DNA of 28,662 bases from Bacteroidota bacterium (lineage in GTDB: Bacteria; Bacteroidota; Bacteroidia; Flavobacteriales; Flavobacteriaceae). This document shows, piece after piece, positions 1 through 28,662 of the stretch (its first letter is position 1; each line of letters opens with the position of its first letter). The notes beneath the pieces were generated by a model that did not search any database, had not been told where the DNA came from, and worked only from the letters and a program-made list of their open reading frames with translations. The position numbers and the translations under genes were made by a program. The stretch lies in the NCBI GenBank assembly GCA_021793535.1, contig JAJYSO010000001.1:1-28662 (forward strand). Direction: 5' to 3'.

Positions 1-1
1 C

Positions 2-367
2 ACACACGATATTGTAGAACTGGTCAGCCCCACACAGTTCTACCTAAAAGGCCGATTGGACAATGTGATCAACACAGGGGGAATCAAAGTTCACCCCGAA
101 GAAGTCGAACAGCAGTTAGGGCCCTATATCAATACCAGGTTTTTTGTCTATGGAATAACGGATGAAGTTTTGGGTGAAAAAGTGGTCCTGTTTATAGAAG
201 GAAACCCTAATCAGGAAGAGCTGCAAGCCCTACGACAACACATCAAAGGATCGACTACCTTAGGTCCCTATCAAAGGCCTAAAGAGATTTTCACACTCCA
301 ACATTTTGTAGAAACACACTCTGGAAAAATCAAACGGCAGGCCACAGCCAATTTAATCCATAGCTAA
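2..367 (+). CDS. menE: 3' part of an AMP-binding acyl-CoA ligase, probably O-succinylbenzoate-CoA ligase (5'-truncated by the window edge)
   Basis: The frame is open from base 2 (THDIVELVSPTQFYLKGRLDNVINTGGIKVHPEEVE...). The GRxDxxIxxGGxKV and ETxSGKIxR motifs mark the C-terminal subdomain of the ANL superfamily; this compact form resembles flavobacterial MenE. Confidence 0.72.
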   Translation, partial: THDIVELVSPTQFYLKGRLDNVINTGGIKVHPEEVEQQLGPYINTRFFVYGITDEVLGEKVVLFIEGNPNQEELQALRQHIKGSTTLGPYQRPKEIFTLQHFVETHSGKIKRQATANLIHS

Positions 368-382
368 GCCTCTTTAATACAC

Positions 383-419
383 AAAAGGCCGCCTTAATCA
401 TTTAAGACGACCTTTTTTT
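383..419 (-). terminator. Intrinsic terminator between convergent genes (probably bidirectional)
   Basis: On the minus strand, AGGUCGUCUUA-aaugau-UAAGGCGGCCU-UUU forms an 11-bp stem with two G.U pairs. A/T tracts lie on both sides. Confidence 0.8.
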
Positions 420-436
420 GATTGCATCAACTCCAT

Positions 437-961
437 CTATAACTGCGCTTCTTTTAGATCCACGCCATATTCTATCAGATCCGAATAATTTTGAATGTGC
501 ACATCCGGATCATTCGCAAAATCAGAAGGGATCACGACAAATCGGAAAACTTGATCATCTGTAAAAATAGGATCTAAATTCTGTAAATCATAATCGCCAT
601 CAATAAGTAATTCCACATCTGCAGCGGTATGGTTGTATACATACGTGATGGTTCCTTGATCGGTAAAAAAAGTTTGCGGAAGCAAACTATAGGTTTCAAG
701 ATCACCTTGACTCTCTATACGAAAAACCAAAATCGCATCACTCTCCAAAACCTCTATATCATCAGGAACATCCACAACGGTGGCCCACAAGTTGTTATCG
801 CTTTCATATTCGAAATGAACTTGGTCATACTCAAAGGTTTGCCCAATCACCCCTCCTCCATCTCCATCTTGTCCCGGAGGCCCCATAGGTCCGGTATCTC
901 CTTTACAAGAGATAAACAATACAGCAACTAAGGCCGTTAAATAGATAAGTGTCTTTTTCAT
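437..961 (-). CDS. Lipoprotein with a short collagen-like Gly-X-Y repeat, function unknown
   Basis: Signal peptide with lipobox (VLFISC), followed directly by GDT-GPM-GPP-GQD-GDG and an acidic domain. Confidence 0.8.
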   Translation of the reverse strand: MKKTLIYLTALVAVLFISCKGDTGPMGPPGQDGDGGGVIGQTFEYDQVHFEYESDNNLWATVVDVPDDIEVLESDAILVFRIESQGDLETYSLLPQTFFTDQGTITYVYNHTAADVELLIDGDYDLQNLDPIFTDDQVFRFVVIPSDFANDPDVHIQNYSDLIEYGVDLKEAQL

Positions 962-984
962 GATATATTGGTTTAGTACATAAA

Positions 985-1383
985 TTACTCAAATTTCAAA
1001 CTGACCGAATTAATACAATACCGCTCTCCGGTATCGGTCGGGCCATCGGGAAACACATGGCCCAAATGACCTTTACAGTTTGCACAGATTACCTCTACAC
1101 GAACCATGCCAAAACTAGTATCCTTTCTCAACTCAACACTTCCTTTAACGGCTCGATCAAAGCTGGGCCAGCCACAATTGCTCTTGAATTTTGCCTCACT
1201 CTCAAAGATTTTCTGATGGCATCCGGCACAATAATAGGTCCCCTTTTCAAAATGCAAATTATAATCGCCCGTATGTGGGTATTCTGTTCCTTTTTGCCGA
1301 AGTACTCGGTACTGCTCCGGACTGAGCAGCTCTCGCCATTCCTGATCAGTTTTAACTTGTTTTTTTGCTTTTTCTTTACTCAT
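985..1383 (-). CDS. msrB: Peptide-methionine (R)-S-oxide reductase, cytoplasmic
   Basis: Two CxxC Zn motifs (CAGC, CANC), CGWPSF, GHLGHVF-DGP and catalytic RYCINS. Confidence 0.95.
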   Translation of the reverse strand: MSKEKAKKQVKTDQEWRELLSPEQYRVLRQKGTEYPHTGDYNLHFEKGTYYCAGCHQKIFESEAKFKSNCGWPSFDRAVKGSVELRKDTSFGMVRVEVICANCKGHLGHVFPDGPTDTGERYCINSVSLKFE

Positions 1384-1900
1384 AACTACCCACTAAACTT
1401 TCTCCTCCTTCTCGGGGTACAAACTCCAAGGAGGCTCCGTTAATACAAAATCTTTTTCCTGTTGTCTCTTTGGGTCCATCTTTAAAAACATGTCCCAAAT
1501 GCCCTCCACATTGCGCGCAAAGTACCTCAGTACGTCTATACCCCAATTTATAATCGTTCGCATACACTACCGCCCCTTCGATGGCACGATCAAAGCTCGG
1601 CCAAGAAGAGGTCGTTGTGTACTTATGGGCCATATCAAACAGCGGATTTCCACAAGCTGCACAACGTATTTCCCCCTCCGCAGTAAGTTCGATCAGCGGG
1701 CTGGAATGTGGAGGCTCTGTATCCGCTTCTCGCAGTACATAATACTGTTGTCGAGATAGGGATTCTTTCCATTCTGCTTCAGCTTTTTGGACGGTAAAAT
1801 TCCTTTTTTGAGAACGCTGAGTAGCCGTCGGCTCCACCTTATCCTGACAGCTGAACAAGAACAAGCAAAGCCCACATAAAATTCCAATTTTGTACATCAT
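1376..1900 (-). CDS. msrB: Lipoprotein-anchored peptide-methionine (R)-S-oxide reductase
   Basis: Lipobox LFLFSC, then CAAC/CAQC, WPSFD, GHLGHVFKDGP and RFCING. The ORF-track start at 1915 is GTG; ATG at 1900 or 1897 is more likely. It overlaps the downstream msrB by 8 bp. Confidence 0.92.
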   Translation of the reverse strand: MMYKIGILCGLCLFLFSCQDKVEPTATQRSQKRNFTVQKAEAEWKESLSRQQYYVLREADTEPPHSSPLIELTAEGEIRCAACGNPLFDMAHKYTTTSSWPSFDRAIEGAVVYANDYKLGYRRTEVLCAQCGGHLGHVFKDGPKETTGKRFCINGASLEFVPREGGESLVGSYE

Positions 1901-2028
1901 CACAGTGCTATTCACAATTAACCCGCTCTTTATCTGGTGCTGCCTTCATAGAGCTAAGTTAGGCAAAAATTAAATATTTTATGAAGAATACGTATATTTG
2001 TTTGTTCCTTAAAACTAAAATGCAAACT

Positions 2029-2844
2029 ATGAATACCCCAAAAGTTATTGTTGTTTTGTTCCTCTTGCTAATTGTCAGCGCTTGTCAAACCAATCCTTTT
2101 ACCGGCAAAAAAGGCCTGGCCTTAGTCTCCAATAGTGAACTTTTCCCTCAATCGTTTCAACTTTACCAGGAGACTCTAAAAGAAAGCAAAGTCATTCGTG
2201 GAACGGCCGAGGCAAAAATGGTCGACCAGGTGGGGCGTCAAATTGCTGAAGCAGCCGAAAAGTTTCTGGCTTCAACCGGGCAACAAGGATACCTTAAAGA
2301 CTATCGATGGGAATATGCGCTTATTGAAAGTGACCAAGTCAACGCTTGGTGTATGCCCGGAGGAAAAATTGCCGTGTACAGCGGCATTCTTCCCCTCACC
2401 CAAAACCGTGCTGGGTTAGCCGTGGTCATGGGACATGAAGTCTCTCACGCCCTCCTCAACCACAGTCAACAACAAGCAAGCCAAAGCCAAATCACCAACG
2501 TCATTGGAATGGGAGGAAGCACGGCGCTAAGTGGAACGCAATTCGGAAGTGTCTTCAATCAAATATACGGGATCGGTACACAATTAGGGGTAACGTTGCC
2601 TTATAGTCGAAAATTCGAGACCGAAGCAGATGAACTCGGTCTACAACTGATGGCCATTGCGGGGTATGACCCCGAAGTAGCCATTGCCTTTTGGGAACGG
2701 ATGAACGCTGCTGGAGGAAAGGCCCCTGCCGAGTTTTTAAGCACGCACCCTTCCGGTCAATCCCGCATCAACAACCTCAAAGGAAAAGTAAACGAAGCCA
2801 AAGCTACTGCCCGAAAATTTGGGGTAACTCAATTCCAAAAATAG
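2029..2844 (+). CDS. M48 family zinc metalloprotease, lipoprotein (YfgC/LoiP-like)
   Basis: Lipobox IVSAC, VNAWCMPGGKI, HEVSH zinc motif, YSRKFETEADELG and LSTHP. The start is moved from 1981 to 2029 (or 2020) because a TATATTTG promoter box sits at 1993-2000. Confidence 0.92.
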   Translation: MNTPKVIVVLFLLLIVSACQTNPFTGKKGLALVSNSELFPQSFQLYQETLKESKVIRGTAEAKMVDQVGRQIAEAAEKFLASTGQQGYLKDYRWEYALIESDQVNAWCMPGGKIAVYSGILPLTQNRAGLAVVMGHEVSHALLNHSQQQASQSQITNVIGMGGSTALSGTQFGSVFNQIYGIGTQLGVTLPYSRKFETEADELGLQLMAIAGYDPEVAIAFWERMNAAGGKAPAEFLSTHPSGQSRINNLKGKVNEAKATARKFGVTQFQK

Positions 2845-3032
2845 CTGGGAAGAAAAAGACAGTCCTATCAACTCAAAATTATTAATAAAAAAGGGCATGC
2901 ATCTTTAATCTGTCCTATCTCTACCATTCCTTTAAAAAGTACTTCTTAACCTTCGTTGTGTTCGGGACAGAAAAGCGCCCCACTAAAAGCCATCACTGCT
3001 CTTCTCTCTCCCATGGGATTTCTCTAAAATGT

Positions 3033-3067
3033 AAAAAAGGAAGTTGAAAAAGCCAACTTCCCTTTTT
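3033..3067. terminator. Bidirectional intrinsic terminator
   Basis: AAAAAAGGAAGTTG-aaaaagc-CAACTTCCCTTTTT inverted repeat between the convergent M48 and acylase genes. Confidence 0.75.
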
Positions 3068-3098
3068 ATAAAATGTGTCCCTTTGATCATTAAGGGAT

Positions 3099-5426
3099 CT
3101 ACTGGGCAGCCTGCCCTGGATGATAGGTCTTAATGGCCTGCTTCTTAATCGCCTTTGGCGTATAAAAGACCGGCTTCATTTCTTTTTTTCTAAACATCTC
3201 CAATTGATCGTAATAATAAGGGGATTCTGGATCTTCGCTCTCTCCATAAGCCAAGACGGAATACGCACGTGGAGTTTTATCAAATTCAACAGCAATTACC
3301 CAACCGTCTCCTCCGGTCACCCGAAGTTTAGGTTGACCGTCCACTTTGGTAGGGGCATACCAAAATACTCTAAAACAGCCGTACACCCCGCTACAACCAT
3401 TCGCCGGCTCATTCTTACCCTGCGCAAGCATACGATGCACGTCTCCCCAGGCCACATCCCAGTTTCCATATTTTGTGGACACCTCTTGAAGAGCCCAATC
3501 GAAAGCCTGAGCTGCTCGCTTTGAATCTGCTAATCCAAAAGGGGTCTCAGCCGGACGATCTGCCGACCATGGGGTGGCAAAGAGTTCTTCGGGCTTTGCC
3601 GCAAACCCTACAGATTCAGGCGATGATCCGGTATGTTTTGTCGGGGCTGTATCCACATAACGATCCCACCATATTTTAAACAACACCCCGCCACGACTCT
3701 CTTCGGAAACGGTATTATCCCATTCTTTCAACAGGGCAACAGCTTGCTTTGTTTTTGCCGGGTCGGCGGAAGCATTCTCGTTTTTCTCCACCGCTTTGAT
3801 CAAATCTTCCTTTACTCGATCGGCTAGCAGCATTCCCGTATTGCTCTTTAACTTCACAATCTCTTCCAAAGAAAACTTTTGTGAAGCATTGCCAATCAAG
3901 CTATATGATTTTTGACTTCTGAGCCTAAAAGTTGGCTGCGGAAAATAAGCAGGAAAATCTTCAGGTTTCATGATCTCATTGAGATTGGTGAAGTGAAAAG
4001 TATCATTTTCATTGTGCAAATAGCCCCCCTCCGGGTTTCTTAATTGCGGCAATTCATCCCAAGGAATCAGATCCGACCAAATTTCACTGGACTGAGTGAC
4101 CAGTTTTGCATTTCCATCACCGCTCCAGGAAACCGGCAAATCGGGAACCGTTCCATTCCAAACATAAAAAATATTGCCATCTCCATCGGCATAGGTAAAA
4201 TTAGAGGTGACAATTCCACGAATGCGCATGGCCTTTTTCCACTCCTCTAGATTGGTCGCTTCCATCATCGCTAAATACTGTTCAGCTGCCCTAAAAACAT
4301 CTGCCGCTGCAGATTTAAGGACATAAACCTTACCGTTCCCTCTGTAAATTACCGGCCCGTATTTCGTTGACAAAACCTCTCTCTTCTCCCTTGAAAAGCC
4401 CTCGCCATTTTTTACCTCAACCGTCCGTATCTCCCGGTCGATGGGATGGGATTTCCCATCCAATATATAATGGTCTGGGTTATCGGGATCCACGTGAAAG
4501 GCATAGATTTCATCCATAAAGGAATCATTGTTAGTGGTCGACCATCCCAGATGTTGATTAAACCCACCTACTGTAATTAAAGGAGCTCCGATTCGGTAAT
4601 CCCCATAATAATCGAATTTCCCTGGCACTTCAACATGTGCTTCATAATAACCGGCACTCCAGCTCAAATGTGGATTCCGCACTAAAACCGCCTTACCTGA
4701 AGAAGTCCGGCTAGGGGCAAAAGCCCATGCATTAGAACCCAGATCAATAGGAGGGGCCACATAACGAGTACCCATTCGTTCCCAAAAATCCATATTTGAT
4801 GTGGGGTCGGCTTGTCCAATCCCATTATCCTTCCAGGCTTGTGGAGGGTGATTCTTCAATTTGCGAAGAAATTTGTTGACCGAAGATAAACTCACCGATT
4901 CTATTCCGGCTGCATGCACGTCATACACCGTAAAGAAAGGCTGCACCCAATCTTCCAATTCCTCCGGATGCAATTCAATATAGCGATTTACCGCCAATGT
5001 AAAGCCCTCGATAATTGCTCGGGCCTCTTCATTCAATTCAGGCCAAGTACGCACTGCTTTCTCATAACGGATCTGATTGGCAATATCGTTATCAACGGCA
5101 CTGTGTAAGCGCCCCGCATCTATCTCATGATATTTTGCCCACTCTCCTCTTGCTTTAATCAAATCGTTGATAACCCGGTCGTGATAATCCTCCATTTGTA
5201 CATATCCTAAACCGAATCCGGCCGCTTTTATATTCTGCGCTGAAATATGCGGAACCCCGTAATCGGTTCGTTGAATGAGCACCTGCTCTGACAATTCTTT
5301 TACCTGATCACTAGAAGGATAGGATGTTGGTGTATCCCCGCCATTTGCACTGGCTGCCACCGCCACTCCAGAAAATCCGAACGCTACAAAAAGTAAAACA
5401 CATAGACAATTTCTTCGAAATCTCAT
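3099..5426 (-). CDS. Exported penicillin acylase-family (Ntn-hydrolase, S45) precursor, PvdQ/AHL-acylase/cephalosporin-acylase-like
   Basis: Signal peptide, alpha-subunit motif IQRTDYGVPHI, autoproteolytic G|SNAWAFAPSRT (nucleophile Ser231, codon 4734-4736), NPHL, GWSTTNN, SNFTYADGDGNIFY and C-terminal YSVLAYGES. Confidence 0.92.
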   Translation of the reverse strand: MRFRRNCLCVLLFVAFGFSGVAVAASANGGDTPTSYPSSDQVKELSEQVLIQRTDYGVPHISAQNIKAAGFGLGYVQMEDYHDRVINDLIKARGEWAKYHEIDAGRLHSAVDNDIANQIRYEKAVRTWPELNEEARAIIEGFTLAVNRYIELHPEELEDWVQPFFTVYDVHAAGIESVSLSSVNKFLRKLKNHPPQAWKDNGIGQADPTSNMDFWERMGTRYVAPPIDLGSNAWAFAPSRTSSGKAVLVRNPHLSWSAGYYEAHVEVPGKFDYYGDYRIGAPLITVGGFNQHLGWSTTNNDSFMDEIYAFHVDPDNPDHYILDGKSHPIDREIRTVEVKNGEGFSREKREVLSTKYGPVIYRGNGKVYVLKSAAADVFRAAEQYLAMMEATNLEEWKKAMRIRGIVTSNFTYADGDGNIFYVWNGTVPDLPVSWSGDGNAKLVTQSSEIWSDLIPWDELPQLRNPEGGYLHNENDTFHFTNLNEIMKPEDFPAYFPQPTFRLRSQKSYSLIGNASQKFSLEEIVKLKSNTGMLLADRVKEDLIKAVEKNENASADPAKTKQAVALLKEWDNTVSEESRGGVLFKIWWDRYVDTAPTKHTGSSPESVGFAAKPEELFATPWSADRPAETPFGLADSKRAAQAFDWALQEVSTKYGNWDVAWGDVHRMLAQGKNEPANGCSGVYGCFRVFWYAPTKVDGQPKLRVTGGDGWVIAVEFDKTPRAYSVLAYGESEDPESPYYYDQLEMFRKKEMKPVFYTPKAIKKQAIKTYHPGQAAQ

Positions 5427-5548
5427 TTTTATTATTTTTTAGTTGAGCCCTCGCAATTTACCATTTTTATGAAACAAGCCTCCCTTCTTTTACAGAAACT
5501 CCTCATTTTTTTGATATTCCTTTAATAGAATAGTTTTAGAAATAACTC

Positions 5549-5556
5549 TACATTTG
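5549..5556 (+). promoter_or_regulatory. Bacteroidota sigma70 -7 box upstream of nagB
   Basis: TACATTTG matches TAnnTTTG, 30 nt before the ATG at 5587. The ORF-track TTG start at 5554 falls inside this box. Confidence 0.6.
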
Positions 5557-5586
5557 AATCAAAAATTTAACCAAATCCTTTGCCCT

Positions 5587-7512
5587 ATGCCAGCAGCAAG
5601 TTTACAGCCCGATTTAATCAACAGTTTTGAACGGGTGCCCGTTCAGATATTCAGCAACTCCAAATCGGGTGCTCAATATATTGCCAGCCGCATTGCAAAG
5701 CTTATTAAAACTAGACAGGAAGAACAAAAAACTTGTGTATTGGGACTGGCCACCGGATCTACTCCTGAAGTACTCTATACCGAACTGATTCGGTTGCACC
5801 GAGAAGAGGGGTTGAGTTTTAAAAATGTCATCACCTTCAACTTGGATGAATATTACCCCATGGCTAAAGAAAACCCGAACAGTTATTATTTTTACATGCA
5901 CGATAGGCTTTTCAACCATATTGATATCCTCCCTGAAAACGTTCATATCCCGAAAGGATATGTTCCCAAAAACCAACTCGGCGAAGCTTGTGAGGCATAC
6001 GAAAAGGACATCAAAAAAGCCGGAGGTATTGATATCCAGTTATTGGGAATCGGACAAAACGGGCACATAGGATTTAACGAACCGGGATCCAGCCTCCACT
6101 CCACCACCCGTTTAATTCCTTTGGACAATCACACGCGTTTGGCCAATGCCTCTCATTTCGGGAAGCTTTCGGAGGTGCCTCGGTTGGCTGTAACCACCGG
6201 CATTCAAACCATTATGGGCGCCAAGGAAATCATCTTATTAGCTTGGGGAGACAACAAGGCTATGGCCATCCAAAAAGCCGTTGAGGACCACCCAACGGAA
6301 ATGGTCCCAGCTTCACTGCTTCAAAACCATCCCAACTGTACCTTTGTCATCGATGAAAATGCGGCCCAAAACCTGATCCGATATCAATCTCCATGGCTAA
6401 CAGGAGCAATCAAATGGACGGAAAAACTGATCCGAAAAGCCGTGTGTTCCCTAGCTCTGGAACTAGACAAGCCCATTTTGATGTTGACCGATCAAGACTA
6501 CAACGATTGTGGACTAAGTGATCTTATAGAAGAACACGGCTCAGCTTATGATATCAACCTAAAGGTTTTTAACGGCATGAAACGCACCATTACCGGGTGG
6601 CCGGGTGGAAAACCCAACGTCAACATCATTGGCCATCCCGAACGGGCGACACCAGCGAAAAAGCGTGTCCTTATCTTTTCCCCTCACCCCGACGACGATA
6701 TCATCTCTATGGGAGGGACTTTCATTCGTTTACACGAACAAGGACACGATGTGCATGTCGCTTATCAAACCTCGGGTAACATCGCCGTAGGCGATGAATT
6801 AGTAGAACGATTTTTGGACTTCTCTACAGGCTTCGACAAGCTGTTTGCCATCCAAGATCGACCCAGCCAAGTCATTTTTGAAAAGGCTAAAACTTTTTTC
6901 AAAACCAAACAAAAACAAGACCTGGATCTTCCAGAGATTCGTAAAATCAAAGGGCTCATTCGGCGTTGTGAAGCCAAGGCCACCTGTAGGTATGTTGGAT
7001 TGGAAGAAGATCATGCCCACTTCTTGGATCTCCCCTTTTATGAAACGGGAACCATTAAAAAAGATACACCTAAAGAAGAAGATATAAAAATCGTCACGGA
7101 TCTTATTCAAGAAATCCAACCACATCAAATTTATGCTGCAGGGGATTTGGCCGATCCACACGGTACCCATAAAGTCTGTCTGGATATCCTTATCGAAGCC
7201 CTGAATCGATTAAAAGAAAAAGCCTTCATGAAGGATTGTTGGGTATGGCTTTACAGAGGAGCTTGGCAGGAGTTCGAGCCCTATGAGATCGAAATGGCTA
7301 TCCCTATGAGTCCTGATCAAGTCATCCAGAAACGAAATGGAATTTTGATTCATCAAAGTCAAAAAGACGCTGTTCCGTTCCAAGGGGAAGACAAACGAGA
7401 GTTCTGGCAAAGGGTCGAGGATCGCACAGCAGAAACTGCCCGTTTATACGACAAGCTCGGGTTACCACAATACGCTGCATTAGAAGGATTTGTAAGGTAC
7501 CCATACCAATAG
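5587..7512 (+). CDS. nagB: Glucosamine-6-phosphate deaminase fused to a C-terminal PIG-L/LmbE-like deacetylase domain (Bacteroidota long NagB)
   Basis: N-terminal GLATGSTP, TFNLDEYYP and LLGIGQNGHIGFNEPGS are NagB motifs. C-terminal FSPHPDDDIISMGG and DLADPHGTH are PIG-L metal motifs. Confidence 0.93.
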   Translation: MPAASLQPDLINSFERVPVQIFSNSKSGAQYIASRIAKLIKTRQEEQKTCVLGLATGSTPEVLYTELIRLHREEGLSFKNVITFNLDEYYPMAKENPNSYYFYMHDRLFNHIDILPENVHIPKGYVPKNQLGEACEAYEKDIKKAGGIDIQLLGIGQNGHIGFNEPGSSLHSTTRLIPLDNHTRLANASHFGKLSEVPRLAVTTGIQTIMGAKEIILLAWGDNKAMAIQKAVEDHPTEMVPASLLQNHPNCTFVIDENAAQNLIRYQSPWLTGAIKWTEKLIRKAVCSLALELDKPILMLTDQDYNDCGLSDLIEEHGSAYDINLKVFNGMKRTITGWPGGKPNVNIIGHPERATPAKKRVLIFSPHPDDDIISMGGTFIRLHEQGHDVHVAYQTSGNIAVGDELVERFLDFSTGFDKLFAIQDRPSQVIFEKAKTFFKTKQKQDLDLPEIRKIKGLIRRCEAKATCRYVGLEEDHAHFLDLPFYETGTIKKDTPKEEDIKIVTDLIQEIQPHQIYAAGDLADPHGTHKVCLDILIEALNRLKEKAFMKDCWVWLYRGAWQEFEPYEIEMAIPMSPDQVIQKRNGILIHQSQKDAVPFQGEDKREFWQRVEDRTAETARLYDKLGLPQYAALEGFVRYPYQ

Positions 7513-7562
7513 CCTGAAATTTTATTTTAAAAAAGAGGAGAACCTCCATTAGAAAGTCTTAC

Positions 7563-7592
7563 TTGACAATGCCGTCAATTTCTTTACCTTTG
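7563..7592 (+). promoter_or_regulatory. Bacteroidota promoter (-33 TTG, N19, -7 TACCTTTG) overlapped by the palindrome TTGAC-N6-GTCAA
   Basis: TTG at 7563-7565, TACCTTTG at 7585-7592, inverted repeat at 7563-7578, ATG at 7608. Confidence 0.65.
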
Positions 7593-7607
7593 TTTTAAAT
7601 TTTTTCT

Positions 7608-8171
7608 ATGAACTGGATGGATGACACGTGGCCGTGGTATGTAGCCGGACCACTACTTGCGGGAATCATGTTCGCCCTGCTTTTTTTGGGAAAACAATTC
7701 GGTGTTTCTGCCAATTTAAGGACGATGTGCTCGCTTGCGGGTGCGGGACGCTTTTCCAATTTTTTCAACATCAATTGGAAAGACCAACGATGGAATTTAT
7801 ACTTCATTCTCGGAGGGGCTATCGGGGGCTACATCGCCGCACATTATATGGGCAATAACGGGGTGTCCATCAGTCAAAAAACTGCAGATTATCTGGAAAA
7901 TACCTATCAAATCACGGGAAGCAAGATGGCTTATCTTCCCCCTGAACTCTTTTCTGTTGAAGGGTTTAGTCATCCCTTTTTATGGGCAATATGGATAGGC
8001 GGAGGATTACTCGTCGGTTTTGGCGCCCGTTATGCCGGTGGCTGTACTTCAGGGCATGCCATCTCTGGGTTAAGTAACCTTCAATGGCCTTCCCTAATTG
8101 CCGTTATCGGTTTTTTTATTGGAGGGCTTACCATGGTACATCTCCTATTTCCTTTACTATTTAAAGCATGA
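7608..8171 (+). CDS. YeeE/YedE family sulfur-compound (thiosulfate-type) transporter, first half
   Basis: Hydrophobic Gly-rich membrane protein with WPWYVAGP, FGVSANLRTMC and GFGARYAGGCTSGHAISG. Confidence 0.9.
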   Translation: MNWMDDTWPWYVAGPLLAGIMFALLFLGKQFGVSANLRTMCSLAGAGRFSNFFNINWKDQRWNLYFILGGAIGGYIAAHYMGNNGVSISQKTADYLENTYQITGSKMAYLPPELFSVEGFSHPFLWAIWIGGGLLVGFGARYAGGCTSGHAISGLSNLQWPSLIAVIGFFIGGLTMVHLLFPLLFKA

Positions 8172-8581
8172 AACAGTTTACCTACATTCTTTTGGGTATA
8201 TGCTTTGGTATAGTGCTGTACAAATCAGAAGCGGCCTCTTGGTTTAGAATCTATGAAATGTTCCGTTTCGAATCTTTTCATATGTACGGTATTATCGGAT
8301 CCGCAGTGGCTACAGGTGCCCTGGGGATTTTCTGTATTAAAAAATACCGCCTATATACTTTTGACCATCAGAAAATGGCTCTGGAGCCCAAAAACAAAAG
8401 CTTTCCGCGTTATTTGTGGGGAGGGGTTATTTTTGGGTTAGGATGGGCGCTTGTAGGGGCTTGCCCCGGACCGATGTTCATATTAGTAGGCGCAGGGTTT
8501 ATGCCACTGCTCGTGGTGATCTTTGGTGCACTAATCGGCACCTTCCTATACGGATTATTGCGAAAGTACCTGCCGCACTAA
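8168..8581 (+). CDS. YeeE/YedE family transporter, second half
   Basis: FRFESFHMYGIIGSA and GGVIFGLGWALVGACPGP motifs. An ATGA overlap with the upstream gene suggests translational coupling. Confidence 0.9.
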   Translation: MKQFTYILLGICFGIVLYKSEAASWFRIYEMFRFESFHMYGIIGSAVATGALGIFCIKKYRLYTFDHQKMALEPKNKSFPRYLWGGVIFGLGWALVGACPGPMFILVGAGFMPLLVVIFGALIGTFLYGLLRKYLPH

Positions 8582-8613
8582 ATCCCTCAATAGCGCTCCA
8601 ATCAGGAATGCGC

Positions 8614-8662
8614 AAAAAAATAATCGTCTCGAATGAAAAGCAATACACACGAGACGATTTTT
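8614..8662. terminator. Probable bidirectional terminator
   Basis: Perfect 10-bp inverted repeat AATCGTCTCG (8622-8631) / CGAGACGATT (8650-8659) with an 18-nt loop, flanked by A and T tracts, between convergent genes. Confidence 0.65.
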
Positions 8663-8679
8663 ATAGAAAAAGGCGACGG

Positions 8680-11169
8680 CTATTTGTTCACAAAAAAGAC
8701 GCCGTTTACCATCATTAATTTCCCACCTTCCCAAAAATTTCGGAAAAGCACATCATCTATATAATAAAGCACACTTCCTTTCCCGAGCTTGGCCTCACCG
8801 AACACCAAGGAGTTGCCCAGCTTTTTCTTTGCATCCTCTCCAGCGAATCCCGCCACATTATTGGGTTCCTCCGGTAAATAACCAACCGTAGCGTTTCTTC
8901 CCTCCAGATACTTATAGGCGTTACTCCCCAATTTCAAACTAAAATATTGATCTCCATAGCCAAAAGCCATAGGATGAGAATTATCCATTTCTACTTCAAA
9001 TATACTACCGGTCACCAAATTGGTCGCATTCTCCCGCTCACGTTGGTCATACCGAACTGGAGTTTTTATCGCCACTTCATCTCCATCGGCTTCCTTTCCT
9101 TCCTCAGGATCAACTGTTTTCTGGGTCTTCAATCCAAATCCATTATCCGCTAGTAGTTTTGCGGTTGTACTCATACTGATCAACTTTCCCCCGGCTTCAA
9201 CCCAAGCTTTTAATTTATGCAATCGATCGGAGTTCAATACCTCTGCATCCCTGATTTCCGGTAAGATAATGACATCGAATTGAGAGAGGTCCACCCGATC
9301 CAAAATTCTCGTATTTAAGGGAAGCATAGGGTATTTCAATTGCTGCTCAAAAAAGTTCCATACAAACCCATAGCTCATCGCATTGGTTCCCTCCCCCATC
9401 AACACGGCGACTTTCTCCCGATCGATGATTTTTAATTGAGTAGACCCGAAATCATACTGTGTTGTAGAGAAGCTCGAAGTGCTGCTGTATAATTTTCTTT
9501 TATGTGTATTGGCAATTTTGACTAAAGTTTGCTCAAAGTCTGGATTACTTTTGTTATCTCCACGGGTGATGACTAGGGTACCGGGCTCAAAATCAGTATC
9601 TGAAAAACGAAGCTTTTTCTCTGAGAAACGAACCTTGAGCTTAGCCTTAAGCAAATCTGCTAAAAACCGTGCATCTTTCATGCTTTCCCACTTTACCAAA
9701 TAACCAGCAGCACCTTGCTGCACGGTATTGGGTTCAAAAGACTCTGCTTGTCGTTTGGCTAAGCTCAGTTCACGCTTGCTAGCCACCCCGTCCAAGTCAT
9801 AGGCATAAATGAGCGACCATGCGGTAATATCATAGGTCAAAGGCGTACTCAATTTGGTATCTGGCTCAAAAAGAACGTGTACCATTTTTCCTTTGGGCTG
9901 ATGAGTAGGAACCACTAAAGCATCGGTAGCATCAATCGTCCCATTTTCTTGAGTGGAGTAACGAAATCCTGTCGCATTTCCGCCCGAGGCATAATAGTAC
10001 TGGATACCATGACGGTCAAGAAGCGCTGCCAAAAGTTCCTTGTTGCCCTGATCCCCTTGAATAACAAAATCTTTATACGTCAACCCGCTCTGGTCTTTAA
10101 AATAATTGTGCATTTCACGGATGAGCCGATCACCTAATCGCTCACTGGTTTCAATGGTGGCTATACCGCTGGCAAAATGGTGTTCCATCCGGTCTTTCAA
10201 GGTGAGCTCTTCTCCATTTTTTAAACCGATTCCAAGGCCGGCAGCACCGCCCCCTGCTTGCTCGTAGGTCATTCCGATTGCCCCGAAATAAGTGGGGTAT
10301 GTATCCCCGTAGCTCGGATACAGAAAGTCATAAATCTCTCGCGTAAAAAACAACCACCCGTTTTGATCAAATATTTCAGCATTATGCTTCCCAACTTCTC
10401 CTTGAAACTCCTTCTGCCAGTCTGTAAATATTGTGTGATAAGGCTCTGCTCCAGGAGCAAAGAAATATCCTGAGTTTACCCCCATTTCATGAAAATCTAC
10501 ATGTACATGGGGAAGCCATTTGTTATAAACTTTAATCCGAGCTTTGGAGACTTCCTGCGTGGTCCAAAACCAATCTCTATTGGGGTCGAATAAATAATGG
10601 GTATACCGTCCTCCTGGCCAAGGCTCATTGTGTTCATCCGCATCGGCATTTACCGTATTGGGTAGGGTACGCACCCGATTATACCAATTCACATAGCGAT
10701 CTCTACCATCCGGATTAATCGCGGGATCGATTATAACAATCGCATTTTTCAACAAATCTTGTCGAGAAGTGAGCAGCGTATATGCCGTTTTCATCGCTGC
10801 CTCGGTACTGGAAGCTTCGTTGCCATGCACGTTGTAACTCAGCCAAATAATGGGTAATTCTTCAGCGCTCCCATTCTCCTGGGTGACCCCTAAAGCATGC
10901 AAGTGGTTCTTGCGGATTTCTTCCAGCTTCGCCTGATTTTCCGCAGCCGTTAGAACGGCATAGCCCAACGTCCTGCGCTCATAGGTCTTCCCGTAGACGT
11001 TATAGGTCAGCAAATCACTGTTTTGATCTAAGTAATTAAAATACCGCACCACGTCAGCATGACGGGTAAATTCACTACCCAACTCATACCCTAAAAAGGT
11101 TCCCGGGTCTTGAGGCTGTGCAAAAGACAAGGCTGTAAAAAAGAACAAAATGGAACTTAAAAATCGCAT
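8680..11169 (-). CDS. Exported M14 zinc carboxypeptidase-family protein with a C-terminal class I glutamine amidotransferase-like fold
   Basis: Signal peptide, zinc motif NVHGNEASSTE, NPDGRDRY, DFHEMG and MTYEQAG. C-terminal FDVIILPE...WVEAGGKLI resembles the GATase1-like fold. Confidence 0.88.
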   Translation of the reverse strand: MRFLSSILFFFTALSFAQPQDPGTFLGYELGSEFTRHADVVRYFNYLDQNSDLLTYNVYGKTYERRTLGYAVLTAAENQAKLEEIRKNHLHALGVTQENGSAEELPIIWLSYNVHGNEASSTEAAMKTAYTLLTSRQDLLKNAIVIIDPAINPDGRDRYVNWYNRVRTLPNTVNADADEHNEPWPGGRYTHYLFDPNRDWFWTTQEVSKARIKVYNKWLPHVHVDFHEMGVNSGYFFAPGAEPYHTIFTDWQKEFQGEVGKHNAEIFDQNGWLFFTREIYDFLYPSYGDTYPTYFGAIGMTYEQAGGGAAGLGIGLKNGEELTLKDRMEHHFASGIATIETSERLGDRLIREMHNYFKDQSGLTYKDFVIQGDQGNKELLAALLDRHGIQYYYASGGNATGFRYSTQENGTIDATDALVVPTHQPKGKMVHVLFEPDTKLSTPLTYDITAWSLIYAYDLDGVASKRELSLAKRQAESFEPNTVQQGAAGYLVKWESMKDARFLADLLKAKLKVRFSEKKLRFSDTDFEPGTLVITRGDNKSNPDFEQTLVKIANTHKRKLYSSTSSFSTTQYDFGSTQLKIIDREKVAVLMGEGTNAMSYGFVWNFFEQQLKYPMLPLNTRILDRVDLSQFDVIILPEIRDAEVLNSDRLHKLKAWVEAGGKLISMSTTAKLLADNGFGLKTQKTVDPEEGKEADGDEVAIKTPVRYDQRERENATNLVTGSIFEVEMDNSHPMAFGYGDQYFSLKLGSNAYKYLEGRNATVGYLPEEPNNVAGFAGEDAKKKLGNSLVFGEAKLGKGSVLYYIDDVLFRNFWEGGKLMMVNGVFFVNK

Positions 11170-11254
11170 GATTTCGTATGTTATAAATTAGTTTTTAGTT
11201 TAAAGTTAAACCGAAGGGTAAATAAGGAGGTAAGCCTCTCTTCGGCAATTGTGT

Positions 11255-12769
11255 TTATTCCTTGTTTTCATTGATAAATGTCCGAACATCTGCAGCAAGT
11301 TTCTCCGCAAACTCATCGTTGACATATACCATGTGGCCCGACGCGTATAACTGGTAAGAAATATTGGCAAATAACGCTTTGGGGATCGGCAGTTGATCCA
11401 ACTCATAAACGGCCTCAAAATAAGGAGTAGCAATATCGTAATACCCACCCATCATTAGGACCTTCAATTGATTATTTTTCTTCATGGTCTTGGCCAAATC
11501 GCCCATTACATTGACACGTCCAAAATTTCCTTTGTGTTCCCAATCCCAATCCACATCTCCATGCCCGTACAAACTGGTCCGATAAGACCTGAACTTTCCA
11601 TAATTTAAATCGTTGAGAACATATGAATTAAAAAGGGATACATAAGCGCTGCTGATCGCATCTGATTGGGGGTCATTAGTCATTTTTTCAGCCAATGGAT
11701 TCAATATGGGTCCCCTAAACCGTGTATCTAAATTTCCAATCCCCTTGCCGTCTTCCAACAGGAGTTGTTGTCGAAATTGATTTCCTTTTATTCGTAAATT
11801 GGCTTTCTTGATATACCCTATCGAAAGTCCCGTATAGCGGTGTAATTTTTCTGCAATTTTATTAAAAGTTTGAGAATCCAGATGTCGTCCTTTATTCAAA
11901 GCCAACGCATACTCGGTCATTGCAAAATCTTCCACTTCCTTAAGGAACCCGGGCAAGTCTTCAGGTCGATTGGGGATTTTGTGATGGTACCAAGCCGTAG
12001 CGGCATAAGTAGGGAGAGCCAATTGATAGGCACGTCCATTTCCATATTCGGGATCCGGTCCATCAATGGTGTTGTTGTAATCCAAAATCTGAGACAATAA
12101 AATAACGCCATTGACATCAATGCTGTACTTTTCTTGAAGGGCACTGGCCAGCAACACGGCCCGCAGCGTGCCATAGCTCTCTCCAAAAATAAACTTAGGA
12201 GTATTCCAGCGGTTTTCTAGGGTCAAAAAATTGCGAACAAACTTGGCAAAAGCGGCTGCATCTTGATCAATCCCATAAAATTCCTTCTCGTGTCCTTTTT
12301 TAACTCGTCCAAAACCTGTCCCGGGGGCGTCTATAAAAACAAGATCGCTCACATCCAACAAGCTGTATGCATTGTCCTTTAGCTCATAAGGAGCACGCGG
12401 GTGCTCAGTTCCTTCTATATGTACTCTTTTCGGCCCGAAAGACCCCATGTGCAACCATAAAGTAGATGAACCCGGACCTCCATTAAAAATAAAAGTAATT
12501 GGTCTTTTCGATATTTCACCCACCTGTTCTTTTACGTAAGCCGTAAAGGAAATTTGGGCAAGAGTATCCTGTTCACTTTTATCTAAAATCGGCAACACCC
12601 CGATGGTGGTACGGTATTGAATTTTTGAACCCTTGAGGGTCAAACTGCCTTTGGTTGTAGCATTTTCCTGGATCCTGGAAAAATCAAGACTATCTTTCTC
12701 CTGAGAAAAAACAGCGGTAGAAAAAAACAGGACCCCTATCAAGAAAAGGGAAAAGCTAAGTATACGCAT
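11255..12769 (-). CDS. Exported S10 family serine carboxypeptidase
   Basis: Signal peptide, FNGGPGSS, DLVFIDAPGTGF, nucleophile GESYG, GYYDIATP and catalytic His in SGHMVY. Confidence 0.92.
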   Translation of the reverse strand: MRILSFSLFLIGVLFFSTAVFSQEKDSLDFSRIQENATTKGSLTLKGSKIQYRTTIGVLPILDKSEQDTLAQISFTAYVKEQVGEISKRPITFIFNGGPGSSTLWLHMGSFGPKRVHIEGTEHPRAPYELKDNAYSLLDVSDLVFIDAPGTGFGRVKKGHEKEFYGIDQDAAAFAKFVRNFLTLENRWNTPKFIFGESYGTLRAVLLASALQEKYSIDVNGVILLSQILDYNNTIDGPDPEYGNGRAYQLALPTYAATAWYHHKIPNRPEDLPGFLKEVEDFAMTEYALALNKGRHLDSQTFNKIAEKLHRYTGLSIGYIKKANLRIKGNQFRQQLLLEDGKGIGNLDTRFRGPILNPLAEKMTNDPQSDAISSAYVSLFNSYVLNDLNYGKFRSYRTSLYGHGDVDWDWEHKGNFGRVNVMGDLAKTMKKNNQLKVLMMGGYYDIATPYFEAVYELDQLPIPKALFANISYQLYASGHMVYVNDEFAEKLAADVRTFINENKE

Positions 12770-13003
12770 AAAATGTATTCTTGGTATTTATAAAACCCTA
12801 TAAAATCAAGGCATACAATTATAATCATTTTATCATAAAAATTTCTAATTTTCGCTTTAAAACCATAAAATTTTAACGTGTTTCATCTTATCAATAGATA
12901 AGTTTAATTTTCAATGTTCCACACTTCCTCATATCAGATGATCTTCAAACAAATTAATTTGATTACTTTTGGAGTCTAACAAACCTTTAACAACTTTATT
13001 TCC

Positions 13004-14677
13004 ATGAAAATAAACAACTTTCTATCCTTAGCCTCTACCCCAATAGCTTGGGTGTGTTGCCTTCTTTTCATCGCATCCGGATGTACGCAAAAAGAGAAAG
13101 AAAATGTCGATTTATTATTGACCAATGCCCACATTTATACGGTGGATTCCACCTTCTCAACAGCAGAAGCCATGGCCATAAAGGACGGTAAGATCTTGGC
13201 CATAGGAAAAACAAAAGACCTTCAAGCCCAATACAAAGGAGCAACCGAAATCAATGCCGAAGAAAAGACCATTATCCCCGGACTATTTGATGCCCACGCC
13301 CATTTTTACGGATTGGGGAGCACCATGCAAGAAGCTGACCTTGTCGGAGCCAAGAGTTTTGATGAAGTGGTAAAACGCGTAGTCGATTTCCAAGAAAAGG
13401 AAAACCTCAATTTTATCCAAGGGCACGGTTGGGATCAAAGTTTATGGGAACAAAAAGAATTTCCAACTAAAGAAAAACTGGACGAGGCTTTTCCTGATAT
13501 TCCTGTAGTACTGGAACGCGTGGATGGACATGCTAGCATTGTCAACCAAAAAGCATTGGATCTGGCCGGAATCACCGAAGACACTAAAGTAGAAGGAGGC
13601 TCTTTCATTAAAAAAGATGGAAAACTTACTGGCGTACTTGTGGACAATGCCCGACGTCCACTCTATAAAATATTTCCAGAATCCACACAAGAGAGTCGAA
13701 TAGACGCTCTGTTAAAAGCTCAAGAACTCGCGTTGTCCTATGGCCTGACTAATATTGCTGACGCAGGCACCTCTCATGAGCTTATTCAACTGATGAATAA
13801 GCTTGCTTTGGACAAGCAATTAAAAATTCAAATCAACCCGATGCTGATCTATAGCGACCCTCATCTGGACGATTATCTACACAAGGGCTTGGGAGAAAAC
13901 GAAGCCATTTCCTCACATTCCGTGAAATTTTTATCGGACGGGGCCATCGGCTCTAGAGGGGCTGTTTTAAAGGAGCCTTACTCAGATGATCCTGGAGATT
14001 ACGGCAAGTTGAGGGAAAGTCCCGATTTCATACAACGTTTAGTCGAAAAGGTATTGGATTCAGATTTTCAACTCAATACTCATGCCATAGGAGATTCTGC
14101 CAATCACCTGGTTTTACAGCTATATACGAAAGCTCTTGAGGGAACCAAAGACCGACGCTGGCGAATAGAACACGCACAAATTATCGACCCGGAAGACTTG
14201 CATTTTTTCAATAAAAACATCATTCCTTCAGTACAACCCACACACGCCATTACCGACATGCGTTTTGTAAAAGATCGCCTAGGGGAAGAGCGGTCAAAGT
14301 ATGGATATCGAAATAAAGACCTCCTCGAACAAGCCGGGCTAGTTGCTTTAGGAACAGATTCTCCAGTAGAGGAAATAGACCCTTATCGCACGTTTTATGC
14401 CGCAGTCGCTCGTAAGAACAGAAAAGGTGAGCCTAAAGACGGGTTTCAAATCGAGAATGCACTCTCCAGAGAAGAAACCTTAAAAGGAATGACCATTTGG
14501 GCGGCCTATGCACAATTTGATGAAAACACTAAGGGGAGTTTAGAACCCAACAAAGAAGCCAATTTTGTCATTCTCGATCGGGATATTATGCAGGTTCCCA
14601 TCGACAGTGTACTGAAGACAAAAGCACTGTCCACCTACATCAAAGGAGAAGTAGTTTATAGGCAAAAATCCGAATAA
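13004..14677 (+). CDS. Amidohydrolase-3 family (YtcJ-like) metal-dependent hydrolase, lipoprotein
   Basis: Lipobox ASGC, PGLFDAHAH, RVDGHA, KFLSDGAIGSRGA, HAIGD, RIEHAQ and GTDSPVE. Confidence 0.9.
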   Translation: MKINNFLSLASTPIAWVCCLLFIASGCTQKEKENVDLLLTNAHIYTVDSTFSTAEAMAIKDGKILAIGKTKDLQAQYKGATEINAEEKTIIPGLFDAHAHFYGLGSTMQEADLVGAKSFDEVVKRVVDFQEKENLNFIQGHGWDQSLWEQKEFPTKEKLDEAFPDIPVVLERVDGHASIVNQKALDLAGITEDTKVEGGSFIKKDGKLTGVLVDNARRPLYKIFPESTQESRIDALLKAQELALSYGLTNIADAGTSHELIQLMNKLALDKQLKIQINPMLIYSDPHLDDYLHKGLGENEAISSHSVKFLSDGAIGSRGAVLKEPYSDDPGDYGKLRESPDFIQRLVEKVLDSDFQLNTHAIGDSANHLVLQLYTKALEGTKDRRWRIEHAQIIDPEDLHFFNKNIIPSVQPTHAITDMRFVKDRLGEERSKYGYRNKDLLEQAGLVALGTDSPVEEIDPYRTFYAAVARKNRKGEPKDGFQIENALSREETLKGMTIWAAYAQFDENTKGSLEPNKEANFVILDRDIMQVPIDSVLKTKALSTYIKGEVVYRQKSE

Positions 14678-14697
14678 ATAGCCGGGTGATCTCCTAT

Positions 14698-14726
14698 AAA
14701 AAAGGGCGCCTTTTTGCGCCCTTTTT
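14698..14726. terminator. Bidirectional intrinsic terminator
   Basis: AAAAAAGGGCGC-cttttt-GCGCCCTTTTT between convergent genes. Confidence 0.88.
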
Positions 14727-14744
14727 CTTTGTTCTTTTCACAAA

Positions 14745-17009
14745 CTATTTGCCCTCTTGAGCAACTTGATCAATATACTGGCTGAACTTCGACAAGGTCT
14801 CACTGAGCAACTCTATTTGCTCCTTCACTCGATCAAACTGCCGCTGTTCAATGGCTTCTCGTACCCCGGGGATGGTTTTCACTCCATAACCCGTATGGAA
14901 TCCCGGCGCGTAAATCATGTGCTTAAACCAAGGCCTATCCGGTAAACCTTGTGCTGCCGTCAAATACCGCTCACTTTTATAGAGCATACGGTTGATGGCT
15001 TCAATTTTTTGCTGATCTTCCTGCCCATCTAAGGCGCTAAACACCTTCTGATAGCCTTGAGCGCTTTGTTTCACCTTCCCCAATGCTTTATCCAAAGGAT
15101 CGAAATTATAGACAGGAATCGCTTCTTTCTCTTCAGGAGTTTTCATTTTTTTAAGCGGATCTTGAACCGTTTTATATACGTCATCACGCACCAATTGGTT
15201 TTCAAAGTCCGTTTTTTCTCGCATGTCATCAGCCAAATCTTTGACTTCATTTGCATAACGTTCTACTGTCTGGTGAAAGTGAACAAAATCAAAAGGCAAT
15301 ATATCGGCATTGGCCAAACGCAAGGCCGTTCTTCCGGCAACCTTTGCCAAAGCCTCCTCATAATGGAATCCCGGATCTAAAAATTTTGAAAAATAAGTAT
15401 AGTTGTCATAAATAGAATGGTATTGTGCATTCACCCCTTCACCGCCAAAGCCCAAATTCATCGAGGCGATGCCCAAGTGATCGATAAAAGCCGAATAATC
15501 AGATCCGGATCCCAACGCCCCTATTCGGAAGGTATCCACCTTTTTCCCTCTGTTTACGGTCTGTCTATTCAAGCTGCGTTGACCCACGGAAATTCCCGTT
15601 TGTGGGTCCTCCACATCAAAAGCAATTTGGGTGAAAAACTTTTCCAAAGAATGCGAGCCTCCCGCATTTAAAAAGCCCCTTGCGTTACCGTCGGTATTGA
15701 TATAGGCTACGGCCTTTTCCTTCAATTCATCGGCATAATCTTCTACCCACTCTGTAGAGCCGAGCATGGCCGGTTCTTCGGCATCCCAAGCGATATAAAT
15801 CAGAGTTCTTTTAGGCTTCAAGCCTTGTTTAGCTAAAGCGCCTATAGCCTTCGCCTCTCCAAGCTCAGCAACCATACCGGCTAAGGGATCAGCAGCACCA
15901 TTGACCCAACCATCGTGGTGATTCCCCCGAATCACCCATTGATCGGGATAATCTGTTCCTTTCATAGTGGCTACTACGTTATAAGTGGGGTGAAGATCCC
16001 AATTAAAAGCTAACTTAAAATGAACTTTTGCGGTATCATCACCGCCCAAATGATAGGTAATGGGAAGGCCTCCTACCCAATCTGCAGGAGCGGTAGGGCC
16101 ACCCATCGCTTCCAAAAGCGGTTGCGCATCCTCATATGAAATCGGTAAAGTAGGGATCTTTTTAATCACTTCGGCATCTTCTATTTTCAGGCGTTTGGCA
16201 TCTTTAGTTGCCGCTATCCCAGGGGTCAAAGGATCCCCAGGGTAAACCGTTAAATTGGTTACGCTACCGCGTTGCACACTGGAACTGTTCCGATAAGGCC
16301 CATCGGGATAAACATCTCCCTGGCCATAGCCATCATCTTGGGGATCAGAATAGACCAATGCCCCTACTGCTCCATGCTCATAGGCCAAGCGGGGTTTGAT
16401 CCCACGCCAAGATCGTCCGTATTTGGCAATGGCTATTTTCCCTTTAACCGAGACCCCCATTTTTTCCAACCGCTTATAATCCTCCGGAAGGCCATAATTT
16501 ACAAAGACCAAACCCGCCGTCACGTCTCCATCAGCCGAAAACACATGATAAGGAGGTAATTGCTCATCGGTTTGTTCCGTATACGGGTCACCCGGAATAA
16601 CCTCCTCCTTAAGTTTCGCTTTAAAGGAATGCGGGGCAATCAATTCCAATTTGCGCTCCTTAGGAGTAGGGAACAATACGTGATAGGTTTCAATTTTCGT
16701 TTCAAAGCCCCAACTTTTAAATAAAGAATCGATATAATATGCATTTTCCTTATCATAGGCCGATCCCAGATGATGGGGTCGAGCCGCAAGACGTTTCATC
16801 CACTCCCCCATTTCTTCGGCACTCAGCAACTCGTCAAACTTCGTCTCCAACTCCTGTTGCTGCTGGGAACGATCACCGAGAAACCCCATCAAAACCCCCT
16901 CTTCCATCGAAGAGCTTTCCTTGTTTGGAGCACTTTTTTTAGTCGTTTCGGAACAACTTAACAACATCGTGACAATCAGTGTAATAGACAAATAAAATAC
17001 ATTCCTCAT
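14745..17009 (-). CDS. M28 family glutamate carboxypeptidase II-like lipoprotein (PA domain plus transferrin-receptor-like dimerisation domain)
   Basis: Lipobox LLSC, PA region (LVFVNYG, GKIAIAKYG, VQRGSV), NHHDGW-GAADP, WDAEE, GSDY, YHSIYD and C-terminal RPWFKHMIYAPG. Confidence 0.93.
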   Translation of the reverse strand: MRNVFYLSITLIVTMLLSCSETTKKSAPNKESSSMEEGVLMGFLGDRSQQQQELETKFDELLSAEEMGEWMKRLAARPHHLGSAYDKENAYYIDSLFKSWGFETKIETYHVLFPTPKERKLELIAPHSFKAKLKEEVIPGDPYTEQTDEQLPPYHVFSADGDVTAGLVFVNYGLPEDYKRLEKMGVSVKGKIAIAKYGRSWRGIKPRLAYEHGAVGALVYSDPQDDGYGQGDVYPDGPYRNSSSVQRGSVTNLTVYPGDPLTPGIAATKDAKRLKIEDAEVIKKIPTLPISYEDAQPLLEAMGGPTAPADWVGGLPITYHLGGDDTAKVHFKLAFNWDLHPTYNVVATMKGTDYPDQWVIRGNHHDGWVNGAADPLAGMVAELGEAKAIGALAKQGLKPKRTLIYIAWDAEEPAMLGSTEWVEDYADELKEKAVAYINTDGNARGFLNAGGSHSLEKFFTQIAFDVEDPQTGISVGQRSLNRQTVNRGKKVDTFRIGALGSGSDYSAFIDHLGIASMNLGFGGEGVNAQYHSIYDNYTYFSKFLDPGFHYEEALAKVAGRTALRLANADILPFDFVHFHQTVERYANEVKDLADDMREKTDFENQLVRDDVYKTVQDPLKKMKTPEEKEAIPVYNFDPLDKALGKVKQSAQGYQKVFSALDGQEDQQKIEAINRMLYKSERYLTAAQGLPDRPWFKHMIYAPGFHTGYGVKTIPGVREAIEQRQFDRVKEQIELLSETLSKFSQYIDQVAQEGK

Positions 17010-17206
17010 AATACAAGTTTTTTCAAATTTATTAAATTTATAATAAAATCTTAGCTTTTATTTAAGTAAAAATTACTCCTCTTTTCCTAGTTCAGACTAT
17101 AGGTCCTCTCCAAGACTTTTTCTATAATACTAAAGCCTCTCCAGAACTCTCGTAGTATCTTTTAAATTTTTATGATAAAATAATAGAATAAAACCATCGC
17201 ACACGT

Positions 17207-17214
17207 TAAGTTTG
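17207..17214 (+). promoter_or_regulatory. Bacteroidota -7 box upstream of the thioredoxin-like/map/methyltransferase genes
   Basis: TAAGTTTG, followed by a small leader hairpin CATTAGC-N8-GCTAATG (17221-17242) and the ATG at 17260. Confidence 0.5.
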
Positions 17215-17259
17215 CAAGAGCATTAGCTCGACCTTGCTAATGACGGTAAGAGAAAACCC

Positions 17260-17814
17260 ATGAACCACTACTCAGCCCTATTTTGCGGGTTATTTTTTCT
17301 GTATTGCACCTCTTGCCCCGCATGGGCACAACAACAGCGGAAAGGAGAAGAAATTCAGAAGATAACACCACAATACACCGGATTACTCCACAAGCAAGAC
17401 CTGATGTACTCTCCATATACGGCCAGGTGGTTCCAAGTCTTCTACAACCATTATGACCCTAATGCCGAAAAACTGGCCTTACAAAAGATAAAGGAGCATA
17501 TTAATGAATTTGAAATTCTCTGCTTTATAGGAACCTGGTGTCCGGACAGCAAACGTGAAATTCCCAAACTGTATAAAATACTGGAAGCTGCAAAGTTCAA
17601 AATGGACCACTTCACCCTTTACGCAGTTGATTATCGCAAGCACTCCCAAGACCAATACGAGGACAATTGGAATATTTTGCGCGTTCCAACCATTATCTTT
17701 TTAAAAGACGGAAAAGAAATCAATCGCTTTGTGGAGCATCCCCTTAAAAGCTTGATCCAAGACTTGGCAAACATCGTGTCCAATCAACCCTATACAAACC
17801 CTTATCAACCTTAA
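17260..17814 (+). CDS. Exported thioredoxin-fold protein with a CxxS motif
   Basis: Signal-like N-terminus, GTWCPDS and cis-Pro loop RVPTIIFLKDGKEINRFVE. Confidence 0.82.
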   Translation: MNHYSALFCGLFFLYCTSCPAWAQQQRKGEEIQKITPQYTGLLHKQDLMYSPYTARWFQVFYNHYDPNAEKLALQKIKEHINEFEILCFIGTWCPDSKREIPKLYKILEAAKFKMDHFTLYAVDYRKHSQDQYEDNWNILRVPTIIFLKDGKEINRFVEHPLKSLIQDLANIVSNQPYTNPYQP

Positions 17815-17850
17815 CTGAATTCAACCTATAGTTTTATAAATTTAAACGGA

Positions 17851-18660
17851 ATGGTATTACTCAAAACCCCAGCGGAAATTGAATTATTAAGAGAGGCGGC
17901 CCTTATCGTCTCCAAAACTTTAGGCATGCTCGCTTCCGAAATAAAACCGGGAGTAAGCACCCTATATTTAGATAAATTGGCAGAAGAATTTATCCGTGAC
18001 CACGGTGCGGAGCCAGGGTTTTTAGGCATGTACGATTTTCCGAATTCTTTATGTATGAGTCCCAATGCTCAAGTGGTCCATGGCATTCCCAATGACAAAC
18101 CACTGGAAAATGGAGACATTATCTCTGTAGACTGCGGTTCCTATATTAATGGGTACTATGGAGATCACGCGTATACTTTTGAGGTAGGAGAAGTAGCTCC
18201 TGAAGTAAAAGATCTTTTGCGCATCACCAAAGAGTCGCTCTATGAGGGAATTCGAGCCTTCAAAAAAGGAAACCGAATCGGGGACATCGGCCACGCCATT
18301 CAACACTACACAGAGCAATACGGCTATGGTGTCGTTCGGGAACTGGTAGGACACGGGGTCGGAAAAGACATGCACGAGGACCCTCAAGTGCCCAATTACG
18401 GAAAACCGGGCCGGGGTAAAAAGATTAAAGAAGGAATGGTGTTGGCCATTGAACCCATGATCAATATGGGGACAAAGAACATCATTCAAATGCCTGATGG
18501 ATGGACGATCCTTACTCAAGACGGAAAGCCCAGTGCACATTTTGAACACGATGTCGCCCTGGTGGATGGCAAGCCCCAGCTCCTGTCTACATTTGATTAC
18601 ATTTATGAAGCTCTGGGCATACAATCCGATGAGGAAGATGAGTTCCGAAAAAAGGAATAA
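17851..18660 (+). CDS. map: Type I methionine aminopeptidase
   Basis: VVHGIP, DIISVDCG, YYGDHA, GHGVG-MHEDP, LAIEPMIN and SAHFEHDV. Confidence 0.97.
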   Translation: MVLLKTPAEIELLREAALIVSKTLGMLASEIKPGVSTLYLDKLAEEFIRDHGAEPGFLGMYDFPNSLCMSPNAQVVHGIPNDKPLENGDIISVDCGSYINGYYGDHAYTFEVGEVAPEVKDLLRITKESLYEGIRAFKKGNRIGDIGHAIQHYTEQYGYGVVRELVGHGVGKDMHEDPQVPNYGKPGRGKKIKEGMVLAIEPMINMGTKNIIQMPDGWTILTQDGKPSAHFEHDVALVDGKPQLLSTFDYIYEALGIQSDEEDEFRKKE

Positions 18661-18731
18661 GGTTTTAAAATACGCGTGGACCTTGGAGAAATAGCCGTTG
18701 TTTTTTGAATATTTTTAGTCATCTTGTGGGC

Positions 18732-19547
18732 ATGAAAAAACTCTTTAAAAAAATTCTGAATACCGTCCCTCGGCCCCTTCTAATAAAATTGAGCTATCTG
18801 GTCCGTCCTTTTTTGGTGTTAGGACTAAGAGGAACGCGCTACCAAGACCCCATTGACGGGAAAAGTTTTTCAAAGTTTTTACCTTACGGCTATGCCACAC
18901 AACGGGACAATGTCCTCTCTCCCTCTACCCTATCTTTGGAACGACATCGCCTCTTATGGCTCTATCTCAAAAACGAAACAGACTTTTTTTCACGACCGTA
19001 TAAAATGCTGCATTTCGCTCCGGAGCAAGCCTTTTACAAGAGGTTTCAAAAAATGAAAAATTTGGAATACGTTACCACAGACCTCAATTCTCCTCTAGCC
19101 CAAGTAAAAGCTGATATCTGTGATTTGCCTTTTGAAGACAATAGCTTTGACCTTATTTTCTGCAATCACGTCCTGGAACATATTCCTGACGATCACAAGG
19201 CCATGCAGGAGTTATTTCGAGTGCTGAGACCTAACGGGTGGGCCGTTTTACAAATTCCACAAGACCTGAATCGGGAAAAAACTTTCGAAGATGACTCCAT
19301 TACCGACCCCAAAGAAAGGGCGCGTATTTTTGGTCAATACGACCATGTCCGTATTTATGGGAGGGATTACTTTGACAAACTCCGCCAGATCGGTTTTCAA
19401 GTAGAAGCGGTGCCCTATACTCAAAAATTAAAAGAAGAAGAAATCGATCGGTACCGGCTGGCCAAAGGGGAGGTTCTTCCAATTTGTAGAAAACCTGCCC
19501 CCTCTGCCTATTCCACTATACTCTGCTCAAATCCTTCGGAAGTGTAA
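18732..19547 (+). CDS. Class I SAM-dependent methyltransferase (type 11-like)
   Basis: SLERHRLLWLY, LHFAPEQ and DICDLPFEDNSFDLIFCNHVLEHIPDD. The ATG at 18732 is preferred over the TTG at 18705. The 3' end overlaps apbE by 40 bp. Confidence 0.88.
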   Translation: MKKLFKKILNTVPRPLLIKLSYLVRPFLVLGLRGTRYQDPIDGKSFSKFLPYGYATQRDNVLSPSTLSLERHRLLWLYLKNETDFFSRPYKMLHFAPEQAFYKRFQKMKNLEYVTTDLNSPLAQVKADICDLPFEDNSFDLIFCNHVLEHIPDDHKAMQELFRVLRPNGWAVLQIPQDLNREKTFEDDSITDPKERARIFGQYDHVRIYGRDYFDKLRQIGFQVEAVPYTQKLKEEEIDRYRLAKGEVLPICRKPAPSAYSTILCSNPSEV

Positions 19548-20521
19548 GTTTTGAGTGCACCTTGGACATCATAGATAAAAAACACATCAATACCTTTCAA
19601 CTTTTTGGCTAGTGCTATAGATTTTTCAATATCCATGGCCATAAAAGCTGTAGCATAAGCATCTGCCGTGGCACAATCCTGCGCCAATACGGAAGCGCTC
19701 AAGAGACTCTGTTTTTTCATATAACCTGATTTAGGATCCACTATATGAACAAAACGACGTCCGGAAAGGGAATCCACCCGGTATTTCCTATAATTTCCCG
19801 AAGTGGCCAAACTCCTGTTTTTTAACTCCACTATACCTTGTATTTCTTTTGCTCCATCACCGATTCTGGGATCATCGATTCCCAACCTCCAGTTCCTTCC
19901 AGACTTCAAATTGGTTCCTCTTGCTCGGATCTCTCCCCCAATATCCACCAGGTAATTCTCAATTCCTCTTGCTTCTAGAAACAAGCCGAACCGATCCACT
20001 CCATACCCTTTAGCAATGCCATTTAAATCGATATACATATGGGGATCTCGGCGAATGATGTGGTCCTTTTGCAAATGCACATCCTCAAAACCCACATATT
20101 GCATCAACGAGTCAATATGAACAGAGTCCAACTTCACCCCGGTCTGTTGGGCACCAAACCCATAGGCATTGACCAAGTTTCCAACAGTCGGATCAAAATA
20201 GCCATCTGTACGATGGAAAATTTCCTTGGCCAACAAAAATACTTCACGAAACATCTGATCCACAGTAACGGTGGTATCTCCAGCATTCAATTTTGAAATA
20301 TCCGAATCCTTCTGATAATTGCTCATGGACTGATTGACAGCTTGAATGATGGAATCTATGGAATGCTCCAAATCAGGAATGTCTCCAAAATATTGAATGT
20401 TGTATTCGGTTCCAAAAGCATAGCCTTCTTGAAGCTTATATGCAGCAATACTATCCCCTTGCTGACATCCCCATAAGGTGCAGGATAAAAGAACAATAAC
20501 AAACGACTTGATTAATTTCAT
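19508..20521 (-). CDS. apbE: FAD:protein FMN transferase, lipoprotein
   Basis: Lipobox LWGC, FGTEY, SMSNY, FDPTVG, DLNGIAKGYGVD, DIGGEI, ATSGNYR and ADAYATA. Confidence 0.95.
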   Translation of the reverse strand: MKLIKSFVIVLLSCTLWGCQQGDSIAAYKLQEGYAFGTEYNIQYFGDIPDLEHSIDSIIQAVNQSMSNYQKDSDISKLNAGDTTVTVDQMFREVFLLAKEIFHRTDGYFDPTVGNLVNAYGFGAQQTGVKLDSVHIDSLMQYVGFEDVHLQKDHIIRRDPHMYIDLNGIAKGYGVDRFGLFLEARGIENYLVDIGGEIRARGTNLKSGRNWRLGIDDPRIGDGAKEIQGIVELKNRSLATSGNYRKYRVDSLSGRRFVHIVDPKSGYMKKQSLLSASVLAQDCATADAYATAFMAMDIEKSIALAKKLKGIDVFFIYDVQGALKTYTSEGFEQSIVE

Positions 20522-20679
20522 GGCAAATTACTTATAAGGGTACAAAAGTAGCGTTCAAAAGTACAAGAACACAAATAATTCGTATTTTTAGGTGCCTTAT
20601 ACCCCTTAAAAAACAGTAGCATGCTGAAATTTAAGACATTAGTATGAGACTTAAAATTATCGTTAAAAGAAGTTGATTT

Positions 20680-22713
20680 ATGACATTCAAAGAAGCAATA
20701 TTGGAGGGTATTCCCGCTCACTTACCTCCTCAAAAGGATTACGACAACACCCTAAATCATGCGCCCAAGCGCAAAGATATTTTAACACCGCAAGAAAAAA
20801 AACTTGCGCTGCGCAATGCACTGCGGTATTTCGATAAAAAGTACCACCCCACCCTACTCCCCGAATTCAAAGCAGAATTGGAAACGTACGGAAGAATTTA
20901 CATGTACCGGTTTCGCCCAGATTATAAAATGTACGCGCGCCCCATCGATCAATACCCTGGAAAATCTATACAAGCTAAAGCCATCATGCACATGATTCAA
21001 AACAACCTGGATCACAAGGTGGCTCAGCATCCGGATGAACTGATCACTTACGGTGGAAATGGGGCTGTCTTTCAGAACTGGGCACAATACCGCCTCACCA
21101 TGAAATACCTAGCCGAAATGTCGGATGAGCAGACCCTTGTTATGTATAGCGGTCACCCCTTGGGGCTCTTTCCCTCTTCTGTAGATGCCCCTCGGGTGGT
21201 CGTCACCAACGGCATGATGATTCCCAATTACTCCAAACCCGATGACTGGGAGCGGTACAATGCACTAGGCGTTACGCAATACGGGCAGATGACCGCTGGA
21301 AGCTACATGTATATCGGGCCTCAAGGCATTGTGCACGGAACGACCATCACCGTCCTAAATGGCTTTAGAAAAATAAACAAAGACCCAAAAGGAGGCCTAT
21401 TTGTAACTGCTGGGCTCGGGGGGATGAGTGGTGCGCAACCCAAAGCAGGAAACATTGCAGGCTGCGTGACCGTCTGTGCCGAAGTCAACGAAAAGGCGCT
21501 GGACAAACGCCATGCACAAGGCTGGATTAACGAAAAATTTACCAGCTTGGATGAATTGGTTCAACGGGTTCAAAAAGCTGTTGCTGATAAAGAAACGGTT
21601 TCTATGGGCTACGCCGGAAATGTCGTAGAAGTATGGGAAAAATTTGCAGAAGAAGGCATTCACATTGATTTAGGAAGTGACCAAACCTCTAGCCATAACC
21701 CGTGGGCAGGCGGATACTATCCGATAGGGCTCAGTTATAAGCAGGCCAACATCATGATGGTCGAAGCACCTGAAGAGTACAAGAAAATCGTTCAAGAAAG
21801 CTATCGTCGTCACGTAGCAGCCATCAACCGCCATACCCAAAAAGGAACCTATTTCTTCGACTACGGAAATGCCTTTCTATTAGAAGCTTCCAGAGCCGGT
21901 GCCAAGCTCTATAAGAATAAAAAAGGGGTATTTGTCGATCAATCTCAAGTGCCCGAAGGACAAGAATTTGCCTACCCCAGCTACGTACAGGACATCATGG
22001 GGCCCATGTGTTTCGATTACGGCTTTGGCCCCTTTCGGTGGGTGTGCACTTCGGCCCGCGCAGAGGACCTCGATAAAACCGATCAACTGGCGATAGCGGT
22101 GCTTGAAAATTTGATGAAAAAGGCACCAAAAGAAATCCAACAGCAGCTTGCCGACAACATTCATTGGATTAAAGAAGCAAAGGAAAATCAGCTGGTTGTG
22201 GGGTCACAAGCTCGTATCCTCTACGCCGATGCACAAGGCCGCATCCAAATCGCAGCTGCTTTCAATCAAGCCATCAAAAAAGGAGAAATCTCCGCGCCGG
22301 TTGTGCTGGGGCGCGATCACCATGATGTATCGGGTACGGATTCCCCCTTCAGGGAAACAGCTAATATCTACGATGGCAGTAATCGTACGGCCGATATGGC
22401 CATTCAAAATGTAATTGGAGATAGTTTCAGAGGCGCCACTTGGGTAAGCATCCACAATGGTGGAGGGGTAGGTTGGGGAGAAGTCATCAATGGAGGATTT
22501 GGAATGGTTCTTGATGGAAGTAAAGAGAGTGATCGTCGTTTAAAAGCCATGTTGTTCTGGGATGTAAACAACGGCATTGCCCGAAGGTCTTGGGCTCGAA
22601 ATGAAGGTGCCATTTTTGCTGCTCAAAGAGCGATGGAAGAAGAAGTCAACTTAAAAATCACCCTACCGAATAAGGTTGACAACGAGCTGATCAATCAAAT
22701 TTTTGAGTCCTGA
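20680..22713 (+). CDS. hutU: Urocanate hydratase (long, 677-aa form)
   Basis: ELITYGGNG, YGQMTAGSYMYIGPQGIVHGT, GLGGMSGAQPKA, SDQTSSHN, GFGPFRWVC, GRDHHDVSGTDSP and HNGGGVGWG. Confidence 0.97.
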   Translation: MTFKEAILEGIPAHLPPQKDYDNTLNHAPKRKDILTPQEKKLALRNALRYFDKKYHPTLLPEFKAELETYGRIYMYRFRPDYKMYARPIDQYPGKSIQAKAIMHMIQNNLDHKVAQHPDELITYGGNGAVFQNWAQYRLTMKYLAEMSDEQTLVMYSGHPLGLFPSSVDAPRVVVTNGMMIPNYSKPDDWERYNALGVTQYGQMTAGSYMYIGPQGIVHGTTITVLNGFRKINKDPKGGLFVTAGLGGMSGAQPKAGNIAGCVTVCAEVNEKALDKRHAQGWINEKFTSLDELVQRVQKAVADKETVSMGYAGNVVEVWEKFAEEGIHIDLGSDQTSSHNPWAGGYYPIGLSYKQANIMMVEAPEEYKKIVQESYRRHVAAINRHTQKGTYFFDYGNAFLLEASRAGAKLYKNKKGVFVDQSQVPEGQEFAYPSYVQDIMGPMCFDYGFGPFRWVCTSARAEDLDKTDQLAIAVLENLMKKAPKEIQQQLADNIHWIKEAKENQLVVGSQARILYADAQGRIQIAAAFNQAIKKGEISAPVVLGRDHHDVSGTDSPFRETANIYDGSNRTADMAIQNVIGDSFRGATWVSIHNGGGVGWGEVINGGFGMVLDGSKESDRRLKAMLFWDVNNGIARRSWARNEGAIFAAQRAMEEEVNLKITLPNKVDNELINQIFES

Positions 22714-22793
22714 ATCCCAAACATTAAAAAAATGATAAACACCGCGTAAGCCTGTTTTTAAATACCTAACTTTAATTTATAAATCATGAGATT

Positions 22794-23369
22794 ATGAGAC
22801 CGTTTAAAATTCTATTGTTCGCTATTTTGTTGGGCTTCGGTCTGACTTCTTGTGAATCTACTCATGTGGCCACCGATTATGACAAAGCTGTTGACTTCGA
22901 TCAGTATAAAAGCTTTGCCTTTTACAAGCCGGGTATAGATGGGGCAAAGATATCCGACTTGGACAAACGCCGAATTTTAAGGGCCATTGATACCGCGCTA
23001 ACCAAAAAGGGGATGACCAAAAGCAAAAATGCAGATCTGCTTATTGGAATTGATACAGATGAGGCGACCAACATCGATGTATACGAAAATTATTATGGGT
23101 GGTACGACCCATGGTATTCACCATGGTACAGTCCTTGGTATTACGGGTATCCCTATCGCAACAACTACGTGCGCTCCACTGAAGGCACCTTATACATCAA
23201 TTTAATTGATGCCAAACAAAAATCATTGATCTGGCAAGGAAGGTGGCAAGGAAACCTCAACCCCAACGGAAATGTAGATGAAAAAACGGCCTTGTTTCAT
23301 ACGGTGGTAAATGAAATATTGGATCATTACCCTCCCGGACAAGAAGTAGAAAAAAAGAAAAGTAAGTAA
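22794..23369 (+). CDS. DUF4136-like lipoprotein
   Basis: Lipobox LTSC, TDYD..VDF..YKSFAF, DLDKRRIL, Tyr/Trp/Pro-rich loop and EGTLYINLIDA...LIWQG. Confidence 0.8.
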   Translation: MRPFKILLFAILLGFGLTSCESTHVATDYDKAVDFDQYKSFAFYKPGIDGAKISDLDKRRILRAIDTALTKKGMTKSKNADLLIGIDTDEATNIDVYENYYGWYDPWYSPWYSPWYYGYPYRNNYVRSTEGTLYINLIDAKQKSLIWQGRWQGNLNPNGNVDEKTALFHTVVNEILDHYPPGQEVEKKKSK

Positions 23370-23401
23370 GTTTCTCTTTTCACCTGTACCCAAAAAGCAG
23401 A

Positions 23402-23438
23402 AAACAATCCAGTTGTCAAATCGGCAACTGGATTGTTT
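23402..23438 (+). terminator. Strong hairpin, probable intrinsic terminator of the hutU/DUF4136 transcript
   Basis: Perfect 14-bp inverted repeat AAACAATCCAGTTG / CAACTGGATTGTTT followed by CTTT. Confidence 0.8.
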
Positions 23439-23551
23439 CTTTATAATCCTCAAGCATTCAGGAATAAATTTTGCCATAAAGAAGAAGGAAAGGGGCGTAA
23501 ATTAGAAAAATATGTTAATTTAGTATTTCTAATTTCCTTAAATACATACCC

Positions 23552-25024
23552 ATGTCAAATCGTACTGAAGACCCAGTACTTCCAAACGTTCCCAAAACCA
23601 ACATTTCGACCCTTGACGCCCTCATTCCAATCCTCGCGCTGATTGTAATGCTCGCCTATAACGTATTTGTTTTTGGCGAAGATGCCTTAGAAGGATCCAA
23701 TCAGTTTATTCTTTTATTAGGTGGTGCGGTGGCCGCTATTATAGGATTTAAAAATAAGATATCCTACACCGAAATGATGGATGAAGTGGCTGAAAACCTA
23801 AAGTCTGTCGGGGAGCCCATTTTAATCCTATTGATGGTAGGGGCATTGGCTGGAACTTGGATGATGAGCGGAATCATTCCCACCATGATCTATTACGGGA
23901 TGGAAATCCTCAATCCCACTATTTTTTTAGCAGCCTGTCTCATTATATGTTGCATCATTTCCCTAGCTACTGGCAGTAGCTGGACAACCTCAGCAACAGT
24001 GGGCATTGCCCTGATCGGAATTGCCAAGGCATTGGGCGTTTCTTCTGCCATGACTGCAGGTGCTGTTCTTTCAGGCGCCTACTTCGGAGATAAAATGTCT
24101 CCCTTGAGCGATACGACCAATTTAGCTCCTGCTATGGCCGGTACCGATCTTTTCACTCATGTTCGATACATGACCATCACCACTGTTCCCACCATCAGCA
24201 TCACTTTATTGATCTTTATCATCATCGGATTCAATTTAAACGTAACCGGTGTAGCCAATTCCGATCAGATCACCAACGTGATCAAGGACACCTTTGTCAT
24301 TAGCCCATGGCTCTTTATTGTGCCCATTTTGGTGATTGTGATGATCGTTAAAAAAACACCTCCCTTTGTGGCCTTGCTCGCCGGAACACTCTTCGGTGCA
24401 ATTGCCGCATTGATCGCCCAACCCGCCGTCTTAGTTGAAATTTCTGGTGCCCAATCCTTAAGCTTCGAAGCTGCCTATAAAGGCATTCTCAACATCATGA
24501 CAGTGCATACCGAAATCGCTACTGGCAATCCCGCCATGGACGACCTCTTCTCTGCCGGGGGGATGGCAGGCATGCTTCCCACCGTTTGGCTGATTATCTG
24601 TGCCATGGTCTTTGGAGGCGTGATGGACGCCATCGGCGCCTTATCTAAAATTAGTGGAGCCCTGCTTAAATTGTTTCACACCACCTTTGGGCTCTTTGCC
24701 AGTACCGTTGCCAGTTGCTTAGCTTTAAACGTCACGGCATCAGATCAATACTTATCTTTGGTGGTTTCTGGAAAAATGTATGCCGAAGCCTTTAAAGAAA
24801 AAGGCTTAGCACCTGAAAATTTAAGTCGGACATTAGAAGATTCAGGGACGGTCACCTCTGTTTTAGTTCCCTGGAATACTTGTGGGGCCTATCACAGCAG
24901 TGTATTAGGAGTATCTACCAGTCAGTATTTTATCTATTGCTTTTTTAATTATCTCAGCCCTTTTATGACGCTAACCGTGGCCGCTGTCGGATTTAAAATC
25001 AGAACCTTAGGTGCCAAAAAGTAG
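23552..25024 (+). CDS. nhaC: Na+/H+ antiporter NhaC family transporter
   Basis: Multi-TM protein with LATGSSWTTSATVG, SGAYFGDKMSPLSDTTNLA and LSRTLEDSGTVTSVLVPWN. Confidence 0.92.
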   Translation: MSNRTEDPVLPNVPKTNISTLDALIPILALIVMLAYNVFVFGEDALEGSNQFILLLGGAVAAIIGFKNKISYTEMMDEVAENLKSVGEPILILLMVGALAGTWMMSGIIPTMIYYGMEILNPTIFLAACLIICCIISLATGSSWTTSATVGIALIGIAKALGVSSAMTAGAVLSGAYFGDKMSPLSDTTNLAPAMAGTDLFTHVRYMTITTVPTISITLLIFIIIGFNLNVTGVANSDQITNVIKDTFVISPWLFIVPILVIVMIVKKTPPFVALLAGTLFGAIAALIAQPAVLVEISGAQSLSFEAAYKGILNIMTVHTEIATGNPAMDDLFSAGGMAGMLPTVWLIICAMVFGGVMDAIGALSKISGALLKLFHTTFGLFASTVASCLALNVTASDQYLSLVVSGKMYAEAFKEKGLAPENLSRTLEDSGTVTSVLVPWNTCGAYHSSVLGVSTSQYFIYCFFNYLSPFMTLTVAAVGFKIRTLGAKK

Positions 25025-25176
25025 CTTTATCTAGAGGGTTTTAAGTCGAGAAATCGGGTCTGCCACCTTTGCCTTTGCCCAAAAACTTAACCTGGATTAA
25101 AATCGATATCTCCATCCGTTAAAAGTGACAGATTCCAGGGATAAACCTTTATTTTTGTATTCAATATACAAACACC

Positions 25177-25893
25177 ATGAAATTAGACATACTTGCAATG
25201 GGAGCTCACCCTGATGATGTGGAACTCGGCTGTGGGGGCACATTGGCCAAAGAGATTTCCCGAGGAAAAAAAGTAGGAATTTTAGACCTAACCCGCGGCG
25301 AACTCGGAACGCGTGGATCCGCTGAAATCCGCCACCGAGAAGCTACTCGTGCTGCAAAAATTTTGGGAGTTGAGATGCGGGAAAACCTAGGCTTTAGAGA
25401 TGGCTTTTTTGTCAATGACGAAAAGCACCAATTAGAAATTATTAAATTCATTCGAAAATACCGACCAGAAATCGTCTTGACCAACGCTCTGAAGGATCGG
25501 CACAAAGACCATGGAAAAGGAAGTGAATTAACCAGCACAGCTTGCTTCTTAAGCGGTCTGCGAAAAATCAAAACGACCTGGGAGGGTCAAGTACAGGAAG
25601 CCTGGCGGCCAAAACGCGTCTTACACTACATTCAGTGGCTAGACTTACAGCCGGATATTGTCGTTGATATTTCGGGTTTTATCGACAAAAAGATGGAGGC
25701 GGTCAAGGCTTATCAATCCCAATTTTTTGATCAAAAAAGCGATGAACCCCAAACGCCTATTTCGACAAGTAATTTTCTACAAAGCGTGGAATACCGCGCT
25801 TCCAACCTAGGAAGACTCATTTTTGCAGCACATGCCGAAGGCTTTAATACAGAGCATTTCCCCGCTGTGGATTCGGTATTTGACTTGGTCTAA
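25177..25893 (+). CDS. bshB1: Bacillithiol biosynthesis deacetylase BshB1 (PIG-L family)
   Basis: GAHPDDVELGCGGT, DLTRGELGTRGS, DRHKDHG and KMEAVKAYQSQF. Confidence 0.88.
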   Translation: MKLDILAMGAHPDDVELGCGGTLAKEISRGKKVGILDLTRGELGTRGSAEIRHREATRAAKILGVEMRENLGFRDGFFVNDEKHQLEIIKFIRKYRPEIVLTNALKDRHKDHGKGSELTSTACFLSGLRKIKTTWEGQVQEAWRPKRVLHYIQWLDLQPDIVVDISGFIDKKMEAVKAYQSQFFDQKSDEPQTPISTSNFLQSVEYRASNLGRLIFAAHAEGFNTEHFPAVDSVFDLV

Positions 25894-25900
25894 ATTTTAT

Positions 25901-25930
25901 TTTGAAAATTAATTAAATTGGTTAAATTTG
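25901..25930 (+). promoter_or_regulatory. Promoter of tRNA-His (-33 TTTG, N18, -7 TAAATTTG)
   Basis: TTTG at 25901-25904 and TAAATTTG at 25923-25930, 13 nt before the tRNA G-1. Confidence 0.65.
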
Positions 25931-25943
25931 TGCGCTCATAAAT

Positions 25944-26018
25944 GGTGGATGTAGCTCAGTTGGTTAGAGCGCTTGATTGTGGTTCAAGAGGTCGTCGGTT
26001 CGAGACCGATCTTCCACC
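25944..26018 (+). tRNA. tRNA-His (GTG)
   Basis: Cloverleaf with G-1 and C73 (His identity pair), D arm GCTC/GAGC, anticodon stem CTTGA/TCAAG with loop TTGTGGT, and T arm GTCGG-TTCGAGA-CCGAT. CCA is not encoded (CCT follows). Confidence 0.97.
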
Positions 26019-26025
26019 CCTTTTT

Positions 26026-26060
26026 AAAAGATCCTTTCTTAAACGAGAGGATCTTTTTTT
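26026..26060. terminator. Bidirectional intrinsic terminator after tRNA-His
   Basis: AAAAGATCCTTTC-ttaaac-GAGAGGATCTTTTTTT. Confidence 0.85.
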
Positions 26061-26104
26061 ATAAAACCACTCATTGTTTTTACGAAGATGGATAATTCAC
26101 GCCC

Positions 26105-27100
26105 CTATTCTACATCCACAACTAACCGATCTTCTCGGTTTACCACCTCCCAAGCGCTATAAAAAAGCAGTTCAGTTCGTGTCTTTAACAAAGAATAATT
26201 GATTTTATCCGGAGTATCAGTAGGTTTGTGATAATCCTCATGTACCCCGTTAAAGAAGAAAACCACGGGAATTTTATGCTTGGCAAAATTATAGTGATCA
26301 CTTCGATAATAAAAACGATTGGGATCATCCTCGGCATTATAAGTATAATCCAATTCCAGTGCAGTATACTTTTTGTTTTGCTGCTGAACAAGGCTATCCA
26401 AGGCTGTACTTAAACGATTACTACCGATCAAATAAACATAATTCGGACTCTTGTGATGCGCTTGATCCACTCTCCCCACCATATCTGTATTGAGATTGGC
26501 CACGGTCTGTTCCAATGGAAAGATAGGGTTTTCCGTATAGTAACGAGATCCTAACAGTCCTTTCTCTTCACCGGTCAAGTGCAAGAACAATACGGAGCGC
26601 CGCGGGTAAAAACCCCTTTGGGCTGCTTTTTTAAAAGCTTTAGCCGTCTGCATCACCGCAACTGTTCCCGAAGCATCGTCATCCGCGCCATAATAAATCT
26701 GTTCATTCTTTGCCCCCAAGTGATCATAATGTGCAGAAATCACCACGATTTCCTCCGGTTTTTCAACTCCCTTTATAAAGGCTGCCACATTTTCGGTATC
26801 TTTAAATTTATGTTCAAAATAGCTTCCGGGAACAGCTTGAAAATACCCTTCTTCCAAAGCTGGAGCGATGTTGTTCTGACGGTAAAATTTCTCCAAAAAT
26901 TTTGCTGCTTTTTTCTGTCCTTCTTCCCCGGTTTCTCTCCCTTCCATCGCATCCGAGGCCAACTGATACAAATTGGATTTCAACTCTTTCTCTTTTATAA
27001 ATTTAACAAACCGATCCGGGCGAGTTGTTTTAAAGGCAGGCCTTTGCGTATTGCACTGCAAAAACAGCAGGCACAAAAAAAGAAGACTTATCGATCTCAT
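26105..27100 (-). CDS. M28 family metallopeptidase, compact form without a PA domain, exported or lipoprotein
   Basis: Signal with LFLQC, GRETGEEGQKKAA, SAHYDHLG, GADDDASG, TGEEKGLLGS, NLNTDMVGR, RSDHYNF and HEDYHKPTD. Confidence 0.92.
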   Translation of the reverse strand: MRSISLLFLCLLFLQCNTQRPAFKTTRPDRFVKFIKEKELKSNLYQLASDAMEGRETGEEGQKKAAKFLEKFYRQNNIAPALEEGYFQAVPGSYFEHKFKDTENVAAFIKGVEKPEEIVVISAHYDHLGAKNEQIYYGADDDASGTVAVMQTAKAFKKAAQRGFYPRRSVLFLHLTGEEKGLLGSRYYTENPIFPLEQTVANLNTDMVGRVDQAHHKSPNYVYLIGSNRLSTALDSLVQQQNKKYTALELDYTYNAEDDPNRFYYRSDHYNFAKHKIPVVFFFNGVHEDYHKPTDTPDKINYSLLKTRTELLFYSAWEVVNREDRLVVDVE

Positions 27101-27181
27101 CGCACTACTTTTAGAAATGAACGAGCAAGATAAAAAGAAATCACTTAAAGTGGGAACTTCTTTTTGATCACCTACTCCTCC

Positions 27182-27213
27182 TTGCTAAATGACGACAAAC
27201 TTTCTTATATTCG
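27182..27213 (+). promoter_or_regulatory. Probable fabH promoter (-33 TTG, N21, -7 TATATTCG)
   Basis: TTG at 27182-27184 and TATATTCG at 27206-27213 (a one-mismatch variant of TAnnTTTG). This supports a start at 27236 rather than 27164. Confidence 0.5.
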
Positions 27214-27235
27214 TATGATGACTAATACAAAATTT

Positions 27236-28252
27236 ATGCTTTACACCTCTAAGATCGCCGGTTTGGGAAGCTATGTTCCCGAAAATATTGTAACCAATGA
27301 CGAGCTCTCCAAACGTATGGACACAAACGACAAATGGATTACCGAACGAACAGGCATCAAAGAACGCCGGCATATCAAAGACAGAGCCGAAGGAGAGACA
27401 CCTGTAGCTTCCATGGGGGTAAAAGCCGCTAAAATAGCCCTTGAAAGAGCGCAGATCGATAAAAATGATATTGATTTGATTGTCTTTGCTACTTTAAGCC
27501 CCGACTATTACTTTCCCGGCTCAGGTGTTATTGTACAAGATTTATTGGACATCAAAACGGTTCCGGCACTGGACATTCGCAACCAGTGCAGCGGTTTCGT
27601 TTACGGCCTTTCTGTCGCTGACCAATTTATTAAAACGGGCATGTATAAAAATGTGCTGCTCATTGGCAGTGAGAACCACAGTGGAGGGTTGGATATGACC
27701 ACAAGAGGCCGAGGGGTGTCGGTACTGTTTGGTGACGGCGCAGGAGCAGCGGTGTTGACCCGAAGTAAAGATCCCCAAAAAGGGATTCTGTCCACCCATC
27801 TCCATTCACAAGGAAAGCACGCGCTGGAGCTTTCTTTGAAAGGTCCAAGCACCAACCATTGGGTACCCGAAATCATTGCGGAAAATCCTCAAGAAGACAT
27901 CCCTTATTACCCGTATATGAACGGCCAGTTTGTCTTTAAAAATGCCATTCGCCGCTTTTCCGAAGTCATAGAAGAAGGCCTATCCGCCAACAAACTCTCC
28001 AAAGAAGATATTGATTTGTTCATCCCTCATCAGGCCAACCTGCGCATTGCCGAATACATCCAGAAAAAATTTGCACTCTCCGACGATCAAGTGTACAACA
28101 ACATTCAAAAATACGGGAACACCACCGCCGCATCGATCCCCATTGCATTAACTGAAGCTTGGGAAAGGGACAAAGTACACGAAGGAGATCATGTCGTCCT
28201 CGCTGCATTCGGAAGCGGGTTCACTTGGGCCAGTGCCGTTATACGCTGGTAA
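27236..28252 (+). CDS. fabH: 3-oxoacyl-ACP synthase III family protein
   Basis: Cys-His-Asn triad (NQCSGF, FIPHQAN, YGNTTAAS), plus WITERTGIKERR, LFGDGAGA and FGSGFTW. Confidence 0.93.
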   Translation: MLYTSKIAGLGSYVPENIVTNDELSKRMDTNDKWITERTGIKERRHIKDRAEGETPVASMGVKAAKIALERAQIDKNDIDLIVFATLSPDYYFPGSGVIVQDLLDIKTVPALDIRNQCSGFVYGLSVADQFIKTGMYKNVLLIGSENHSGGLDMTTRGRGVSVLFGDGAGAAVLTRSKDPQKGILSTHLHSQGKHALELSLKGPSTNHWVPEIIAENPQEDIPYYPYMNGQFVFKNAIRRFSEVIEEGLSANKLSKEDIDLFIPHQANLRIAEYIQKKFALSDDQVYNNIQKYGNTTAASIPIALTEAWERDKVHEGDHVVLAAFGSGFTWASAVIRW

Positions 28253-28273
28253 ATACCCCACAGGTTGTTTTAT

Positions 28274-28499
28274 ACAACGGAGCGTAAAACCCCATTCATC
28301 GTTTTAGCGTGGATGGGATGTAAGCGACCATTGGCCATGGCTTAAACTGTATTGACGAATTGTTTCTGGTGATGCTTCACCTATTGAGCAAACGAAAAAT
28401 CCTAACTGATTTAAACAAACAAGAAGATACGTCATAACGCACACGCTGTGAAACCCGAAGCCCAACCCATCGCCTCTGGTCTGGGGGGAGGTAGTTCAC
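28274..28499 (+). mobile_element. Miniature non-autonomous IS200/IS605-family derivative (PATE-like): left-end and right-end hairpins without tnpA or tnpB
   Basis: TTTAT (28269-28273) precedes AAAA plus hairpin CCCATTCATCGT-TTTA-GCGTGGATGGG (28291-28317). At the other end, GAAG (28457-28460) precedes a degenerate hairpin CCCAACCCATCGCC-TCT-GGTCTGGGGGG and then GTAGTTCAC (ends 28499). No ORF longer than 21 codons on the + strand. The left boundary is approximate. Confidence 0.72.
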
Positions 28500-28506
28500 A
28501 GTAACC

Positions 28507-28641
28507 TTACAACCATCTTTTACGTTTGAAATACCACAACATCCCCAAAAAGAGAACAAACATCAGTCCCAACACGACAAAATAAGCATATCGAAAATGA
28601 AGCTCCGGCATATAGTCGAAATTCATCCCGTATATCCCTGC
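28507..28641 (-). CDS. corA: 3' end of a CorA magnesium/cobalt transporter (partial; upstream sequence is not CorA-like)
   Basis: The minus strand reads AGIYGMNFDYMPELHFRYAYFVVLGLMFVLFLGMLWYFKRKRWL*, containing the CorA GMN signature, MPEL loop and last TM helix. It is missing from the ORF track. Whether the gene is intact cannot be determined. Confidence 0.9.
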   Translation of the reverse strand, partial: AGIYGMNFDYMPELHFRYAYFVVLGLMFVLFLGMLWYFKRKRWL

Positions 28642-28662
28642 ATATACTCTCACCTGCATCTC

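Follow-up and report, generated by a model that had tools for sequence, protein, structure and literature searches.

The 226-bp stretch between fabH and corA near the end of the window (the whole 28,662-nt piece of DNA analyzed here) is very probably a decayed, gene-less derivative of the IS200/IS605 family, with an IS605-type layout and of the PATE class, and most likely it is now an immobile fossil. What we observe directly is its homology to full-length insertion sequences, its anatomy, a family of copies in the same genome, and its absence from related genomes. The following sequence hallmarks of the family are found in it: palindromes, a fixed target without duplication, guide tetranucleotides, descent from an element with a Y1 HUH TnpA, and remnants of a tnpB gene that runs into the right end. 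PATEs are defined as elements that lack inverted terminal repeats, carry near-terminal palindromes, cause no target duplication, and are too short to encode a transposase (PMC3119063). All of this holds for the element in the window, whose two termini, ACAACGG... and ...TAGTTCAC, do not form an inverted repeat. The first-pass annotation had read the stretch as an IS200/IS605-type non-autonomous derivative, and the copies, full-length parents, and gene scraps described below support that reading.

The element occupies most of a 254-nt spacer between two convergent genes, starting 21 nt past the fabH stop codon and ending 7 nt from the corA stop codon (Table 1); the window itself ends at 28662, inside corA, about 160 nt past the element. 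We placed the element boundaries at the points where the likeness between copies stops. TTAT, AAAA, GAAG, both hairpins, the terminus, and the right-end reading frame were all found where the first-pass annotation had located them. Folded as single-stranded DNA, the left hairpin reaches -10.2 kcal/mol on the plus strand (z of -2.6 against shuffled sequences) and a z of only -0.5 on the minus strand, as would be expected of a hairpin that contains G-T pairs and forms on one strand only. The right hairpin of the window copy folds weakly (z of -1.3) because its 3' arm is mutated: it reads GGGGGGAGG, whereas relatives have GGGTGGG before TAGTTCAC. At the left hairpin, the 5' foot carries one extra C after the guide in comparison with most other copies and relatives. 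Thus, the earlier description of two intact ends holds insofar as both hairpins are kept, but the left foot and the right 3' arm have both changed. The longest frame in the 226 bp is a 53-amino-acid ORF without a family match. A 63-amino-acid minus-strand frame had no Pfam match either, and a PDB sequence search with it returned only a kinetochore protein at chance level.

Table 1. Features of the fabH-corA spacer and of the element within it (window coordinates)
Feature	Position	Strand	Remarks
fabH	27164-28252	+	Identity confirmed by Pfam
Target and left cleavage motif TTTAT (C_L = TTAT, 28270-28273)	28269-28273	+	Flank, outside the element
Whole non-autonomous IS605-type element, 226 bp	28274-28499	+	Both ends align to full-length elements of 1.7-1.8 kb
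Left guide tetranucleotide AAAA (G_L)	28286-28289	+	5' of the hairpin foot, 12 nt after TTAT
Left subterminal imperfect hairpin	28290-28317	+	Followed by AT, then by conserved GTAAGCGAC
tnpA remnant, last 23 codons	28334-28402	-	Reads FFVCSIGEASPETIRQY...; tblastn with a relative's TnpA
tnpB 5'-region fragment, 28 nt	28403-28430	+	LTDLNKQEDT in the tnpB frame; match to L157
tnpB 3' tail, ~18 codons	28439-28492	+	Reads ...KPEAQPIASGLGG, runs into the right hairpin
Right guide tetranucleotide GAAG (G_R)	28457-28460	+	Directly 5' of the right hairpin
Right subterminal hairpin, 3' arm damaged compared with relatives	28461-28491	+	Weak fold
Right terminus TAGTTCAC	28492-28499	+	Right cleavage site TCAC = 28496-28499
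corA stop codon	28507-28509	-	Identity of corA confirmed by Pfam

The arrangement of these motifs can be read against IS608 of H. pylori, in which TnpA binds the hairpins and each cleavage site is read through base pairing with a guide tetranucleotide that lies 5' of the hairpin foot (He et al. 2011, PMC3201880). Two pairs published for the right end of IS608, T-4:A-34 and C-3:G-35, are stabilized by triplets with the AG that lies 3' of the hairpin, the corresponding dinucleotide at the left end being AT (PMC3201880). The pairing rule quoted in the first-pass annotation agrees with these published base pairs. Applied to the window, it predicts TTnT from the guide AAAA and TCnC from GAAG; TTAT and TCAC are present, an agreement at the level of sequence for both ends. 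GAAG and TCAC also occur in full-length relatives that were anchored on sequences other than the right end.

The likeness to IS608 extends to several points. Both elements have subterminal imperfect hairpins; in both, the guide is complementary at its positions 1, 2, and 4 to positions 2, 1, and 4 of the cleavage site, AT follows the left hairpin and AG the right one (as part of TAG in the window), and insertion takes place 3' of a fixed tetranucleotide without duplication. They differ in their guides (AAAA and GAAG in the window versus AAAG and GAAT in IS608) and sites (TTAT and TCAC versus TTAC and TCAA). The spacers are also shorter than those of IS608: the left hairpin foot lies 16 nt from its cleavage site, and 8 nt separate the right foot from the tip. 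Lastly, tnpA is divergent from tnpB in the parents of the window element, in contrast to the co-directional arrangement in IS608. Divergent tnpA and tnpB genes are the arrangement of IS605.

These parents were found in other genomes. A degenerate 24-nt left-end pattern, which demands TTTAT before the left end, retrieved more than 114 stretches from a species-representative genome collection, in hosts including Sphingobacterium, Algoriphagus, Saprospiraceae, Chitinophagales, Clostridia, and Methanosarcina; most relatives of the element are in Bacteroidota. Where contigs reach that far, the tip GGTAGTTCAC lies 1.7 to 1.8 kb downstream of the left end. Between the two ends, the relatives share one layout, in the order left end, tnpA on the minus strand, tnpB on the plus strand, and right end. 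The minus-strand ORF, of about 140 amino acids, abuts the left end with its 3' end and matches Y1_Tnp (PF01797 in Pfam) with E values of 4e-30 and 4e-32. The plus-strand ORF, of about 400 amino acids, ends inside the right hairpin, its stop codon being the TAG of TAGTTCAC, and carries the Pfam domains OrfB_IS605 (PF01385), Cas12f1-like TNB (PF07282), and HTH_OrfB_IS605 (PF12323). Full-length relatives include L157 (from a metagenome), L106 (Sedimentibacter sp. MAG), L046 (Algoriphagus resistens), L038 and L105 (Sphingobacterium), L086 (Chitinophagales MAG), and L058 and L081 (Methanosarcinales), and additional full-length copies were found in metagenome contigs. Two of the loci, L150 and L151, hold one and the same element at two sites that differ in both flanks and show no target duplication.

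The full-length parent called for by the first-pass annotation therefore exists, as tnpA/tnpB elements with the same ends in other genomes. These relatives and the window copy have in common the left-end motif after TTTAT, the right end composed of GAAG, a hairpin, and TAGTTCAC, the FFVCSIGEASPETIRQY tail of tnpA, and the tail of tnpB. They differ in that the relatives are 1.7 to 1.8 kb long and encode TnpA (Y1_Tnp) and TnpB, and they are only 71 to 84% identical to the window copy in nucleotide sequence.

The Methanosarcina loci (L037, L040, L043, L047, L058, L081, and others) show TTTAT, a leader, GTAAAA, a hairpin, and a conserved box resembling GATATAAGCGTC; tnpA and tnpB are present, and the tip is TAGTTCAC. 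Since the left-end motif and the tip occur in Methanosarcina, Bacteroidota, and Clostridia alike, the family spans bacteria and archaea. In two elements with the same left and right ends, an ORF resembling a homing endonuclease stands in the place of tnpB. One of them (L106:55-1768) has an intact-looking tnpA, a 314-amino-acid LAGLIDADG_3 ORF (E value of 6e-15), and only the last ~45 to 70 residues of tnpB; the LAGLIDADG ORF occurs once in its MAG, on a 1823-nt contig. The other (L108:3278-4419, on a Woesearchaeota MAG contig) has a 239-amino-acid ORF of GIY-YIG and NUMOD-like type and only the last 85 residues of tnpB. The homing endonuclease may have replaced the RNA-guided nuclease of these elements, or it may merely have invaded it.

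Alignment to the full-length relatives made it possible to assign a parental origin to the entire element in the window except positions 28431-28438. Positions 1 to 131 of the element match positions 1 to 132 of L106 with 81% identity. The tnpA remnant, which surfaced only once a full-length relative served as the query, corresponds to residues 142 to 164 of the L106 TnpA, with 87% identity over 23 amino acids (tblastn against the whole genome, E value of 1.2e-7). The next 28 nt are identical at 27 of 28 positions to L157:1289-1316 (E value of 2e-8), which lies inside the tnpB gene of L157 at about residues 73 to 82; L072 matches at that same tnpB position in 13 of 13. From about 28439 onwards, the element aligns to the last 60 to 95 nt of L106, L046, L038, and L105. 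The plus-strand frame of the right end reads KPEAQPIASGLGG in the window copy, and tnpB of L106 ends in KSEAQPIACGAGG; the resemblance of EAQPIASGLGG to a TnpB tail, to which the first-pass annotation had pointed, is therefore real.

Because a tnpA tail, a scrap of the tnpB 5' region, and the tnpB tail have all been kept, the element has lost about 1.5 kb by at least two internal deletions. The cargo is indeed gone, as had been proposed, and the element is gene-less, but the removal was not clean: three coding remnants were left behind. An alignment to L106 had suggested a single deletion of 1.49 kb, which we discarded once L157 placed 28403-28430 in the 5' region of tnpB. The first junction falls within 28395-28403, a stretch of 8 to 9 nt that is alike in both parental segments; a repeat-mediated deletion is therefore possible, judging from relatives that are 80 to 89% identical. 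The second junction maps to 28430/28431 or close by, which is exactly where the contigs of other copies part from the window. A near-identical parent did not turn up; at the left end, even the best relatives are 80 to 84% identical, so that the deletion junctions are read from diverged sequences.

We next consider the genome that carries the window, a highly fragmented assembly of 2.09 Mb in 346 contigs with a completeness of 85.7%. A BLAST search with the spacer showed that its left part is repeated at a dozen other places, and a left-end profile found 17 places at an E value below 1e-3 in the 2.09 Mb. A scan for the tip gave about 20 right ends, each with a hairpin and (G)GTAGTTCAC and with unrelated right flanks. 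The copies start right after TTTAT, with a few exceptions (TTTAC, TTTTC, and TTTAG), keep GTAAAA ahead of the left hairpin, and end in TTCAC. TTTAT stands directly 5' of the left end even though the left flanks otherwise differ; the flanks are unrelated on both sides, and the right flanks do not repeat TTTAT, meaning that no target duplication took place. This pattern of ends and flanks is far beyond chance, and it is what the first-pass annotation had anticipated of further copies. Many copies adjoin fragments of tnpB (its Zn-ribbon domain) or of a Y1 transposase, and all of them are decayed. There is no second copy of the 226-bp form in the genome; the nearest copies are 87 to 94% identical and cover parts of it only. 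No intact tnpA is present in the assembly, the best candidates being a 67-amino-acid N-terminal fragment (contig C139) and a pseudogene without the HUH region (C338). Intact tnpB was likewise missing from the assembly, which has C-terminal fragments only and no RuvC-domain or OrfB_IS605 match over the cut-off.

The same genome also harbors smaller forms. At least eight single-hairpin, "terminal-only" mini-elements of about 47 to 55 nt consist of TTTAT, a leader with GTAAAA, one hairpin, and TAGTTCAC (C220:691-745(+), C57:3782-3727(-), C342:383-437(+), C334:~6048-6102(+), C153:~2415-2363(-), C89:~885-832(-), C294:~2552-2601(+), and C295:~11452-11402(-)). They are commoner in this genome than two-hairpin relics, and they also occur at L041, L070, L075, L087, and L109, in hosts that include Chitinophaga, Methanosarcina, and Lachnospiraceae contigs. 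The fusion point varies from copy to copy, leaving a left-type, a right-type, or a hybrid hairpin, a variation that points to separate deletion events between the two related hairpins. The mini-elements have AAAA instead of GAAG before the hairpin, so that by the IS608 rule their right cleavage site would go unread.

A second set of right ends has a similar hairpin and the (G)GTAGTTCAC tip and carries TAGG, AGGT, AAAT, or other tetranucleotides instead of GAAG (C335:7345(+), C335:8413(+), C102:4367(-), C252:3766(-), C34:1394(-), and C338:~6100-6165(+)); these ends do not fit the IS608 guide rule. On C338, the tnpA pseudogene runs directly into a tnpB tail of this GAAG-less type that has the same orientation, which suggests a co-directional, IS608-like relative. 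Several contigs (such as C342, C257, C92, C139, and C17) start or stop no more than a few hundred bases away from a family relic, and repeats of the family are probably one reason for the fragmentation of the assembly.

Outside this genome, the element is absent from 40 related genomes, six of them from the same genus. Only one relative, also of the same genus, keeps fabH beside corA; its spacer is 90 nt long and without similarity to the element. With coding sequences only about 73% identical, the exact empty site cannot be read from that relative. An exact empty allele was found neither in contigs of other metagenomes nor by a 26-mer search of JGI metagenome contigs, and the insertion event is consequently deduced from the absence of the element in diverged relatives only. 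Hence, the comparison of the fabH-corA interval that the first-pass annotation had proposed yielded 40 relatives free of the element and one short spacer, but not the exact empty allele.

The stretch or part of it is carried by 20 public runs from 11 studies, on compost, sludge, soil, farm, fermentation, and aquatic samples. We compared the contigs of four runs from four other studies with 27800-28662, bearing in mind that contigs drop rare variants. In three of the four runs (X5, X7, and X10), contigs pass from fabH into the element, and the right-end junction with corA is also covered. No joint that skips the element appears in the contigs of the four runs, in which rare variants would be hidden, and the insertion is fixed wherever it was observed. 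One contig in one run joins 28292 to 28457; we rejected it as an excision product, for it looks like a single-hairpin copy of another locus. Contigs in other metagenomes break inside the element. In three other metagenomes, contigs go on from the tnpA tail into tnpA-like sequence that is absent from the assembly, and a longer copy may thus exist in the organism or in its community.

Could the element still move? In a live PATE, TnpA from elsewhere in the cell would excise the element and reinsert it 3' of another TTTAT. Both hairpins, the guides, and the cleavage sites are in place and fit the IS608 pairing rule, family copies are found at many different sites, an intact tnpA could be missing from so incomplete and fragmented an assembly, and the tnpA-like extensions seen in other metagenomes point in the same direction. 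We nevertheless regard this scenario as unlikely. No intact tnpA was found, the best pieces being the C139 fragment and the HUH-less pseudogene on C338, the 226-bp form has no other copy, with the nearest sequences diverged and partial, and an extra C separates the guide from the left foot while the right 3' arm is mutated. Moreover, among contigs from three independent studies that span the element junctions, none skips the element. From the small lesions at both ends, and from the lack of any intact transposase gene in the 85.7%-complete assembly, the element is predicted to be immobile now. The earlier proposal that a TnpA encoded elsewhere could mobilize it is therefore unsupported, given that the assembly has no intact tnpA and that the insertion is fixed wherever seen.

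We find it very improbable that the right end works as an orphan omegaRNA (reRNA) module, transcribed rightward over ~28431-28519, with a guide antisense to the corA 3' end and a TnpB supplied in trans that would either cut the empty site again or act on corA. The omegaRNA of this family is encoded at the 3' end of tnpB and in the right end, with the flank just beyond as the guide (PMC8612924), and PATE-like elements that retain omegaRNAs are on record (PMC10055086). However, the reRNA of ISDra2 is about 150 nt long, including a 16-nt guide (PMC8612924), and only ~61 to 69 nt of the tnpB 3' region remain beside the right end in the window, that is, at most 69 nt of a scaffold of ~130 nt. Against a consensus fold of the last 150 nt of seven relatives, the window copy keeps 13 of 34 pairs, compared with 22 to 34 in the relatives, although this is a rough test, with the fold derived from those same relatives. 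When scanned for promoters and terminators, the sequence showed no promoter-like site on the plus strand and no terminator-like site on the relevant strands. The genome, at 85.7% completeness, offers no intact TnpB, only the C-terminal tnpB fragments without a RuvC-domain match over the cut-off. A related version, to which we give hardly any credence, has the relic far from inert: a short RNA running from the right end into the 3' end of corA would guide the TnpB of an unassembled copy to re-cut the donor joint between TTTAT and AGTAACC. If so, the gene-less shell would stay fixed, which could explain why none of four independent metagenomes has an empty allele.

A spacer element owned by the host, be it a regulatory RNA, a terminator, or a REP-like repeat, is almost certainly not the answer: hairpins between convergent genes are where terminators are expected, yet there is no terminator-like site and no Rfam match over 27800-28662 even at an E value of 10, the sequence is absent from the 40 relatives and from the one that retains fabH-corA adjacency, and the recognizable tnpA and tnpB pieces inside it, with their homology to full-length insertion sequences, contradict such an origin.

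The decayed IS605-type relic thus remains our preferred explanation, and its history may be reconstructed as follows. An ancestral element of about 1.7 to 1.8 kb would have inserted 3' of TTTAT in a short spacer between the convergent fabH and corA genes. To judge from IS608 and ISDra2, it would have followed the "peel and paste" pathway that Y1 HUH transposases use on single-stranded DNA. TnpA would have bound each subterminal hairpin, with AAAA pairing with TTAT in the left flank and GAAG with TCAC at the right tip. Later, at least two internal deletions, possibly at short repeats, would have taken ~1.5 kb. Both ends survive, together with the final 23 codons of tnpA, the 28-nt tnpB 5' scrap, and the last ~18 codons of tnpB.

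Relics of this kind have been known since 2011, and the identification, while correct, is an ordinary one that implies no new mechanism. Its value for annotation is that the 254-nt fabH-corA spacer is now explained, and that some 20 decayed IS605-type relics in one genome are defined by the target TTTAT, the tip TAGTTCAC, and their guide tetranucleotides. Reasoning with the IS608 rule from sequence alone proved right and provides a calibration point.

Besides IS608 and the full-length relatives, two sets of known elements are close to the relic. In Geobacillus stearothermophilus, PATE-like elements of the IS605 family share both ends with tnpB-bearing transposons and have no protein genes (Meers et al. 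2023, PMC10055086). The window copy is equally minimal, with ends common to tnpB-bearing transposons and no protein-coding genes. The Geobacillus elements, however, are reported often to encode omegaRNAs usable in trans, for which not enough of the tnpB 3' region is left in the window copy.

The other set comes from the haloarchaeon Haloquadratum walsbyi, which has remnants of divergent IS200-type/IS1341-type elements with only short C-terminal pieces of both genes, as well as 52-bp "terminal-only" versions that arose by deletion between the two palindromes (Dyall-Smith et al. 2011, PMC3119063). The ends of the window element differ from those of the Haloquadratum PATEs (a TTTAT target and a TAGTTCAC tip), it has in addition retained 28 nt from the tnpB 5' region, and no strain-specific insertion that would indicate mobility was observed for it. 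Yet both Haloquadratum forms have their counterparts in the genome of the window, the window copy being of the core-deleted type and the eight or more mini-elements of the terminal-only type. Haloquadratum-style erosion of IS605-type elements down to their ends is therefore now seen in a bacterium of compost, sludge, and soil metagenomes as well.
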